A stretch of 64,000 bases of DNA, from assembly GCA_965219685.1 (NCBI GenBank), contig CBDCOH010000002.1, positions 3,232,001 through 3,296,000 of the forward strand. Direction: 5' to 3'. This document shows positions 1-64,000 of this stretch, piece after piece. The DNA is from Candidatus Spongiisociaceae bacterium (GTDB lineage Bacteria; Actinomycetota; Acidimicrobiia; Spongiisociales; Spongiisociaceae). Under the pieces are notes generated by a model. It did not search any database. It worked only from the letters and a program-made list of their open reading frames with translations, and was not told where the DNA came from. The translations under genes were made by a program, and so were the position numbers. Positions within the stretch are counted from its first letter, which is position 1, and the number at the start of each line of letters is the position of its first letter.

Positions 1-1090
1 AACCCGACGGGATGCCGGCGACGGCCCCGGAGCTCGCGCTCCGGTACGCGGCGCTCAGTATCTCGACGGTCCTCGCGCCCACATCGGCGGGAGACCGGTT
101 CTCCGCCTGCTTGCCGAGGGTCAGGTCGACCAGCACGCTGGGTGGATCGTCGCATCCGTAGAGACCGGCCCGGGGCGGGAGACCGACCTTCACATCCGTC
201 CCGTCGTCGCGGAACAGCCACAGGAAGTCCCGTTCCAGGTCGGCCACGAGATGGCCTTCAGTCCCGTAGACCCGGACCTGGAGCTGGTGCCTGGGCCACG
301 GCGCGTCCTCCTGATCGACCGCACTCCCTCCGGGCGGCGACGAAGCGCCGGAGATCGAAGCCGTCGCACCGGAGCGGAACCGCACGCTGATCGCGTCGTG
401 GAGGTCGACTGCGGCCCCCTCGTTGTTCATGAAGGCGAAGACCTGGGAGGCGCGCTGGCCGGTGAGCCACAGCGCCAGCCCGAGGGCGTGACTCAGCGCC
501 GCCGGGGCATACCCTCCGCCGGACAGCCGGGGATCGACCCAGGTCTCCCGCGCCGGCCGGAAGAAGGCGTCCTGGCCCCGGTAGCTTCCAGTGCCGTGTA
601 GAAGCCCGCGCAGGCCAGAGGCCATGGCAACCAGGACGTGCTGGACAGCTCCTACGCCCGGATCGTCCAGCAGCCGCCTTGCTTCGACGGCGGTGGGACT
701 GTAATTCCAGCCGAGGGCGAGCAGCAGGTGAAGACCCCCCTCCGAAGCGAGCTTATGGAGTTCCCAGGCATGTTCGGGCTCCGTCGTGAACGGCTTCTCG
801 CACAGGACATGAGCGCCCGCCTCCAGGGACGCCTTGACGTGCTCGTAGTGAAGGCCCGCGGGGCTGGAAACCACCACCGCGTCCAGATCCTGTTCCAGCG
901 CGTCCCGGTAGTCGTCGCTGACATGGCTGAACCCGAACCTGTCACGGAGAAGGTCCAGCGCCTTCCGGTTGGTGCGGACCGCGCTCACCAGTTCGACGTC
1001 GTCCCGGGCCGCCAGGATCGGGATGTGGTTGGCGATCGCCCAGGATCCGGCGCCGATGACCCCGACCCGAGCCCGCCTACCCGACTCCAT
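1..1090 (-). CDS. Gfo/Idh/MocA family NAD(P)-dependent oxidoreductase (3' end runs off the window)
   Basis: Manual translation from ATG at 1090 after GGAGG RBS: MESGRRARVGVIGAGSWAIANHIP...VLCEKPF...; frame open to position 1, so absent from ORF track. Confidence 0.85.
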   Translation of the reverse strand, partial: MESGRRARVGVIGAGSWAIANHIPILAARDDVELVSAVRTNRKALDLLRDRFGFSHVSDDYRDALEQDLDAVVVSSPAGLHYEHVKASLEAGAHVLCEKPFTTEPEHAWELHKLASEGGLHLLLALGWNYSPTAVEARRLLDDPGVGAVQHVLVAMASGLRGLLHGTGSYRGQDAFFRPARETWVDPRLSGGGYAPAALSHALGLALWLTGQRASQVFAFMNNEGAAVDLHDAISVRFRSGATASISGASSPPGGSAVDQEDAPWPRHQLQVRVYGTEGHLVADLERDFLWLFRDDGTDVKVGLPPRAGLYGCDDPPSVLVDLTLGKQAENRSPADVGARTVEILSAAYRSASSGAVAGIPSG

Positions 1091-1097
1091 CCTCCAG

Positions 1098-1601
1098 CTA
1101 GCCGTAGGGGTTGACGTACGGGCTCTCGACCTCGAACGGTCTCCCGCCCTCGGCGAATTGGATCAGCTCGATCGAGATGTCGTCCGGGTCGCGCAGGTAG
1201 CAGGTGAGAGCGCCCTCGTACCTCCCCCAGGCGCAGCGGACCGGCTCGGCCGAGACGAACACCGCATGGTCCCGCATCCGCTCGTAGTCCCGGTAGATGT
1301 CCTTGGTCTCCAGGCAGAGATGGGTGTTCCCGGCGTTGTAGGTGGCCATGTCCACCCGGCCGGGCGGTGGGTTGTGGTACTGGAGCATCTCGAGCACCGA
1401 ACCGCCCGGCAATGCCCAGAACGCCCCCGACATGTCGCAGTTGGGGTACCCGACGATCTTGCCGACGTAGTCCTCGACGTCGGCGGCTATCCAGGTGCCC
1501 TGCATGAACGGCTCCTTCTCGAGGAACCGGGTCCACCAGGGAACAGACACCTCGAGATCGCTCACCGCCACCCCGATGTGGTCGATCGAAAGAAAACTCA
1601 T
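1098..1601 (-). CDS. VOC/glyoxalase family protein
   Basis: IDHIGVAVSDLE, LEMLQY, HLCLET, YLRDPDDISIELIQ motifs. Confidence 0.85.
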   Translation of the reverse strand: MSFLSIDHIGVAVSDLEVSVPWWTRFLEKEPFMQGTWIAADVEDYVGKIVGYPNCDMSGAFWALPGGSVLEMLQYHNPPPGRVDMATYNAGNTHLCLETKDIYRDYERMRDHAVFVSAEPVRCAWGRYEGALTCYLRDPDDISIELIQFAEGGRPFEVESPYVNPYG

Positions 1602-1778
1602 CGGTCTACCTCCCTGGTAGTCGAGCCCACCACCGTGGGGTGACGGCCCTCACCATCGGCCCGTACGTCGTTAAGTTAGTGATGCTCGGCAGGTGCTGCA
1701 GGCTCCGGCGTACCATCTGAGTTGATCCGGTCACGAGACCGTTACGCAAACACGCACCGGAACCGAGGAGGCCCAGGT

Positions 1779-3821
1779 ATGCCCCGCTTCGACCGCTCAG
1801 ACGTACCGCAGGCCGACCTGGAGTTCGTGGTGATCGCCGATACCCATCACCTGGTGGATCCGGGCATGTACTCCACCAAAGGAGATTCTGTGACACCGGA
1901 GATCGTGCGCGAGTGGTCGGACCGGGGCGACTGGGCCCTGGCACTGGCCAAGGCGACCGAGCCCGCCCTGGTCTTCCACGTGGGCGATCTGGCCCAGGAG
2001 TACCCCGGCTCCCGGTTCTTCGACACGGGACGGCAGGCGGCGGTGGCCCAGTTCGAGGAGTCGGGCCTGGCGGTCAACTTCGCGGCCGGCAACATGGACA
2101 TCGGCGACAAGCCCGACCCGACGGTGCCCGCCGGATGGGTGGAGCCGGGCTTCCTGAAGCGATGGGACGAGGACTTCGGCACGTCGTTCTACAGCCGGAC
2201 CGCAGGCGACACGCACTTCGTAGTCCTCAACTCCCAGATCATGAACACCACCCTTCCGGAGGCCATCGAGCAGCTCGAGTGGGTGGAGGCCGACCTCGCC
2301 GCCCACGCGTCGTACCGGATCTTCATTTTCATGCACCTTCCCCCCTACCTGGTCGACGAGGACGAGCCGGGCCTGGGTAGCTACGACGTGCTCGACGACC
2401 CCGACCGGACCTGGCTGCTGGACCTGTGCAGACGCTACGGCGTGGAGGCCCTGTTCAGCGGGCACACCCACTTCCAGGTGTTCAACCGGGCCGGCGACAC
2501 ACGCCTGTACACTCTCCCCTCGACGACCACCACCCGGCCGGGTTTCTACGAGGCCTTCAACGTTCGCCCCGCCGATCGGGGATGGATCGATACCACCAAA
2601 CTCGGCTTCTTCCTGGTGAGGGTGACCGGCCGGGGAACCTCGGTGCACCTGATCAGGACCAGCGGCGAGACCCACGCCGACCACCCTTCCGGAAGCCGCA
2701 TCCTGAGCGGCACGATCGTCGACCTGCCGGATTCTCCGGTGGCCGCCTATCTACGCCTTCCCATCACCAACAAGAGCGACGGGGCGATCTCCTACCCCAA
2801 CCACGTGCGGCATCGGATCCGCGACGACTACCCCCTGCTTTCCTGCGTCGAGGCGGGTATCCGCCACGTGCGGTTCCCGATCCACGACCTCGACGTGGAT
2901 CTGCAGGCCGACCGACTCGCCATCCTGCGGAGCGAGGGCGTGCAGTTGACCGCGACCGTCCTCTGTCCCCAGCCGGGTGACATAGCGGCCGCGACCGGGA
3001 AGGCCTCCGAGGCAGACTTCATCGAGGTCCAGTTGACGAACCGCTTCTTCCCCGACGCCGAGGATCTGGCGGCCCTGGCGGAACTGCGGGCGGGGGGCGC
3101 GAGCGTCTCCGTGGCCCCGCTGGCGCTGGAGGACACCGGCAAGGTCCATCGTCGGAGCAGGACCGGCTACCGGCCCCGGGAGCTTCCCCGCCTCGACGGG
3201 TTGCTGGCCGACCATGACCTTCGCATCGACCGGGCGGTCTGCATGGTCGACGGCTCGGAGTCCGTGTGGAGCGACATCCGGACCTTCGACGGGGAACTCC
3301 GCGCTATCGGAGGTCTCGACTTCCTGGTGCCACTGGACGCCGACGACGATGCCAATGCCTTGGCGGTGGCAGAGGCGCTCTTCGCCGCCGCCACGATGCC
3401 CGGCTGCCGGATGTACCTCGATCCGCTGCAGGATCTCGACCGGGTGACCAAGGTGGTGCACGGACTGCTCGACCGGTTGTCGAACCCGCGCCCGGCCTTC
3501 CATGTGACCAGGGTGCTGAACACGGTGCTTTTCGGCGAAGGACGGCAACCGGGCAGCTACAGACCAGCGGATCCGGGTCGGTTCCGTGACAGCCCGAACC
3601 TACGGGCCATTGCCGACCGGAGATCCGAGTTGTGGCTGGTGCCGGAGGATGGGAAGGCCGAAGCAGCCGAGGCACTCCGCCATACGGCCGGAGGGTACGA
3701 AACCCTCAGGCTGATCGATCCGGTAGCCGCCGTGTCCTGGCAGGACTCGGCCAGCCAGATCGCCGACCTGCTGGCCTCCCCCACCAGCGGCCCGCTACCC
3801 GTGGTTCAGATCTCCCAGTAG
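1779..3821 (+). CDS. Calcineurin-like metallophosphoesterase with long unassigned C-terminal domain
   Basis: ADTH, HVGD, GNMD, FMH, SGHTH motifs; GAGGAGG RBS before ATG 1779. Confidence 0.75.
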   Translation: MPRFDRSDVPQADLEFVVIADTHHLVDPGMYSTKGDSVTPEIVREWSDRGDWALALAKATEPALVFHVGDLAQEYPGSRFFDTGRQAAVAQFEESGLAVNFAAGNMDIGDKPDPTVPAGWVEPGFLKRWDEDFGTSFYSRTAGDTHFVVLNSQIMNTTLPEAIEQLEWVEADLAAHASYRIFIFMHLPPYLVDEDEPGLGSYDVLDDPDRTWLLDLCRRYGVEALFSGHTHFQVFNRAGDTRLYTLPSTTTTRPGFYEAFNVRPADRGWIDTTKLGFFLVRVTGRGTSVHLIRTSGETHADHPSGSRILSGTIVDLPDSPVAAYLRLPITNKSDGAISYPNHVRHRIRDDYPLLSCVEAGIRHVRFPIHDLDVDLQADRLAILRSEGVQLTATVLCPQPGDIAAATGKASEADFIEVQLTNRFFPDAEDLAALAELRAGGASVSVAPLALEDTGKVHRRSRTGYRPRELPRLDGLLADHDLRIDRAVCMVDGSESVWSDIRTFDGELRAIGGLDFLVPLDADDDANALAVAEALFAAATMPGCRMYLDPLQDLDRVTKVVHGLLDRLSNPRPAFHVTRVLNTVLFGEGRQPGSYRPADPGRFRDSPNLRAIADRRSELWLVPEDGKAEAAEALRHTAGGYETLRLIDPVAAVSWQDSASQIADLLASPTSGPLPVVQISQ

Positions 3822-3952
3822 TAGTACACCCGGTGGGGCTCAACCCTGCCTTGAGTCATGCATGACCTGTCAGCGTCGTGCTGAGTATAAAGGTGAATAC
3901 AAAGACATACTACGTATGGCTACAATGCGACTTGGATGTCTTGGGAGTCGAC

Positions 3953-4207
3953 ATGATTGAACCCACCGCTACTGCGAAGGGGCGAACCACCGTGCCGGAG
4001 GCTGTGCACCAAGTCCTCTCGTTACAGGCCGGAGCCGTTTCCCCTACATCACCCGGGGATGGGCAGGTCTGCCTGTTCGGGGTACGTCCCATCAACCGGT
4101 TGTACGGCGTGCTACGCCATCATGGCCCGGTAGCGACACTCGACGACCTGGAAGACTCCATCGCGAAGGGAGCGGTAGGGGCCTACTCGAGATCAACAGG
4201 AAGGTAA
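3953..4207 (+). pseudogene. Degenerate AbrB/MazE-type antitoxin without recognisable toxin
   Basis: TAKGRTTVPEAV..LSLQAG and VRPINRLYGVL..TLDDLEDSIAKGA resemble AbrB-type antitoxins; AT-rich upstream region. Confidence 0.5.
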
Positions 4208-4369
4208 TCGTGCGCTCCGCCGTCCTAGACGGACGACTGGATCCAAAGTGTTGCTGGAAAGCGTTGGCGGCGCGAAACGCCAGACCTTCTTGTCGCCGCT
4301 GCATTGCCTCACCGCCCGCATTGGCAGGATGGGGGAGCCACTCCGGTTAGTACCAGCCTGCCGTGTCCA

Positions 4370-4410
4370 CCACCAGCCACCAGCCACCAGCCACCAGCCA
4401 CCAGCCACTA
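4370..4410. repeat. Heptamer tandem repeat (CCACCAG)x5 plus partial unit
   Basis: Read directly; abuts the SDR stop codon. Confidence 0.95.
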
Positions 4411-5178
4411 TCAATACATGAGGGCACCGCCCGTGACGCTGATCGCGGCGCCGCTTATGTAGCTCGCGTGATCCGAGGCCAGGAAGACCACCACCGACGC
4501 CACCTCGGCCGGTTGCCCCAGACGGCCCAAAGGGCAGGCGGCCACCCCGGCCGCAACGACTTCCTCGGTGTTGTCGGTGTGCTGCATGGCAGTGTCGATG
4601 GGGCCGGGTAGGAGAGTGTTGACGGTTATCCCGTAGGGCCCGTACCAGCGGGCGAAGTCGCGGCTCATGGATACCACCCCTCCCTTGGCCGCCACGTAGG
4701 CATGGGCGCCCAGCCTGGTGCCCCTGATGAAGCCGGGTGACGAGAAGTTGACGATCCTCCCGCCCCGCCCCGCCCCGACGAGAGCCTGACCGAAGGCTCT
4801 GCACAGGAAGAATCCCGCCTTGAGGTCCACATCCAGCTGGAGATCCCATTCCTCCTCGCCCACCTCGTCGAGCGGCTGCCTCTTCAGGGTGCCCGCCACA
4901 TGGGCAAGAGCCCACAGGTCGCCGAGGAACTCGGATGCCTCGTCCACCAATCCGACAAGCCCTGCTATGTCGCGGAGGTCGTAACGCCTCGCCCGATGCC
5001 GGGAGGGGCGCGCTAATCCGGCAACCGTGCTGCTCAGAGATTCCCCCTTGACATCGACCGCGAACACCCGTGCCCCCGCATCGGCGAAGGCTTCGGCAGT
5101 CGCCTTCCCGATGCCCTGCGCGGCGCCGGTGACGATCACCCCCCTGCCTTCGAGGCCCGCGCCCGGATTCCAGACGAT
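4411..5178 (-). CDS. SDR family oxidoreductase (start uncertain: GTG 5139 or ATC 5178)
   Basis: TGAAQGIG, YVAAKGG, PGPIDT, VTGG motifs; in-frame WNPGAGLEGRG upstream of 5139. Confidence 0.9.
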   Translation of the reverse strand: MVWNPGAGLEGRGVIVTGAAQGIGKATAEAFADAGARVFAVDVKGESLSSTVAGLARPSRHRARRYDLRDIAGLVGLVDEASEFLGDLWALAHVAGTLKRQPLDEVGEEEWDLQLDVDLKAGFFLCRAFGQALVGAGRGGRIVNFSSPGFIRGTRLGAHAYVAAKGGVVSMSRDFARWYGPYGITVNTLLPGPIDTAMQHTDNTEEVVAAGVAACPLGRLGQPAEVASVVVFLASDHASYISGAAISVTGGALMY

Positions 5179-5373
5179 GGTGACATCCCTTCCCGGTCCT
5201 GAGCATCCCTTTGGACCGACCCCCGAATCTTATTCCAGCACGGACCGGCGCAGCGGGAGCTCGAGTGTGAAATGCAAGTCGAAGACGAGCGGTCCCTCGA
5301 TGAATCCGGTACCCCGACGGTCGGAGAGCAGGAATGCGTTGACTTCGACCGCGGTGGTTTAGGGCCGAGCTTC

Positions 5374-6372
5374 CTACGGATCGAGGCCCAGGAGTCTCTC
5401 GGGATTGGTCCTGACCATCTTGCGGATGTCCTCGGCCGGCAGGCCCAGGTCCAGAAGGCAGGCGATGAACTCGCGCATGCCTTCGACCGGCGCCGGCAAC
5501 GTGTAACCACCGAAGTCTGTCGCCAGGATGCAGTGATCGGTTCCCACCTGCCGGATCTGTTCGGCGGCCTTCCTGATGCCACCACTCGCCTCACCCGTCA
5601 TCTCCTCGTCCGCCGCGTATTCCAACTCGACGTAATAGTGGGTCTTGGGATCGACGTGGTGTGCGTGTGGGCGCCCAGGGTGTACTCGATGAAGGCGCCC
5701 CTCCGGGCCATGTACCGGAGTTGGTCTGTCGAGGCGACCTGGGTGACGGCGGCGGCTACCAGCACCTTGCCGATCCCGTACTCGTGGGCTAGTTCGACCA
5801 GGCGGATGGCCTCATCGGGCGAGACGTGGCCCGTGTTCAGGAAGACATGGGGATGGTCCGCGATCAAGCTCAGGATCTCGTCCAGTTCAGGCCCCACCGG
5901 CCCTTCCACGGGGATCCGGATGGCCCGATCCACCTCCTCCCTCCTGAATCCCGGGTATAGGTCCTTCAGGGGCGTGAACTTCCCCTCCACGATCCGACCC
6001 TCCCTGGAGGCCTGGTAATAGGTGGAATGAGCGCCGAAGCTGATGAACCTGGCGCCATCCCCGTACCCGATCGCCGTCTTGACAGCCCGAGGGTTCAGAC
6101 CGCCGTACGCGGTATTGAGGATCAGACCTCCGTAGACGGTGAAGTCGCGAACAGCCCGGTTCACGATCCAGGCGAATCCCGTTCGTCATCTGGAAGACAT
6201 CCATCAGCACGATGGCCCGCATTCCGGCGTCCCGCGCTTCTGTGGCCGCCTCGATAGGGTCCAGCCGTCTCGGACTGCTGGGCAGGTGCGGCGTGGCGTG
6301 AACATGGATGTCGATGGCGCCTTCGAGTAGCTGCCGGGTCAACTCGAAGGAACGGTTCTCGGGTAGCAGCAT
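5374..6372 (-). pseudogene. Amidohydrolase-like (DUF6282-type) gene split by two 1-nt frameshifts (real or sequencing error)
   Basis: IDIHVH in first frame, GGLILN..GGLNP and NTGH in second, LATDFG..NPERLL in third; shifts near 6176 and 5648. Confidence 0.75.
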
Positions 6373-6388
6373 GCAGTTCGGCCGCGGG

Positions 6389-6820
6389 CTAGACCATCGT
6401 ATCGCCACCCCGTGTCCGGCCGGGCTGGTTGACCAGATGGGTGGCGGCGTTATCGAAGTGGTCGAACATGACTGCCCGGATCCCGGCCGGAAGGGGGAGG
6501 CCGGTGCCGTCGGCGAGGGTTGTCGCATCAAGAGAAGCTGTCATGTGCGCCATCCAAGCGTCTCTCTCGGCCCGGCCGATGGGAAAGTGCATGTGGCGCA
6601 TCCGCAGGCGGGGATGGCCCCGCTCCTCGCTGTAACGAGGCGGCCCACCCCAGTACTGGGCCAGGAAACCCGCCAGCCGCTCCCTGGATCCCCGCAGGTC
6701 GCTCGGATACATGGGCCGAAGCAGCGGGTCTTCTTCCACGGCGTTATAGAAACGGTCGACGAGATCGTCGAAGAACCGCTGTCCACCCACCGCCTCGTAC
6801 ACGGTTGGCGGAGCCTTCAT
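6389..6820 (-). CDS. glbO: Group II truncated hemoglobin
   Basis: YEAVGG, LRPMYP, FLAQYWGGP..YSEERGHPRLRMRH, ERDAW motifs. Confidence 0.9.
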   Translation of the reverse strand: MKAPPTVYEAVGGQRFFDDLVDRFYNAVEEDPLLRPMYPSDLRGSRERLAGFLAQYWGGPPRYSEERGHPRLRMRHMHFPIGRAERDAWMAHMTASLDATTLADGTGLPLPAGIRAVMFDHFDNAATHLVNQPGRTRGGDTMV

Positions 6821-6958
6821 CGTCTCTCGAAGCGACCCGCGCAGGATCACCCTCGCCAGCTGACCACTGTCACCGACCACGTTGTCCGGCACGCTCACCT
6901 GCCCAGCCTAGGAGGGTGCCGAAAGACAACCTAACGGGACCTCTGGCCACCGTCTTAG

Positions 6959-8624
6959 CCTGAATCCACCGATGGGCGGCCGTGTCGGTCGGTGGGTCGG
7001 TGGTCGGGGGTTAGTGATAGGGGTGATGTTCGGGGTTTAGGTTGTTGGTAGGGGCATTTTAGTGGTTTGTGGGGTAAGTGGCGGGTGTAGGAGGGACGGT
7101 TAGGAGCGTTCCGGGCGTGTGTGGCTGGGGTTTGGGTGGTTGGTTCCGTTTGCGGGGGCCTGTTGGGTGGGTTCAGCAGCGCTGGGGCAGCGTCCGGAGG
7201 TTAGCGAGGGTGGTCTGGTAGGTGTGCGCCCAGGGCCATCGGGCGGGTAGTCGCAGTATGGGGCGTCCGCTGTGGTTGACCACCCGTGCGGGAATCCCGA
7301 AGATGCGGGTGCGGATGGTGCGTCCACGGATCAGCCGCCCGGCCGGCTGTGTTCGTCCCAAGATGGCTATCCAGCGGTAGAGGTTATGCGCTAGAGCGGC
7401 GCAGAGAAGCCAGGCTTGGTTGGCGGCGAACCGTCCCGATGGTAGGTGAGCGAGACCCCCGGAGTCTTTGAGGTCGCGGATGGCGAGTTCGCAGACCGCA
7501 TGGTGTCGGTGGTGGCGGTCCGCTTGTGGGGCAGGCGCATGCGAGTTGGTCACGAACGCGTGGTAACGCCAGTCGGGCCAGAACTCTTGCTGGGCGCCGG
7601 TGAGGCGGGTGCGGCGCACCACGAGGCGTACTCGGCGTTTCTGCTTACGTTTGCGGGGGTTGGTCATCTCAAGTGTGGTTTCCCCAACTTGTGCCCGGCC
7701 GCCTTCGGGATAGTCGATATCTGCCCAGTCGTCTTCGTCGATAGCCGCTATAGCGGCTAGGACATGGCGGAGTTGTGGGCAGGTGATCGACCAGCCCACC
7801 CCGAGGTGGTCCAAGGTTGCCAACATGGCATAGGACCAGAAGCCCGAATCGGCCCGAACCTCGATCCGTCCCCGAGCCCCGGCCCGTCGCGCGCACCGGA
7901 TCGTCTCCTGCGCGAAATGGGCCACACCCCGCCGCGATGCTCCGGCCCTTAGCCGGGCACCCACCGCCTCTCCTGTATCGGCCCGGAACGCCAACAGAGA
8001 GTGATAACCCAACTCTTTGGTGTACCCATAGGAGGCGCCCTCCTTGCCCCTGCCAGACACCCCACAGATCGTCGAGTCCAAATCCAAGGTCAGCGGTCTC
8101 TTCCCCGGGCCGGCACCCGCTGCCCACGCACGACCCAGCGCCACGCCCAAAACCTTGTTCAACTGGCGGGTGTGGCCCCAGGTAAACGACCGCAGGAAAG
8201 TGCCCACCGTCGAAGGTGCCATCACCTCATGGGACAACACCCGATGCGTCGACCCCGCCCGCAGCCGATCCACATGATCGATGTGAGAGCCCCCCACCAG
8301 CATCGCGGACACCAACGTCAAGGTCTTACGACCCGGCCGCGCGCCACCCACCCGACCATCCAAACGGACCACGTCATCCACCAACTCTTCCAACCCCAGA
8401 CGGCTCACCAACGTCGACGCCGCCAACAGACCCCCATCGGCCACCAACCCCTCATCGTCGAAAACCACCTCATACCGGTCAACATTGTGCGATACTCCAC
8501 CCACAGGAAGTGCCTCCCGATTCTGGACCTAAACCACTTTCGCTAACGGTTATTGTCCCAGATCAGAGGCACTTTCCACGTCTATACCACCCCCCAACCC
8601 AAACACCCACCCGGTGGATCCAGG
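6959..8624 (-). mobile_element. Complete IS1380-family insertion sequence
   Basis: TIRs CCTGAATCCACCG / CGGTGGATCCAGG (1 mismatch); 5-bp target duplication CTTAG at 6954-6958 and 8625-8629. Confidence 0.92.
7173..8504 (-). CDS. IS1380 family DDE transposase
   Basis: LDLDST, YGY..GYH, VRADSGF, CELAIRDLK, PSGRFAAN.AWL, LRLP..WPW motifs. Confidence 0.92.
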   Translation of the reverse strand: MGGVSHNVDRYEVVFDDEGLVADGGLLAASTLVSRLGLEELVDDVVRLDGRVGGARPGRKTLTLVSAMLVGGSHIDHVDRLRAGSTHRVLSHEVMAPSTVGTFLRSFTWGHTRQLNKVLGVALGRAWAAGAGPGKRPLTLDLDSTICGVSGRGKEGASYGYTKELGYHSLLAFRADTGEAVGARLRAGASRRGVAHFAQETIRCARRAGARGRIEVRADSGFWSYAMLATLDHLGVGWSITCPQLRHVLAAIAAIDEDDWADIDYPEGGRAQVGETTLEMTNPRKRKQKRRVRLVVRRTRLTGAQQEFWPDWRYHAFVTNSHAPAPQADRHHRHHAVCELAIRDLKDSGGLAHLPSGRFAANQAWLLCAALAHNLYRWIAILGRTQPAGRLIRGRTIRTRIFGIPARVVNHSGRPILRLPARWPWAHTYQTTLANLRTLPQRC

Positions 8625-8746
8625 CTTAGTGTCCCGTGTCTTTGGTCCGCTGTGTTAAAGGAGCGGTCGTGGTCCCACGTTCGGCATGCCCCACCGCTCA
8701 CGGCAACCGCGGGGACCGAGCCCTTCGCAACGAGGGGGGTTGTCAG

Positions 8747-8948
8747 TGTCACAGTCCCGTTGCATACTCGTAAGTAGCTGCAAACACCACCGGTCCGTCT
8801 GTGGTACCGATCGGACCGGGGCGGGGATCATGTTGTCGGAGCCGACCCTCGGCGGGGAATGGGGGGAGGCGTTCGTAAGCTTCGGAGGTGGCGGTCGGGG
8901 GTGGGCCCACCGGAGGGGTCCGGTCGGCGGTTTTTCGCGTTCTCGGTC
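8747..8948 (+). ncRNA. Dispersed structured intergenic element, copy 1 (candidate ncRNA with upstream promoter)
   Basis: Aligns by eye with 27081-27280 and 49106-49308: TGTCAC-N10-CATACT, CGGTCCG..GGTACCGA.CGGACC, GGAGGYGGCGG..GGGGGTGGG, TTTTCGCG. Confidence 0.55.
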
Positions 8949-9017
8949 TGCCGGGGTCGCCTGGCGCGGGTAGTCGGCGCGTTCCGGGTCCCTGTAACGA
9001 ATCCAGGGATCAGGACA

Positions 9018-9794
9018 CTAGGCGGTGGCGCCGGTGATGTGGGCGACCACTTCCTGGCGGGTCGTGTCGGCCTTCGGCAGATCGGCCACCAGCCGGCCCT
9101 GGCGGAGGATGAGAAGGCGGGTACAGATCGACCAGACATGTTCCATGTTGTGGGAGATGACGATCATCCCCATGTCGGTATCCGCGGACGAGACCATCGC
9201 CCCGATCATCTCGAGCACGGCGGCGGCCTCCTTGACGCCGAGGGCCGCGGTCGGCTCGTCCAGCAGCAGGAGCCGACCCCCCCAGAAGCCAGCCCGGGAA
9301 ATGGCCACCACCTGGCGCTGACCGCCGGACATGGTCTCGATGTCGGCGTCCAGATTCGGGAACCTCGCAGGAAGTGCCTCGACCGCGGCCCGGGCCCGCT
9401 TCCGCATCACCCTGCGGTTCAGGATCCCCAGCCTCCCGCGCCACCCGTCCCTGACCACTTCGCGGCCCAGGTAGAAATTGGCCGGGATGTCGAAGATGTC
9501 GACCAGGGCGAGCTGCTGGTACACGGTCTCGATGCCCTCGTCCCGGGCCTCCGCGGGAGTGGAGAACACTTTGCGGTCACCGTGCAGGTATACCTCGCCT
9601 GCGGTGGGGATGACCGCACCGGCCAGGCACTTCACGAGCGTGGACTTGCCCGCTCCGTTGTCGCCGAGGAGACCCACGATCTCGTCGCGGTCCAGGGAGA
9701 AGCTCACATCGTCCAGAGCGCGAATGGTCCCGTAGTGCTTGGACAGCCCCCTGATCTCCAGCAGTGGCGCGCCGGAAACGGTTGCGTACGTCAT
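9018..9794 (-). CDS. Sugar ABC transporter ATP-binding protein
   Basis: GDNGAGKST, MSGGQRQ, LLLDEPTAALG, ISH. Confidence 0.95.
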   Translation of the reverse strand: MTYATVSGAPLLEIRGLSKHYGTIRALDDVSFSLDRDEIVGLLGDNGAGKSTLVKCLAGAVIPTAGEVYLHGDRKVFSTPAEARDEGIETVYQQLALVDIFDIPANFYLGREVVRDGWRGRLGILNRRVMRKRARAAVEALPARFPNLDADIETMSGGQRQVVAISRAGFWGGRLLLLDEPTAALGVKEAAAVLEMIGAMVSSADTDMGMIVISHNMEHVWSICTRLLILRQGRLVADLPKADTTRQEVVAHITGATA

Positions 9795-9837
9795 CTCATT
9801 ACCCCGAGGCGCTGCGGGCGCACCTCTCCCCCGTACA

Positions 9838-10878
9838 TCACACCTCCATCCTGACCTCGGCCTCCCGCCGTCCCAGCTGGTCGAACACCACCGCGCCCAG
9901 CAGCAGGACGCCCCTGGAGACCTCCTGCCAGAAGGACTGGACCTGCAGCAGGACGAGGCCGTTGTCCAGCACCGCCAGTATGAGGATCGCCACGAGGGTG
10001 CCGATCACCGAGCCCCTCCCCCCGTACAGGCTGGCGCCGCCGACGATGACGCCGGTCAGGGCCAGGAACTCCATCCTCTCCCCGGTGGTGGGGGAAACCG
10101 CACCCACCTGGGACACGACGATCATCGAGGCCAGCGCGACAGTCGCTCCGGTGAGGACGAAGGCTATGCCCACCTGCCTCTCGAGCGGGATTCCCGCCAG
10201 CCGAGCCGCCTGGGGATTGGCGCCGATGGCGTACATGTGCTGCCCGTACCTGGTCAGGCGCATTACCACGTAGAAGAGGGCCACCACCAGCAGGAGCACG
10301 ATCACGGCTACCGGTATCTCGATCCCTCCGACCTCGAAGCGGGTGCGCCCCAGGAACCTGAACCCTTCGATGCGGACTGCCCTCCCGTCCATCACGACCT
10401 TGGAGGCGCCGCGGAAGGCGACGAGGGTGGCGAGCGTGGTGAGGATCGAATTGACCCTGAACTTGATGATGGCGACCGCGTTGATGCCGGCGATCACCAT
10501 GGCCGCCCCTATCGCCCCGACGACTCCCCAGGCCAGTCCGTAGTCCCTCGCGAACACCGCGAAGACGGCGCCCGCAAATCCGATGGCGGATCCCACCGAG
10601 ACATCGACCTGCCTCGCCACGAGAAGCAGGGTCATGGCGCTCCCGATGATGCCGATGACCGCCCCGTTGACCAGTACGTTCACCAGGTTGGTGGACGTGA
10701 AGAAGAACGGGGACCGGAGGGTGAAGAAGACACACAGCAGGATCAGGACACCGACCCGGGCCTGCATGGCCGTGAACCGCACGCGGCCGACCAGTGTCGA
10801 GAGGAGGCCCGCGGCCGGGGCGCCGGGGGTGTCTCTCCCCCCGTTGCCCCGGCCCGGGTCAGAGTCTCCGGTGTTCAC
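9838..10878 (-). CDS. Sugar ABC transporter permease (RbsC-like)
   Basis: Multi-TM; VDVSVGS, YAIGANPQAARLAGI, GGASLYGGRGS. Confidence 0.95.
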   Translation of the reverse strand: MNTGDSDPGRGNGGRDTPGAPAAGLLSTLVGRVRFTAMQARVGVLILLCVFFTLRSPFFFTSTNLVNVLVNGAVIGIIGSAMTLLLVARQVDVSVGSAIGFAGAVFAVFARDYGLAWGVVGAIGAAMVIAGINAVAIIKFRVNSILTTLATLVAFRGASKVVMDGRAVRIEGFRFLGRTRFEVGGIEIPVAVIVLLLVVALFYVVMRLTRYGQHMYAIGANPQAARLAGIPLERQVGIAFVLTGATVALASMIVVSQVGAVSPTTGERMEFLALTGVIVGGASLYGGRGSVIGTLVAILILAVLDNGLVLLQVQSFWQEVSRGVLLLGAVVFDQLGRREAEVRMEV

Positions 10879-10917
10879 TGTTCGACGGCGCCCGGCTAGT
10901 GGTCTACCGGCAGAGCG

Positions 10918-12927
10918 CTATCCGGCCGCGGCTGGGTAGTGGTCGACCAGGTTGGAAGCGTCCAGGAACTGGTGATCGATGAAGATCTCCCGGCCCGGGT
11001 CCTCACCCATCGCCAACGCGATAGCCGCCGGAACCGCCAGACTCCCGTACCGGTCCGGGAAGTAAGCCACATCACCGATCCACTGCGGATTGTTCAGAAT
11101 GTCAGGCCACGCCGAAGCATCCGCCCCATGACCCACGATGAACACATGCTCACCACGACCCTGAGTCTCCGCCGCCGCGAACGCAGACGCCGCATCCGGA
11201 TCACCGAAACTCGACATCACCAGAATCACCGTCGCGTCCGGCACCGTCGTCAAAATATCGGTGAACTGCCGCCGCACGTTCTCCAAGGCATCCGATCCGC
11301 CCTGACGCTTGTCCACAACCCGGAACTTCGAATCAGGAACCGCACCGCAAACACCCTCGAAGCCCTCACGCGAACCACCAGCCCGCTGAGCGTTGATATC
11401 AGGCGAACTCAGATTCTCGATCGACACGTACAAGTCGAACGCGCAACCGAACTCCGACTGGGCGAAATCACCCAAACCGGCACCGGCCACCAACCCGGCC
11501 TCGTAACCGTTCGACCCCACGAACACCCGCTCGCACGGACCCTGCGGAACGTCCATCGTCACCGTCGGCAGATCACCATAAGCCTCACAAACCGCCTCAG
11601 CAGCATCCGGGAAGAACTGCCAGTTGATCACCGCGTCCAAACCCTGCGCATCCAAAGTACGAGCACACTGGATCGCCGTATCCGTAGAGAAATTCGCATC
11701 ACACTCGAACAACTCCACCCCGGCCGCCGCAGCCGCCTCACGAATACTCTCCGTCACGATGAACACGAACGGATCCGCATCACCACCAGAGATATAACCC
11801 AACTTGATCGGCTCATCAGTCGTCATCGCCGACTCATCAGCCATGCCGGCCGCGGCTGGGTAGTGGTCGACCAGGTTGGAAGCGTCCAGGAACTGGTGAT
11901 CGATGAAGATCTCCCGGCCCGGGTCCTCACCCATCGCCAACGCGATAGCCGCCGGAACCGCCAGACTCCCGTACCGGTCCGGGAAGTAAGCCACATCACC
12001 GATCCACTGCGGATTGTTCAGAATGTCAGGCCACGCCGAAGCATCCGCCCCATGACCCACGATGAACACATGCTCACCACGACCCTGAGTCTCCGCCGCC
12101 GCGAACGCAGACGCCGCATCCGGATCACCGAAACTCGACATCACCAGAATCACCGTCGCGTCCGGCACCGTCGTCAAAATATCGGTGAACTGCCGCCGCA
12201 CGTTCTCCAAGGCATCCGATCCGCCCTGACGCTTGTCCACAACCCGGAACTTCGAATCAGGAACCGCACCGCAAACACCCTCGAAGCCCTCACGCGAACC
12301 ACCAGCCCGCTGAGCGTTGATATCAGGCGAACTCAGATTCTCGATCGACACGTACAAGTCGAACGCGCAACCGAACTCCGACTGGGCGAAATCACCCAAA
12401 CCGGCACCGGCCACCAACCCGGCCTCGTAACCGTTCGACCCCACGAACACCCGCTCGCACGGACCCTGCGGAACGTCCATCGTCACCGTCGGCAGATCAC
12501 CATAAGCCTCACAAACCGCCTCAGCAGCATCCGGGAAGAACTGCCAGTTGATCACCGCGTCCAAACCCTGCGCATCCAAAGTACGAGCACACTGGATCGC
12601 CGTATCCGTAGAGAAATTCGCATCACACTCGAACAACTCCACCCCGGCCGCCGCAGCCGCCTCACGAATACTCTCCGTCACGATGAACACGAACGGATCC
12701 GCATCACCACCAGAGATATAACCCAACTTGATCGGCTCATCAGTCGTCATCGCCGACTCATCAGCCATGGCTTCGGTGGTGTCAGGCGCCGCCTCGGTGA
12801 CGGCAGGGGCTTGCGTGTCCGCCGGCGCAGGGGCCTCGTCATCGTCGCCGCAAGCCGCGGCGAACAGCAGGAAAACCGAGACGATCACCAGCCCGGGTCT
12901 GAACCGATACCACTTCCCTCCACGCAT
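10918..12927 (-). CDS. Sugar ABC substrate-binding lipoprotein with two identical binding domains
   Basis: GGAGG RBS, lipobox FAAAC, Ala/Thr/Pro linker, RbsB-like domain present twice. Confidence 0.85.
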   Translation of the reverse strand: MRGGKWYRFRPGLVIVSVFLLFAAACGDDDEAPAPADTQAPAVTEAAPDTTEAMADESAMTTDEPIKLGYISGGDADPFVFIVTESIREAAAAAGVELFECDANFSTDTAIQCARTLDAQGLDAVINWQFFPDAAEAVCEAYGDLPTVTMDVPQGPCERVFVGSNGYEAGLVAGAGLGDFAQSEFGCAFDLYVSIENLSSPDINAQRAGGSREGFEGVCGAVPDSKFRVVDKRQGGSDALENVRRQFTDILTTVPDATVILVMSSFGDPDAASAFAAAETQGRGEHVFIVGHGADASAWPDILNNPQWIGDVAYFPDRYGSLAVPAAIALAMGEDPGREIFIDHQFLDASNLVDHYPAAAGMADESAMTTDEPIKLGYISGGDADPFVFIVTESIREAAAAAGVELFECDANFSTDTAIQCARTLDAQGLDAVINWQFFPDAAEAVCEAYGDLPTVTMDVPQGPCERVFVGSNGYEAGLVAGAGLGDFAQSEFGCAFDLYVSIENLSSPDINAQRAGGSREGFEGVCGAVPDSKFRVVDKRQGGSDALENVRRQFTDILTTVPDATVILVMSSFGDPDAASAFAAAETQGRGEHVFIVGHGADASAWPDILNNPQWIGDVAYFPDRYGSLAVPAAIALAMGEDPGREIFIDHQFLDASNLVDHYPAAAG
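10922..12769. repeat. In-frame 924-bp tandem duplication (10922-11845 and 11846-12769)
   Basis: Both 308-aa translations are identical; no nucleotide difference seen by eye. Confidence 0.95.
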
Positions 12928-13075
12928 TTGCCTACCTCCCGTAGCACTGCTTGCGGGCATCGTGAACTCGCCTCGATACCACCCGAGTGACCGTAGCATC
13001 AGCGCGGACACCACCACCGGCCAGAGGCGATCTGAGTCATCGAACTCTCGATGTTGTGGTTTCGGACCACCAACC

Positions 13076-13519
13076 TCAGCGGCTGCGACCGCGGTGGTAG
13101 ATATCGACGAAGTCCTCGATCGGATGGCGAGCGATGGCGTCGCCGATGACTTCGAGGGGCAGGTCGTCGAGGCGCCGGAACCGTACGCAGCTCTTGCCCA
13201 TGTCGAAGCGCTTGCCGGAGGCGCGGTATGCCCGTTCGAAGTCGGCCCGGGCGTCCGGATCGGCGTGGACACCGGACAGGTACACGGCCATGTGCTGCTT
13301 CTGGGACGCCAGCGCGGCGTACATGAGCGGCTTGCCGTTGTAGGTATCGGGCTGGACGGCGAGCGGGACCTCATAGCAGATCATCCCCCACCTCATCTCC
13401 TCCGCGTAACCGTCGGGAAGGCGATCGAGGATGACCGTACGCACCCGGGAGATTGCCTCACGCCGCTCACGGGGAAGGCCCGCCAGATACTCGTCCACGC
13501 TGGTCGCATCGGATCTCAC
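13076..13519 (-). CDS. DUF1801/YdhG-like protein
   Basis: SVDEYL..LP, YNGKPL.YAALASQK, DMGKSCVRF; probable GTG start at 13519. Confidence 0.85.
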   Translation of the reverse strand: MRSDATSVDEYLAGLPRERREAISRVRTVILDRLPDGYAEEMRWGMICYEVPLAVQPDTYNGKPLMYAALASQKQHMAVYLSGVHADPDARADFERAYRASGKRFDMGKSCVRFRRLDDLPLEVIGDAIARHPIEDFVDIYHRGRSR

Positions 13520-13656
13520 AGCGCAGGAGCATAGGGCCCGTGACAAGAACGAGACGAAACGAACCCGCAGGATCGTGTGCGATCGGTCTGGCAGCTTGAC
13601 AGCGGTTCCATCCATGTAGTTACATATGGCGCGGTAAACGAACAGGAGTTCGGATC

Positions 13657-14196
13657 ATGGCTCAGAAGCGGCCAGCGTCCGCCCGTCGCAAGTGCTTCAT
13701 CTCGTATCACGATGCCAACAGGCGTGCGGTCGAGAACTTCGTAGCCATGTTCAGGGACGTGATCATTGCCCGGACGATTGGCATCACCGATGCGGACCCT
13801 TGGGTGGACTCCCGTGATGCCGACTACATCAAACGGGTGATTCGCGAGAAGCACCTGACAGACTCGACAGTGACCATCGTCCTGATAGGTAGGTGCACGT
13901 GGGCACGCAGGTTCGTTGACTGGGAGATAGCATCTTCGCTCAGAAACGATCCCAACAACAAGCGGAGCGGCATTCTAGGTATCAAACTGCAGTCAGGTGT
14001 GACGATACCTGCTCGTCTCCGAGACAACCTGCCTTCCAATAACGGCCCAGGGTATGCACGTATTAGATCTTATCCCACGACAAGTGACGCTCTACGACGC
14101 TGGGTAGAGGATGCCTTCACGGCCCGTACAACACGGCAGTCTTATATCAATAACAGACGATCCCTACGGAAGCGAAATGGCACTTGCCGGAAGTGA
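13657..14196 (+). CDS. ThsB-like TIR-domain protein (MTH538/DUF1863 type)
   Basis: KCFISYH, YIKRVIREKHL.DSTVTIVLIG..TW.R.FVDWEI (catalytic Glu present), SGILGI; AT-richer than flanks. Confidence 0.88.
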   Translation: MAQKRPASARRKCFISYHDANRRAVENFVAMFRDVIIARTIGITDADPWVDSRDADYIKRVIREKHLTDSTVTIVLIGRCTWARRFVDWEIASSLRNDPNNKRSGILGIKLQSGVTIPARLRDNLPSNNGPGYARIRSYPTTSDALRRWVEDAFTARTTRQSYINNRRSLRKRNGTCRK

Positions 14197-14217
14197 AGTG
14201 GATCGTCACTAGACCCC

Positions 14218-14679
14218 TTATGTCATGAGCCCTAATCGGAGAAACAACAATACGAGTCCCGCGACTACTATCTGCACCCCGTAAGGGAGGGCCAGAGTCC
14301 GGGACCGGAACACCTTCCAGCGGCCAATCCTCTCTTCAAGACCCGCTTCCTTAACCACGCTCATGAACTTCTCTCCGGCCGCGTCCATGAAGTACGGATC
14401 CGGCTCATCTGTTGTCCTTACATGCTCGTAGAACAATCTGAACAGCCGCTCTGACCTAAGGAAGTCTTGGTCGAGTATCCAGAAGGCCAGGGTGACCGCT
14501 GCACTGACGACGGCCAACTGGCAGACCCTCTGCTGCAGCGCAAAGCTCAGCAGCACTGCAGTGAGAGCAAAGCTCCAGCGCTTGGTGAGAAACGTCGCTC
14601 CGCTCAGGCGATCGATGACCCGCTGGATCATCTCCAGGTGTCTCACCCGAGGTTCGCCGAAGGACTCGTAGTCGTGCAT
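14218..14679 (-). CDS. Small 3-TM membrane protein (HLEMIQ..I.R....F..K.W type), putative TIR-associated effector
   Basis: N-terminal HLEMIQRVIDRLS, three hydrophobic segments, FWILD..FL..ERLFR..Y. Confidence 0.7.
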   Translation of the reverse strand: MHDYESFGEPRVRHLEMIQRVIDRLSGATFLTKRWSFALTAVLLSFALQQRVCQLAVVSAAVTLAFWILDQDFLRSERLFRLFYEHVRTTDEPDPYFMDAAGEKFMSVVKEAGLEERIGRWKVFRSRTLALPYGVQIVVAGLVLLFLRLGLMT

Positions 14680-14774
14680 CGTCCCCGCGAATGGTAGCGG
14701 TGCGTTGTTTCGAGTGCAGGCGGACTCGTGGAGGACGAATCAAGGGCGGCCCTTCATCGACCTGGGATCGGAGG

Positions 14775-16049
14775 TCAGGGTTTCAGCGCTGTGAGCGGCG
14801 CCACCGCCACACCGTCGTCCGCCTGGTAGCCGGGCCCGAACGCGGTCAGCACGATTAGCCGAGCAGGGTCTCCCCGCCGAGTGGTGTCTACCCGGGAACG
14901 CAGGGCTCGCAGGGAGCCCATGGCCTTCTTGACCGCGGACCCCCCACCGAGCTTGATCTCCACAGCAGCCCACCGGCCGTCGAGGCCATCGATGATGGCA
15001 TCGGCCTCCAAGTCGTTCTCGTCCCGGTAGTAATAGAGGCGCGCCCCTAAATGCTGTGCATAGACCCTGAGGTCACGGATTGCCATCGACTCGAACAGCA
15101 AGCCCATCATCTCCAGATCCCGCTCGAGGACGGGCGGGGAAGCTGCCAGAGCTGCTACCGCAAGCGCCGGATCGACGAAGTATCGCTTGGGGGTCTTCCG
15201 CAAACGGACCGACGACCTGAGGTGGGTGGACCATGCGGGAAGTGGCTCGATCACGAACATGCGCGCCAGTTCGTCCAGGTATGCCCTGATGGTGGAACGG
15301 GCAGGCGCACCCGCGCCTCCCTCGGCGAGATCGGCCAGCAGTGTGGCATTGGAGGCCGTGGTGGCCTCGTTGCGCGCGAGGGACGCGACCAGCCTCATCA
15401 CGAGCAGCGGGTTACGCCTCACCCCCGCCACCCGGGAGATGTCGAAGCGGGCTATGTCGTCGAGGTAGTCACGCAGGCGAGCCTGTGCCAGGCGCGGCGC
15501 CAGCCCGATCATGCGGGGCCATCCTCCCCGACAGATGAGGGAGGCCACATCGCCGATGGTCCGGCCCGAATCTCCCGCCCGGCAACGGTCGCCCGCCATC
15601 AGCGACGCCAAGGCCACCTCTCCGCTGGAGTCACCGGACTCCCAGAGCGACATGGGTCGCATCCGCACGCGGGCAACTCGTCCGGCGCCCGAGTGCTCGG
15701 TGATGTCATCCGGGGGATTCTGCGAGCCGGTGAGCAGGAAGTGTCCGAATCCCCCCCTACGGTCGCAGGCATGGCGCATCGGGTTCCAGATGCCGCGGAC
15801 CAACTGCCACTCGTCGAGCAGTCTCGGTTCCTCACCCGCCAGTATCGACTCCGGATCCACTTCAGCGGCGGTCCGTAGGGCCTCCGAGCCGTCAAGCATG
15901 ATCTCGCTGCGCGCGAACCTCTGCCCGGTCCAAGTCTTGCCGCAGCCTCTGGGACCCTCGATGAGCACCGCGGGCGCTGAAGCCAGCGCGTCGGCAACCT
16001 CGTCGTCCACTACTCGAGCCAGGTATCCGGGATTGCCGATGCCGACCAT
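14775..16049 (-). CDS. AAA_14-type ATPase with DUF4143 and C-terminal PD-(D/E)xK-like segment
   Basis: GPRGCGKT, LLDEWQ, LTGS, GGWP, PKRYFVD, GLLFES, YYRD..EAD..VEIK. Confidence 0.9.
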   Translation of the reverse strand: MVGIGNPGYLARVVDDEVADALASAPAVLIEGPRGCGKTWTGQRFARSEIMLDGSEALRTAAEVDPESILAGEEPRLLDEWQLVRGIWNPMRHACDRRGGFGHFLLTGSQNPPDDITEHSGAGRVARVRMRPMSLWESGDSSGEVALASLMAGDRCRAGDSGRTIGDVASLICRGGWPRMIGLAPRLAQARLRDYLDDIARFDISRVAGVRRNPLLVMRLVASLARNEATTASNATLLADLAEGGAGAPARSTIRAYLDELARMFVIEPLPAWSTHLRSSVRLRKTPKRYFVDPALAVAALAASPPVLERDLEMMGLLFESMAIRDLRVYAQHLGARLYYYRDENDLEADAIIDGLDGRWAAVEIKLGGGSAVKKAMGSLRALRSRVDTTRRGDPARLIVLTAFGPGYQADDGVAVAPLTALKP

Positions 16050-16087
16050 GCTGCCTACCTACCTCTGTCCTCTACCCCGCAGTCCAC

Positions 16088-16173
16088 CTACACTCCGCTT
16101 TGCGGGAATTCTATACTCCAATTTACGGGATATTCATACTCCGCTTTACGGGGATTCTATACTCCACTTTGCG
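16088..16173. repeat. 23-bp tandem array, about 3.7 units (consensus CTATACTCCRCTTTRCGGGRATT)
   Basis: Units at 16088, 16111, 16134, 16157, upstream of the DUF4143 ATPase. Confidence 0.9.
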
Positions 16174-16217
16174 TTGAGGAGACGCTCAACATCGCAAACG
16201 GGACGTAGGAGGTCGAT

Positions 16218-17633
16218 GTGAGTTCCGGGAAGGGTCGCCGGCTGAGGATCGGGTTGCTGTCGGTGTACTTCGGGCTGTTCGACGCGGCCATGCCTCCCGA
16301 GTTCCGCATGGATCGGACCGCTTTCGCGGAGGCGATGCGGGAGCGTCTGGAACGGTTCGGGTCCGTGGTGTATCCGGGAGTCGTGGACTCGGACGACACG
16401 GGTCGGGAGGCCGGAAGGTTGTTCGCGGAGGCCGACGTGGACGTGATCGTGTTCGCTCCCAGCATGGCGGCGCCTCCCAGCTACGGGTGGGAGGCCATCC
16501 GGGATCTGCCGGACGTTCCGCTGTTGGCCGTGGGCGCCCAGGAACTGGAGGAGGTGCCCGACGACTACGCCACCGAGGAAGCAACCCGGCGTAGCCTTCC
16601 GGTAGGGCTGGTCATGTTCACCAACGTGCTGGTCCGGGAGGGCCGGCGCTTCACCACCTTGATCTCGTCGGTGGGCTCGGATGATCTCGACACCGCCCTC
16701 GCGGAGACGCTGCGGGCGGTGGACGCCGCGGCGATGGTACGCGACACCCGGATGCTGGCAATCGGTGCTCCCATCTCCGGCTACCTGGACGTAGAGGTGA
16801 CTCCGGGAGAGCTGGCACACCTGGGAGTCGAGGTGACCGACGTCGACGCCGACGGGATCGGCCAAGCCTTCGAGGCGGTCGACAGCACCGCGGTGGACAG
16901 CCTCGTGGCGGACCTCCGGGACGAGTTCGATGCGACCGCCGTCGATGAGGTCACGCTCGATCGCTCGGCCCGGCTGGCCATCGCCATGGACCGACTCTGC
17001 GGGCAACACGGCGCCAACGCCGGCGCCGTCAACTGCCACAGCGACGTGCTGCGCTGGAACGACCGGGTCGGGATCACCGCTTGCCTCGGCGTGGCGCTGT
17101 GCACCAGGGACGGCACACCGTTCGCCTGCACGGGAGACATCCCCACCGGCATCGCCCTGGCGATCGGCAAGCGACTCGCCGGTTCAGCGCTCTACTGCGA
17201 GCTGTACCAGATGGACTTTCCCGGTGACTGGATCCTGCTGGCCAACGGCGGCGAGGGAGACCTGAGTATCCGCGCCCCGTCGGCCACGGTGCGGCTGCTC
17301 CCGGAGGACCACTACATGGGCAACCACGGACCCGGCACCGCGGTCGCCTTCGAGCTTCCAAGAGGGCCGGCCACGCTCATCAGCCTGACCCCCGTCAACC
17401 ACACCGGCGGATGGGTACTGGTAGGCGCCGAGGGTCACATCCTCGACTCGAAGCATCACGGTATGGAGGGACCCAACGCCATGTTCCGGTTCGACTCCGG
17501 GAACGTGGCCGGCGCCTACGCCCGATGGTGCGAGGCCGGCGCCACCCACCACGCCGGCGTCCTACCCGGCCACCACGGTGATGTCCTGCATCGAACCGCC
17601 CAGATCCTCGGGATGACCTACGCAGCCGTCTGA
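16218..17633 (+). CDS. L-fucose/L-arabinose isomerase family protein
   Basis: AVNCH, TACLG, FACTGD, GPATLISL, GATHH; GGAGG RBS. Confidence 0.75.
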   Translation: MSSGKGRRLRIGLLSVYFGLFDAAMPPEFRMDRTAFAEAMRERLERFGSVVYPGVVDSDDTGREAGRLFAEADVDVIVFAPSMAAPPSYGWEAIRDLPDVPLLAVGAQELEEVPDDYATEEATRRSLPVGLVMFTNVLVREGRRFTTLISSVGSDDLDTALAETLRAVDAAAMVRDTRMLAIGAPISGYLDVEVTPGELAHLGVEVTDVDADGIGQAFEAVDSTAVDSLVADLRDEFDATAVDEVTLDRSARLAIAMDRLCGQHGANAGAVNCHSDVLRWNDRVGITACLGVALCTRDGTPFACTGDIPTGIALAIGKRLAGSALYCELYQMDFPGDWILLANGGEGDLSIRAPSATVRLLPEDHYMGNHGPGTAVAFELPRGPATLISLTPVNHTGGWVLVGAEGHILDSKHHGMEGPNAMFRFDSGNVAGAYARWCEAGATHHAGVLPGHHGDVLHRTAQILGMTYAAV

Positions 17634-17675
17634 CGGTCCCATCGGCGTTCACGGAGAGTCAACGCACCGACCGGG

Positions 17676-18806
17676 CTACGACAGTCGGGCGTCTCCCGAT
17701 CGCGCGATTCGCCGAACCCAGTCACGGGCGAAGGACTGCGCGAAGTCCACCTCACCTCGCGCATTGGCAACGACCATGCCCCCCTTCCGCAGCCTGTTGC
17801 GGTAGACACGGGCGTAGTCCGCACTCTTGCCAAGCCGCTCCGCTATGTCTGAAAGGCGAGATACTTCGTCATCCTCGGCCATCGCACTCAGAAAGCGTCG
17901 GTCCACGTTCGACAGGTCCCTCCACACCGGCTCCAGGATCAGCTGCTCGGCGCGGCGGCGCGCCACGGAGATACCAACCGCCACGTCCTCGGACCAGATT
18001 CCTTCGGCTGGGCTCCGGGCTTGCCTCCATGAGTGAAAACCGACGAGTTGAACCATGAACGGATAACCGGAGGTGGCCGCTACGGCCTCGGCCAATGCGG
18101 CTGGTTCGATCGAAGAGCCCGATTCCTCGATCGGGCGAGCGATCGCATCATGGGTGGCAGTTGCTGATAGGCGGCCGATCTCGAACCGGGTGCACCGCTG
18201 GAAAAATGTGGTAGCCGTGCCCGACAGGACGGTGTCCTCGATCAGGTTCAATCCGGCGCCCAGGAAAGCAACCGGACGCTGCTCCCGCCGGGTGACGTGC
18301 TGGATGATCGCCCCGAAGGCTCGGACCTCTTCCACGTCACCGTTGTGGAGTTCGTCGAGCGTCACCAGAAGACCTGCATTCTTCGAGCCAAGATGGTCGC
18401 CGAGTTCACTGAGCAACCTGCGCAGCGACCCGGCTCGAACATCTGCGGGTTCGCCCAACTCCACCTTCACCGGACCGAGACCGACCCCGGTGATCGGCCT
18501 CCCTCTTCCTCGTAGGGATTGAAGCAATACCCTTGCGGCATCCTCCAAGCGTTCCAGTATGCCCGTGGTGGACATATCATCGGCAATCACCTCCCACCCG
18601 CGGTCGGCAGCCCGATCCTCCAACGCGTTCAGCAAAACGGTCTTACCCATTCCGCGGGCAGCAGTGATCAATGCGGTGTAGTCGGGATGTCTGGGGCCGA
18701 TCTCGATGGCCTCGTCGAAGTCACCGATGATCCGGTCGCGACCGGCCAGTAAGGGCGGAGAGGCGCCGAAAGTCGGAGAGAATGGGTTCTGCCGCACATC
18801 CGCCAC
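17676..18806 (-). CDS. AAA+ ATPase with C-terminal winged HTH
   Basis: NPFSPTFG..P..LAGR, ARGMGKT, VTLDELH, GYPFMVQLVG, C-terminal LSDIAERLGKS..Y..VYRNRL. Confidence 0.85.
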   Translation of the reverse strand: MADVRQNPFSPTFGASPPLLAGRDRIIGDFDEAIEIGPRHPDYTALITAARGMGKTVLLNALEDRAADRGWEVIADDMSTTGILERLEDAARVLLQSLRGRGRPITGVGLGPVKVELGEPADVRAGSLRRLLSELGDHLGSKNAGLLVTLDELHNGDVEEVRAFGAIIQHVTRREQRPVAFLGAGLNLIEDTVLSGTATTFFQRCTRFEIGRLSATATHDAIARPIEESGSSIEPAALAEAVAATSGYPFMVQLVGFHSWRQARSPAEGIWSEDVAVGISVARRRAEQLILEPVWRDLSNVDRRFLSAMAEDDEVSRLSDIAERLGKSADYARVYRNRLRKGGMVVANARGEVDFAQSFARDWVRRIARSGDARLS

Positions 18807-18851
18807 CTGTCACCCCTGACCAGCTTCGCCATGATTCTAGCCGGGCCCCTG

Positions 18852-18903
18852 TTTTCTGAGCTTTTCGCTTTTTCTGAGCTTTTCGCTTTTTCTGAGCTTT
18901 TCG
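18852..18903. repeat. 18-bp tandem array x3 (TTTTCTGAGCTTTTCGCT)
   Basis: Units at 18852, 18870, 18888 (last one 16 bp), 45 bp upstream of the ATPase start. Confidence 0.95.
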
Positions 18904-19001
18904 ATTCTACAGAGCGGACCGCGAGCCACTTCTCTCTAGCCGCTGCTTGATTCGGACAGATCAGGTAGGCCTGTTCCCCGGTCTCCGCCAGGTAACCGGT
19001 C

Positions 19002-21332
19002 TCAGATCGGGAAGAAGACCGGTACGAGCACGACAACTATGGCGAGGGCGACGACGGTCAGGGGCGTTCCGACCCGGGCGTAGTCGATCGAGCGGTAGCC
19101 CCCGGCGCCCATTACCAGGAGGTTGGCCTTGTGACTGAAGGGGGTCATGAAGGCGGCCGACGCGGCCAGGCTCACACCCATCATGGCCGCGTAGGGGTTC
19201 ATACCGAGTTGAGCAGCCGTCTCCAGAGCTACCGGCGCCAGCAGCACCACTGCGGGAGCGCCGTCGAGGGCCTGGCTGAGAAGGCTGGCCAAGAGCACGA
19301 GCGCCACGAGGATGGCGTAGTTGCCCAGAGGACCGAGCACATGCTTGACCTCCTCCACCAGAAGGAGGGCTGCGCCCGTTCTCTCCATGGCGATTCCCAC
19401 AGGGAGGACCGCTGCCACCAGGAAGATGGTCCGCCACTCGATGGCCCGGTACGCCTCCTCCATGGTGACGGTACGGAAGAGGAGGACGAGGCTGGCGGAG
19501 ATGAAGGCCGCCACGTGGATCGGCTGGATGCCGAACACCACGAGGCCAACCATCAGCAGCAGTGCCCCCAGCGCCAGCGGCGCCTTCCGGTGCCGGCGCG
19601 GCCGCAGGCCCTCCGCCGAAAGGACCACGAAGTCGGGATTCGAACCGAGCAGCCGGATCCGTTCCCAGGGGCCCTGGACCAGAAGGGCGTCCCCGAGCCG
19701 GAACACGAGGTCGGGCAGGCCGGTGTAGATGGAACGCCCGTCCCGCCACACGGCCAGGAGTTGCAAGCCGTAGCGCTTGCGGAACTCCAGGTCGCGCAGT
19801 CTCTTCCCGACTACGGCCGATCGCGGGGCCAGAGCCACCTCCACGATGCCGAAGTCCTCAGACTCGAGCACCGCCTGGTCGATCCGGGAGTCCACTTTGA
19901 TGTCACCGATCCTGACAAGTTCCCTGACCCGGGCCTGGTCGCAAGCGACCAGTAGACCGTCGCCGGCTTCTATCACCTCGTCGGGAGAGGTAGCCAACCG
20001 CGTCACATCACCGCGGACGATGCCGCCGATGGTCACACCCACCAGCTCGCCAAGACGGCTAGCCCCGATCGTCGAGCCGACCAGGGAGGATCCAGGGGGG
20101 ACCCGGATCACCGACATATGACCCTCGAGGGATCTCAAGGCGGCCAGGCCCAGACTCGTGACCCGGAAGTCCGGGTCGGACTGCATCTTGTGCAGCTCGG
20201 CCCGGGCGCCGAGGGCGATTATCCGGTCTCCCGCCTGCAGCATCCGGGACGGTAGACCTTCTCGCAGAGTCTGCTCGCCTCGCTCGATCCCGACGATGAC
20301 GACCTGATAGCGCTCCCGGAATCGTGCATCCCTAGGACTCTTCCCCACCAGCCCCGAGGCCGCAGGAACCTCGGCCTTGATGGCGGTGAATCCCCGCATC
20401 GGGCGGGGGATCTGGCGAGTGGTGGTGGGTCGGAGTTCGACATCGCCGACCCGCATTATGTCCTCGAGATCGGAAAGGCGCCCTTCGACCAGGAGGACGT
20501 CGCCGCCCTTGAGCACGGTCTCGGCGTTCGGAACGAAGTTGCGGGCGCCTTGCCGCAGAACTGAGACCACCTGGATACCGAGCGCCCCCGACAGGTTCGC
20601 TTCCGCCAGCGTGACCGTGTCGAGAGCGGACTCCTTCGGGATCCTGATCGTGAACAGTTGCTCCTCCAGGTGATAGACCTGGGTCAGGTCGGATGTCTCC
20701 GTCTCCCCGGGACCTGCCTGCCGATCGGGCAGGAGCTTCCTTCCCAGCGTGATCATGAATAGGACCCCGGCGGCCAGCAGCAGGGCGCCGATCGGTGTGA
20801 ACTCGAAGAGACCGAACGGCTCGAGGTCCTGCTCGGCGAGGATCGTCGCCGCCACGATGTTGGGTGGCGTCCCGACCATCGTGGTGGTTCCACCGAGGAT
20901 CGACCCGAACGCCAGCGGCATCATCAGGCGGGAGGCCGAGAGTCCCGCTCTACGTGCGATCGCTGCCACGGCGGGCATGAGAACCGCGGTGGCGGCGATG
21001 TTGTTCATGAACGCCGAGAGAACCCCCGACACCAGCATGAGCGTGATGATCAGCGGGATCTCTTTGCTGCCCACCACCGTGTAGACCTTGGACGCCACTA
21101 TGTCGGCCACCCCCGTGTACAGCAGGGCGGCGCTGATGATGAAGATGGCCAGCATGGTGATCACGGCCGGGGAGGCAAATCCGCTGAAGGCTTCCGTAGG
21201 CCCTACATACCCTCCCAGGATCAGCACCGCAAGGCCCAGGAAGGCAGTGAGATCCACGGGCAGCTTGGCGGTGAGGAACAGGTAGGCCATCGCCACCAGG
21301 AGCAGGATCAGGAATGCGATCTGCCAGGTCAT
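19002..21332 (-). CDS. SLC13/DASS family permease with about four RCK_C (TrkA_C) domains
   Basis: SAFMNN, GGTTTMVGTPPN, AFMTPFSHKAN; four repeats of S.LVG..L...AGD-type domain. Confidence 0.9.
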   Translation of the reverse strand: MTWQIAFLILLLVAMAYLFLTAKLPVDLTAFLGLAVLILGGYVGPTEAFSGFASPAVITMLAIFIISAALLYTGVADIVASKVYTVVGSKEIPLIITLMLVSGVLSAFMNNIAATAVLMPAVAAIARRAGLSASRLMMPLAFGSILGGTTTMVGTPPNIVAATILAEQDLEPFGLFEFTPIGALLLAAGVLFMITLGRKLLPDRQAGPGETETSDLTQVYHLEEQLFTIRIPKESALDTVTLAEANLSGALGIQVVSVLRQGARNFVPNAETVLKGGDVLLVEGRLSDLEDIMRVGDVELRPTTTRQIPRPMRGFTAIKAEVPAASGLVGKSPRDARFRERYQVVIVGIERGEQTLREGLPSRMLQAGDRIIALGARAELHKMQSDPDFRVTSLGLAALRSLEGHMSVIRVPPGSSLVGSTIGASRLGELVGVTIGGIVRGDVTRLATSPDEVIEAGDGLLVACDQARVRELVRIGDIKVDSRIDQAVLESEDFGIVEVALAPRSAVVGKRLRDLEFRKRYGLQLLAVWRDGRSIYTGLPDLVFRLGDALLVQGPWERIRLLGSNPDFVVLSAEGLRPRRHRKAPLALGALLLMVGLVVFGIQPIHVAAFISASLVLLFRTVTMEEAYRAIEWRTIFLVAAVLPVGIAMERTGAALLLVEEVKHVLGPLGNYAILVALVLLASLLSQALDGAPAVVLLAPVALETAAQLGMNPYAAMMGVSLAASAAFMTPFSHKANLLVMGAGGYRSIDYARVGTPLTVVALAIVVVLVPVFFPI

Positions 21333-21336
21333 TCCA

Positions 21337-21371
21337 GTGGTTGGTTGTCCGCTGTCCGTTGTCCGTTGTCA
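21337..21371. repeat. Heptamer tandem repeat (GTTGTCC-like) x4-5
   Basis: GTGGTTG GTTGTCC GCTGTCC GTTGTCC GTTGTCA. Confidence 0.8.
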
Positions 21372-21432
21372 TTCGGCCGCTCCCGTCCTCGCGAGGCGGA
21401 GCGCGGCGCGTACCGTCGACCATCGGCCGGCA

Positions 21433-23199
21433 TCAGAACGACCAGAGACGGGGGATGAAGATCGTCGACAGGATCCAGAAGACGATGCTGAGCGGGACTC
21501 CGGTGCGCAGGAAGTCGGTGTACTTGTACCCTCCGGCGTTGTAGATCATCGTGTTCGTCTGGTAACCCACCGGCGTCGAGAAGCCGGTGGAGGCGGCGAA
21601 CGTGATCGCCATCAGGAAAGGCCGCGGGTCGACACCGATCTGCTCCGCGGTGGAGATTGCTATCGGAGCGAGAAGCACCGCGGCCGCAGCGTTGCTCATC
21701 GTGTCCGTCATCACCGAGGTCATCAAGTAGATGACCGCCAGTACGGCCACCGGTCCCATGTCTCCCACCACTCCGACCGCCCGCTCGGCTATGAACTCGG
21801 CTGCTCCGCTGGTCTGCATGGCTATTCCGAGCGGGAGGATCCCGGCGAGCAGGAAGATCACCTGCCAGTTGATGGCGTGATAGGCCTCGTCCAGCCGTAG
21901 GACCCTGGTCAGCAACATGGCAATGCAGCCGAGAAGGGCGGTGACGAGAATCGGGAAGACGTTGAAGGCCGCTAGCCCCACGACAGCGAGGAGGATCCCG
22001 ATCACCAGCGGGGCGCGGTGCCGCAGTGCGGTTCCCGGTACCTCGTCGAGCACGATGAAGTCGCTGTTGCGCCGCAACGCCCGGATCTCCGCCTCGTGCG
22101 CCTGGACCAGGATCACGTCTCCCAGGCTGAGGGCTACCGAGCTGAGCTGCTCGTGAATCGTCTCGCCCCGACGCTGCATCGCCAGCACGAGGGCCTTGTA
22201 GCGGTTGCGGAAGTCGAGTTCCTTGAGGGTGTGGCCGATGAGTTCCGACCCGGGCGCCACCAGCGCCTGCACGAGGCGCAGGTCCTCGGTCTGGAGCGTC
22301 TCGTCCCGCAGCTTGAAGTCCACGTTGAGTTCGAGGCCCATGGAGTCACGCAGGAGGATCAGTTCGTTGATCTCACCGCGCACCAGGAGAACATGGTCCG
22401 GCTCCAGGACCTGGCGGAGCGGCGCCCATCCGGGATCCCCGATGTGAAGGACACGGAGCACCGTTACGTCGTGTTCCTCACCGAGTCGGCTCTCGAGCAC
22501 GGTCTTGCCGACCAGCGGGGAGTTCCTCCGCACCCTCATCTCGGTGACGTACTCGCCCAGGTTGTAGGTGCTGGCGAGCTCGCTGACCTGGCGGTCGGGC
22601 AGCAGCCAGCGACCCAGCGTCAGGAAGAACACGACACCGGCCACGAAGAGGATCAGGCCCATGCGGCTGAACTCGAACATGCTGAACGCCCCATGCCCGG
22701 CCTCCTCGGAGATGGAACTGACCAGCAAGTTGGTGGAGGTCCCGATCAAGGTGCAGACGCCGCCGAACTGCGACGCGTAGGAGAGCGGGATGAGCAGCTT
22801 GGAAGCCGAGACCCTGCGGCGGTTGGCGAGGATCGTGACCAGGGGGATGAATACAGCCACCGCCGCCGTGTTGTTGACGAACGCCGACATGACCGTGATA
22901 GTGCCCATCACCATCACCAGCGCGGTGTAATGGTCCTTGCTGTAACGCACCATCACCCTGCCGACCGCAGCCGTAGCCCCGGTCTTCTGCAGACCCGCGC
23001 TGAGGATGAACATGGCCGCCACGGTGAGGGTCGCCGGATTGCTGAAACCGGAGAACCCCTCCACCGGCGTGACCAGTTTCAGCGCCAGCAGACAACCCAA
23101 CCCGATCAACGCCACCATGTCGAGCGGATACTTCTCCGAGACGAAGAGGGCGATGGTCCCTATGAGGATCGCGAGCACCATGATTGCTTGTAGGGTCAT
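21433..23199 (-). CDS. SLC13/DASS family permease with two RCK_C domains
   Basis: SAFVNNT, GGVCTLIGTSTN, FSTPVGYQTN..GGYKYTDF; GGGAGG RBS before ATG 23199. Confidence 0.92.
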   Translation of the reverse strand: MTLQAIMVLAILIGTIALFVSEKYPLDMVALIGLGCLLALKLVTPVEGFSGFSNPATLTVAAMFILSAGLQKTGATAAVGRVMVRYSKDHYTALVMVMGTITVMSAFVNNTAAVAVFIPLVTILANRRRVSASKLLIPLSYASQFGGVCTLIGTSTNLLVSSISEEAGHGAFSMFEFSRMGLILFVAGVVFFLTLGRWLLPDRQVSELASTYNLGEYVTEMRVRRNSPLVGKTVLESRLGEEHDVTVLRVLHIGDPGWAPLRQVLEPDHVLLVRGEINELILLRDSMGLELNVDFKLRDETLQTEDLRLVQALVAPGSELIGHTLKELDFRNRYKALVLAMQRRGETIHEQLSSVALSLGDVILVQAHEAEIRALRRNSDFIVLDEVPGTALRHRAPLVIGILLAVVGLAAFNVFPILVTALLGCIAMLLTRVLRLDEAYHAINWQVIFLLAGILPLGIAMQTSGAAEFIAERAVGVVGDMGPVAVLAVIYLMTSVMTDTMSNAAAAVLLAPIAISTAEQIGVDPRPFLMAITFAASTGFSTPVGYQTNTMIYNAGGYKYTDFLRTGVPLSIVFWILSTIFIPRLWSF

Positions 23200-23270
23200 G
23201 GCCGAGCGCCTCCCATCAAGGTCGCATCCGTCTCGGTCCGGTGAGAGAACGATACCGACTCGGACGGAGG

Positions 23271-23320
23271 CCGGGTGCGTAATCGCCACTGCCGAAAGCC
23301 TGACGCGCTCGACCACCCGG
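23271..23320 (-). promoter_or_regulatory. Probable Na+-sensing riboswitch (DUF1646 / Na+-I class)
   Basis: Minus strand CCGGGTG-GTCGAGCG-CGTCAG-GCTTTCGG-CAGTGGCGATTACG-CACCCGG: 7-bp P1 and a core resembling the recalled consensus; upstream of Na+-coupled SLC13 genes. Confidence 0.65.
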
Positions 23321-23606
23321 TGATCCATCCCGCAATGCAGGGCAGCCGCTGGCAGACTAAGCCGGTCCTGAAGGATCGGTCGCGAGACACGGACTTGACG
23401 AAAACCAAGGCCACGGAGCCCGAGCAAGCTCGAAACATAGGAGCATCATGATTCCCGCAACGACACTCAGCCATCTCCATCCGACGTCTTCGGGCAGGGT
23501 TTACGCATGATGCAAGAACTGGCCTCAGCGGTCCTCCATCCGAGCAGTCGACGCTCGGCACCCGTGGAGTGCATATGCGACCGGAAGTCGGATCCTGCCC
23601 GCAACG

Positions 23607-24776
23607 GTGGCTGCGGCTGACACCGGACACGTCGTGATCACCGCGGACGTCATCATCATCGGAGGGGGAATCGCGGGTGCATCTGCGGCCTTTTTCACAT
23701 CTGAGACCGCATCAACCATCGTCCTGGAGCGAGAGCCGCTGCTCGCGTACCACTCCACCGGCCGGTCGGTTGCTCTGTTCGTCGAGAACTACGGAGGTCC
23801 GGTCAACGAACGTCTCGCCGTCGCTTCCAGGCCTTTCTTCGAATCAGGAGCAGCCGGCTACGCGGACTACGACCTCCTCCACCGATTGGGCTACCTGAAC
23901 ATCGGCGGGCCCGAGACGGAAGCCAAGCTGCGAGAGGCGGCGGACTCCTCGGTGAGCCTGATACCCGACATCGAGGTCTTGTCGGGGGACGAAGTCCGGA
24001 AGATCGTTCCGGCCATCCGCGAGGACATGATCACGACCGGCGTCTGGAATCCGAACGCGTCCTCCATCGATGTGATGCATCTTCACGAGGCTTTCCTGCG
24101 GGGCGCGAGGGCAAACGGGGCTGTCGTGGAGTTGAATGCCCCGGTAGGGAATATCAGCCGCACCAAGACCGGCTGGGTGATCGACGTGAGCGGCCACGCG
24201 TACACGGCACCTATCATTATCAATGCTGCAGGGGCGTGGGGCGATCAGCTAGCCACTCTGGCTGGTGTGGAACCGATCGGACTCAGTCCCATGAGACGAA
24301 CGGTTTTCACCGTACCGACCACGCATGACACGTCGGGCTGGCCCTTCGTCAGCCACGAGGAGCTTCCCTACCCGTTCTACTTCAAGCCGGAGGCCGGCAA
24401 CCAGCTTCTGTGCTCACCCGGCGACGAAACGCCTGACGATCCTACCGACGCCAAGCCGGTTGACTTGGACATAGCAAGGGCTATCCACTCGATCAACCGA
24501 GTCACCACCCTGGAGGTACGGTCCGTCAACTCATCCTGGGCCGGTCTGCGAACCTTCGCTCCCGATCGGAGCCCTGTTCTCGGCTGGGATACGCGCGTGG
24601 AAGGATTCTGCTGGATGGTGGGCCAGGGCGGAACCGGCATCAACACCTCCCCCGCGGCGGGGCTGGCAGTCGCCTCGATAGTGACCGGCTCCCCGTGGCC
24701 TGATCCACTCGACGAGGTCGGGCTGGAAGCGAACAGTCTTGCGCCTTGCGAGGAGGGGTGGCCGAGAAACCGGTAG
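23607..24776 (+). CDS. FAD-dependent oxidoreductase (DAO/glycine oxidase-like)
   Basis: IIGGGIAG, HSTGRS, INAAGAW, WAGLRTFAPD, GQGGTG. Confidence 0.9.
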   Translation: MAAADTGHVVITADVIIIGGGIAGASAAFFTSETASTIVLEREPLLAYHSTGRSVALFVENYGGPVNERLAVASRPFFESGAAGYADYDLLHRLGYLNIGGPETEAKLREAADSSVSLIPDIEVLSGDEVRKIVPAIREDMITTGVWNPNASSIDVMHLHEAFLRGARANGAVVELNAPVGNISRTKTGWVIDVSGHAYTAPIIINAAGAWGDQLATLAGVEPIGLSPMRRTVFTVPTTHDTSGWPFVSHEELPYPFYFKPEAGNQLLCSPGDETPDDPTDAKPVDLDIARAIHSINRVTTLEVRSVNSSWAGLRTFAPDRSPVLGWDTRVEGFCWMVGQGGTGINTSPAAGLAVASIVTGSPWPDPLDEVGLEANSLAPCEEGWPRNR

Positions 24777-25087
24777 GTAGCAACCGCCTGTCTTCATTGA
24801 CAAGGGATCATGTCATCGGTCAGCGGCCTTGAGAGGCGTCGCGTGCGACCCTCGGAGCCGACTCATCGCGTCGGAAACTCACCGGATCGTCTGATGGCCC
24901 GCCGAGCAGTTCGCCTTGCGGGCCGGGTTCCGTACTCGACGGGGAATCTCGTGTCGATCCGGACTCGGTCTGCAAGGGGGCCGGGAACCGACGGGAAGGA
25001 AGCTGGGCTCCCGGCTTTCACGGCTTCGGGAGACCGGTAACGGCATGGGCGCCCGGCGCGCCAGGGGCCTGGTAGGTTTCGCTCGAC

Positions 25088-26959
25088 GTGCGACCGGATC
25101 AGCTTCACGCGCTTGCCACCGCCTCGGACCCCCGCGTGAGCCCCGACGGGAGAACCGTCGCCTTTGTGGTGACAACACCGGATCTAGAACAAGATCGCTA
25201 CGACTGCAGGATCTGGCTCGCAGACCCCACGGTTCGTCCTCTTACCCGGGGGCCTGGTGACACGAACCCGCGCTGGTCTCCCGATGGAAAGCAACTCGCG
25301 TACCTCCGTTCGATGGGCGGCAACCCGGCCCAGGTGACCGTCATGCCGGCAAACGGTGGTAACGCGGTCACGGTATCGGACTTCAGGTACGGAGCCGAGG
25401 CGGTCGAGTGGTCGCCGGACGGCACCCGGCTGGCTGCGGTCGGGATCACACCGATCGCGCCGCTGGAGGACATCGACGAAGAGGAGATCCAACGCCGCCC
25501 GCGACGCTTCAACAGGCATCCGTACCGGTTCGACGGGATGGGCTGGATACATGATCGTCGGCGCCACATCTGGCTCCTCGATCCCGCAGGCATCCAGGAG
25601 CCTCGCTGCCTGACACCGGGAGACTTCGACGAGTCCTCGCCCATGTGGTCGCCCGACGGTTCCACCATCGCCCTCGTCACCGACCGGGAGGCCCAACCCG
25701 GCCTGGTACCCGGAAACGACGTCTTCGAAGCCGACACGGAGACCGGCGAACTGACCCGAGCCGCGCCGCGCGGATTCTGGCAGCACGCTTCCTACCGCCC
25801 CGACGGCGTCCTGCACCTCGTGGGCAACGAGGAGGCCGACTTCACCCTCTGCTCGTACCTCTACCGCCGAGAGGGCGACGGTCGCCTGACCGATCTCACC
25901 GGCCACACGGAACGAAGCTCGATCGGGCTCGGAGTCGGCCCCTACCGGATCGAATGGGACGGGGAAACCGCCCTGGTCGGCTACGAGGACTCGGGGACCA
26001 TCGGGGTGGTCTCGGTCACACCGGGAGGTGACGTCTCCCGCGTGGTTGGTGGCGAGCAGGTGGTCACCGGTTTCGCTCCGACCCCGGCCGGGTTGGCCTA
26101 CACGGCTTCCCGATGGGATCGCCCCGGTGAACTCTTTCTCGGCGACCGGCAGCTCACCGGACTATCCGGCGGCGAAGTCTCGTGGGTAAGACCAACCCAT
26201 TTCAGAGCAGCCGCCACCGGCGGTGAGATCGACACATGGGTATACCTGCCGGACGGCAACGAACCGGTCCCCTTGCTGCTCTGCATACATGGAGGCCCGC
26301 CGACCCAGTACGGATTCGACCTATTCGATGAGTTCCAGGTTTATGCATCAGCCGGCTACGGCGTCGTGGCTTGCAACCCCCGTGGATCCTCAGGCCGAGG
26401 CGAGGAATGGATCCGGGCGGTGAAGGGCGACGGGTGGGGGGTTGTCGATCTCGAGGACATCCGCGCCGCGGTCGCCGCCGCCCTCGAACGGTTCCCCCGC
26501 CTCGACCGGGAGCGTATGGGGGTGATGGGGTCCTCCTACGGGGGCATGATGACCGCTTGGATCATCGGTCACGAAGACCGCTGGCGCTCGGCCGTGGTCG
26601 AGAGCGCCATAACCGAATGGACCAGTTTCGTCAGCACCTCCGACCTCGGCGGGCTCTACGCCAGGCACTACCTGCAGGTCGACTATCCGGACGGCTGGGA
26701 GACCTGGTGGCGCCATTCGCCGGTACGAGTCGCCGACAGGGTCAGCACGCCGACCCTCGTCCTCCACTCGGACGAGGACTGGCGTGTCCCGATCGAGCAG
26801 GGCGAGCAGTTCTTCATGGCGCTGCTCCGCAACGGAACGCCGACCGAGATGGTGCGGTTCTCCGGAGAGAGCCACGGGTTGAGCCGGATCGGAACGCCGA
26901 AGCATCGCAGGGACCGTTTCGAAGCCATCCTCGACTGGCACTCCCGGTACCTGATGTAA
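25088..26959 (+). CDS. S9 family peptidase (acylaminoacyl/dipeptidyl peptidase-like)
   Basis: WSPDG propeller repeats, IHGGP, NPRGS, GSSYGG, DWRVP, ESH. Confidence 0.92.
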   Translation: MRPDQLHALATASDPRVSPDGRTVAFVVTTPDLEQDRYDCRIWLADPTVRPLTRGPGDTNPRWSPDGKQLAYLRSMGGNPAQVTVMPANGGNAVTVSDFRYGAEAVEWSPDGTRLAAVGITPIAPLEDIDEEEIQRRPRRFNRHPYRFDGMGWIHDRRRHIWLLDPAGIQEPRCLTPGDFDESSPMWSPDGSTIALVTDREAQPGLVPGNDVFEADTETGELTRAAPRGFWQHASYRPDGVLHLVGNEEADFTLCSYLYRREGDGRLTDLTGHTERSSIGLGVGPYRIEWDGETALVGYEDSGTIGVVSVTPGGDVSRVVGGEQVVTGFAPTPAGLAYTASRWDRPGELFLGDRQLTGLSGGEVSWVRPTHFRAAATGGEIDTWVYLPDGNEPVPLLLCIHGGPPTQYGFDLFDEFQVYASAGYGVVACNPRGSSGRGEEWIRAVKGDGWGVVDLEDIRAAVAAALERFPRLDRERMGVMGSSYGGMMTAWIIGHEDRWRSAVVESAITEWTSFVSTSDLGGLYARHYLQVDYPDGWETWWRHSPVRVADRVSTPTLVLHSDEDWRVPIEQGEQFFMALLRNGTPTEMVRFSGESHGLSRIGTPKHRRDRFEAILDWHSRYLM

Positions 26960-27080
26960 CTAGGGACCCTCTGCCCGGAGCCCGGACGTTCCAGTCGCGC
27001 CGCGACGTCCGGCCCTTGGAAGGTGCTGATCCATGTTGCGGTTGTGTTCACGGGGCCGCCTTCTCCACAACGGTTGGATA

Positions 27081-27280
27081 TGTCACAGACCCCTCGCATA
27101 CTGGAAGGTGGCTGCAAGACACCAACGGTCCGTGTTGGGTACCGACCGGACCGGGGCTGGGATCATGCTGAACGTACAACCCCGAAAGGGGAAGGCGGGA
27201 CGCGTCTCGGCGCCGAGGAGGCGGCGGCAGGGGGTGGGTCCCGCGGAGGTGACCCGCCCGGCGATTTTCGCGTTCTTGAT
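27081..27280 (+). ncRNA. Dispersed structured intergenic element, copy 2
   Basis: Same motif order as copies 1 and 3; hairpins CGGTCCG/CGGACCG, CCCC-GAAA-GGGG, GGGTGGGTC/GACCCGCCC. Confidence 0.6.
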
Positions 27281-27383
27281 CCGGCCAGCCGGAGCGGTCG
27301 GGTGGTTACGCCAATCTTCAACGAAACCCCGAACCAGGACCCTACGGGGAACACCTACATGATCGGAACCGAACAGGAGGCTT

Positions 27384-29714
27384 TCAGGCGAGCAGCGATC
27401 GGACGTACTGCGGGGTGATTGGAACCCTTCTGACAGGGGTGGCGATGCCTTCCAGTGCAATGTCCACCGCATTCGCCACCGCGGCCGGAGGAGCTACGGC
27501 ACCCCCCTCGCCGACACCTTTCAAGCCGAGCGGGTTGAGCGGTGAGGGGGTCTCCAAGTGGTCCACCACCAGCGACGGGACATCCCGAGCGGTGGGGATG
27601 ACGTACGCGGCGAGAGAGGCGTTGAGAGGCTGCCCTTGGTCGTCGAACACGATCTCTTCGAGCAGGGCCTCACCGATCCCCTGCGCTACACCACCGTGGA
27701 TCTGGGCATCGACGACCATCGGGTTGATCACATTCCCGCAGTCGTGGACCACGACATACTTGAGTACGGAAGCCTCACCCGTTTCGACATCCACCGCGAC
27801 GGTTGCGGCGTGCGCCCCGTATGACCATGTGACCGTGCTGGGCTGGAAATAGGCGGTGTCCTCCAGTTCCTCACCCCGGCCCCCTGCGATCATGGCCAAC
27901 TCCGCCAGCTTCAGTTCTGTCCGATCCGAGCCGGCTTGCCGGACCCCGTCCCCGGTCAGCTCGAGAGACTCGACCGGAATCCCCAGGTCCCGGGACGCCA
28001 GATCCAGGCAGCGTCGCTTCAACGCCTCCGAGGCGATAGCGACGGCGTTACCCGCCACCACAGCCACCCGGCTGGCGACCGTCCCCCAACCACGCTCGAT
28101 CTTGCCCGTGTCTCCGCCGGTTACCGAGATCAGATCGATCGGCACGCCGAGATGGTCGGCGCACACCTGGGCCAGCGTGGTTTCGTGTGCTTGGCCCTGG
28201 GAGGAAGCTCCCGTGCAAGCCTCGATCGCACCGGTGGGGGAGAGGCGAACAACGGCGCCCTCGAAGGGCCCGATCCCGGTTCCCTCCGTGTAGAAGGCGT
28301 AACCCGTGCCCACCCTGAGACCCCGGTTCTCCGCATCGACGAGAGCCCGATCGCCCGCTCCCATCGAAACGAGTGCAGCGGCCCGCTCAAGCGCCTTGCG
28401 GTAGTCCCCGCTGTCGAGAACCAGGGGCCGGCCGTCGCGGTAGAGCAGGCCGGTTGCCGTCGGCAGGCTCTCGGACTCGATGATGTTCCGCCTGCGAAGC
28501 TCCAACGGATCGATAGACAGTTGGCGTGCCGCCATGTCAATCACTCTCTCGACCGCGAACACCGCCTCAGGCCTGCCGGCTCCGCGGTAGGGCGCGTTGG
28601 GGACCTTGTTGGTGACGACCGCCGTGCCGACCGCCCGCAGGTGCCGGATGTCGTAAACGCCCATGAGATGGCTGAGTGTGTTGTACGGGAGCACGACACC
28701 GAGAGGGTTGTACGCCCCGCAATCGACGAGGAACTTGTCCCTGAGACCGAGGATCCGTCCCTCGGATGTGAGCGCCAGTTCGATCTCATGTACCTGATCC
28801 CTGGCTTGGATGGCGCTCAGAAAGTGCTCGGTCCTGTCCTCGATCCACCTGATGGAGGTCCGTAGTTCCACTGCCAGAAGGGACACGATCAGGTCTTCCG
28901 GGTACAGGACCCCCTTGATACCGAAGCCGCCTCCGACATCCGGAACGACTACCCGGACCCGATCAGCACCGAGGCCGGTAACCCTGGCCACCGCCTTCCT
29001 GAGAGGATGGGCGTTCTGGGTGGAGGACCAGAGGGTCAGGCCCGACTCGGAATCGTACCGGGCGAGCGCACCTCTGGTCTCCATGGGCACTCCGGCTTGC
29101 CGGGCTATGGTGAGCCTGGATCCCACAACCAGGTCGGCGGCGTCGAATGCGTGGTCGGGTTCCCCCAGTTCCACCCTGAATCGCGCAGCGATGTTGTCGG
29201 CCCATTCGTCGTGGACCAGCGGGGAGTCCGCCCGGAGGGCAGAGTCAGGATCCAGGACCGGCGGAAGGTCCTCGTATCCAACGTCTACCTGCTCCGCGCC
29301 GTCCACGGCATCGGTCCGGTTCTCGGCCACCACCACCGCCACCGGCTGTCCCACATACCTTGCCCGTCGCTGGGCCAGCAAAGGAGGACTCGAACTACGC
29401 ATCGACGGACGGAGGGCTTCGATGAGCGCCTCCGGGGGAGCGTCCCAGAGAAACGGAGGAAGCGGATCGGTCGGGAAGTCACGCCACGTGTACACCCCGA
29501 CCACTCCGGGAACGTGTTCGGCTCCTGCCGGGTCGATTCCGCTCACGGAAGCATGGGCGAGCGGGCTTCGCACGAATCGGACATGGAGGGAGTCGCTCGA
29601 TCCGAGGTCCTCTATGAAACGGCCCTCGCCTCGCAAGAACCTCCCATCCTCTAACCTGAGGACCGACCGGCCAACCCACTGCGGTCCTTGGTCTGGTTCC
29701 CTGTCCGCGTTCAT
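27384..29714 (-). CDS. Xanthine dehydrogenase family Mo-binding large subunit (form II CoxL-like), stand-alone
   Basis: VGGGFG.K, PYRGAGRPE, QGQ.HET, QIHGG.AQG, KGVGEGG. Confidence 0.92.
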   Translation of the reverse strand: MNADREPDQGPQWVGRSVLRLEDGRFLRGEGRFIEDLGSSDSLHVRFVRSPLAHASVSGIDPAGAEHVPGVVGVYTWRDFPTDPLPPFLWDAPPEALIEALRPSMRSSSPPLLAQRRARYVGQPVAVVVAENRTDAVDGAEQVDVGYEDLPPVLDPDSALRADSPLVHDEWADNIAARFRVELGEPDHAFDAADLVVGSRLTIARQAGVPMETRGALARYDSESGLTLWSSTQNAHPLRKAVARVTGLGADRVRVVVPDVGGGFGIKGVLYPEDLIVSLLAVELRTSIRWIEDRTEHFLSAIQARDQVHEIELALTSEGRILGLRDKFLVDCGAYNPLGVVLPYNTLSHLMGVYDIRHLRAVGTAVVTNKVPNAPYRGAGRPEAVFAVERVIDMAARQLSIDPLELRRRNIIESESLPTATGLLYRDGRPLVLDSGDYRKALERAAALVSMGAGDRALVDAENRGLRVGTGYAFYTEGTGIGPFEGAVVRLSPTGAIEACTGASSQGQAHETTLAQVCADHLGVPIDLISVTGGDTGKIERGWGTVASRVAVVAGNAVAIASEALKRRCLDLASRDLGIPVESLELTGDGVRQAGSDRTELKLAELAMIAGGRGEELEDTAYFQPSTVTWSYGAHAATVAVDVETGEASVLKYVVVHDCGNVINPMVVDAQIHGGVAQGIGEALLEEIVFDDQGQPLNASLAAYVIPTARDVPSLVVDHLETPSPLNPLGLKGVGEGGAVAPPAAVANAVDIALEGIATPVRRVPITPQYVRSLLA

Positions 29715-30261
29715 GTCCGGCCCGGCTCGATTCCTCCTGTGCAGACCTCGCAGATCGGCAGGGTGTCGTGAACGCTCTCTCCAGACCTGCAGAGTTGGAG
29801 TCGTGACTCTAACAATCCTCACGAGGGCTCTAGCAGGGTGGTGTGAAACCCCTCTTGCGAGCCATCGACCGATGACAAAGTGCCTGGTCATAGGAGGACG
29901 GGCCGTTGCGACTTCCGTTCTAGACCGTCCGCCTATGCATCGAACCGAACGAGTTCCCGGGATCGAAAGCGATCACAAACCCAGGAATCCTGTACGGTTC
30001 CGAGGGAGCGATGGTAGGGTCATCGCATTGAGTTCTCCGTCCTGCTGCGACGGATCGGCAAGGCTGAGAGCCGGAAATTCCAGTCGTGGTCGTCTAGCGC
30101 GTCTGCCGTCCCGTACCAACCCTACAGCCTCCATCGAGTTCCCCATCAGGTAGGAGGACTCGGTTGGCAGGCAAAGAGAAGGGAACAAATCGACATCCGC
30201 GAATCGAGGTAACGGGACAAAGGCTCAGTCGGGCGAGGAGACGAGGGAGGAGCCTGAAGCG

Positions 30262-32049
30262 ATGAGAACCCTTATTTCGAAACTGATGTTGCCGGCCGTC
30301 GCGGTGTGCCTCTTGGCAGCCGCCTGCGGGACCGACGAACCGGCTGAAACCGCTGCAACCCAAGCTCCCAGCCAAACGACCGCGCCGGCCGCGCCGGAGA
30401 CGACTCAAGCTACCGAGTCGACCGAGCCCGAGACCATGGAGGAGCCGGCCGACACAGCAGAACAGCCGGTCGAAACCACGCAGGCGGCGGGTCCTGAGCG
30501 CGTGGAGGAGGTGGTCCTGGCGACCATCGACACCGAGTTCGACCTCACCGCGCTGGATTGGAACTACGGATATCCCGGCCTCGAGTTCGTCGCCTTGCAG
30601 TACGACACGCTGGCGTTCGTAGACGAGCAGGGGAATGTGATCCCGTGGCTGGCTACCTCGTGGGAACTCAACGACGATGCATCCGAATGGACCTTCACCC
30701 TCCGTGATGATGTCAGATGGCACGACGGGGAGAGCTTCACAGCCGAGGACGTGGCGTTCACGGTCGACTACCACAACCAAGTGGTGAGAAAGAGTATCGG
30801 CTACAGCGCCGCCCGCGAATTCGAAGCCGAGGTCGTCGACGATCACACCGTGATCCTCCGGGCTCCGACGCCGGAACCCGACATGGCTCTGAAGCTCAAG
30901 AAACTGTTCATACTTCCCCAGCACCTCTGGGAAGGTGTGGGGACAGGCTTGGAGATCGACGAGGCGGAAGAGGTATACCGAGCCTTCGACGACCACACGG
31001 GTACCGGACCCTTCAAGTTCGTCTCCTTCGATGGCGCGACCTACGTCTTCGAAGCGAACGACGACTACTTCCATGGACCCCCCACCGTCCAGCGCCTGAT
31101 CATCCCGATCATCAGCAACGTCACCGCCATGTTCTCAGCAATGCAGAGTGGCGAGATACATGCTTCGGCGACCGAAGTCCCGCCCGAGTCGGTCGCCTTG
31201 CTCGGTGGCGACCCGAATATCGAGCTCGCCACCGGCACGCTGTTCTCCAACGTCAACCTGCTGATAAACAACAGCAAGGAGCCGTGGAGCAACCCGATTG
31301 TCCGGAATGCGATCGCCAACGCGATCAACATCGATGAGATCATCGATTTCGTTGCGCTTGGAGCTGCGACACCGGGCAGCGCCGGGATGCTGCATCCGGA
31401 CACGCCGCTTGGAATCCCCGGCCTCGTGCCCGAGTACGACCCGGCGGCAGCTGCGGCGGCGCTCGACGGCCTGGGCTATCTCGACACGGACGGTGACGGG
31501 ATCAGGGAACTCACCGACGGCACCCCAATGAGCTACGAGCTCTCCGCCTGGTCGGAGGATCCGCAGATGGTACGGATCGCGGAGTTGGTGGCCGAGTACC
31601 TGGGCGAGATCGGCATCGAGGTGATCCCGCGTCCCACCGAGACCAACACGGCTCTGACCCTCTACTGGCCGGCGTTCAACCGTGCGACCGGAGGACCGGG
31701 ACCGTACGACATAGCAATATCCGGTTGGTCCCCTGCCGCGCAGGAGGTTCCCGCCAAAGGGCTGGACGAGTTCTTCCACTCCGACCCGGAACGGGGCCGC
31801 CTGAACCTGGAGTGGTACACCAATCCCGAAATGGATGCACTGCTCGACCAGCTCGCCGCGACATCCGACGAGGCCGCGCGGAACGACCTCATGAGGGACA
31901 TCCAGCTGCTGGCCTTCGAGGACATGCCGCGTGTCACGATCTGGTACCCGAATGCCTCCTTCGCGTACCGGCCCGAGGTGTACGACGGGTGGCGCTCGAT
32001 TCCTGGGCTTGGCATCATCAACAAGCTCTCCTTCCTCGAGTCCTACTAG
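30262..32049 (+). CDS. ABC family-5 (peptide/nickel-type) substrate-binding lipoprotein
   Basis: Lipobox LAAAC, WTFTLRDDVRWHDGE.FTAEDV, GTGPF. Confidence 0.92.
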   Translation: MRTLISKLMLPAVAVCLLAAACGTDEPAETAATQAPSQTTAPAAPETTQATESTEPETMEEPADTAEQPVETTQAAGPERVEEVVLATIDTEFDLTALDWNYGYPGLEFVALQYDTLAFVDEQGNVIPWLATSWELNDDASEWTFTLRDDVRWHDGESFTAEDVAFTVDYHNQVVRKSIGYSAAREFEAEVVDDHTVILRAPTPEPDMALKLKKLFILPQHLWEGVGTGLEIDEAEEVYRAFDDHTGTGPFKFVSFDGATYVFEANDDYFHGPPTVQRLIIPIISNVTAMFSAMQSGEIHASATEVPPESVALLGGDPNIELATGTLFSNVNLLINNSKEPWSNPIVRNAIANAINIDEIIDFVALGAATPGSAGMLHPDTPLGIPGLVPEYDPAAAAAALDGLGYLDTDGDGIRELTDGTPMSYELSAWSEDPQMVRIAELVAEYLGEIGIEVIPRPTETNTALTLYWPAFNRATGGPGPYDIAISGWSPAAQEVPAKGLDEFFHSDPERGRLNLEWYTNPEMDALLDQLAATSDEAARNDLMRDIQLLAFEDMPRVTIWYPNASFAYRPEVYDGWRSIPGLGIINKLSFLESY

Positions 32050-32114
32050 ACGGAGTACCTGTCACTGGTCGCTCGTCGGATGGCGTTAGTGGCCCGGGCG
32101 CCCTCTATTAGCCC

Positions 32115-33104
32115 ATGAGGCAATCGCTGGGCGCCCGGGCCCTCCAGTACGCGCTGGTACTGGCGGCAACGCTGCTGATCAACTTCATGCTGCCCAGGAT
32201 CGCGCCCGGTAGTCCCCTGCAGCTCCTGGCAGGGTCGGAGATCGGCCACCTGACCGCCGACGAGATCGCGGCCATCACCGAGGCCTACGGACTCGATGAC
32301 TCCCTGTGGGAACAGTTCTTCACCTACCTGGGAAACCTCGCACGCGGCGACTTCGGCTTTTCCTACCGGTTGGGCGAATCGGTGCTCTCGGTCCTATGGG
32401 AGCGGATCCCCTGGACGCTGCTGCTGGCGGGCACCGGGCTCGTGATAGCCACGATTCTCGGTGTGGTCCTGGGTTCCTACGCTGCCCTACGGCGCAACAG
32501 ACTCCCTGACGCAGCCATCACGGGATCCGCAGCGATGATCCAGTCGATCCCCACCTTCTTCACCGGCCTGCTGTTCCTTGCCGTGTTCGGTGCGCAACTC
32601 GGCTGGTTCCCCACATTCGGAGCCCACGACATGATCCCCCCGGAAGGGCTGTGGGAGAGGATGACGGACCTGCTCGACCATCTGATCATGCCCGCCACGG
32701 TCCTCGTCATGGCCACCTACCCGGCAACATTGTTGACGACGCGCTACGCGATGGTGGACCTCGTCGAAGAGGGGTTCATCGGCACCGCCTATTCGAAAGG
32801 GCTCGGTGAGAGCACGATCCTCTTCCGGCACGGTCTCAGGAATGCGATCCTGCCGGTGCTGACCGTGTTCGCACTGCAGCTCGGTTACCTGATAAGCGGG
32901 ACGGTGGTGATCGAGACCGTGTTCTCCTATCCGGGCGTGGGGCATCTCATGTTCGAAGCCGTTCTCGGACGCGACTATCCGGTGCTCCAGGCCGGCTTCC
33001 TGCTCATCACCGTCAGCGTCATCGCAGCGAACCTGCTGGCTGACATCTCGTACCAGTTCCTAGACCCGCGCGTGCGGTATGACGCAGCCCGATCAACGCA
33101 CTGA
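32115..33104 (+). CDS. ABC permease (OppB/DppB-like)
   Basis: GDFGFS, A.SKGL, HGLRNA, IETVFSYPG.G, RDYP. Confidence 0.92.
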   Translation: MRQSLGARALQYALVLAATLLINFMLPRIAPGSPLQLLAGSEIGHLTADEIAAITEAYGLDDSLWEQFFTYLGNLARGDFGFSYRLGESVLSVLWERIPWTLLLAGTGLVIATILGVVLGSYAALRRNRLPDAAITGSAAMIQSIPTFFTGLLFLAVFGAQLGWFPTFGAHDMIPPEGLWERMTDLLDHLIMPATVLVMATYPATLLTTRYAMVDLVEEGFIGTAYSKGLGESTILFRHGLRNAILPVLTVFALQLGYLISGTVVIETVFSYPGVGHLMFEAVLGRDYPVLQAGFLLITVSVIAANLLADISYQFLDPRVRYDAARSTH

Positions 33105-33980
33105 ACACGGCCGGATGAGCGGCGCCGAGCACCTGCAGCGGGTGCTCAGGCTCAGGGTGCCACAACGGCAGCGGACCCTTGGCATCGCGGGACTGGTCCT
33201 AGTGGGCCTGCTCATCCTCGTTGCCGTCTTCGCCCCGCTGATCGCGCCCTACGACCCGGCGGAGCGGGTCGGGAGACCTTTCGGGGAACCCAGCTCGGAA
33301 CACATACTGGGAACGAACGATGTCGGCAAGGACATCTTCAGCGAGCTCGTGTTCGGGTCCCGCGTCTCGATCGTCGTGGGGTTCACCACCGCGGTGAGCG
33401 CGGTGGCGATAGGGACGCTGATGGGACTGCTTGCGGGCTTCTACGGAGGCTGGGTCGACGCGGCTCTGATGCGGTTGACGGATGTGGTGCTTGTCATCCC
33501 CTTCCTGCCACTGATGATCGTGATGGCCGCGTTCTTCGGCCCGAGCATTCCAACCTCATCACCATCATGGCGTTGATCACGTGGCCTTGGGCTGCCCGTG
33601 TAGTACGCTCGCGGGCTCTCACCCTCCATTCGCGCGGCTTTGTCGAGTCCGCCAAGGCCCTCGGGGCGACCAACCGCCGCCTAATGACCAGATACTTCTT
33701 CCCCCTGCTCATGCCGCTGGCTCTCTCCCAGTTCGTCCTGGTAGTCCCCTACGCCATCCTCATCGAGGCGACCCTGAGCTTCCTGGGTCTCGGTGATCCC
33801 ACGGTTGCCACGTGGGGATCGATGCTGTTCTGGGCCAACGCCCGGGGAGCCTTTCTCGGCGACGCGTGGCTCTGGTGGATCCTGCCTACGGGAATGGCGA
33901 TCAGCCTCACGGTCCTGGCGTTCACCTACAGCGGCTACCTGGTCGAGAGCCTCATCGACGCTCGCTCCCGGAGACACTGA
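33079..33980 (+). pseudogene. ABC permease (OppC/DppC-like) with 1-nt frameshift near 33550
   Basis: HILGT..G.DIFS in first frame; FVESAKALGA, EATLSFLGLG in second; one base missing in ATT(-)CCAAC. Confidence 0.8.
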
Positions 33981-34975
33981 TGGGCATCGCCACGACCGGC
34001 GACCCCCTGCTGGCCATCCGTGACCTCCGGGTCTCGTACAAGACCGGCGGCCGGATCGTGAACGCCGTCAACGGCATCGATCTCGATCTGCACAGGACGG
34101 AGACTCTGGCGATCGTCGGGGAGTCCGGTTCCGGCAAGAGCGTGACCGCCAGAGCGATCATGGGCATGATCAACGACGTGAACGCCGTGGTGAGCGGGTC
34201 GATCCGGTTTCGCGGGCGCGAGCTCCGGGGCCTGAAGGCCTCTGAGTTCAAGTCGATCCGGGGAAGGAAGATCGCGCTGGTCTCCCAGGAGGTGTTCGGT
34301 TCCCTGAATCCTGTAATGACCGTGGGGAACCAGATCGCCGAGATGTTCCGAGCCCATGACGGCGCCAGCTGGAGGGAGGGAAGGCGCCGGGCTCTCGAGT
34401 TGATGGAGCGGCTGGCCATCCCGTCGGCACAGGAGCGGGTGAGGGACTACCCGCACCAGTTCTCAGGTGGGATGTCCCAGCGGATCCTCATCGCCATGGC
34501 CATAGCCCTGGGTCCGGAGATCCTCATCGCCGACGAACCCACGACTGCGCTGGACGTGACCGTGCAGGCACAGATCATGGAGTTGCTGGCCGAACTCCAG
34601 GAAGAACGGGGCATGGCGCTCATCCTGATAACCCACGATGCGGGCGTGGTGGCCGAGGCGGCCGATCGTATAGCGGTGATGTACGCGGGTTCGATCATGG
34701 AGATCGGACCGACCGAGGACGTCTACGTGCGCACCGCCCATCCCTACATGAAGGGGCTGCTCGCATCGATGCCCGACCTCGGCCCGTCCGCCGCCGGGCT
34801 CGAACCCATTCCGGGCACTCCACCGGACCCCGCCAACCTGCCTCCGGGATGCGCCTTCGCGCCCCGCTGCCCGCTGACATCCGGAGTCTGCCCCGAAGTC
34901 CCACCGGTTCTCGAGATCGTCGAGGGCGCGCATGCCACCGCATGCCACCACTCGGACGAGGTCGCCGCGCTATGA
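33980..34975 (+). CDS. ABC ATP-binding protein (OppD-like)
   Basis: GESGSGKS, YPHQFSGGM, DEPTTALD, HPY, C-terminal CAFAPRC; ATG overlaps previous TGA. Confidence 0.92.
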   Translation: MGIATTGDPLLAIRDLRVSYKTGGRIVNAVNGIDLDLHRTETLAIVGESGSGKSVTARAIMGMINDVNAVVSGSIRFRGRELRGLKASEFKSIRGRKIALVSQEVFGSLNPVMTVGNQIAEMFRAHDGASWREGRRRALELMERLAIPSAQERVRDYPHQFSGGMSQRILIAMAIALGPEILIADEPTTALDVTVQAQIMELLAELQEERGMALILITHDAGVVAEAADRIAVMYAGSIMEIGPTEDVYVRTAHPYMKGLLASMPDLGPSAAGLEPIPGTPPDPANLPPGCAFAPRCPLTSGVCPEVPPVLEIVEGAHATACHHSDEVAAL

Positions 34976-35982
34976 ACTCCGCCGACGGACCGCTTATCGA
35001 GGTGAGAGATCTGGTGAAGCATTTCGAGACGGGTAGGGGAAGGGCCAGGCAGCGTGTCCGGGCCGTGGACGGAGTCTCCTTCTCCGTGCATCGAGCGGAG
35101 ACTTTCGGCGTAGTCGGCGAGTCAGGGTGCGGGAAGACGACAGTTGCTCGCCTGCTGATGCTGCTGGAGGAGGCGGACTCGGGATCGATCACGTTCAAGG
35201 GCGAGTCCGTGAACGACTTCGACCGCGAGCGGCGCCAGTCGTACCGGAGGCAGGTACAGATCGTCTTCCAGAACCCCGACGACTCGCTCCACCCTCGCCA
35301 TACGGTCTTCCAATCGGTATCGGAGCCCTGGGCGATACACCGGGACGTGCTCCCGCGCCGCGAATGGCAGGAACGGGCCAACGAGCTCCTGAATCTGGTG
35401 GGCCTGAGCGACAAGCACGCCGGCAGCTACCCGTTTCAGCTGTCCGGCGGGCAGAAGCAGCGGGTGTCGATAGCCCGCGCCCTGGCACTCGAACCCGACG
35501 TCGTGGTACTGGATGAGTGCGTGTCGGCCCTCGACGTGTCCATCCAGGCGCAGATCGTCAACCTTCTCCTCGGAATCCAGGACCGCTTGGGCCTGAGCAT
35601 GATCTTCATCTCGCACGATCTGTCGGTGGTCCGCAACATCGCGGACCGGGTGGCGGTCATGTATCTCGGCAAGATCCTCGAAGCGGGAGGGACTTCCGAC
35701 ATTTTCGGGCAGCCCAGCCATCCCTACACGAAGGCCCTGCTGTCCGCCATACCGCTGGCGGATCCCACCCGTTCGCGTCCCGACCGGATCCTGCTGGCAG
35801 GCGATCCTCCCAGCCCGATAGACCCCCCTTCGGGCTGCCGCTTCCGGACGCGCTGCTGGCAGGCAGACGAACTCTGCGCTCGAGAGGAACCTCAACTCAT
35901 CGCAAGGACCGGCGGCGATCGCCGCTCCGCCTGCCACTACGCAACGCCGGAGGACGTACTGCGTGTGGATGGCTCACGTTGA
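34972..35982 (+). CDS. ABC ATP-binding protein (OppF-like)
   Basis: GESGCGKT, LSGGQKQR, HPYT.ALL, GCRFRTRC. Confidence 0.92.
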   Translation: MNSADGPLIEVRDLVKHFETGRGRARQRVRAVDGVSFSVHRAETFGVVGESGCGKTTVARLLMLLEEADSGSITFKGESVNDFDRERRQSYRRQVQIVFQNPDDSLHPRHTVFQSVSEPWAIHRDVLPRREWQERANELLNLVGLSDKHAGSYPFQLSGGQKQRVSIARALALEPDVVVLDECVSALDVSIQAQIVNLLLGIQDRLGLSMIFISHDLSVVRNIADRVAVMYLGKILEAGGTSDIFGQPSHPYTKALLSAIPLADPTRSRPDRILLAGDPPSPIDPPSGCRFRTRCWQADELCAREEPQLIARTGGDRRSACHYATPEDVLRVDGSR

Positions 35983-35994
35983 CAACTAGATGGT

Positions 35995-36022
35995 TAGTTC
36001 CTAGTTGGTAGTCTGTAGTTGG
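35995..36022. repeat. Degenerate heptamer tract (TAGTxxx)x4
   Basis: TAG recurs every 7 nt at 35995, 36002, 36009, 36016. Confidence 0.55.
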
Positions 36023-36304
36023 TGAGCGGTGGTTAGCGTTAGATTGAGGCAAGTGCCAGCCTCGTTAGCACGGTTCGAGAGTCGCTGGCGGGCCGAGGGG
36101 CGACTCTCACGGAGTAGATGCGAGGGGATCCGGCCCAAAGACAGATGCCTGCAAGCTACTGCTGTGTTGTACAGCGTTGTGTACTGATGGTATAGTTTCG
36201 GTCGCTTCCAGTCAGATCCCTTAGAACTACTCATCTAGATCGTGGTGGCAAACGACTGCGCATTGGGTGGACGGGCCTAAGTTGTCCCGCTTCGAGGTCC
36301 GTTA

Positions 36305-37057
36305 CTACAGACCCCAACCGCCGTCGATTCTCAGGTTCTGCCCGTTGATGTAGGACGCGTCCGGCGAGGCGAGAAACACCACCGCCGCCACCACGTCTGC
36401 TGGCAAGCCGACGCGGCCCGAAGCAGTTCGGGTCGTCACGTAGCGGAGGTTGTCAGGCTGGCTCAACCACTGATCGTTCAGGCTGGTGCGGATGTAACCG
36501 GGGGCGACCGCGTTCACGCGAACTTCGGGCGACAGCCGGGAGGCAAAGCCCCGGGTGAGGTGCATGAGCGCCGCCTTGCTCGCTTGGTAGGTGAGCGGGG
36601 CGCCCGTGACTTCTTCTCCCGCGACCGAGCCCACGTTTACAATCGACCCTCCCCCTGCCTCCCGCATCCGCCATCCGATGTCCTGGCAGAGCAGGAACGG
36701 CGCCCGCACGTTCACGTTCATCACGTGCCCGAAGTCCTCGGAACCGGCCGCCGGGGGATCGCGGCGGACGATCACACCGGCCGCGTTCACCAGGATGTCG
36801 ATGCCGGATCTCCACTCCCACCCCTCTGACATCACCCTGCGGACGGAGTCCACGTCGGAGAGGTCGGCGACGAGCGCCCGGAAGTCCGGCCCTAGCGCCT
36901 CGACTTCGGAACGGAGCGACCCTAGGTCATCCCTCGACCTGGCCACGCCCACTACGTCCGCGCCGGCCCGGGCAAGACCGAGCGCAACCGCCCTCCCTAT
37001 TCCCCTGCTGGCGCCGGTGACGAGGGCCGTGCTCCCCGTGAGGTCAATTCCCCACAT
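36305..37057 (-). CDS. SDR family oxidoreductase
   Basis: TGASRGIG, NAAG, YQASK, PGYI.T, IDGG. Confidence 0.92.
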   Translation of the reverse strand: MWGIDLTGSTALVTGASRGIGRAVALGLARAGADVVGVARSRDDLGSLRSEVEALGPDFRALVADLSDVDSVRRVMSEGWEWRSGIDILVNAAGVIVRRDPPAAGSEDFGHVMNVNVRAPFLLCQDIGWRMREAGGGSIVNVGSVAGEEVTGAPLTYQASKAALMHLTRGFASRLSPEVRVNAVAPGYIRTSLNDQWLSQPDNLRYVTTRTASGRVGLPADVVAAVVFLASPDASYINGQNLRIDGGWGL

Positions 37058-37287
37058 GGGCTGGCAGCCAGGATTCTTGAGAGGTCTCGGTACGGAGTTT
37101 GTCGATCCTGAAATGCTAGCTCCGGACCCGGGCCACCTACATTGCTGCCGACGGTCCAGGTGGGAGGCAATCCCGACATGCCAACTCCCACCGGTTCACC
37201 GCACCTCCATGACTGTCTCGTCGCACCCGGACGGCAGGGGCCGACCTGTTAGCTTGAACCTCGCCAACCGCGACCTAGAGGTGGAGT

Positions 37288-38292
37288 ATGGACGGTGTCG
37301 GATTCGCCGCCGGGTACGACCCGAACATGGACGTCCGGGAGATAGCCAGCTGGATGAAGAAGGCGGACGAGCGTGGGTTCGTGATGGGGTTCTTCTCCGA
37401 GACCATCGAGTTGAACCGGGACTCGGTGTCGGCGCTGACCGCCGCCGGACTGGCCACCGAGCGCATCACGCTGGGAGCCACCCAGACAGTGCGCATCCGG
37501 AACCCGCTCGTCATGGCCCAGACCATCGCTTCCCTGGACGAGATCAGCGGCGGCCGGATGATCCTCTCGCCGGGTGCGTGTACCAACACCCACGCCCGGC
37601 GCTACGGTCTCGACCCGATCTCCCCCCCACAGACTCTGCGAGAGTGGGTGGAGTCCATACGGCTGGTGCTGGGCGGTCAGAACGTCTCCTACTCCGGTGA
37701 AGTGATCTCCTTCGAGAACGCGCAGCTGGGCTTCGAGCCGGTCCGGGACCATATCCCGTTCCTGATGCCCGCCACCAGCGCCACCGGGTTGCGGCTTGCG
37801 GGCAAGATAGGCGACGGTGTGATGCTCAACGCAGCCTGCTCGCCGGAGTACTCGGCCAACGCGCTGGCCATCGCCAGGCAGTCCTGGGAGGAGGAGGGGC
37901 GCGACTGGAACAACTTCATCGTGGCGCAGCTGGTCAACTGCTCCATCGAGGACGACCGCCAGACAGCCCTGGACCAGGTCCGATGGGAGATCGCCACCAA
38001 GTTCGACCCCATCCAGATGCCGTTCATCGCCGGGCCCAAGATGCGGGTGGGCGAGCCCTACATCCACGCGGAGGACATACCGAAGTTCAAGCAAGCCTGG
38101 GCGCGGGGAGGCAAGCAGGCCCTGGTGGAAGCAGTTCCCGACAGCTATGTCGAGGGCATGACCGCTTCAGGAACCCCGGGGGAGGTCAAGGAGAAGGTAG
38201 CACGCTACCGGGAGGCAGGCGTAAGGGTCACGGTGCTCCGGCCGGCCGCCAAGCACCAGGCACAGCGACTACTGGATCTGTTCGCCGAGTAG
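37288..38292 (+). CDS. LLM-class flavin/F420-dependent oxidoreductase
   Basis: TERITLG, RNPLVMAQTIASLDEISGGR, LAGKIGDG, ASGTP. Confidence 0.88.
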   Translation: MDGVGFAAGYDPNMDVREIASWMKKADERGFVMGFFSETIELNRDSVSALTAAGLATERITLGATQTVRIRNPLVMAQTIASLDEISGGRMILSPGACTNTHARRYGLDPISPPQTLREWVESIRLVLGGQNVSYSGEVISFENAQLGFEPVRDHIPFLMPATSATGLRLAGKIGDGVMLNAACSPEYSANALAIARQSWEEEGRDWNNFIVAQLVNCSIEDDRQTALDQVRWEIATKFDPIQMPFIAGPKMRVGEPYIHAEDIPKFKQAWARGGKQALVEAVPDSYVEGMTASGTPGEVKEKVARYREAGVRVTVLRPAAKHQAQRLLDLFAE

Positions 38293-38328
38293 ATCGGCCA
38301 CCACTTCCGCCCCGCCGAGCGGTGGTAC

Positions 38329-39315
38329 CTAAGCCTCGTTGACTCGGGGAATCACCAGTTCGTTCAGCATGTCCAACTGCTCGGGCTCGTCCGAAGTCGG
38401 ACCGAGGACCAGATACTCGCAGCCGGCGTCCCTGAGGTCGACGATCCGCTCCACGATGTCGTCGATCGAACCGAACATGTACGACCTCTCCAGGTGATCC
38501 CGGTCCCGGTGAGGGCCCATGACCTCGGAGAAGTACCCATGCTGGATCGTCTTCGCCTTCTCCCGGTCGTTCGTGTCAACGAGCAGGGTGAAGTTGCAGT
38601 GACCGAATCTCGGTGGGTCCTGGTCCCGCGCCGCGGCGTGATGCCTGATCAGTTCCCAGTCCCGCTTCACCCATTCCTGCTCGCCGGAACAACGCGACAG
38701 CCACCAGTCCGCTCCGAGTATCCGATCCCGGACGGTATTGGCCAGCTTGGCTACGTCGTGATCGTACGCGCCGTCCGGGATCCGCGAACCACCCGCCACC
38801 CAGATCGGCGGGATCCTCGGTGGCCGGGGCTCGATGGTCAGGTCCTTAACCGAGTAGAAACGGCCCTCGAACGTCACCTCGTCCTCGGTGAGGAGCCGGC
38901 GGATCAGGCTCATCATCTCGTCGGTACGCCGTCCGCGCTCGGTGACGCTGGTCCCGACAGCCTCGAACTCCGGCGGGTACCACCCCGGACCGATGCCGAA
39001 CTGGAACCTGCCGCCGTAGAGGAAGTCGAGGGTGGCCACCTCCTTGGCGACCACGACCGGGTGCCGGACGGGCAGCACGAGAATCCCGGTCCCCACCCAC
39101 ACGTCGGGGGCGACGGCAGCCGCCCAGGTGCATACATGCAGCGGCTCGAGCCATGACATCCCGTACAAGCCCGGGGCGTGGAGCAGGTGGTCGATGGTCC
39201 ACAGATCGATGCCGTACCGGTTGGCCCTGCGCGAGAACGTGTCCACACCCTTCCTCACCCGGTCGTAGTCGAGGTCCGGGTAGGTGTACGAGGGGATCCA
39301 TGCACCGAAGCGCAT
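38329..39315 (-). CDS. LLM-class flavin/F420-dependent oxidoreductase
   Basis: WTIDH, GTGILVLP.RHP..AKEVATLD...GGR..GIGPGW, PPIWVAG. Confidence 0.9.
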   Translation of the reverse strand: MRFGAWIPSYTYPDLDYDRVRKGVDTFSRRANRYGIDLWTIDHLLHAPGLYGMSWLEPLHVCTWAAAVAPDVWVGTGILVLPVRHPVVVAKEVATLDFLYGGRFQFGIGPGWYPPEFEAVGTSVTERGRRTDEMMSLIRRLLTEDEVTFEGRFYSVKDLTIEPRPPRIPPIWVAGGSRIPDGAYDHDVAKLANTVRDRILGADWWLSRCSGEQEWVKRDWELIRHHAAARDQDPPRFGHCNFTLLVDTNDREKAKTIQHGYFSEVMGPHRDRDHLERSYMFGSIDDIVERIVDLRDAGCEYLVLGPTSDEPEQLDMLNELVIPRVNEA

Positions 39316-39428
39316 CAGCCGGCTCCTTGCGCTGCCTCGGGGATGCCACCGTTCTGAACGGGGAATGGCGGTTCTCAGTATACTTGCCTCCCCAGCTCCC
39401 GGCGGGGCTGCGCGGGCAGGGGAGGATC

Positions 39429-40274
39429 TTGAAGCCGCCGCCTTTCGCATACGTGAGGCCTGCCTCTCTCGACGAGGCGGCCGGACTCCTGTCCGAGGAT
39501 GACGGAGCGGTCCTCCTTGCCGGCGGCCAGAGCCTGGTGCCGATGCTCAACCTGCGTCTGGCGCGACCGTCGACCGTTGTGGACATATCCGGTCTAACGG
39601 GTCTCGCCGGGATCGAGTGGAGCGCTGATCGGGTCACTATCGGAGCGCTGGCGACACAATATGCCGTCGAGACCCACCCGTGGCCGGACTCGTTGGCTGC
39701 CCTTCCCCATGCCGTCGCCAACATCGCGTACCCGGCCATCCGGCACCGGGGAACCGTCGGCGGTAGCCTCGCCCATGCCGACCCGAGCGCCGAGCTCCCC
39801 ACCGTGACGACCGCTCTCGGCGCCGGCATCCACCTCCGCTCGGTGAGAGGAGACCGCAGGGTTCCGGCGGAGGACTTCTTCGTGGGCTACTTCTCCACCG
39901 CGCGCGATCCGGACGAGATCGTCGTGGCGCTCGACCTTCCGTTGCGGCCCCGGATGAGAACGGGTTTCGCCGAGTTCAGCCGGCGCCCCGGAGACTTCGC
40001 CGTGGCGCTCGCTGCGACCGCGACCTGGGAAGGGCCGATGGGAAAGTTCGCCCGCGTGGTGGTAGGTGGGCTCGACATGCGGCCCCGCAGGATCGACACG
40101 TTCGAGCGGGCGCTCCTCGAAGGAGAGGATTGGCGGGATCACTGCACGCCGGAGGTCCTTTCCTGCTACACCGAACCTGTCTCGGACATACACGGGTCGT
40201 CCGAGTACCGGTTGCATGTGGGCGCCGAGTTGGTTCGCCTTGCCCTCGAACGGATGGAGGGGGGTTCCTCATGA
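39429..40274 (+). CDS. Mo-hydroxylase FAD-binding medium subunit (CoxM-like)
   Basis: TTG start after GGAGG; KPPPFAY, AGGQSL, RGTVGGSLAHADP. Confidence 0.9.
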   Translation: MKPPPFAYVRPASLDEAAGLLSEDDGAVLLAGGQSLVPMLNLRLARPSTVVDISGLTGLAGIEWSADRVTIGALATQYAVETHPWPDSLAALPHAVANIAYPAIRHRGTVGGSLAHADPSAELPTVTTALGAGIHLRSVRGDRRVPAEDFFVGYFSTARDPDEIVVALDLPLRPRMRTGFAEFSRRPGDFAVALAATATWEGPMGKFARVVVGGLDMRPRRIDTFERALLEGEDWRDHCTPEVLSCYTEPVSDIHGSSEYRLHVGAELVRLALERMEGGSS

Positions 40275-40762
40275 GGGTTCCCGCCGACGGGACGCTTTCC
40301 GTGTCGGTGACCGTCAACGGCGTGCTGCGCTCGGCAGAGACCACGCCCCGCACCCTCCTCTCCGACTTCATCCGGGATAGCCTCGGCCTGAAGGGCACCA
40401 ACGTCGGATGCGAGCACGGCTACTGCGGCGCCTGCACCGTGATCCTGGACGGGCAGACGGTCCGTAGCTGCCTCATCCTTGCGCCGCAGGCTGAAGGGTC
40501 GCAGGTCACCACGGTCGAGCAGCTGGCCACCGGCGGCGAACTCTCCCCGCTCCAGGAGGCCTTCCGGCAGGCTCACGGTCTGCAGTGCGGGTTCTGCACG
40601 CCGGGTTTCCTCATGTCCGCCACCGAACTCCTCGACAATACGCAGGGACCGCTCACCCGCGACGAGATCCGATCGGCCATCGTGGGCAACATCTGTCGGT
40701 GCACCGGATACGTTCACATCGTCGACGCCATCAAGAAGGCATCCGCGATGAGGCAGCCGTGA
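40271..40762 (+). CDS. Mo-hydroxylase 2x[2Fe-2S] small subunit (CoxS-like)
   Basis: GCEHGYCGAC, QCGFCTPG, CRCTGY. Confidence 0.93.
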   Translation: MRVPADGTLSVSVTVNGVLRSAETTPRTLLSDFIRDSLGLKGTNVGCEHGYCGACTVILDGQTVRSCLILAPQAEGSQVTTVEQLATGGELSPLQEAFRQAHGLQCGFCTPGFLMSATELLDNTQGPLTRDEIRSAIVGNICRCTGYVHIVDAIKKASAMRQP

Positions 40763-43107
40763 CCGCCGCCCAGCCGCGCATGGTGGGGGCACGCGTGGCT
40801 CGCGTGGAGGATCCCCGGTTCCTCCGGGGCGAGGCCCGCTACATCGCCAACATCACCCTGCCCGGCATGCGACATGCGCGGTTCGTCCGCTCCCCTTTCG
40901 CCCACGCCCGGATCATCGGCGTCGACAGGTCCGGAGTTCCCGCCGGGGTCGCGGCCTACACCGGCGAGGACTGGGGAGCACCCTCGATAGAGTGCACGAG
41001 CCGCTACGAGGGCTTCCAGCGGGCACCGATGCCTGTCCTCGCCACCGGCAAGGTCCGTTATGCGGGCGAACCCGTAGCCGTCGTGGTGGCCGGTGACCCG
41101 TACCTGGCCGAGGACGCAGCCGAGGCTGTGGTGGTCGATTACGACCCCCTCCTTCCGGTTACGACGGTGGATGAAGCCCTGGCGGTGGATGCACCCCTCG
41201 TGCACGAGGATTGGACCTCCAACCGGTACGTGCCGAGGGCGTATGCCTCGCCCGACTACGACCGGGAGACCGAAGGCACCCTCACCGTCTCCGGTAGGTT
41301 CCTCAACAGCCGGCACTCGGGGGTGCCGCTCGAAGGGCGGGCTGTGCTCGCCGAGTACACCGGCGGCCGGATCCGGGTCCACACCGCCACCCAGATCCCC
41401 CACCTCGTGCGAACCGCCGTAGCGTCGGCCATGGACCTGGCGGAGAGCGCGGTCCAGATCGTATCCCCCGATGTGGGAGGGGGATTCGGGGTCAAGGCCC
41501 AGGCCTATCCCGAAGAGGTGGCGTGCGCTCTCGCCGCCCGTGCCCTGGCCACCCCGGTTAAGTGGCTGGAGGACCGCAGGGAGCACTTCCTGGCCAGCCA
41601 CCACTCCCGCGAGCATCGCCACGACGCCACCCTCCATTACAACAAAGAAGGCCGTATCAAAGCCCTAACCGCGGCGGTGCGTGTCGACATGGGCGCCTAC
41701 TCGGTGTTCCCTTGGACGTCGACGATGGACACCGGCATGGCGATGGGCATCCTGCCCGGCCCTTACCGCTTCACCGGTTACAAGGTCGACGGTTACCCCA
41801 CCTGCACCAACAAGACGCCCTACGGCGCCTACCGGGGCGTGGCTCGTCCGGCTGCCTGCTTCACGATCGAACGTCTCGTCGACTGGATGGCGCGCGAACG
41901 CGGCCTGGACCGGCTCGAAGCGCGGCGAAGGAATCTCGTGCGGGCGGAGGACTACCCCTGGACCAACCCGGGCGGCCTGGTGTACGACGGCGGTTCCCTG
42001 GTCGAGTCCATCGACGTGATGCGGGAATGGATCGGCTACGACTCCCTGAACGAGGAACTGGCCCGCGACCGCAGGGGCGGCAGGCTGCGGGGCCTGGGTG
42101 TGGCCATCTTCACCGAGCAGTCGGCTCACACGACGGAGGAGTTCAAGAAGAGGGGCGTCCCGATCGTCTTCGGCTACGAGACTTCGATGGCCCGCCTCGA
42201 TCCCACCGGTAACCTGACGATCGCGGCGTCGATCCACAACCACGGCCAGGGCCTGGAGACCACGCTGGGCCAGCTGGCCGGAGAGGTCCTCGGCCTCTCC
42301 GTTGACCGGATCAACGTCGTGTTCGGTGATACCGACCAGGTCTCCTACGGCTTCGGCACGTTCGCCAGCCGGTCCGCCGTCCTCGCCGGTGGGGCGGCGC
42401 GCCTCGCCGCCGGGGCGCTGCGGGAGAAACTGGCGCGGATCGCTGCTCACCTCCTCGAAGCCTCGGAGAAGGATCTGGTCTTCCGCGATAACCGGGTCGA
42501 GGTGGTCGGTACGCCGGGTTCAGCGGTAGCGCTGGAGGAGCTATGCCGTATCACCTACCAGCGCCCGGACCTCCTGCCCCCGGGGACCGAGCCCACTCTC
42601 GAGGAAACGAGGGTCTACGACGCACCGCCAGGTACGGGTACGTACACCAATGCCCTCCACGCGGGGATCGTCGAGATCGACGAGGCAACCGGCGCCATCG
42701 ACCTTCAGAACTACTGGGTTGTCGAGGACTGCGGTGTGATGATCAACCCGCTGATCGTGGAGGGACAGATTCATGGGGGAGTTGCCCAGGGGGTGGGGAG
42801 CGCCCTGTTCGAGGAGATGATCTACGACACCGACGGCCAGCTGCTGACGACCACCTTCATGGACTACCTGCTGCCCACCGCAAAAGACATCCCGTTCATC
42901 GCCACCCGCCACCTGGAGACCCCGTCGCCCACCACCGAGGGCGGGATCAAGGGCATGGGCGAGGGCGGCGCCATCGCTCCTGCAGCGGTGATCGCAGGCG
43001 GAGTCGAGGACGCCCTGTGCGCACTCGGCCGGGTGTGGGTCTCCCAGGTGCCGCTCACCCCTGAACGGGTGCTAGGTCACATCGCCGATGCGAGGAGCCG
43101 ACAGTGA
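40759..43107 (+). CDS. Mo-hydroxylase large subunit (CoxL/CutL-like, not form I CODH)
   Basis: VGGGFGVK, AYRGVAR loop, HGQG.ET, KGMGEGG. Confidence 0.92.
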   Translation: MTAAQPRMVGARVARVEDPRFLRGEARYIANITLPGMRHARFVRSPFAHARIIGVDRSGVPAGVAAYTGEDWGAPSIECTSRYEGFQRAPMPVLATGKVRYAGEPVAVVVAGDPYLAEDAAEAVVVDYDPLLPVTTVDEALAVDAPLVHEDWTSNRYVPRAYASPDYDRETEGTLTVSGRFLNSRHSGVPLEGRAVLAEYTGGRIRVHTATQIPHLVRTAVASAMDLAESAVQIVSPDVGGGFGVKAQAYPEEVACALAARALATPVKWLEDRREHFLASHHSREHRHDATLHYNKEGRIKALTAAVRVDMGAYSVFPWTSTMDTGMAMGILPGPYRFTGYKVDGYPTCTNKTPYGAYRGVARPAACFTIERLVDWMARERGLDRLEARRRNLVRAEDYPWTNPGGLVYDGGSLVESIDVMREWIGYDSLNEELARDRRGGRLRGLGVAIFTEQSAHTTEEFKKRGVPIVFGYETSMARLDPTGNLTIAASIHNHGQGLETTLGQLAGEVLGLSVDRINVVFGDTDQVSYGFGTFASRSAVLAGGAARLAAGALREKLARIAAHLLEASEKDLVFRDNRVEVVGTPGSAVALEELCRITYQRPDLLPPGTEPTLEETRVYDAPPGTGTYTNALHAGIVEIDEATGAIDLQNYWVVEDCGVMINPLIVEGQIHGGVAQGVGSALFEEMIYDTDGQLLTTTFMDYLLPTAKDIPFIATRHLETPSPTTEGGIKGMGEGGAIAPAAVIAGGVEDALCALGRVWVSQVPLTPERVLGHIADARSRQ

Positions 43108-44561
43108 ACAGATCCATCAATGCCTGCGCCGTGCAGTTGGAGTCGCTCGAAGGTCGGACCCCGGACGACGCTCTCGAGGTGGTTGCTTCGCGGATAGCAG
43201 AAGCTGCGGGTCTGGGCGCACAGCTGATCGTGCTACCCGAGATCTGGACGCCGGGCTACTTCGCGTTCGATGACTACGCGGAAGCCTCGCAGCACGCCGC
43301 CCGAATCAGGAACGAGCTCTCGGCCCATGCCCGTACCCTCGATGTCCACATCCACGGCGGCTCGTTCGTCGAGGAGGACGAGGGTGATCTGTACAACACG
43401 AGCGTCCTCTTCGACCCGGACGGCCGGGCAGTAGCCGAGTATCGCAAGATCCACCTGTTCGGATACGGCTCCCGCGAACCGGAGGTGTTGGCGCCCGGAA
43501 CCTCGCCGACCGTGGCCGACACCGATCTCGGGCGGATCGGGATGGTGGTGTGCTACGACCTCCGCTACCCCGGGCTGTTCCGCCACATGGTCGACCAGGG
43601 CGCCGAGATGGTGCTGGTCGCCTCCGCCTGGCCGCATCCGCGGGTCGGTCCCTGGTCAACGCTGAACCGCGCTCGGGCCATCGAAGGCCAGATCCACGTC
43701 GTAGCCGCCAACGGGGTGGGCCCCACCGAGAGCGGTCCCAGCCTGTGCGGCAACTCGGTGATCGTCGACCCCTGGGGAGTACCGGTGGCCCAGGCTGGCG
43801 ACGAGCCGGCGCTGGTCATGGCCCACCTCGACCTCGACGCGCCCTCGGCCGCCCGGCAGCGGTTCCACCAGCTGGCCGACCGGCAGATGGTCGGCCGCAG
43901 CACCCACCGGATCCGGTTCCGGAGACCCGGCGAGCGACCCATGGCGATGGAGGTCGACCGGGTGGCGATCGCGGGCTACACCGGCCGCGACGCCGATGCT
44001 GTCAACGCCTACGTCGAGAAGCTCGCCGAGGAAGGCATCGAGCCTCCCCCGTCCGTTCCGATGGTATTCCCGGTCGGCCGTGACCGGGTGGTCGCCCATG
44101 ACGTGATCGACGTGACCGGGGACCACACCAGCGGAGAGGTCGAGTTCGTCCTCCTGGTGACGGAGGACGGCATCCATGTCACCGCCGGCTCCGATCACAC
44201 GGACCGGTCCCTGGAACAGCAGTCCATCCCGCTCTCGAAACAGGTCGTGCCCAAGGTCGTGGCCGGCGACGCCTGGCGGCTCGACGAGGTGGCCGATCAC
44301 TGGGATCAGCTGGAACTGACCGCCTTCGTCGGCGAGGAGCGCCGCCTTTACCAGAAGACAGGGGTCGACTTCTTCCTCGAACCCGCCGAGGTCCTCTCGC
44401 TCGTCGAGGCAGCTCCGGGGACGGTGGTGTTCTGCGGGACGGTGTCCTCACTGGGCGGCGGCTTCGACTTCGACCCGGTCTTCACCGGCCGGCTGCACGA
44501 TCCGGTCCTGGACCGTTCCATCGAGTTCACCTATCGGGCCCGGCATCTGGAGGACCAGTGA
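43104..44561 (+). CDS. Carbon-nitrogen hydrolase fused to DUF2848-like domain
   Basis: LPE / YRKIHLF / CYDLR triad; C-terminal AGYTGRD, TSGEVE, GSDHTDR, SKQ. Confidence 0.82.
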   Translation: MNRSINACAVQLESLEGRTPDDALEVVASRIAEAAGLGAQLIVLPEIWTPGYFAFDDYAEASQHAARIRNELSAHARTLDVHIHGGSFVEEDEGDLYNTSVLFDPDGRAVAEYRKIHLFGYGSREPEVLAPGTSPTVADTDLGRIGMVVCYDLRYPGLFRHMVDQGAEMVLVASAWPHPRVGPWSTLNRARAIEGQIHVVAANGVGPTESGPSLCGNSVIVDPWGVPVAQAGDEPALVMAHLDLDAPSAARQRFHQLADRQMVGRSTHRIRFRRPGERPMAMEVDRVAIAGYTGRDADAVNAYVEKLAEEGIEPPPSVPMVFPVGRDRVVAHDVIDVTGDHTSGEVEFVLLVTEDGIHVTAGSDHTDRSLEQQSIPLSKQVVPKVVAGDAWRLDEVADHWDQLELTAFVGEERRLYQKTGVDFFLEPAEVLSLVEAAPGTVVFCGTVSSLGGGFDFDPVFTGRLHDPVLDRSIEFTYRARHLEDQ

Positions 44562-45247
44562 TAGAGAAGGGACCCAGAGGATTCGTCGATCCCACCCTCG
44601 TCGAGTGGTCGCCCGAAGCAGGGATCCAGGGCCTATACGCTAAGACGCTGGCCCGGTGCGAGAACACCGGCTCCTACACCCGGCTGCTCAAGTTCCTGCC
44701 CGGTACCGACACCTCCCCCGCCGGAACCCAGTCCCACCACCACCTCGAAGAGCTGTGGATAGTGTCGGGAGCAATCTATGACCTGGCGCTCGAGCAGAAC
44801 TTCGTCAAAGGGATGTACGCCAACCGGCTCCACCACATGGATCACGGACCTTGGCGGTCCCCGCACGGCGCCATCACCTTCGAGCTTCGCGACATGGACG
44901 CCGACCGGCAGATCACCAAGGAGCAGTTGGAGTTCTTCGACCCGTCGTTGCGCCCCTGGGACAAGGTCGACGAGCGAGCCGGCGTCTACGTCAAGACGCT
45001 CACCGAATGTCCGCGAACCGGCTCGTACGGACGCCTGGTCCGGTTCCGGCCCGGGGCTTCCCGCCCGTCGTTCGACGGTTCGTACGGCACGAGTGAACTG
45101 TGGATCGTGTCCGGGGTGCTCTCGACAGTGGGAGGGGAGACGGTCCAGCCCCGGGGAACTTACGGGAACCTCGAGGTGGATCTGCTCGACGGTTCCTGGA
45201 CGTCCCCGGTCGGCTGCACCGTCTTCGAGGTCAGGAACCGGATCTGA
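44558..45247 (+). CDS. Tandem ChrR-like cupin protein
   Basis: Two repeats of Y.KTL..C..TGSY.RL..F.PG...ELWIVSG...W.SP.G...FE.R. Confidence 0.8.
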   Translation: MIEKGPRGFVDPTLVEWSPEAGIQGLYAKTLARCENTGSYTRLLKFLPGTDTSPAGTQSHHHLEELWIVSGAIYDLALEQNFVKGMYANRLHHMDHGPWRSPHGAITFELRDMDADRQITKEQLEFFDPSLRPWDKVDERAGVYVKTLTECPRTGSYGRLVRFRPGASRPSFDGSYGTSELWIVSGVLSTVGGETVQPRGTYGNLEVDLLDGSWTSPVGCTVFEVRNRI

Positions 45248-45375
45248 GCGTGGGTTTCCAGCCTGACCCCGCTCCGAGTGCGTCGGAGCGTTGACGTGGC
45301 CTCTGACATGATGGCCCATCCGCCTGCTCCCCTCCTTCGAGTTCGACTCGGTGGACGGGTGTTCGAGGTAGTTCC

Positions 45376-45687
45376 ATGAGGTGGCGAAAGGCCCCCGTAC
45401 CGGCCGCCTCCCTCACCGAGGCGGGACCTGTCGGCATCACGATGGACGGCACCGATCTCCTGGTGGGCAGCTACGAGGGAAAGCTCTGGGCGATCGAGGA
45501 CCTCTGCAGCCACGCGGCGTGCGCCTTCACTGAGGACGGCGAAGTGGACGGTAACGCAGCCATCTGCGACTGCCACGGTTCGGAGTTCGACGTATTCACG
45601 GGAGAGGTTCTCGAACCTCCGGCCCAGGATCCCATCCGGACATTCCAGGTGAGAGATGAAGGCGGGCTGATTATGGTGTTGGTGTGA
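45376..45687 (+). CDS. Rieske [2Fe-2S] ferredoxin
   Basis: CSH...CDCHGS.FD..TG....PP. Confidence 0.92.
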   Translation: MRWRKAPVPAASLTEAGPVGITMDGTDLLVGSYEGKLWAIEDLCSHAACAFTEDGEVDGNAAICDCHGSEFDVFTGEVLEPPAQDPIRTFQVRDEGGLIMVLV

Positions 45688-46859
45688 TGGACGTCGACCA
45701 GTTGACGGTGGCGGAACTCGACGTGGATCCGTACCCGATCTACGCGGAGTTGCGGGAAATGGCGCCGGCCGTCTACATGCCGTGCCTCGATGTGTGGATG
45801 ATCGTGCGCTTCGAGGGCATCACCGAGGCTGCCATCAACACAGAGCAGTTCCCCGCCCATGTCACCCCTTCGCCCACCGACAACGCCCTCGGCGGTATCT
45901 CGATGATGACGACGGATGGGGAACCGGCCAAGCAGCGGCGGAGACCGTTCGATTCCACGTTCAGGCCCCGGGCGGTGGAGGCCACGATGCCGGAGGTCTT
46001 CGATCGGATATGCGACGAGCATCTCGATCTCATGGAGGGATCGGATTCGGCGGACCTCGTACCGGAGTTCTTCGAGCCCGTCTCACTTAGGTCGCTGGCG
46101 TACGCAATAGGGCTGCCGTCGCTTGAAGTTGCCACCCTGCGCCGATGGTTCGCCGGTCTGGCGGCCGGTGTCTCGAACTACGAGGACGATCCGGCCAAGA
46201 CGCGTTTCTGCCAGGAGGTGGCAGCCGAGATCGACGAGGCACTCCGGCCGGAATTCGAACGGGTACTCGACGATCCGGACGACGGACTGCTGTCCACCCT
46301 GGTCCACGCTACCGAAGGGCCGCTGGATGCCCGGCTGGAATGGCTGATGCCGTCGTTGAAGCTCGTCTTGCTCGGGGGTCTCCAAGAGCCTGCCCACGGC
46401 GCCGCCACCGTGGCGTACTGCCTGCTGGCCAATCCGGACCAACTGCAGGCCGTTCGGGAGAACACGGGCCTGATGAGGCAGGCGGTGGAAGAGGGGTTGC
46501 GCTGGACCGCCCCCATCGGCAACCTCCTGCGCGGTATTGCGCCGGGCGCATCGGTGGAGGGAATGGAACTACCGGAAGGCGAGAGGGCCATCCTAGTGGT
46601 CGCCTCCGGGAACCGGGACCGCGCGGTCTTCGGTCCCGACGCCGACGTGTTCGACATCCATCGACCCCGGCGGAACCACCTGTCGTTCGCGGTGGGACCG
46701 CACTACTGCATCGGTCACCACTTCGCCCGGGTCCAGTTGCGTATGGCGATCAACAAGCTGATCTCACGTTTCCCGGCCATCGAACTCGCCCCGGACCACC
46801 GGACGATGTTCCACGGGCACGAGTACCGCTCGCCCAAGACGCTACGGGTAACGCTGTGA
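45684..46859 (+). CDS. Cytochrome P450 with GGLQEP I-helix (CYP255/GcoA-like)
   Basis: EEGLR (ExxR), FAVGPHYCIG heme motif, LLGGLQEPAHG lacking the conserved Thr. Confidence 0.9.
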   Translation: MMDVDQLTVAELDVDPYPIYAELREMAPAVYMPCLDVWMIVRFEGITEAAINTEQFPAHVTPSPTDNALGGISMMTTDGEPAKQRRRPFDSTFRPRAVEATMPEVFDRICDEHLDLMEGSDSADLVPEFFEPVSLRSLAYAIGLPSLEVATLRRWFAGLAAGVSNYEDDPAKTRFCQEVAAEIDEALRPEFERVLDDPDDGLLSTLVHATEGPLDARLEWLMPSLKLVLLGGLQEPAHGAATVAYCLLANPDQLQAVRENTGLMRQAVEEGLRWTAPIGNLLRGIAPGASVEGMELPEGERAILVVASGNRDRAVFGPDADVFDIHRPRRNHLSFAVGPHYCIGHHFARVQLRMAINKLISRFPAIELAPDHRTMFHGHEYRSPKTLRVTL

Positions 46860-46932
46860 GCGGAGCGGAGGAACCCATGGGAACTGACCCAACGCACGCC
46901 ATCCCCCGGCGCAATACGAGAAGGCCGGGCTG

Positions 46933-47964
46933 ATGGCCGCCCCGATCCGCTCCGAACTGGCTTTCACGAGTGGCAACGAACTCCTGGTAGGTGACCTTGT
47001 CACTCCCGCCGGCCGGGACGACTTTCCCACCGTTGTGTTCCTGGCGGGGACCGGGGCGATCGACAGGTTCCAGCGGGGCGTGCTCCCCGGCGGGGAGATC
47101 AGGGACAGCAAGCCGCGGGGCTGGCTTACCGACGGCTTGGCCCGGATGGGCGTAGCGGTCTTCGCATGGGACAAGCGCGGAGTCGGCGCCAGCACCGGAG
47201 GGAACCGGAGGCCCGGCGATCCACCGGGAGACCGGGACTCTCACGCGTCGGTGCAAACAGATGTGGACGATGCGCTGGCGGCGTTGGAAGCGGTGTCGCA
47301 GTTGCCACAGGTGAACGAACGGCGGATAACGGTCATGGGGCACAGCGCCGGCGTCTACTTCGCCTCCCTGCTGGCAGCGAGGACCGACCTCCCGACCAGC
47401 TACGTGCTATGGGGTGGTGTGTACCAAGACATCGTCGACCTGATGGACTTCATCTACGGCCAGGCGATCGATTACGCGTCCCGTGGTCCGGAGGAGTACG
47501 CGTTCATACAGAAGCACTCGCCCGCGCTATACGCAACCGGCCTCCGGCGCAGGGAGATCGTCGAGGCAGCCCGTAGGGGCGATGCGACCTACCGGTGGGA
47601 ACACGATGGGCAAGAGCATGTCCAGCACCTGGCGCGCCTCAGCCAGGAGATCGCCTGGCCCCTCGGGGACCAGTTTAGGAACATACGGAAGCCGGTCCTG
47701 GTGATACACGGCGACCGGGACCTAAACGTCACATGCGACGACGCCTTCGAGATCATGGCCGCGCTGCAATCGGCGGGCAACGACGAGGCCACCCTGGTGA
47801 TCGTCCCGGGCGCCGACCACGGGATGCGGGTCGCACCTCGAAACCTGGATGCCGAAACCCGCCTCCGAGAGCGCCTCTCCTTCCACAAGGGCCGCCCGGT
47901 CTCTTCCTTCTTCATGCACTCCGTGGCCGGCTGGATACTCGATCAGGCATTGCTGGACTGCTGA
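46933..47964 (+). CDS. Alpha/beta hydrolase
   Basis: WDKRGVG.S, GHSAG, HGDRD, GADH. Confidence 0.85.
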   Translation: MAAPIRSELAFTSGNELLVGDLVTPAGRDDFPTVVFLAGTGAIDRFQRGVLPGGEIRDSKPRGWLTDGLARMGVAVFAWDKRGVGASTGGNRRPGDPPGDRDSHASVQTDVDDALAALEAVSQLPQVNERRITVMGHSAGVYFASLLAARTDLPTSYVLWGGVYQDIVDLMDFIYGQAIDYASRGPEEYAFIQKHSPALYATGLRRREIVEAARRGDATYRWEHDGQEHVQHLARLSQEIAWPLGDQFRNIRKPVLVIHGDRDLNVTCDDAFEIMAALQSAGNDEATLVIVPGADHGMRVAPRNLDAETRLRERLSFHKGRPVSSFFMHSVAGWILDQALLDC

Positions 47965-47989
47965 CGGACGGGGCGGACGGGCGAGCAGG

Positions 47990-48976
47990 ATGAGCAGCCG
48001 AACGCCGGCACGGGACCGCACGATACCGCTGGACCTCATCCGGAGAGCGGCCTCCACCATCGGGGAGACAGCAATCCGCACTCCGCTCATCAGGCTTGAC
48101 ATCGATGCCCCTTGCGAGATCTTCCTCAAGTTGGAGAACCTGCAACCAACCGGTGCGTTCAAGATCCGGGGTGCCGCCTTCGGCGTTCTCGACCGGGCCG
48201 GTGAAGACCTTTCCGCAGGAGTCTGGGCGGCTAGTTCGGGGAACATGGCGTCTGCGCTCTCCTACGTCGCACGCTGCTTCTCCATCCCGTGCACCGTCCT
48301 CATGCCCGACACGGCCACGGAGACCAAGGTACGGGCTGTCGAACGTTTGGGTGCCCGGGCGGTGCGGGTCGGCTACTCCGAGTGGTGGCAGGCTCTTGGT
48401 GACCGTGACCATCCGGAGGCCACCGGGGTCTTCTTCCACGGGTTCGACGACGTTCGCATGATGGCGGCCGATGGCACGATCGGGCTCGAGATCGCCGAGG
48501 ATCTGCCCGACGCGGACGCCGTCGTCGTGCCCTTCGGTGGCGGCGGCCTCGCGTGCGGGATCGGGAGCGCGCTCAAGCAGGCGGGAACGACGGCCCGCGT
48601 GCTGGCGGCGGAGTTCGATCAGTTGGCCCCGCTGACAGCCGCCCTGGCCGCCGGGTCACCGGTGGATGTCCACGGAAAGCCGCCCCGGTTCCTGGGCGGT
48701 GTCGGGGGACCGAACGTGGTCGAGTCGATGTGGGCACTGACACGGAAGGTGGTCGACGGCGCGGTGACAACTTCGCTGGACGAGATCGTCCGTGCGATAC
48801 GAGTCCTCGCCACGCAGGGGCGGATCGTCGCCGAGGGCGCCGGGGCAGTGGCCCTGGCCTGCGCCATGAACGGAAAGGCGGGGCCCGGCAAGGTCGTATG
48901 CGTTGTCTCCGGGGGCAACATCGACGGTTCCGACCTGGCAGCCATACTCTCCGGTGGGGTTCCCGGCGAAGCGTGA
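47990..48976 (+). CDS. PLP-dependent threonine/serine dehydratase-like enzyme
   Basis: KLENLQPTGAFKIRG, SSGN, PFGGGGL, AEGAGA, SGGN. Confidence 0.9.
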   Translation: MSSRTPARDRTIPLDLIRRAASTIGETAIRTPLIRLDIDAPCEIFLKLENLQPTGAFKIRGAAFGVLDRAGEDLSAGVWAASSGNMASALSYVARCFSIPCTVLMPDTATETKVRAVERLGARAVRVGYSEWWQALGDRDHPEATGVFFHGFDDVRMMAADGTIGLEIAEDLPDADAVVVPFGGGGLACGIGSALKQAGTTARVLAAEFDQLAPLTAALAAGSPVDVHGKPPRFLGGVGGPNVVESMWALTRKVVDGAVTTSLDEIVRAIRVLATQGRIVAEGAGAVALACAMNGKAGPGKVVCVVSGGNIDGSDLAAILSGGVPGEA

Positions 48977-49105
48977 AAGCCGAACGGTGATCGTGGGCAC
49001 CTACTCCGGCACCCACCACACGTCCGGATCCGGGCCCGGGAGGGTGCTAGTTCTTCAGTTCAGGTGTGTTCGGCAGACGTGTTCGGTCATGCGAGGGGTC
49101 GGTTC

Positions 49106-49308
49106 TGTCACACCCCTGTTGCATATTGGTAGGTAACCGCCAAGCACCGACGGTCCGTTTTCTCGGTACCGACCGGACCCGATCGGGTTCATGTAGTCCA
49201 CTAGGCCCTCTGAAAGGGTAAAGCGGGACGCGTTTCGACGCCGAGGAGGCGGCGGTTGGGGGTGGGGCCCGCGGGGGAGACCGCCTTCGCGGTTTTCGCG
49301 GTCTTGAT
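49106..49308 (+). ncRNA. Dispersed structured intergenic element, copy 3
   Basis: TGTCAC-N10-CATATT, GGTCCG..TCGGTACCGA..CGGACC, GGGGGTGG/CCGCCTTC stem, TTTTCGCG.TCTTGAT. Confidence 0.58.
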
Positions 49309-49418
49309 TGCCGGGGATCGGTGGGTGCTGGGGGGCGGCATCTTCAGCGAACTGCCGACGTAGGACGCCTCGGACTGTGACCGATGAGAAGAGGTCGCTG
49401 CTTCATCAGATCGAGATT

Positions 49419-49468
49419 ATAGTTTCGTTATCAGTTCTTCACAGATAGTATTATGTCTACATAGTTTC
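49419..49468. promoter_or_regulatory. AT-rich promoter region with ATAGTTTC direct repeats (possible antitoxin operator)
   Basis: ATAGTTTC at 49419 and 49461, directly upstream of the HTH antitoxin. Confidence 0.3.
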
Positions 49469-49475
49469 CATAAAG

Positions 49476-49787
49476 GTGTTCAGTCCGGTGACGATGGAGG
49501 CTGCGCGGCTGCTGGGCAGTCGGGTGGCGTTGGCGCGGCGGGAGCGGCGTTGGACGCTCGCCGAGCTCGCCGAGAGGGTGGGGGTGTCGGTTGTCACGAT
49601 CCGCAAGGTGGAACGGGGTGACCCGACCGTCGCCTTGGGCACGGCCCTCGAAGCGGCCACGCTCGTCGGGGTGACGCTGTTCCACGAAGACCCGGTTAGG
49701 CGCTCCCTGGAGGTGGAAGCCGTCCAAGCCAGGCTCGCGATGTTGCCGGCCTCGGTGCGCCGCGCCGCCGTCGATGACGACTTCTGA
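49476..49787 (+). CDS. XRE-family HTH protein, HipB-like antitoxin
   Basis: RRERRWTLAELAERVGVS..TIRKVERG; overlaps hipA start. Confidence 0.85.
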   Translation: MFSPVTMEAARLLGSRVALARRERRWTLAELAERVGVSVVTIRKVERGDPTVALGTALEAATLVGVTLFHEDPVRRSLEVEAVQARLAMLPASVRRAAVDDDF

Positions 49788-51066
49788 CCGGAGCCCGGAC
49801 CCTTTGGGCCCTTTCGTGTGGGTTTGGCTGCCCGGGGCGACCGAGCCGGTCGTCGCAGGAAGGCTGATCGACCGCGGCCCGGTCGTGACCTTCGTCTACG
49901 GACGGAGCTACCTGCATCGGCCTGACGCAGTGGCTCTTTACCTGCCGGAGCTTCCGCTGCGGCCCGGGGAGGTGTGGCCACTGTCGGGCGAGATCGCCGG
50001 CTGCGTGGCCGACTCGGCCCCCGACGCCTGGGGGCGGCGGGTGATCGAATACCGCCGCCCCCGCTCCGGAGCGGACCTCTCCATCCTGGGCTACCTCCTG
50101 GAATCGGGCTCGGACCGTATCGGGGCGCTCGACTTCCAGGAGTCGGCCACCCGTTACATCTCCCGCTCCGGCGACGGCGCGTCGTTAGCAGACCTGGTCG
50201 AAGCCGCCGACCGGGTGGAGAGGGGCGTGACGCTCACGCCTGCCCTGGACCGGGCTCTGCTGCACGGAACCTCTGTGGGCGGGGCGCGACCAAAGGCGCT
50301 GCTCACCGACGGTGACCGACGGCTGATAGCCAAGTTCGCCTCGTCCACCGACCCCTATCCGGTGGTCAAAGCCGAGTACGTCGCCATGGAACTGGCCCGC
50401 CGTGCCGGGATCGATGTAGCGCCTGTCGAACTCGCGGAGGCTCTCGGCAGAGATGTGCTGCTCGTCGAACGATTCGACCGCACCGTCGATGGACGAAGGC
50501 GCATGATGGTGTCGGCCCTAACGATCCTCGAGTTGCACGACGCGCAAGGCATCGCGGGTCGTTACGCCACCTACACCGACCTAGCCCACCGGGTCCGGTC
50601 GCGCTTCACGTCCCCTGACGCGACGCTGCGAGAACTGTTCTCGCGCATCGTCTTCAACATCCTCGTCGGCAACACCGATGACCACGCCCGCAACCACTCC
50701 GCCTTCTGGGACGGCGCCCACCTCACGCTGACCCCGGCCTACGACATCTGCCCGCAGACCCGCACGGGCGGCGAGGCGGCCCAGGCGATGGCCTTCGGCG
50801 CCGACGGCGACCGTATGAGCCAGGTCGCGCGTTGCATAACGCACGCGGGCCATTACCACCTGACCCCGCAACATGCCCGGGAGATCATCGACCACCTGAT
50901 CACCCTGATCCACACCGACTGGGACGAAGTCTGCGACCTCGCCTCTTTGCCCGCCGCCGACAGGCAACGCCTCTGGGGACGCCAGTTCCTCAATCCCTAC
51001 TCCTTGTACGGGTACGACACCGTGCATGCGTTGAAGAACAATCTGGAGGCTGCTCACCGCCTTTAG
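49774..51066 (+). CDS. hipA: HipA-family kinase toxin
   Basis: DSAPD.WG, DRIGALDF, GTSVGGARPK, ERFDR, GNTDDHARN, PAYD. Confidence 0.93.
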   Translation: MTTSDRSPDPLGPFVWVWLPGATEPVVAGRLIDRGPVVTFVYGRSYLHRPDAVALYLPELPLRPGEVWPLSGEIAGCVADSAPDAWGRRVIEYRRPRSGADLSILGYLLESGSDRIGALDFQESATRYISRSGDGASLADLVEAADRVERGVTLTPALDRALLHGTSVGGARPKALLTDGDRRLIAKFASSTDPYPVVKAEYVAMELARRAGIDVAPVELAEALGRDVLLVERFDRTVDGRRRMMVSALTILELHDAQGIAGRYATYTDLAHRVRSRFTSPDATLRELFSRIVFNILVGNTDDHARNHSAFWDGAHLTLTPAYDICPQTRTGGEAAQAMAFGADGDRMSQVARCITHAGHYHLTPQHAREIIDHLITLIHTDWDEVCDLASLPAADRQRLWGRQFLNPYSLYGYDTVHALKNNLEAAHRL

Positions 51067-51425
51067 CCGACATCGCCCTGTATCGTCAACACCCGGCTGG
51101 CGGGCTCTCGAAGCGTACTGTTGTGTGGGTCGTGAGGGCGGATGCTATCGATCTCTACCGCTTCGGTCCGCTCGGCGTGGTAGAGGTCCCGACGAAGTTG
51201 CAGGTTCAACCAGAAGGCCGCAGAAGTGCCGAAGAATCGTGAGAGTCGCAGAGCGGTGCTTGGCGTGACTCCGCGTTTCCCACGGACAACTTCGTTGACG
51301 CGCTGATAGGGCACCTGGATTGCGTTTGACAGATCCCTCTGGGTCATCCCAAGGGGCTTGAGGAACTCTTCCAGCAGCATCTCGCCCGGATGCGTCGGCT
51401 CTCGGTCGGTCGGGATTCGAACCAT
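51063..51425 (-). CDS. higA: HigA-family antitoxin
   Basis: HPGEMLLEEFLKP, RVNE..GKRGVT, ALRLSRFFGTS..FWLNLQ. Confidence 0.92.
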   Translation of the reverse strand: MVRIPTDREPTHPGEMLLEEFLKPLGMTQRDLSNAIQVPYQRVNEVVRGKRGVTPSTALRLSRFFGTSAAFWLNLQLRRDLYHAERTEAVEIDSIRPHDPHNSTLREPASRVLTIQGDVG

Positions 51426-51439
51426 GTTCGGTCTCCTCT

Positions 51440-51530
51440 TCAGCGATAGTCGGTGATCTCAGCTTCGGCTGGTTCGTTCCGCAAGCGCCGGGCCGCCTTC
51501 AGTCGCTTAGAGGCTCCGCCATCTGTACCT
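51440..51530 (-). pseudogene. higB toxin remnant with large internal deletion
   Basis: Reads GTD..KAARR joined in frame to EPAEAEITDYR-stop just upstream of the higA RBS. Confidence 0.55.
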
Positions 51531-51602
51531 CGTCCGCCGGCAAGCCCAACCGGGACCTACCCGCAGCGGGCACTCGCCCAAGAAACGCTATGAGCCTGGT
51601 AA

Positions 51603-53378
51603 CTACCTGCTGAAACCCCGCCTGCCGGCGTCCTCCAAGGCTTGGGTACGACCCGCGTAGACGCCCCGCTTCGCCATCAACTCCTGGTGCGTGCCGGATT
51701 CGACAACCACCCCGTCCTCGATCACGACGATGGAATCGGCTCCCCTGATGGTGGCCGGCCGGTGGGCCACCAGGATCACGGTGCGTCCTTCCAGCAACGA
51801 TGCCGTGGCCTCCCGGATCTGGCGCTCGGTGGTGGCGTCCAGCGCGGCCGTCGCCTCATCCAGGCAGACGATCGGGGTGTCGGCGACCAGGGCCCGCGCG
51901 ATCGCCAGTCGCTGCCTCTCACCACCCGACAGCTGCCGGCCTCCCTCACCCACACGAGCGTCCAATCCTCGCGCCCGTTCCTGGATGAAGTCCCAGCACC
52001 TGGCGGTTCTGGCAGCCGCCACGATACGGTCGTCCTCCACACTGCGTTCTCCGGCGATCGCCTCCCTGAAGGTCGCGTCCGGAAAGTAGGTGTCCTGGAG
52101 TACGAAGGCCATCAACTCGTCTCGCTGGCGACGGCCCAGTGCGGCCAGGTCCACCCCTCCGATGAGGATCCGCCCCGCGTCCGGCTCCCACAGACCGGCC
52201 AGCAGATGGAGCAGGGTCGACTTGCCGGCACCTGACTCGCCCACAACCGCTGTCACCGAGCCCGCCGGAGCGACGAACTCGACTCCGCGCAGCACCGGGT
52301 CACCGGGCTCGTACTCGAACTCCACACCCTCGAAACGCACGTCGTATCCGGTTGGATCCGGTCCTCGGGAGGCAACGGGAGCAGGCCGGAGGTCGAGCAG
52401 CCCGGCGATCCGGGTCACCGCGGCGGAAACGTACACGACGGAACCGGAAGCCGAACCTAGCCGGATGAAGGCCAGGGTGGCGCCGGCTATCAGGACCAGC
52501 AGGGTTCCGGTGGTCGAGGCCTCGATGGCTCCACCGCTGTACCGCCATCCGGCCACGGCGAGCAGGAGTCCGCCCACCAGCGAGGCAGCCGCCGCGAGGC
52601 CGGCCCCGACCGGGATAGTGGTGCGCACCGAGCGGAGGTTCTCGGTCTTGTAGTCGCGCAATGACTCGTCGAGCCGTTCGGCAAGCTCAGAGCGAAGGCC
52701 GAATGCCTTGGCGACCTCGATCCCCTGCACGAACTCGACGACCCGCTCATCCTGCGCAGCGCGGAGCCCGTAGCGGTACGCGATGTGCCGGGACTGCATC
52801 CGGAGCCTGAGTCCATACCCCACTACGGTCAGGCAGCCCAAGACCAGCAGCACGCCACCGACCACCGGGTCGAGGAACGCCACGATCGCTACCAGGACCG
52901 GTGCGGCCATCGCGCTGCTCATCAGCCCCCCGACCGACCCGACGAGGAAGTCCTCGAGATCGGCCACGTCACGGTCGATGATGGAGGTGACCTCTCCCCG
53001 GGGGCGGGCCAGCACCTCCCGGACCGGCGCCGACCGCACCTTGCGTAGCAACTCCAGCCGGACCCTGCTGGTTACATCGCGTGCCACCCCTAGAAGCATC
53101 GTCGAGCTGACCCAGTGGGTGAAGAACGCCACGACCACCGACGCCGCCAGGACCCCCGAGGCGGACCATACGAAGGCCCGGTCGAGCCCGACGCCAACAA
53201 TACGGCCTGCCATGGCGGCCACCACCACCAGCGGTCCCAGCGCGGCAATCCCGCGGATGCAGCGCAGAGCCAGCGCACGGAGCAGCCGTCGATGCTCGGG
53301 GCCCATCGACCTCCTGAAGGATCGGAGGGCTCTTCCGAACTCAAGCTGGTCGCGGCGGGTCGCCTGTCCGGAGTTCAT
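51603..53378 (-). CDS. Fused TMD-NBD ABC subunit (YbtQ/IrtB-like), pair 1
   Basis: VVEFVQGIEV.KAFG, GESGAGKST, LSGGERQR, LDEATAALD; ATGA overlap with upstream gene. Confidence 0.88.
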   Translation of the reverse strand: MNSGQATRRDQLEFGRALRSFRRSMGPEHRRLLRALALRCIRGIAALGPLVVVAAMAGRIVGVGLDRAFVWSASGVLAASVVVAFFTHWVSSTMLLGVARDVTSRVRLELLRKVRSAPVREVLARPRGEVTSIIDRDVADLEDFLVGSVGGLMSSAMAAPVLVAIVAFLDPVVGGVLLVLGCLTVVGYGLRLRMQSRHIAYRYGLRAAQDERVVEFVQGIEVAKAFGLRSELAERLDESLRDYKTENLRSVRTTIPVGAGLAAAASLVGGLLLAVAGWRYSGGAIEASTTGTLLVLIAGATLAFIRLGSASGSVVYVSAAVTRIAGLLDLRPAPVASRGPDPTGYDVRFEGVEFEYEPGDPVLRGVEFVAPAGSVTAVVGESGAGKSTLLHLLAGLWEPDAGRILIGGVDLAALGRRQRDELMAFVLQDTYFPDATFREAIAGERSVEDDRIVAAARTARCWDFIQERARGLDARVGEGGRQLSGGERQRLAIARALVADTPIVCLDEATAALDATTERQIREATASLLEGRTVILVAHRPATIRGADSIVVIEDGVVVESGTHQELMAKRGVYAGRTQALEDAGRRGFSR

Positions 53379-55141
53379 GGCGTCACCGCATCCGCGCGCT
53401 GCCAATCCGTCCAGAGTTCCCGGTAGCGGCCCTCGACCGCCACGAGGTCGTCGTGGACCCCGGCCTGAACGATCCTCCCGCCGTCCAGGACCAGGATCTG
53501 GTCCGCCCCCACGATGGTCGACAGCCGGTGGGCCACTACTAGGACGGTGCGACCCACCGTGAGGGCGTGCAGGGAGTCTCTCAGCACCGCCTCGCTGTCC
53601 GGATCAACGAACGCTGTCGCTTCGTCCAGGATCACCAGCGGCGCATCGTGCAGCAGCGCCCGGGCGATGGCCAGCCGTTGCTTCTCGCCGCCGGAGAGGT
53701 TGACGCCACGCGTTCCGAGCCGGGTCCGGTAGCCATCCGGCATCGCGGAGATGACCGAGTGAATGTTGGCGGCCCTCGCCGCTTCGACCAACTCCTCCTC
53801 CGTGGCAGCCGGCCGGCCGACCCGCAGGTTCGCCTCGATGGTGTCCCTAAACAGGAAGGTGTCCTGGAACACGAAGGCCACCCGGGACAGCAGATGGTCG
53901 ATGGGGAAGTCCCGGACATCGATCCCGCCCAGCCTGACCGATCCGCTGCCGACATCCCAGAACCGGGCCGCCAGACGCGCCAGGGTCGACTTGCCCGCTC
54001 CCGTCTGGCCGACGATGGCCGTCAGCGTGCCGCTCGGCGCCCGGAACGAGACATCGGACAGGACATCTCTTTCGTCGTAGCCGAAGCTCACGTCCTCGAA
54101 CTCCAGATCCGACGTGTGGGAAGGCGCGGGACCGGGGGCATCGGGTTGGATCTCCGCTTCCAGCGTCTCATCGACGACGCCTGCCGCATAGCTGATCTTG
54201 TTCGCCAGGAAGTAGATGCGCCGGAGCCGCTGGATGGGTATCCCGTAGCCCAGACCGAGGATCGCGAACAGGAGCAGGTGACCGGGCTCGACCCCGCCTC
54301 TGAGCAGGAGGACGCCACCGATCGGGATCACCAGCAGGATGGCGGCGTCGTTCAGCACGTGATAGGCGGCCGCATGGGGATCGACCCTGCCGTACCACCT
54401 GGCGTTCGCATCCGCCAGGTCGGTCACAGCCGAGCGGAGCTTCCGGGAAGGTCGTTCGGAGCGATCGAGGACGGCGGTGGTGAGAAGTCCGTCCAGTAAC
54501 TCCACCAGCTTGCGGCTCAGCCTCCCGGATGCCGCGTTGGTCTCCGCGATGGCCTCCCCGCTCTTGCGGGTCCCTACCAGGAGTATCGCGTAGGCAACGG
54601 CAGCCACCACTGCGGTTGCGGCCGCCAGGCGGTAGTCGACGACGGCCAGCCAAGTGGTGACGATCACCCAGGACACGGCCGCCGACACGAACTCCACGAA
54701 GGAGTGGGCCACGAAAAGCTCGAGCTTGCCGACATCGTCCACGACCACCCGCTGCAGGTCTCCGCTGTGCCGCCCGGTCACCTCACCGAGGGGAAGGCGG
54801 GTAAGGCGGTTGAGAAGTTCGACCCGTAGCTCGTGCAACTGGTCGTAGGCGGCCACATGGGACACGTACATGGCGCCGGACCACGTGACGGTCTGGAGGG
54901 CGGCAGCCACACCTGCCAGGATCCCGAAGGTGACGAGTTGGGCGCCCTCGCCTCCGTCGGCGACCACCAGGATCGCCCGGTAGAGGAAGTAGAAGGGCGC
55001 CAGCTCGAGCACGCTCGATACGAGTGCGAGCACCGTGGCTCCCGTGACCAGCCCGGCCACGGGAGCGGCGAACTTCAGGAGCGTGCGGGTGCCTGACGTT
55101 ATCGGTCGGGATTCCAAGCTGCTGCCTTCCAAGGCATCCAC
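53375..55141 (-). CDS. Fused TMD-NBD ABC subunit (YbtP/IrtA-like), pair 1
   Basis: SH.AAY..L..LR..L...L.RLPLG, ARFWDV, VAFVFQD, DEATAFVDPDSE. Confidence 0.9.
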   Translation of the reverse strand: MDALEGSSLESRPITSGTRTLLKFAAPVAGLVTGATVLALVSSVLELAPFYFLYRAILVVADGGEGAQLVTFGILAGVAAALQTVTWSGAMYVSHVAAYDQLHELRVELLNRLTRLPLGEVTGRHSGDLQRVVVDDVGKLELFVAHSFVEFVSAAVSWVIVTTWLAVVDYRLAAATAVVAAVAYAILLVGTRKSGEAIAETNAASGRLSRKLVELLDGLLTTAVLDRSERPSRKLRSAVTDLADANARWYGRVDPHAAAYHVLNDAAILLVIPIGGVLLLRGGVEPGHLLLFAILGLGYGIPIQRLRRIYFLANKISYAAGVVDETLEAEIQPDAPGPAPSHTSDLEFEDVSFGYDERDVLSDVSFRAPSGTLTAIVGQTGAGKSTLARLAARFWDVGSGSVRLGGIDVRDFPIDHLLSRVAFVFQDTFLFRDTIEANLRVGRPAATEEELVEAARAANIHSVISAMPDGYRTRLGTRGVNLSGGEKQRLAIARALLHDAPLVILDEATAFVDPDSEAVLRDSLHALTVGRTVLVVAHRLSTIVGADQILVLDGGRIVQAGVHDDLVAVEGRYRELWTDWQRADAVTP

Positions 55142-55390
55142 CGCGTCCCAGCTGCGAAACGTCGATCCGGGTCATCCACACCTCGCGCCCGCTCGTGCCT
55201 TGTAGCGATTGGTCGCTCCGGACTGTACGAGACCGCCGACAGTCGTGCAACCAATCCGGCGCTCAACTCGGTACACCCTCCATCCGGCCGTCCCATCCCT
55301 TTCCCCGGGCCAGCGGGTACGTGTGACACCTCCTGGGATCGACAGGTAGAGTCCGGGACCCTGATTCAGGCTGTTCGGAGAGAGGTAGAA

Positions 55391-56314
55391 ATGCCCGCCA
55401 TGTCCCAGGAACTCGTGCATGCCGCGGTGGTGCAAGCAGCTTCGGTGGCCTTCGATCCGGACAAGACGCTTGCCAAAGCAACCGAGCTGGCCACCAAGGC
55501 CGCGGCCCAGGGGGCTGATCTGATCCTGTTTCCCGAGGCTTTCCTCTCGGGGTATCCGAGGGGTATGGGCTTCGATACCGTGGTCGGAGCCCGGACCGAG
55601 AAGTCGCGGGACCTCTTTCTCGACTACTGGAATTCGGCCATCGAGATTCCGGGACCGGAGAACGATCACCTGGCCACGCTGGCCGCCGATCTGAACGTGC
55701 ACCTGGTCATGGGGTCCATCGAACGAGCCGGGGGAACCCTCTATTGCACCATCCTCTACTACTCGCCCGACCGCGGCCTGTTCGGGAAGCACCGCAAGGT
55801 CATGCCCACCGCCAGCGAAAGGCTCATATGGGGGTACGGCGACGGCTCCGATCTGGACGTGTACCAGACGCCGATCGGGAACCTCGGAGGGGCCGTCTGC
55901 TGGGAGAACTACATGCCGCTGCTGCGTATGAGCCTGTACCAGCAGAACATCCAGATCTGGTGCGCGCCCACCGCCGATGCCCGAGACTGCTGGACAGCCT
56001 CGATGCGTCACATCGCCGTCGAGGGACGGTGCTTCGTGCTGGGCGCCAACCAGTACGCAACCCGGTCCGACTACCCGGAGACTTACGACTCGGTCTTCGG
56101 CGACGACCCAGAGACGCTGGTCACGCGAGGCGCCAGCTGCATCGTCGACCCGTTCGGCCGGCTCCTGGCGGGGCCGCACACCGATGGGGAAACGATCCTG
56201 TTCGCAGACCTCGACCTGCGAGATACCGTACGCGGGAAGTTCGACCTGGACGTGGCGGGCCACTATTCGAGGCACGAGATATTCGAGATGAGAGTACGGA
56301 CCCGCCCCGACTAG
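55391..56314 (+). CDS. Nitrilase
   Basis: FPEAF..GYP, HRKVMPT, CWENYMP, DVAGHYSR. Confidence 0.92.
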   Translation: MPAMSQELVHAAVVQAASVAFDPDKTLAKATELATKAAAQGADLILFPEAFLSGYPRGMGFDTVVGARTEKSRDLFLDYWNSAIEIPGPENDHLATLAADLNVHLVMGSIERAGGTLYCTILYYSPDRGLFGKHRKVMPTASERLIWGYGDGSDLDVYQTPIGNLGGAVCWENYMPLLRMSLYQQNIQIWCAPTADARDCWTASMRHIAVEGRCFVLGANQYATRSDYPETYDSVFGDDPETLVTRGASCIVDPFGRLLAGPHTDGETILFADLDLRDTVRGKFDLDVAGHYSRHEIFEMRVRTRPD

Positions 56315-56456
56315 GGCCTGTTCAAGCTATGCGCAGCCGTGTTGGTAACCCGCGTCCCCAGTGGTTGGTCGGCGGGGCGGCGGTGGGAGATGGCGGCCCA
56401 GAGCACGCCGCACGCAACGGAGACCGACCACGACTCAAACTACGGGAGGCTTGACC

Positions 56457-57728
56457 ATGATTGATGATCTTCTCCACGATCAACTTCAGAAGGGATGGCC
56501 TCCGGGGGCGTCGGTAGCGGTTCGCGAATTCGGCGGGGAGACGCTCACTTCCTGCTCGGGTATCGGCCGGCAACAACTGGTGGGCGTTGGCTCGACCACG
56601 AAGGTGATGACCACCACGATGATCATGCAGCATCTGGCCGCGGGGGAACTCCGCTTGGACGATCCGATCGGGTTGCACCTGCCCGATGCTCTATTCGCCG
56701 ACTGCCAGGAGGGTGGGGAGGTCACCCTGAGGCAGCTCATGACGCACACGTCGGGACTCGATTGCGCGGACGATTTCACGGACACCGGCGACGGGGACGA
56801 TGCCGTGTCCCTCTTCGTCGAGACGTGTATCTCGGGAAGCGGGTTTCTCCACCGCCCGGGTGAATTCTGGTCCTACTGCAACTGCGGATTCACCCTGCTG
56901 GGCCGCCTGGTGGAGGTCCTGTCAGGCTCCACGTGGGAGGAGTCGGTGACGGATCGGATCATTAGACCTCTCGGGCTGTCGGCCACGACCGCAACCATGC
57001 TCGACGGTACGGAGGACCTGGCGATGGGCCACCGGTGGGACCCGGCCACTGAAGGGATGGTCGAGGAACCCCGCTTCATGGCCAAGAGCGGTGGGCCGGC
57101 CGGCTCGAACCTGTTGGGAACGGCGATGGACCTCGTCGACTTCGCCGATGGGCTCCTCGGCTTGCAGGCCGGCCTGCTTCCGGGTGAGTTGGCGCACGAG
57201 ATGACCGTCCCGCAGTTCAGCGCGCTCAACCGCAAGCAGGGACTCGCCTGGTGGATCCCGGGACCGGGCCAAGTCCTGCATCCGGGCTCTACTCGGGGTA
57301 GCAGCGCCTTCCTCCACGTCAAGCCAGGCGAGTGGGCCGTAAGTGTGGTGGCGAACGGTCCGGGAGCCGACACGATCGGCGAGTCCGTCGTGAAGGAGTT
57401 GTTCGACGCCGAGAGCTATCCCGTAGAAACCTCCGACCACGAGGCCCGGCCGGAAGGGCTGGCCGGAACCTACCGGCGGCGCCACGTGACACAGGAGGTC
57501 TGGATCAAGGACGGTGCGCTCCAGGCATCCACCACCTACGAGGGGCCTATCTCCGACTTCTTCGACCCCTCTCCTCCGGTCCGGCTGGATCGGGTCGCCG
57601 GCACCGAGTTCACGAGCCAGCTTCCCGGAGAACTCAGCCCCACCAGTTGGGTCTTCGATGGATTCGACGAAGACGGAGCCCCCCGGCTCGTTCTGGTAGC
57701 AAACCGGCTGCATCGACGCTCTATTTGA
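56457..57728 (+). CDS. Serine hydrolase (beta-lactamase/class C-like family)
   Basis: STTK, LMTHTSG, PGEFWSYCN, HPG; GGAGG RBS before ATG 56457. Confidence 0.88.
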   Translation: MIDDLLHDQLQKGWPPGASVAVREFGGETLTSCSGIGRQQLVGVGSTTKVMTTTMIMQHLAAGELRLDDPIGLHLPDALFADCQEGGEVTLRQLMTHTSGLDCADDFTDTGDGDDAVSLFVETCISGSGFLHRPGEFWSYCNCGFTLLGRLVEVLSGSTWEESVTDRIIRPLGLSATTATMLDGTEDLAMGHRWDPATEGMVEEPRFMAKSGGPAGSNLLGTAMDLVDFADGLLGLQAGLLPGELAHEMTVPQFSALNRKQGLAWWIPGPGQVLHPGSTRGSSAFLHVKPGEWAVSVVANGPGADTIGESVVKELFDAESYPVETSDHEARPEGLAGTYRRRHVTQEVWIKDGALQASTTYEGPISDFFDPSPPVRLDRVAGTEFTSQLPGELSPTSWVFDGFDEDGAPRLVLVANRLHRRSI

Positions 57729-57881
57729 TCTAGATCGCGCTCAGGAGAGCGCTCCATCAACCCGACCGGTAAGCTCATGAACAGCTCTCGGAACATCTGA
57801 AACCGAGTGGCACACAGGAGGAAAGAGCTATCGACAGCTAAGCAACTACCCCTATCAAGGGTATAGAGGAAGGTGCGAGAT

Positions 57882-59684
57882 ATGAGAACGTCGGTACGAC
57901 CTGTAAGGAAACTGGTCATTCTGGCAGCCTTGCTTGCGGTGCTGGCCGCGGCCTGCGGCGAGGACTCAACTATCGAAACAACCGCCGCGCCGGACGAGGC
58001 CCCGGCGACGACCGCGGCCACCACCAGCGCGACAACCGCCGCGGCCGACACAGGCACCCCGACAACCACGGCAGCCGACACGTCCACCGAGACGACCGAG
58101 GCACCGGCCACGACGATGGCAGCCGATTCGGGAGTGGAAGAGGTCACCACGACTGCGCCTGCCGGCCAGGCCCCACCCGGTTCTGTTGTCAGGGTGGCGA
58201 TCGCGCAGGACGAGAGCACCCTCACGCCGTTCACACACATTTCGTCGCCCCCGTTCCTCGATCTCGTCTGGGACAGCCTCCTAATCGCCGACAGCAAGAA
58301 CCAGCTCCGCCCGCTCGTAGCGTCGAGTCTGGACATATCGGCCGACGGCCTGACCTTCACCATGACGATCCGGGAAGGCATGACCTTCCACGACGGCGAG
58401 CCGCTGACCATGGATGACATCCTGTTCACGTTCGAGTACCAGGCGGAGCACGGGTTCCTGCCCGGCATGTTCGAGGTCATCGAATCCGTGGAAGCCGTGG
58501 ACGACACGACTGTGGTCGTGCAACTGTCCCAGACTACGGCCGACTTTGAGCGCGACATGCTGGCGTCCCTCGACATCATTCCGGAGCACATCTTCGCCGA
58601 TGTGGCCGATCCGATGACAGCCGGCATCGAGGTCGCCATCGGCTCCGGTCCGTACCGCATCGCCGAGTACGTGGAAGGCGAGTCGTACGTGCTGACCGCG
58701 CACCCCAACTATCTACTGGGAACACCGAAGGTGGAGACGATCGTGATGCCGATCATCCCCCAACCCTCCGCCGCCTTCGCCGCCCTGCAAACCGGCGAGA
58801 TCGACATGGTGTCTGCGCCGGTCGAGGTGCAGCTTGTCCAACAGTTCGAAGGTACCGAGGGGATCGGGTTGATCAGGGGATCTTCCTTCTCCCCGAAGCT
58901 GATCATATTCAACGCAGAACGTCCCCCCTTCGACCAGGTCGACGTCAGGAGGGCGATCTCCCAGGCCATCGACACCGACGAACTGATGGAGTTCGTGGCC
59001 CTCGGCGTTGCGACACCACCCAACGCCGGGTTCCTCCATCCGGAGTCCCCGCTGGCAACGACGCCGATCCCTCACGTTTACGATCCGGCTGCTGCCGCCG
59101 CTGCTCTAGATGCGATCGGCGCCGCGCCCGGCGACGACGGGATCCGGACCATCGACGGGCAGCGGATGTCCTACGCGCTTCTCGTCGAGGCCATCTACCC
59201 GGACAGCGTCCGCGTCGGCGAGCTCGTCAAGGAAATGCTGTCGGACGTGGGGATCGAAATCACGGTCGAGCCACTGGAGCCGATGACCCTCTACTCGGCG
59301 GTCTGGCCCGGGTTCGACGTGCGCAACGGCAGGGACTTCGAGATGTCGATGTTCAGCTGGCAGCCGATCCTCGCCACCCGCGCCGGTCGCTTCGGGGGGC
59401 TGGTCCACTCGGACACATCTCGGGGAACCCTCAATATAGGAGGCTTCTCGGACGCCGGAACCGATGCTGCCGTCGCCGAGTTGGACAACGCCCTGACTAC
59501 CGAGGACAAGCTTGCGGCTGTCCAGGCGATTACCGAGAAGATCGCAGAGCTCGTACCGTTCATAACCCTGTACTACCCGGACACGGTGTTCGCTTACCGC
59601 CCCGACGCCTTCGACAGCTGGGTGTACAAGGAAGGCCAGGGACCGCTCGATCCGGTTTCGTTCATCGACTACAACGAGTTCTGA
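57882..59684 (+). CDS. ABC family-5 substrate-binding lipoprotein (no adjacent permeases)
   Basis: Lipobox LAAAC, long Thr/Ala linker, FHDGEPLT, GSGPY; paralog of 30262-32049. Confidence 0.9.
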   Translation: MRTSVRPVRKLVILAALLAVLAAACGEDSTIETTAAPDEAPATTAATTSATTAAADTGTPTTTAADTSTETTEAPATTMAADSGVEEVTTTAPAGQAPPGSVVRVAIAQDESTLTPFTHISSPPFLDLVWDSLLIADSKNQLRPLVASSLDISADGLTFTMTIREGMTFHDGEPLTMDDILFTFEYQAEHGFLPGMFEVIESVEAVDDTTVVVQLSQTTADFERDMLASLDIIPEHIFADVADPMTAGIEVAIGSGPYRIAEYVEGESYVLTAHPNYLLGTPKVETIVMPIIPQPSAAFAALQTGEIDMVSAPVEVQLVQQFEGTEGIGLIRGSSFSPKLIIFNAERPPFDQVDVRRAISQAIDTDELMEFVALGVATPPNAGFLHPESPLATTPIPHVYDPAAAAAALDAIGAAPGDDGIRTIDGQRMSYALLVEAIYPDSVRVGELVKEMLSDVGIEITVEPLEPMTLYSAVWPGFDVRNGRDFEMSMFSWQPILATRAGRFGGLVHSDTSRGTLNIGGFSDAGTDAAVAELDNALTTEDKLAAVQAITEKIAELVPFITLYYPDTVFAYRPDAFDSWVYKEGQGPLDPVSFIDYNEF

Positions 59685-59709
59685 GGAGTGAGACCCCAAT
59701 CGGGATTGA

Positions 59710-59742
59710 CGTTGGCGCGGACCTTGCCGGCTCGCGCCAACG
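59710..59742. terminator. 10-bp hairpin between convergent genes
   Basis: CGTTGGCGCG / CGCGCCAACG; no U-tract. Confidence 0.5.
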
Positions 59743-59762
59743 CGAACGGGGTTGCGGGATAG

Positions 59763-61523
59763 TCAGTTCCTGAAGCCCCGCGTGGATCGGTCGAGAGCTT
59801 CGGTCCTCTGGGCATAGATCCCGCCGAGGGCCATCAACTGGTCGTGAGTACCGGACTCGACAACGCGGCCCTCATCCAGAACCACGATACGATCGGCCGC
59901 CTGGATCGTGGAAGGCCGGTGGGCGACCACGATCACGGTCCGGTTTGCCAGCAACGAGGTCATCGCCTCTTGGAGATGCCGCTCGGTTGTAGGATCCAGA
60001 GCAGCCGTAGCCTCATCCAGACACACGATCGGGGTATTGCCGGCCAGTGCACGAGCGATGGCGATCCGTTGGCGTTCCCCTCCGGATAGCTGCTTGCCGC
60101 CCTCACCGATGGGGGTGTCCAAACCCAGCGGGAGGGACTCGATCAGATCCCAGCATTGGGCCGTGCGCGCGACCGAGGCGAGAGCGGCGTCATCGACCTC
60201 GCGTCCTCCAGCTATGGCCTCCCGCACGGTCCCTCCGGGCAGGTAGGTGTCCTGGAGGACGATCGAGAGGACTTCCTCACGCTGATCGGGACTCAGCAGG
60301 TTCAGGTCGATGTTCCCGACGGTGATCCGTCCCGCGTCCGGGTTCCACAATCCCGCGAGCAGATGGAGGATCGTGGTCTTGCCGGCGCCCGATTTGCCGA
60401 CGATGGCAGTTGTGGTCCCGGCCGGTGCCCGGAAACTCACTCCCTTCAGCACGGGCCGATCCTCGGCGTACCTGAACTCCACCCCCTCGAAGGAGACATC
60501 ATGGCCGGTTGGAGCCAGTCCACCACCCGGCACAGGCTGCCGCGGCAGGTCGAGCACCTCGTTTATCCGGTCGAGCGAGGCGGCCGTCGCCGGGATGCCC
60601 CCCGTGTACTCGGCAATGGCCAGTACCGCTCTGATCGCGCCGGCCACCAGGATCAGGAGCGCGACGACAGATGCTGCGTCGATCTGCGACTCGATGTAGC
60701 GCCACCCGGCAACCGCCAGGTTCGCCCCCGCCAGCAGGGATGCCCCGGCGGTGAGCGCCCCGGTGAGCGGGATCGTCCGTCGGACCGAGCGCAGGTTCTC
60801 CGCCCGGTACTCCCGGAGCGAGTCGTCGAGACGGGATGACAGCTCCGACCTGATGCCGAAGGCCTTGGCCACCTCAATGCCCTGGATGAACTCAACCACC
60901 CGCTCGTCCTGGGTGGCTCGCAACTCGCGGCGGTAGGCGATGTGGCGGGCCTGGCGGCGGAGTTTGAATCGAAACCCGACTGCCACGAGCACGAACGACA
61001 GCACCAGCGCAGCGCCCACCACAGGGTCGATCGCGAACACGACCGCCGACAGCACGATCGGCGCGATCGCGGCAGACGTGAATTCAGGAAGCAGCCCCGA
61101 GATGAACGTTTCCACGTCGTCCACATCCCGGTAGACGATCGAGCTGAGTTCGCCTCGCGGTCTCTTGAGAACCACGCCGACCGGCGCTGACCTGATGGCG
61201 GTGACCAGATCCATCCTCAACTGCCGACCCATGTCGTAGCAACCGGCAAAGAGCATCCGGTTACCGGCGCCGGCCGCTAACAGGGCGACTACCACCGATA
61301 ACAGCACGAAGCCTGTTGCAAGCCACACGAAGGGGGTATCGAGCCGACCGGCCACCAGACGCGCCGCCACGACCGCAACAACTACGAGCGTCGCGTGGAT
61401 AGCCAGGGCATGGAGGGTGTACCAAAGGAGCGCTCGACGTACCCGGCCTGCGTTCGCGCCGAGGGCCCTTTGCAGGGGTCCGATGATGACCAGATTCACC
61501 GGCCGACTGTCGCGGACGCTCAT
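59763..61523 (-). CDS. Fused TMD-NBD ABC subunit (YbtQ/IrtB-like), pair 2
   Basis: Paralog of 51603-53378 (RHIAYR..LRA.QDERVVEF.QGIEVAKAFG.RSEL). Confidence 0.88.
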   Translation of the reverse strand: MSVRDSRPVNLVIIGPLQRALGANAGRVRRALLWYTLHALAIHATLVVVAVVAARLVAGRLDTPFVWLATGFVLLSVVVALLAAGAGNRMLFAGCYDMGRQLRMDLVTAIRSAPVGVVLKRPRGELSSIVYRDVDDVETFISGLLPEFTSAAIAPIVLSAVVFAIDPVVGAALVLSFVLVAVGFRFKLRRQARHIAYRRELRATQDERVVEFIQGIEVAKAFGIRSELSSRLDDSLREYRAENLRSVRRTIPLTGALTAGASLLAGANLAVAGWRYIESQIDAASVVALLILVAGAIRAVLAIAEYTGGIPATAASLDRINEVLDLPRQPVPGGGLAPTGHDVSFEGVEFRYAEDRPVLKGVSFRAPAGTTTAIVGKSGAGKTTILHLLAGLWNPDAGRITVGNIDLNLLSPDQREEVLSIVLQDTYLPGGTVREAIAGGREVDDAALASVARTAQCWDLIESLPLGLDTPIGEGGKQLSGGERQRIAIARALAGNTPIVCLDEATAALDPTTERHLQEAMTSLLANRTVIVVAHRPSTIQAADRIVVLDEGRVVESGTHDQLMALGGIYAQRTEALDRSTRGFRN

Positions 61524-63259
61524 GAGGGCACCGGGTGTCTCGTCCAGTCGTTCCAGAGCCGGCGGTACAGGCCATCGACTACGACCAGGTCGTGGTGGGT
61601 GCCCACCTGTACCAACCGGCCACCGTCGATCACCAGGATCTGGTCGGCGTCGACAACGGTCGAGAGCCGGTGCGCGACGATCAGCACGGTCTTGCCTCGG
61701 GCCAGGGTCCAGAGGGCGTCCCGAAGTATCGCCTCGCTGTCGGGGTCGACGAAAGCGGTGGCCTCGTCGAGGATGACCAGCGGTGAGTCATGCAGTATCG
61801 CCCTGGCGATGGCCAGCCTCTGGCGTTCGCCGGCTGACAGGTTCACGCCCCTCGATCCGATCACCGATCGGTAGCCGTCGGGAAGTGCAAGCACCACGTC
61901 GTGCACGTTCGCCTGCCGGGCGGCCTCCTCCACCTGGTCCTGGGAAGCTGCGGGGTCGGCAAGCCTCAGGTTCTCCAGAACCGTGTCCCGGAAGAGGAAG
62001 GTGTCCTGGAAGACGAAAGCCACCTGGCGCATGAGGTGATCGAGCGGGAGATCGCGGATGTCAACCCGGCCGAGGGTGACGCGGCCGGAGTCGACATCCC
62101 AGAATCGTGCTGCCAACCGGGCCAGGGTTGACTTCCCGGCGCCGGTTGGCCCGACGAGCGCGGTAACGGATCCCGCCGGCGCGTGGAATGACACGTCGGA
62201 AAGGACCTCGGAGCGGCCGTAGCCGAAGGAGACGGAGTGGAATCTCAGATCGGAGCCGTGGCTGGGAGGCGGCCCCGATCGCTCCGGCTGCGTTGCCAGG
62301 GTCATGGTCTCGTCGATGACCCCGGCGGCGTAACTGATCTTGTTGAGTTGGAAGTAGATGCGACGCAGGCGGAGGATCGGAAGGCCGTATCCGAGGCCTA
62401 TCACCAGGAAGAAGGCGAGATCAGTGACCGGCGCCAGGTCGGCGACCACAAGCAAGCCGCCTACCGGCAGGATGAGCAGAGCGGGGGCCCGGGTCAGCAC
62501 GAGGTAGGCGGTGCCGTAGGGTGTGAACCGCTCCAGCCACTCGGAGTTCGTGTCGGCCACCTCGTCCACCGCGTCCTTGAGGGTCCGAGGTGGCCGCCGG
62601 GACCGATCCAGCACGGCCGTCGTGAGCAAACCGTCCAAGAGCTCGACCAGCCGGCGGGACATCCTCGCCTCCGCTCGGCTCGTGGCTGCCATGTAGTACT
62701 GGCTCCGCCGGGTTCCCACCATCAGGATCGCGAAGGCGACCCCGGCCACGGCGAAGGTCGCCAGCGCCAGCCGCGCGTCCACCACCACCAGCCACACGGT
62801 GACCACTACCCACGACACGATCGCGGAGACGAACTCGGGGAACGAGTGGGAAACGAATAGCTCGAGCTGTGAGACGTCGCCCACGACGACACCCTGCAAG
62901 TCGCCGCTGTGGCGCCCGGTCACCTTCCCCAGCGGTAGGCGGGTGAAGCGGTTCAGCAGACCCACGCGCAGAGTATGGAGCTGTTCGTAGGCGGCGATGT
63001 GGGAGACGTACATCGCCGCCGACCAGGTGAGAGACTGGAGCGCGGCCAGGACTCCACCCGCAAGGGCATACCAGACGAGCCGTACAGGCTCGCTGCCTTC
63101 GATCACGACCTCGATCGCCAGGTAGAGGAGGAAGAACGGGGCCAACTCCAGGATGCTGCTGACCACCGCCAGTACGGTGGCCACCGTGAGGATTCCGGTC
63201 ACCGACCGATTGAACCTGAGAAGGGTTCGAGTCCCGGTCGTCACCGCCCTGTCCGTCAC
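61520..63259 (-). CDS. Fused TMD-NBD ABC subunit (YbtP/IrtA-like), pair 2
   Basis: Paralog of 53375-55141 (GTRTLL.F, LRRIYF..NKISYAAGV); probable GTG start at 63259. Confidence 0.88.
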   Translation of the reverse strand: MTDRAVTTGTRTLLRFNRSVTGILTVATVLAVVSSILELAPFFLLYLAIEVVIEGSEPVRLVWYALAGGVLAALQSLTWSAAMYVSHIAAYEQLHTLRVGLLNRFTRLPLGKVTGRHSGDLQGVVVGDVSQLELFVSHSFPEFVSAIVSWVVVTVWLVVVDARLALATFAVAGVAFAILMVGTRRSQYYMAATSRAEARMSRRLVELLDGLLTTAVLDRSRRPPRTLKDAVDEVADTNSEWLERFTPYGTAYLVLTRAPALLILPVGGLLVVADLAPVTDLAFFLVIGLGYGLPILRLRRIYFQLNKISYAAGVIDETMTLATQPERSGPPPSHGSDLRFHSVSFGYGRSEVLSDVSFHAPAGSVTALVGPTGAGKSTLARLAARFWDVDSGRVTLGRVDIRDLPLDHLMRQVAFVFQDTFLFRDTVLENLRLADPAASQDQVEEAARQANVHDVVLALPDGYRSVIGSRGVNLSAGERQRLAIARAILHDSPLVILDEATAFVDPDSEAILRDALWTLARGKTVLIVAHRLSTVVDADQILVIDGGRLVQVGTHHDLVVVDGLYRRLWNDWTRHPVPS

Positions 63260-63542
63260 GGCAAGGTCCTCAGGGTTTGCATACGAATGGCACCTTGGCT
63301 GAGTCGAGGTTGAAATGATCGGACACCGGAACCTTCTCGTCGGTGTTGTAGCAGGGTAACCAGCCATGGAGGGCGGCTCGGCAACGTCCTGCCGTCCTGC
63401 TTCGGTCTGGGACCCCTTCGGCCAACCAGATTATAGGGACAACGGGGTCGGCCCGTCTTGTGGCCGACCAGATCAAGAGGGACCTCTGCAGGAACCGAGC
63501 AGCACTACCGGTCGTCCCTTCGCCTGCTCGTGCGCGTGGGGC

Positions 63543-64000
63543 CTAGCCGGAACGTTTCAGGACCCGTCCGGGCCTGGCACCGTTGTGGGTTCCATGCTCG
63601 ACAACCGGTGTCCCACTGACCCAGACCCCATGTATTCCGGCCGGGAAACGGTGTGGTGCTTCGTAGGTGCCCTGATCCATGATCTCGTCGGGATCGAAGA
63701 GCACGAGATCCGCGATGGCGCCCCGCCTCACCACGCCGCGGTCGGCGAGGCCGAAGACCTGCGCCGGGCGCCCGGTCATCTTGTGAACCGCCTGTTCGAT
63801 GCTGAGCAGCCCCAGGTCCCTGGCGTACCGGCCGATGACCCTGGCGAAGGTGCCGTAGAGACGTGGATGGGGCGTACCGTCCAGTGTTGGAACACCGTCA
63901 CTGCCCACCATGATGTCCGGGCGGGCGACAGCTGTCCGGACATCATCTTCGGACATGATGTGGAGGACGACACTCGTGTTGGGCTCCGCTTCGAGGACAG
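63543..64000 (-). CDS. N-acyl-D-amino-acid deacylase family amidohydrolase (C-terminal part)
   Basis: VGSDG...PHPR.YGTF.R, AVHKMTG.PA..FGL.DRG, ADLVLFDP. Confidence 0.88.
   Translation of the reverse strand, partial: VLEAEPNTSVVLHIMSEDDVRTAVARPDIMVGSDGVPTLDGTPHPRLYGTFARVIGRYARDLGLLSIEQAVHKMTGRPAQVFGLADRGVVRRGAIADLVLFDPDEIMDQGTYEAPHRFPAGIHGVWVSGTPVVEHGTHNGARPGRVLKRSG

Follow-up and report, generated by a model that had tools for sequence, protein, structure and literature searches.

In type V Thoeris the effector is ThsF, a DUF2270 protein with three membrane helices that is found in ~1.2% of genomes and for which an AF3 heptamer with positive pockets has been described (Yirmiya et al., bioRxiv 10.64898/2025.12.03.692087; statements from this preprint refer to its available part). 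The tested type V systems, which come from Bacillus, provide defence and respond to 3'cADPR, and for the B. thuringiensis ThsF signal-triggered toxicity was shown while the pore mechanism was modelled only; a second type V system was not activated by 3'cADPR. The same source describes the SLATT protein ThsH (type VII) and the TPR/CMP-hydrolase ThsI (type VIII) as effectors using canonical cADPR, and finds more than one effector type within single TIR clusters; gene orientation is not mentioned in its available text. A HIT gene (ThsC) accompanies 2.4% of Thoeris systems, with a suggested role in either making the signal or breaking it down, according to the accessible part of Payne et al. 2021 (PMC8565338). 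In addition, a series of candidate systems with the prefix PDC has been catalogued as predictions for future testing (Payne et al., bioRxiv 10.1101/2024.01.29.577857, available part). Literature searches returned the Yirmiya preprint as the only relevant match for ThsF/ThsJ and as the only paper naming DUF2270, and no paper naming the candidate PDC-M50.

The locus compared here with these systems lies in a window of 64 kb, meaning the whole stretch of DNA that was analysed, on a contig of 4.39 Mb. A TIR gene (13657..14196, + strand, 179 aa) converges on a gene for a 153-aa membrane protein (14218..14679, − strand), and the two stop codons are separated by an intergenic gap of 21 bp (14197..14217), which is too small for a HIT gene. 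Upstream of the membrane gene, on the same strand and at a spacing of 95 bp, follows a gene for an AAA_14/DUF4143 ATPase of 424 aa (14775..16049, − strand). The initial annotation gave these coordinates, strands and gaps correctly, and was also right that the TIR and membrane genes are AT-richer than their surroundings, their GC contents being 0.554 and 0.571 against 0.652 for the window and 0.669 for the ATPase gene. For the pair together the value is 0.562, a level as low being reached in 0.3% of 1023-bp windows with the pair itself counted. An AGGAG is located 8 nt ahead of the TIR ATG, and a scan of the locus for sigma-70-type promoters found none. The terminator scan yielded two sites in all, none of them in 14197-14217 or between the ATPase and membrane genes. 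The flanking genes concern sugar transport and metabolism, and a defence island was not seen around the pair. GC content, named relatives of the TIR and the tree described below point to a probable actinobacterial host.

The TIR protein, which is predicted to act as phage sensor and signal synthase, belongs to PF08937 (ThsB_TIR, DUF1863) with an E-value of 1.5e-16 in the Pfam search. Against the PADLOC HMM library it matched both ThsB1 (1.4e-11) and PDC-M50B (1.5e-10, profile positions 2-101 of 162), ThsB1 scoring slightly better. The W89-E90 pair of residues aligns with the YE motif of the solved ThsB chains 6LHY and 9B7D and is invariant in all 32 aligned TIR relatives; the glutamate, encoded by 13924..13926 (+ strand), we take to be the catalytic residue of ThsB TIRs. 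The predicted model (pLDDT 90) matches the TIR/ThsB structures 8FZ9, 9B7D, 8WCF and 6LHY at E < 1e-3. Hence a ThsB-type TIR with an intact putative catalytic glutamate, as expected of type V and as originally annotated, is present by family match, by alignment of E90 and by fold.

The three-helix character of the 153-aa protein was likewise borne out, as a prediction, by hydropathy and modelling. Three hydrophobic peaks of 1.38, 1.88 and 2.01 were obtained with a 19-residue Kyte-Doolittle window, and the model (pLDDT 95) places helices at residues 9-50, 53-89 and 127-149, forming a long helical hairpin followed by a third helix. The first hydrophobic segment is of moderate hydrophobicity only. 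The family to which the protein belongs comprises 2081 representatives at E ≤ 1e-3. In an alignment of 133 of its sequences (A1), the window protein retains both invariant and 14 of 14 nearly invariant positions, and it departs from the family majority by G34R, N28A, S29T, P62V and Y72D. The conserved polar residues H14, Q19, R24, K33, W35, D70, E77, R78 and R81 are located, in the model, where helices 1 and 2 extend beyond their membrane segments.

Four PDC-M50A models of PADLOC matched the membrane protein, the best with an E-value of 5.4e-25 over residues 11-146 (profile 5-130 of 134). Both halves of PDC-M50 are therefore matched by adjacent genes, PDC-M50A by the membrane protein and PDC-M50B by the TIR 21 bp away, in a comparison at the level of HMM matches. 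The pair differs from most loci of the membrane family in its convergent layout and in its TIR branch. No Pfam family matched the window membrane protein itself at E ≤ 1. Among the 133 family members DUF2270 was the most frequent Pfam family, matched by 13 at E ≤ 0.1 (the next family by 5) and unmatched at that threshold in the remaining 120. The best of these matches had an E-value of 1.4e-5, and a single member (P0038) passes the curated cut-off (25.2 vs 25). A DUF2270 search of 19 proteins gave nine matches, all starting at profile position 23; the 19 include five that were not taken from DUF2270-matching alignment rows, and none of the five matched. By these sequence comparisons the membrane family is distantly DUF2270-like, and we infer that it corresponds to ThsF; alternatively, it could represent ThsJ (type IX) or an untested effector of the Yirmiya preprint.

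NCBIfam holds no family for either gene of the pair and none matched by more than 2 of the 133 membrane-family members, and a PDB sequence search with the family profile returned no matches. In the ESM Atlas the 0.95 clusters of the membrane protein were unnamed, named clusters appearing solely as leads at ≤ 0.90 (8xMP, DUF3278), and DUF2270 was not among the clusters shown. Foldseek gave no matches at E ≤ 1e-3. The best VIA result (Z 9.3) corresponded to helical hairpins and bundles of a generic type, among them ESCRT-III and coiled coils, and a likeness to ESCRT-III was rejected. This lack of specific fold matches is no evidence for a new fold. Family forms of 414-2000 aa were not found, which is weak evidence, as HIT fusions of ~300-340 aa fall below this range.

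In its composition the pair thus resembles type V Thoeris: a ThsB TIR is combined with a small three-helix, DUF2270-related effector that lacks a separate ligand domain, in a family spread over many phyla. It differs in that the window protein itself has no DUF2270 match and in that the tested type V systems are from Bacillus. The SIR2-SLOG or TM-Macro ThsA that stands beside the TIR in types I and II was, as initially noted, missing from the window, to which the effector searches extended: PADLOC models for ThsA, SIR2, SLOG and Macro gave no matches in 60 window-covering and 5 local ORFs (65 in total). Likewise, when all window ORFs of at least 70 aa were searched with local profiles, neither a second TIR nor a HIT gene emerged. 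Pfam at E ≤ 1 gave no sign that the window protein is a SLATT effector as in type VII, and SLATT was absent among the 25 families shown, out of 56, for the 133 members, a set that includes all families matched by at least two; with no SLATT or TPR match by Pfam, the window effector is set apart from types VII and VIII. Finally, the accession table for E. coli TIR-I to TIR-IX in the accessible part of Wang et al. 2024 (PMC11350192) contained none of six organisms carrying the membrane family.

The association between the membrane family and TIR proteins was studied across GTDB using a degenerate motif that covers 119 of 150 representatives. At least 118 stretches were retrieved, 80 of them with flanks; the 38 short ones were excluded from all counts. 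The 80 loci constitute a partial, non-random sample spanning many phyla, and the closest of those listed shares 39% identity over 140 aa with the window locus, i.e. the sample contains no close relative. Among the matches listed, a TIR or TIR-like domain was located within about two genes of the membrane gene in 52 of the 80 loci (41 by local profiles, 10 by Pfam and 1 further by Pfam; L007 is unconfirmed by Pfam and the Pfam call in L041 is DUF4062), and no TIR was found in 28. In the listed loci, the 108 kb lying within 0.7 kb of the membrane gene contained 49 local TIR matches, and the 410 kb lying more than 2.5 kb away contained 2, corresponding to a ~90-fold higher density beside the gene. 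Plasmid and phage loci of the family that were opened by hand showed an adjacent TIR in 8 of 11 cases, with TIR and membrane gene being neighbours in Terribacillus, E. coli and Vibrio phage records; in the three remaining records (L001, L126 and L125) a clear family member lacked a TIR neighbour or the case was ambiguous, and a weak twelfth match (L127) was excluded from this count. In L125 the local TIR match was partial, though the record annotates a TIR. Relatives with 88% and 86% identity to the pair genes (P0002 and P0160) were each found on a contig of 1688 bp, which suggests that the pair may be retained together. Because the family adjoins a TIR in 52 of the 80 listed GTDB loci, the three-helix protein is very probably, or in our overall verdict probably, the membrane effector of the TIR, as had been proposed on first annotation; its homologs do co-occur with TIRs.

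The relative orientation of the two genes was compared in the 52 listed loci. The nearest TIR was co-oriented with the membrane gene in 48 of them, whereas 3 loci had a convergent and 1 a divergent arrangement. All convergent cases belonged to Actinomycetota, where they made up 3 of the 5 TIR-containing loci, as against 0 among the 47 others (for the loci listed, Fisher p 4.5e-4; kin are not independent). In a quick tree of 88 membrane-protein rows the window protein falls in an actinobacterial branch of 18 rows (SH-aLRT 85, not strong), which contains all 7 convergent loci of the tree, i.e. the window and 6 others, as well as all 7 other HIT loci. On the plasmids L002 and L004 a TIR-HIT arrangement faces the membrane gene, in L030 a second, cNMP-binding TIR and a HIT gene do so, and in L064 (Actinomadura) the TIR directly faces the membrane gene as in the window. 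Since the facing layout recurs in these loci, it is a trait of the actinobacterial branch and not a one-off. The description of the tail-to-tail arrangement as unusual consequently holds across the listed loci as a whole, where it is rare (3/52), but not within this branch. As the layout recurs in Actinomycetota, detection rules presuming one strand would miss such facing TIR/effector pairs.

The branch is further characterized by HIT proteins. Of the 15 other branch loci with known context (tree rows), 12 carry a HIT gene or fusion, and the window protein is sister (88) to TIR-HIT-effector operons and HIT fusions. Among the GTDB matches listed, a HIT profile built from three actinomycete proteins detected HIT in 5 of 11 Actinomycetota loci vs 0 of 69 others. 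These relatives of the membrane gene thereby resemble Thoeris systems with ThsC, in carrying a HIT gene or fusion beside the TIR; the difference is that the core of ThsC systems is ThsA plus ThsB, and that the window has no HIT. No description of TIR-HIT combined with a PDC-M50A-type effector was found in the available texts from the literature search.

In combination, these comparisons indicate that the pair is probably a Thoeris-type system of two genes for anti-phage signalling, which belongs to the catalogued PDC-M50 kind and most likely to type V (ThsB plus ThsF), and which arrived as a low-GC cassette next to the gene of an unrelated PDC-S01 ATPase. The initial view of an atypical, undescribed module was not upheld, as both genes match PDC-M50 and the membrane family is DUF2270-like, as is the type V effector. 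By the same two observations the pair largely matches a described system, an outcome that had been named in advance as counting against the candidate; a catalogued, probably validated system gains one actinobacterial member, and the pair is not new in kind.

In such a type V system, phage infection would activate the TIR, and Glu90 would convert NAD+ into a cyclic ADP-ribose isomer, a reaction seen in other ThsB proteins. For the tested type V TIRs this isomer is 3'cADPR. The signal would then bind to pockets between protomers in a ring of the three-helix protein, predicted to be an oligomeric effector, with the conserved polar residues of helices 1 and 2 occupying one (cytoplasmic) side, outside the membrane. 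The ring would disturb the membrane, and the infected cell would stop or die ahead of phage progeny; for ThsF the pore is known only from modelling. Because the link between the two proteins would be a diffusible molecule, co-transcription would not be needed and the facing layout would cost nothing. For the window pair, ring, pocket, pore and activity are inferred.

The TIR itself is unusual for a partner of this membrane family. In a quick tree of TIRs, the branch containing the window TIR (SH-aLRT 88) holds 1 of the 59 TIRs from the membrane-family loci listed, namely that of L008; 36 and 18 of them fall into two other branches. Eight of its closest plasmid relatives (33-41% identity) were opened, and none had the membrane family within 3 kb; they lie in clusters with several TIRs, where their neighbours are SLATT, TPR-S, SLOG or unnamed genes. 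SLATT or TPR-S genes adjoin these relatives in 2 of the 8 loci, a point of likeness to types VII and VIII. As the window TIR derives from a branch that rarely partners the membrane family, its signal may differ from the one usual for that family. This would be the case if the ThsF-like effector had been re-tuned to a TIR from the SLATT/TPR-S/SLOG branch, using cADPR or another molecule and not 3'cADPR, with the usual HIT step of its own branch no longer needed. The 1/59 placement among listed loci, the neighbouring SLATT and TPR-S genes as effectors of the cADPR-using types VII and VIII, the substitutions at family-conserved positions of the membrane protein, the missing HIT in a branch where 12 of 15 other loci have one, and the type V variant unresponsive to 3'cADPR (10.64898/2025.12.03.692087, available part) are all consistent with such a swap. 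However, single TIR clusters mix effector types in the available account, and the TIR branch therefore does not fix the signal; moreover, the TIR of L008 is of the window's branch and is paired with a membrane-family gene in an ordinary operon, and the plasmid TIRs share only 33-41% identity with the window TIR. We regard a swapped signal as unlikely.

The same placement may also leave room for a chance pairing, in which the TIR is an orphan, the effector is orphaned or in decay, and the two were inserted separately beside the ATPase gene and either do not cooperate or have their partners elsewhere in the genome. The opposite strands of the two genes, their unequal GC3 (0.63 vs 0.73), the atypical TIR branch, the 28 of 80 listed GTDB loci without a TIR, and the adjacency of ATPase and membrane genes in P0011 are in line with this reading. 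Conversely, both ORFs are intact and keep all invariant residues, convergent TIR layouts recur in the same branch, with a direct one in L064, and it is unlikely that a TIR would land 21 bp from a member of a family found beside TIRs in 65% of the listed loci. A fortuitous juxtaposition is on this evidence improbable. A third arrangement to be weighed has the ATPase-nuclease as sensor or second effector of a three-gene module, co-transcribed with the membrane gene, as suggested by the shared orientation of the two genes, the 95-bp spacing devoid of terminator-like sites, and the same adjacency in P0011, where the membrane protein is 56% identical. An ATPase relative was however located near the membrane family in only 1 of the 80 listed GTDB loci, at a distance of 2.8 kb and with a weak match (E 2e-5; the single-sequence profile used may miss distant relatives), so that conserved presence of an AAA_14 gene with TIR and membrane gene was not observed. 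Together with the host-like GC of the ATPase gene, this makes a three-gene module highly improbable, and the adjacency in P0011 also fits a local insertion site.

As annotated at first, the neighbouring protein is an AAA_14/DUF4143 ATPase with a PD-(D/E)xK-like tail (Pfam E-values 2e-11 and 6e-31), carrying a Walker A motif at residues 32-39 and E-x-D...E-x-K at 348-366; its proposed membership of the module was not sustained. It matches PDC-S01 of the PADLOC HMMs over residues 9-422 (E 8e-64), with nothing unusual seen and no neighbourhood link to the TIR pair. PDC-S01, an ATPase fused to a PD-(D/E)xK domain, is a stand-alone, single-gene candidate and the fourth commonest across prokaryotes, and most PDCs await validation (PMC12988326, accessible part). 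Given how common this candidate is, its position here is likely due to chance, which makes the ATPase a probable bystander, separate from the TIR pair that we consider to be of the PDC-M50 kind.

What merits further attention is the TIR-HIT-effector series of actinobacteria, in which the window pair stands as a derived, HIT-less case. The branch offers a natural series on one effector scaffold, comprising TIR plus effector, TIR plus HIT plus effector, a HIT fusion, and a HIT-less form with another TIR. This series renders two questions testable: what activates those type V variants that do not respond to 3'cADPR, and which role HIT proteins play in Thoeris. A rather speculative extension, to which we give little credence at present, is that actinobacteria possess a distinct branch of ThsF-like effectors normally working as TIR, HIT and effector, in which the HIT protein would cut the pyrophosphate in the cyclic ADP-ribose made by the TIR and so yield the true ligand. 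The window pair would then be derived, having lost HIT, acquired its TIR from another branch and changed its pocket residues so as to respond to a different signal. If so, the HIT step would be a bacterial counterpart of the plant step leading to pRib-AMP, and the window pair would constitute a natural sensor swap within one effector scaffold. In the loci on which this extension draws, the effector gene often faces the TIR-HIT operon, or HIT is fused to the effector.

Among actinomycetes, the three-helix membrane family to which the 153-aa protein of the pair belongs is associated with a HIT hydrolase, which either has a gene of its own or is fused to the N terminus of the membrane protein, the fused form occurring in Gordonia, Mycobacteroides and Rathayibacter. 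HIT, the membrane family and a TIR are found together at nine of the other loci carrying the family (L002, L003, L004, L016, L030, L078, L128, L129 and L130); at L001, L046 and L085, where HIT accompanies the membrane family, a TIR was looked for and none was found. The histidine motif was intact in all HIT sequences inspected (4/4), and the hydrolase may act in either the maturation or the destruction of the signal.

The membrane family was also observed beside other partners. In the Streptomyces loci L001, L012 and L029 it forms the last gene of an operon containing an OmpA-domain gene, and no TIR was found at these three loci; the same membrane effector may be used by another partner system. 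In two Poribacteria loci the position immediately upstream of the membrane gene is occupied, instead of by a TIR, by a nucleoside 2-deoxyribosyltransferase-like gene (PF15891; L045:6134-6616 and L071:6110-6667), a possible alternative signal maker. One further Streptomyces locus (L085:2218-6928) has the order large CHAT-domain gene, membrane gene, HIT, and in an Acidimicrobiia genome (L020:4840-10217) an MmeI-type methylase gene is followed by the membrane gene, with no TIR found at that locus.

The family is common on plasmids (40 Klebsiella and 36 Escherichia records), and one of its allele groups was present in 33 of 5426 E. coli genomes. In the one examined among these and related plasmids (L125:4989-6295), IS26 adjoins a TIR gene apparently split into two ORFs. 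Vibrio phages carry the membrane gene as well, in three small records of 14 kb; in the one examined (L006:1347-2635), an integrase gene is immediately followed by the ThsB gene and then by the membrane gene.

Within the window, an intact DDE_Tnp_1_4 transposase (7173-8504, minus strand), presumably of IS1380 type, lies about 5 kb from the TIR-membrane pair. Just upstream of the neighbouring AAA_14/DUF4143 gene, in the divergent gap separating it from an isomerase gene, are three or more copies of an imperfect 23-bp tandem repeat (16092-16173), possibly operator sites. Tandem repeats of 18 bp (18852-18915) are likewise located upstream of a second ATPase gene, an AAA_16 protein with a weak C-terminal HTH (17676-18806, minus strand).

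Elsewhere, a sugar-binding ABC protein (10918-12960, minus strand) consists of a tandem pair of almost identical periplasmic binding domains, reflecting either recent duplication or an artefact of the assembly. At 5374-6531 (minus strand), three ORFs that overlap in different reading frames resemble fragments of one protein, possibly owing to frameshifts or sequencing errors. Finally, the region 49476-51425 encodes an HTH protein and a 430-aa protein with weak PDC-M03A matches, together with a small 120-aa gene on the opposite strand; we take these genes to resemble HipBA and HigA-type toxin-antitoxin genes.

Follow-up and report, generated by a model that had tools for sequence, protein, structure and literature searches.

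The 64-kb window analysed here (the whole stretch of 64,000 nucleotides) carries three copies of an intergenic element, each enclosed in an IS630-family MITE of 320-390 bp and with all cores on the same strand, at positions 8740-8948, 27074-27279 and 49099-49307 (Table 1). A three-way alignment of these cores gave a mean column identity of 76%, and the same ordered blocks could be followed through the copies: TGTCACA, CATAYT, a CGGTCCG...GGTACC...CGGACC hairpin, ATCATG, a CCC..GGG hairpin, GGAGGYGGCGG, a G-rich tract and TTTTCGCG.TCT. The combined motif pattern is expected to give 0 matches in the shuffled window. An earlier note on this DNA, made from the letters alone, had described such a same-strand trio with common blocks, and the alignment confirmed it. 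The note had also stated that no reading frame is conserved, and we agree: the ATG in GGGATCATG opens a small ORF in copy 1, which we rejected since this ATG is not conserved and the indels do not come in threes.

Table 1. Features of the three copies, in positions of the 64-kb window.
Copy	Feature	Position	Strand	Remark
1	Enclosing IS630-family MITE, long form	8630..9017	+	395-bp unit recurs in G001, G002 and G007
1	MITE flanks	cttag 8625-8629; ctag 9018-9021		right ctag overlaps stop codon of convergent ABC-ATPase gene
1	MITE TIR			CTAGTGTCC
1	Left inverted repeat of core, GACCGAGCCCTTCGCAAC	8715..8732	+	degenerate partner of right block; resembles ISL3 terminal repeat GAGGCTTCGCGAAAAC
1	Promoter TTGTCA-17 bp-CATACT	8740..8768	+	invariant TGTCACA within spacer
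1	Predicted RNA segment, ~175 nt	8775..8948	+	start deduced from -10 box
1	P1	8778-8788 with 8887-8894		
1	P2	8790-8797 with 8812-8819		apical palindrome GGTACC at 8803-8808
1	P3	8836-8842 with 8879-8885		
1	G-rich tract	8887-8908		
1	GTTTTTCGCGTTCTCGGTC	8930-8948		
2	Enclosing MITE, long form	26964..27342	+	compared with other long forms
2	MITE left flank	ctag 26960-26963		immediately 3' of stop codon of upstream gene
2	MITE ends, degenerate			left TAGGGACC, right GGACCCTA
2	Promoter TTGGAT-17 bp-CATACT	27074..27102	+	8/12 matches, under scan threshold
2	Predicted RNA segment	27108..27279	+	ends in ATTTTCGCGTTCTTGA; CM match to L001, 74 bits
3	Enclosing MITE, long form	49051..49368	+	subtype expanded in G001
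3	MITE flanks	left ctag 49047-49050		right end degenerate
3	Promoter TCGGTT-17 bp-CATATT	49099..49127	+	weak -35 box
3	Predicted RNA segment	49133..49307	+	ends in GTTTTCGCGGTCTTGA; CM match to L004, 56.4 bits

Three copies in the window had been taken to imply many per genome. When we ran an iterated nhmmer search on the genome from which the window comes (4.42 Mb), we obtained 50 matches; 48 reach 150 nt or more and are counted as full-length copies. BLAST detected the element in 17 of 24 further family f1 genomes (g1 7/7, g4 3/3, g7 7/8; no match in g2, g3, g5 and g6) and in none of 16 genomes from other families of the same order, and a sample of 150 other genomes of the class gave no match to covariance model R1. 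When species-representative genomes were scanned for the motif, at least 108 stretches were returned, and the 80 matches listed all lie in records labelled as Acidimicrobiia, as Candidatus Spongiisocius/Spongiisociaceae or as sponge-derived MAGs of a "bacterium"; a motif scan of viral contigs gave 0 matches. The element was thus found only in one family of sponge-associated Acidimicrobiia. As had been suspected, it matches no named RNA family: none of 4227 Rfam models matched the 64-kb window at or above the gathering threshold, and the best result of a permissive scan of positions 26900-27500 was psaA with 12.8 bits and an E value of 1.6, which is noise. Judging by titles and abstracts, searches of the literature on sponge Acidimicrobiia and on ISL3 or IS630 MITEs turned up no description of the element either. 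The copies are overall only 70-80% alike, yet TGTCACA, the -10 box, AAnCACC, GGGATCA, ACGCG, the G-rich tract and TTTTCGCG are near-invariant across genera, a pattern that we counted as selection.

The core, about 235 bp long, consists of a conserved sigma-70-type promoter followed by a segment of about 175 nt. The promoter consensus reads GGGGGTTGaCc-N-TGTCACA-N9-CATACT, conservation across copies begins at the -35 box, and the two boxes are 17 bp apart. The TGTCAC-N10-CATAYT block that had been listed as the first part of the element is present, but it represents the spacer and the -10 box of a full promoter, whose TTGnnn lies 17 bp upstream of CATACT. Copy 1 was called in a consensus promoter scan (9 of 12 matches; shuffled mean, 0.1). 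A -10 box with A2, T6 and at least three of six matches is present in 94 of 109 copies, while a -35 box reaching four of six matches at the fixed offset was found in only 55 of the 109. No intrinsic terminator was called on either strand in copies 1 and 2, the two copies scanned. We also considered the TGTCACA box as half of a CRP-type site and rejected this because the spacing does not fit. With a promoter conserved on the + strand, the most natural reading is that the segment is transcribed into RNA, although we only infer that the promoter fires.

The MITEs that enclose the window copies have no conserved frame or transposase ORF; their terminal repeats begin CTAGTGTCC and their insertions are at CTAG. 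These ends are degenerate in the window copies. In G001, the TIR CTAGTGTCCCGAGTC, about 15 bp long, stands at both ends in inverse orientation, the right one being the perfect inverse of the left, and TIR matches number 104 as against 2 for a control pattern. Eleven near-identical long-form copies in this genome, where a recent burst took place, have sharp ends flanked by CTAG; the CTAG is on both sides in most of the aligned copies where the contig reaches, and a few flanks are degenerate (CCTGG, CTAAG). The site orthologous to that of copy 1 is empty in G005 and G007, where a single CTAG and no element are found. In G002, inverted CTAGTGTCCTGATTC repeats at a distance of 1,176 bp enclose a DDE_3 ORF and with it represent an autonomous IS630 with the same TIR; this genome has 14 DDE_3 matches, and no DDE_3 gene was found in the genome of the window. 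The core itself was not present in any autonomous IS630 or ISL3 copy tested. A genome-wide scan for the MITE end with two mismatches was too noisy, and synteny around copy 2 was too weak for an empty-site comparison in five relatives. In contigs of four DNA runs, nothing but breaks and chimeric joints was seen at the repeats, and no empty site.

These results change what had been thought about mobility. The earlier note had seen no TIR or target duplication, and both are in fact present, as the ends in G001 and the empty sites in G005 and G007 show. It had also offered an RNA-based mobile element as one reading, which does not hold: an upstream promoter is part of the conserved unit itself, the window copies lie in DNA MITEs with 15-bp TIRs and CTAG targets, and the IS630-type TIRs, the CTAG targets, the empty sites and the autonomous partner together indicate that the element was spread by DNA and not by RNA. 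The ATCTTCA.CGAA sequence pointed out further downstream is conserved as described, but it is a part of the right arm of the enclosing MITE.

The core has ends of its own, short inverted repeats (CGCGAAAAC ... GTTTTCGCG) whose left partner lies upstream of the promoter; as GGTCGCGAAAAC...GTTTTCGCGACC, they are clear in about nine group-2 copies and are degenerate in group 1. The 9-mer CGCGAAAAC is also part of the terminal repeats of ISL3 elements resident in this genome. We infer that the core may have been mobile by itself. Around naked cores an 8-bp target duplication was not detectable, the best flanking 8-mers matching fully (8/8) in 6 of 48 cognate and 41 of 600 non-cognate pairs; the copies are old and such duplications could have decayed. 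The TTTTCGCG block is repeated in tandem, about 20-22 nt apart, in two copies of the same genome and in another lineage. It is not enriched genome-wide, with 96 sites as against about 90 expected from base composition, and 49 of the 96 are in or near element copies. The IS110 family, with 23 Pfam matches in this genome, also meets the element at one place, where a core copy is interrupted by an IS110 inserted directly in front of TTTTTCGCG; this is the only core copy that adjoins an IS110 gene. The resident IS110 element has its own non-coding left end of about 230 nt, which carries CGCGAAAAC.

The observation that stems are kept with different bases was borne out by covariation, which we looked for in three ways. 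On an unfitted MAFFT alignment of 91 sequences (A3), 88% of P2 is paired and all eight of its pairs vary on both sides, and P1a is 87% paired. In an alignment-free test, the duplex energies of the own strands of each sequence were compared with those of permuted partners in 2000 permutations; the values were -15.08 vs -12.04 kcal/mol for P2, -11.64 vs -9.51 kcal/mol for P3 and -10.67 vs -10.12 kcal/mol for P1, and for none of these three helices was a single permutation as low. P6 received weak support from this test. On an alignment of 95 sequences (A5) that is model-fitted and so leans towards the proposed structure, 82.7% of the cells are paired, while shuffled and slid controls reach 72.9% and 32-44%, respectively; none of 500 shuffles was as high, and both sides change in 33 of 42 pairs. 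Pairing on A3 is 37-41% for P3 (two registers), about 57-64% for P4, 54.5% for P6 and 35.6% for P7, and on the MAFFT alignment P3 and P4 did not beat the shuffles in either register, so that P4 has its alignment-based support solely from the fitted alignment, while P3 has the alignment-free test as well. In short, P1 and P2 are seen on the unfitted alignment, P1 to P3 in the alignment-free test, and P1 to P4 with P6 on the fitted alignment.

Two further helices were rejected. P5, which would pair CCCAGG upstream of the G-rich tract with CCTGGG downstream of TTTTCGCG, looks good by eye in group 2, but overall 168 of 2000 permutations were as low; P7, a GCG/CGC pairing around a T run, was given up at the low A3 pairing mentioned above. 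The segment between GGGCCC and TTTTCGCG is as stable as its shuffles (mean z 0.03). RNAalifold on the MAFFT alignments recovered nothing beyond pieces of P2 and some local pairs, the variable hairpins being misaligned; averaged single-sequence pair probabilities did no better, and in a raw search for complementary columns the conserved G-rich and T-rich blocks drowned the signal. P2 has a peculiar apex, in which a palindrome of at least 6 nt, usually 6-8 nt long, is present in 103 of 115 copies as against 31.5% of shuffles. It occurs as GACGTC (46), GGTACC (24), CGATCG (12) or GGCGCC (5), and 94.5% of the cells in its columns pair.

The strand evidence is mixed. It had been argued that mismatches in the stems are G-U on the + strand and would be A-C on the other; this is clear for P1, where A3 has 107 G-U against 4 A-C and where the duplex energy is far better on the + strand in 89 of 97 sequences. 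For P2 the same count is weak (35:21), and by duplex energy the argument is absent or reversed, with no + strand advantage for P2 (p 0.92) and a slight advantage of the - strand for P3 (p 0.009); over P2-P7 on A5 the count is 223:116. P2 and P3 thus fit a DNA-level inverted repeat equally well. Copy 2 folds at -89.5 kcal/mol on the + strand (z -1.80), and the - strand has a z of -0.54.

Tabulating the genes downstream of the 48 copies revealed no fixed neighbour gene, which agrees with the earlier impression that the neighbours are unrelated. As tallied from crude ad hoc gene calling, 33 of 48 copies have a downstream gene on the opposite strand and 15 have one on the same strand, and 31 share their strand with the upstream gene; spacers between convergent genes are favoured (21/48) and those between divergent genes are avoided (5/48). 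A riboswitch or 5' leader was therefore rejected, since a downstream gene on the opposite strand in most copies means that the element is not a leader.

With its conserved promoter and covarying helices, the element looks like an undescribed small-RNA gene family, and we put slightly better than even chances on its being a family of promoter-equipped small-RNA genes carried as transposon cargo. If so, the promoter would fire, its product would be a discrete non-coding RNA, and selection would keep this RNA rather than the DNA alone. Transcription from the + strand of the ~175-nt segment would give a three-way junction closed by P1, in which P2 would bear the self-complementary apical loop and P3 would enclose the variable C-rich/G-rich hairpin P4; 3' of the junction there would follow the invariant GGTGGYGG-N1-2-GGGGG-N-GGGCCC, the variable hairpin P6 and GTTTTCGCG. 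In its own genus, the core also travels as cargo of the 320-390-bp IS630-family MITE, and copying thus takes place by DNA transposition. Our best guess is that the RNA may act in trans, possibly dimerising through its palindromic loop, and may serve either the element or the host. A bolder version, which we put forward tentatively and think has clearly less than an even chance, would see here a new class of non-coding RNA gene that uses transposons as its vehicle, about 175 nt long, with a three-way junction, a G-rich tract and a self-complementary loop. Pairing between loops would yield homo- or heterodimers or larger assemblies, about 50 paralogues per genome would be functional across the sponge-symbiont family, and they would act in trans on, for example, C-rich targets or a mobile-element or host protein.

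It is rather unlikely, in our opinion, although not far-fetched, that the element is a relic acting only as DNA, an old ISL3-type MITE that by now lies within IS630 MITEs as well. The hairpins, the palindrome, the G-rich tract and TTTTCGCG would then be binding sites for a transposase or a host protein, and the promoter would read outwards, as it does in many IS and MITEs, with RNA as a by-product that activates neighbours or silences them by antisense. Such a relic would account for the inverted repeats that bound the core and for CGCGAAAAC being common to the terminal repeats of resident ISL3, and the long form is demonstrably a MITE. The energies of P2 and P3 are symmetric between strands, the P2 apex is a perfect palindrome, the tandem TTTTCGCG, palindromic tip and TIR-like ends resemble protein-binding DNA sites, and the preference for convergent over divergent spacers is MITE-like. 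However, for all the age of the copies and the decay of their left repeat, promoter hexamers and internal blocks are near-invariant over three genera, which one would not expect of neutral relics. P1, moreover, pairs the 5' tail with the G-rich tract with the marked G-U and + strand bias given above, no ISL3-type 8-bp duplication was found, and the core is missing from the autonomous IS630 and ISL3 tested.

We consider it improbable that the element is intergenic punctuation of the REP or ERIC kind, that is, a sequence with no product that would stabilise or terminate neighbouring transcripts in cis, or insulate convergent genes from each other. The stable hairpins and the intergenic position, mostly 3' of genes, are compatible with such punctuation, but it gives the conserved promoter no role, no terminator-like site was called on either strand of copies 1 and 2, the orientation to the neighbours is not fixed, and the element is long and modular compared with REPs of 20-40 nt. 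Still harder to credit is a guide or cofactor RNA that serves a mobile-element enzyme in trans, such as an orphan gene like that of a bridge RNA or omega RNA. A length of about 175 nt, an own promoter and a multi-helix fold are compatible with this, and IS110 elements are numerous here, one being inserted exactly before TTTTTCGCG; against it, 47 of 48 copies do not adjoin any IS110 gene, IS110 already has its non-coding left end with CGCGAAAAC, no Rfam family for such RNAs matches, and no variable guide-like segment with matches elsewhere came to light, without a systematic search.

If the promoter fires, these uncultured sponge symbionts of the Acidimicrobiia would possess, in each genome, about 50 genes of a hitherto undescribed RNA family, and the element would be a clear case of a structured-RNA module moved as cargo of two unrelated transposon types. 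The element is a natural experiment on the multiplication of non-coding RNA genes, a covariance model is ready for annotating these genomes, and the apical loop, palindromic through at least four sequence variants, is an oddity that can be tested. Even if it acts only as DNA, the element accounts for breaks in the assemblies of these MAGs and for their repeat content, and it shows IS110 elements landing at a transposon-end motif.

Several known systems are similar in part. Like the bridge RNA or seekRNA of IS110, the RNA predicted here would be structured, about 150-200 nt long and tied to mobile DNA, but the core is not encoded beside a recombinase and its TTTTCGCG block is a target of the resident IS110, not a guide. 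Chloroflexi-1 and Acido-1 are examples in Rfam of lineage-specific multicopy structured RNA motifs; our element is likewise intergenic, multicopy and limited to a single lineage, with covarying stems, but no Rfam model matches it. The Correia repeats of Neisseria, ERIC and BOX are TIR-bounded repeats of 100-250 bp that lie between genes in dozens to hundreds of copies, carry promoters and hairpins and can give small transcripts. The present element has no sequence relation to them, is confined to one family of Acidimicrobiia and, unlike them, has a complete internal promoter that reads through a predicted three-way-junction fold, a G-rich tract and a palindromic loop. With the ISL3 of the same genome it shares the terminal-repeat 9-mer CGCGAAAAC and, in some copies, GAGGCTTCGC; however, they resemble each other over no more than about 9-14 nt, nothing in the interior of ISL3 matches the core, and a full ISL3 copy has an 8-bp duplication (CAGATGTC) of which the cores have no detectable counterpart. 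A close parallel for the long form is with MITEs derived from IS630/Tc1-mariner, of which Nezha is a cyanobacterial example: it is 320-390 bp long, has no ORF, has perfect TIRs of about 15 bp with CTAG/TA on both sides, and is multicopy, having undergone a recent burst in one genome, and there is an autonomous DDE_3 element with the same TIR. In contrast to these MITEs, two thirds of the present one is a cargo module, made up of the promoter and the structured segment, which is missing from the autonomous IS630, also exists alone, is older than the MITE, and has been conserved across genera with covariation in its stems.

The three intergenic segments (copies 1, 2 and 3) that the earlier note had aligned by eye on the + strand are present as described, with 76% mean column identity and long invariant runs in a three-way alignment. 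The same note had guessed at many copies per genome, and this was borne out: BLAST of copy 2 matched 23 places in the window's own genome (G000; 4.42 Mb, 65% G+C), while iterated nhmmer converged at 50 matches, 48 of them full length (about 209 model positions). No Rfam model reached threshold across the 64-kb window, in agreement with the view that this is no named RNA family; a permissive scan around copy 2 returned psaA alone, at chance level (E 1.6), and a literature search at title and abstract level returned nothing on the element. Of 24 further genomes in the window's own family, BLAST detected it in 17 (genera g1, 7/7; g4, 3/3; g7, 7/8), usually with at least a dozen matches per positive genome, and it was not detected in 16 genomes from eleven other families of the order. 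With covariance model R1 and a cutoff of E 1e-5, a sample of 150 further genomes from across the class gave no match. When one genome per prokaryotic species was scanned with a motif pattern, at least 108 stretches were recovered, and all 80 among the matches listed came from Acidimicrobiia, Candidatus Spongiisocius/Spongiisociaceae, or "bacterium" MAGs with sponge-type isolate names; the same pattern had no match in viral contigs. Among the genomes searched, the element is thus a trait of one family of sponge- and coral-associated Acidimicrobiia.

In the window's genus, the repeat unit of about 235 bp (the core) sits within a longer unit. A right arm ending CAGGACAC(TAG) was common to 15 of the 17 copies examined of one subfamily (group 1), several of which also share a left arm of about 110 nt beginning (C)TAGTGTCC. 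The 395-bp unit of copy 1 is found whole in three related genomes (G001, G002 and G007). Where the window reads GGACA followed by CTAG, at the end of an ABC-ATPase gene, the orthologous sites of G005 and G007 show one CTAG and no element. G001 carries eleven nearly identical copies with sharp boundaries, most of them flanked by CTAG on both sides where contigs allow, and the 16-mer end occurs 104 times in that genome versus 2 for a control; left and right ends there are exact inverses of each other. In G002, a DDE_3 (IS630-family) ORF lies within an element of 1,176 bp that has these same ends in inverted orientation; DDE_3 matches number 14 in G002 and none in G000. Given the shared ends, the CTAG flanks, the empty site and the DDE_3 element, the long form is an IS630-family MITE. 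The core was not found inside the autonomous IS630, and is therefore cargo rather than a piece of the transposon, spread by DNA transposition of the MITE.

Long forms of the repeat in the window
Feature	Position in window	Strand	Remark
Copy 1 long form	~8630-9017	+	
Copy 2 long form	~26964-27342	+	ends decayed
Copy 3 long form	~49051-49368	+	ends decayed

An IS with a 443-aa DDE_Tnp_1_4 transposase (131.6 bits; window 7173-8626), present in at least 15 copies at about 78% identity in G002, abuts the left end of copy 1's MITE, and public-run contigs break at this boundary (~8626). A second MITE-like repeat with ends GGAGGGTGCTGAGCAATCC...GATTGCTCAGCACCCTCC (compare GGAGGGTGCTAG at window 49040-49050) is also CTAG-bounded in the flanks of loci L179-L189 of G001. 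It directly adjoins several long-form copies, so that CTAG sites collect tandem insertions.

In anchored alignments of the 48 copies, conservation sets in abruptly at GGGGGTTGaCc, continues through TGTCACA, CATACT and a body of about 175 nt, and stops shortly past GTTTTCGCG; the next bases are TTCTCGG in group 1 and ACCTGGG in group 2. An inverted counterpart of this right block lies some 20 nt upstream of the -35 box; about nine group-2 copies show it clearly (for example GGTCGCGAAA...TTTCGCGACC), and in group 1 it is degenerate (GACCGAG(cc)CTTCGCAAC). Resident ISL3 elements, of which one full copy measures 1,353 bp (ends GGCCCTGCGCGGAAATGTGGG / GAGGCTTCGCGATTTCGTGGG, duplication CAGATGTC), contain the same CGCGAAAAC core in their terminal repeats. 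However, no 8-bp duplication was detectable around naked cores and the core sequence had no match inside ISL3, so that "ISL3-type MITE" would express, for the naked core, a resemblance rather than a demonstrated membership.

The region G000:C2:3.02-3.15 Mb is dense in IS110- and ISL3-family matches, several fragmentary or nested, and holds many of the genome's 23 IS110 and 17 ISL3 matches. Elsewhere, a 1.48-kb IS110-family element (C2:1190929-1192411, mostly in locus L018; DEDD_Tnp_IS110, 82.8 bits) splits one core exactly before TTTTTCGCG. Its sister copies (C2:3057208, 3093125 and 3027698) lie directly beside GAGGCTTCGCGAAAAC, an ISL3-type end. In the inserted element, the non-coding left end of about 230 nt repeats the words of the target (CACGCGAAAACTGG), as would be expected of a bridge-RNA target guide.

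The motif TGTCAC-N10-CATAYT of the earlier note was found on the + strand, but it consists of a promoter's spacer box and -10 element, since TTGnnn lies 17 bp upstream of CATACT in the canonical sigma-70 layout. Among 119 distinct copies pooled from G000 and other genomes, 109 were scorable; 94 of these had a -10 box with A2, T6 and at least 3/6 matches, and 55 a -35 box with at least 4/6 matches at the fixed offset. A promoter scan called copy 1 (9/12 matches versus a shuffled mean of 0.1) and made no call for copy 2 (-35 box TTGGAT). Near-invariant blocks of the body are AAnCACC, CGGTCCG/CGGACCG, GGGATCA, ACGCG, GGTGGYGG-N1-2-GGGGG-N-GGGCCC and TTTTCGCG. At G000:C2:3675416 (L005) and C2:3908541 (L010), an insertion of 55-90 nt rich in ACGG/ACAACGG repeats separates the -35 box from TGTCAC, in one case bordered by duplicated GGGTTGTCCGT and displacing the -35 element. 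The TTTTCGCG block is tandemly doubled, about 20-45 nt apart, at C2:3908215-3908541 (L010) and C2:2114388-2114598 (L037), and copies from another lineage regularly carry a further (A/T)TTTCGCG or ATTTCAC about 14 nt after it (L092, L099, L081 and L093 among others).

Consensus folding on MAFFT alignments broke down at the variable hairpins, and the proposed helices P1-P7 were examined in three ways. On A3, a MAFFT alignment of 91 copies not fitted to structure, P2 was 88% paired, with both-side changes in all eight pairs, and P1a 87% paired (one pair being GC 38, GU 28 and AU 16); P1b was invariant, and P3 (37%), P6 (55%) and P7 (36%) failed the pairing test, as did a second register for P3/P4. 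When we compared, without alignment, the duplex energy of each copy's own two strands with that of permuted partners (90 representatives, 2000 permutations), P2 (-15.08 vs -12.04 kcal/mol), P3 (-11.64 vs -9.51) and P1 (-10.67 vs -10.12) were never equalled (0/2000 each), while permutations were as low in 168 cases for P5, 90 for P6 and 1655 for a control pair. Finally, 95 copies were realigned with a covariance model built from ten well-aligned copies and a hand-drawn structure. In this alignment, which is structure-fitted and leans towards the structure, 82.7% of cells pair versus 72.9% when shuffled (0/500 as high) and 32-44% with slid partners, both-side changes occur in 33 of 42 pairs, and pairing reaches 88% in P1a and P2, 89% in inner P3, 87% in P4 and 73% in P6. 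The supported fold is a three-way junction, in which the 5' tail would pair with GGTG-GCGG of the G-rich tract to form P1, P2 would branch from the junction and P3 would enclose P4; after these would come a G-rich stretch without pairing, then a variable hairpin and finally TTTTCGCG. What is conserved in the 3' part is its sequence, not its structure (mean folding z of 0.03 for GGGCCC..TTTTCGCG).

In 103 of 115 copies, the apex of P2 carries a palindrome of 6 nt or longer, versus 31.5% of shuffled loops (GACGTC 46, GGTACC 24, CGATCG 12, GGCGCC 5), and the apex columns, treated as pairs, are 94.5% "paired" (AU 43 / GC 32, CG 62 / UA 23). A loop cannot close on itself completely within one hairpin, so the symmetry suggests one of two things: RNA molecules that pair with each other through their loops, or a protein that binds the double-stranded DNA at a two-fold symmetric site.

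Neighbours, taken from a crude GC3-based in-house gene caller, were unrelated, as the sequence had suggested: no constant neighbour surrounds the 48 copies, which excludes a riboswitch or leader. The downstream gene lies on the opposite strand in 33 copies and the upstream gene on the same strand in 31, with 21 copies in convergent and 5 in divergent spacers, as expected for an insertion best tolerated away from promoters. A sharply AT-rich stretch of about 90 bp (window 49390-49480) separates copy 3 from a + strand ORF that begins near 49484 and, by its look, presumably encodes an XRE-type HTH protein.

The element is a family-specific repeat of about 48 copies with a conserved promoter and covarying helices. 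We infer that the copies yield a discrete RNA and that this RNA is what selection maintains, and a transposon-borne small-RNA gene family is, by a little, the probable reading. In favour of the + strand, the promoter lies there, P1 is better on that strand in 89 of 97 sequences, G-U outnumbers A-C on the unfitted alignment by 107:4 for P1 and by 35:21 for P2, and by 223:116 over other helices on the fitted one, and the folding z of copy 2 is -1.80 for the + strand against -0.54 for the - strand. Against a + strand RNA, duplex energies favour neither strand for P2 and slightly favour the - strand for P3, no terminator was called in copies 1 and 2, and TTTTCGCG recurs as a direct repeat about 20-22 nt apart in two copies of G000 and in another lineage, which looks like a protein-binding array. 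A DNA-only MITE with an outward promoter we regard as a rather unlikely but serious alternative. A REP-like cis element is improbable, and a guide or cofactor RNA acting in trans for a mobile-element enzyme seems very improbable. The element is best filed with known MITEs or repeat-encoded RNAs, among which it is unusual in the deep conservation of its structured cargo and in an apical loop whose palindrome persists across several sequence variants.
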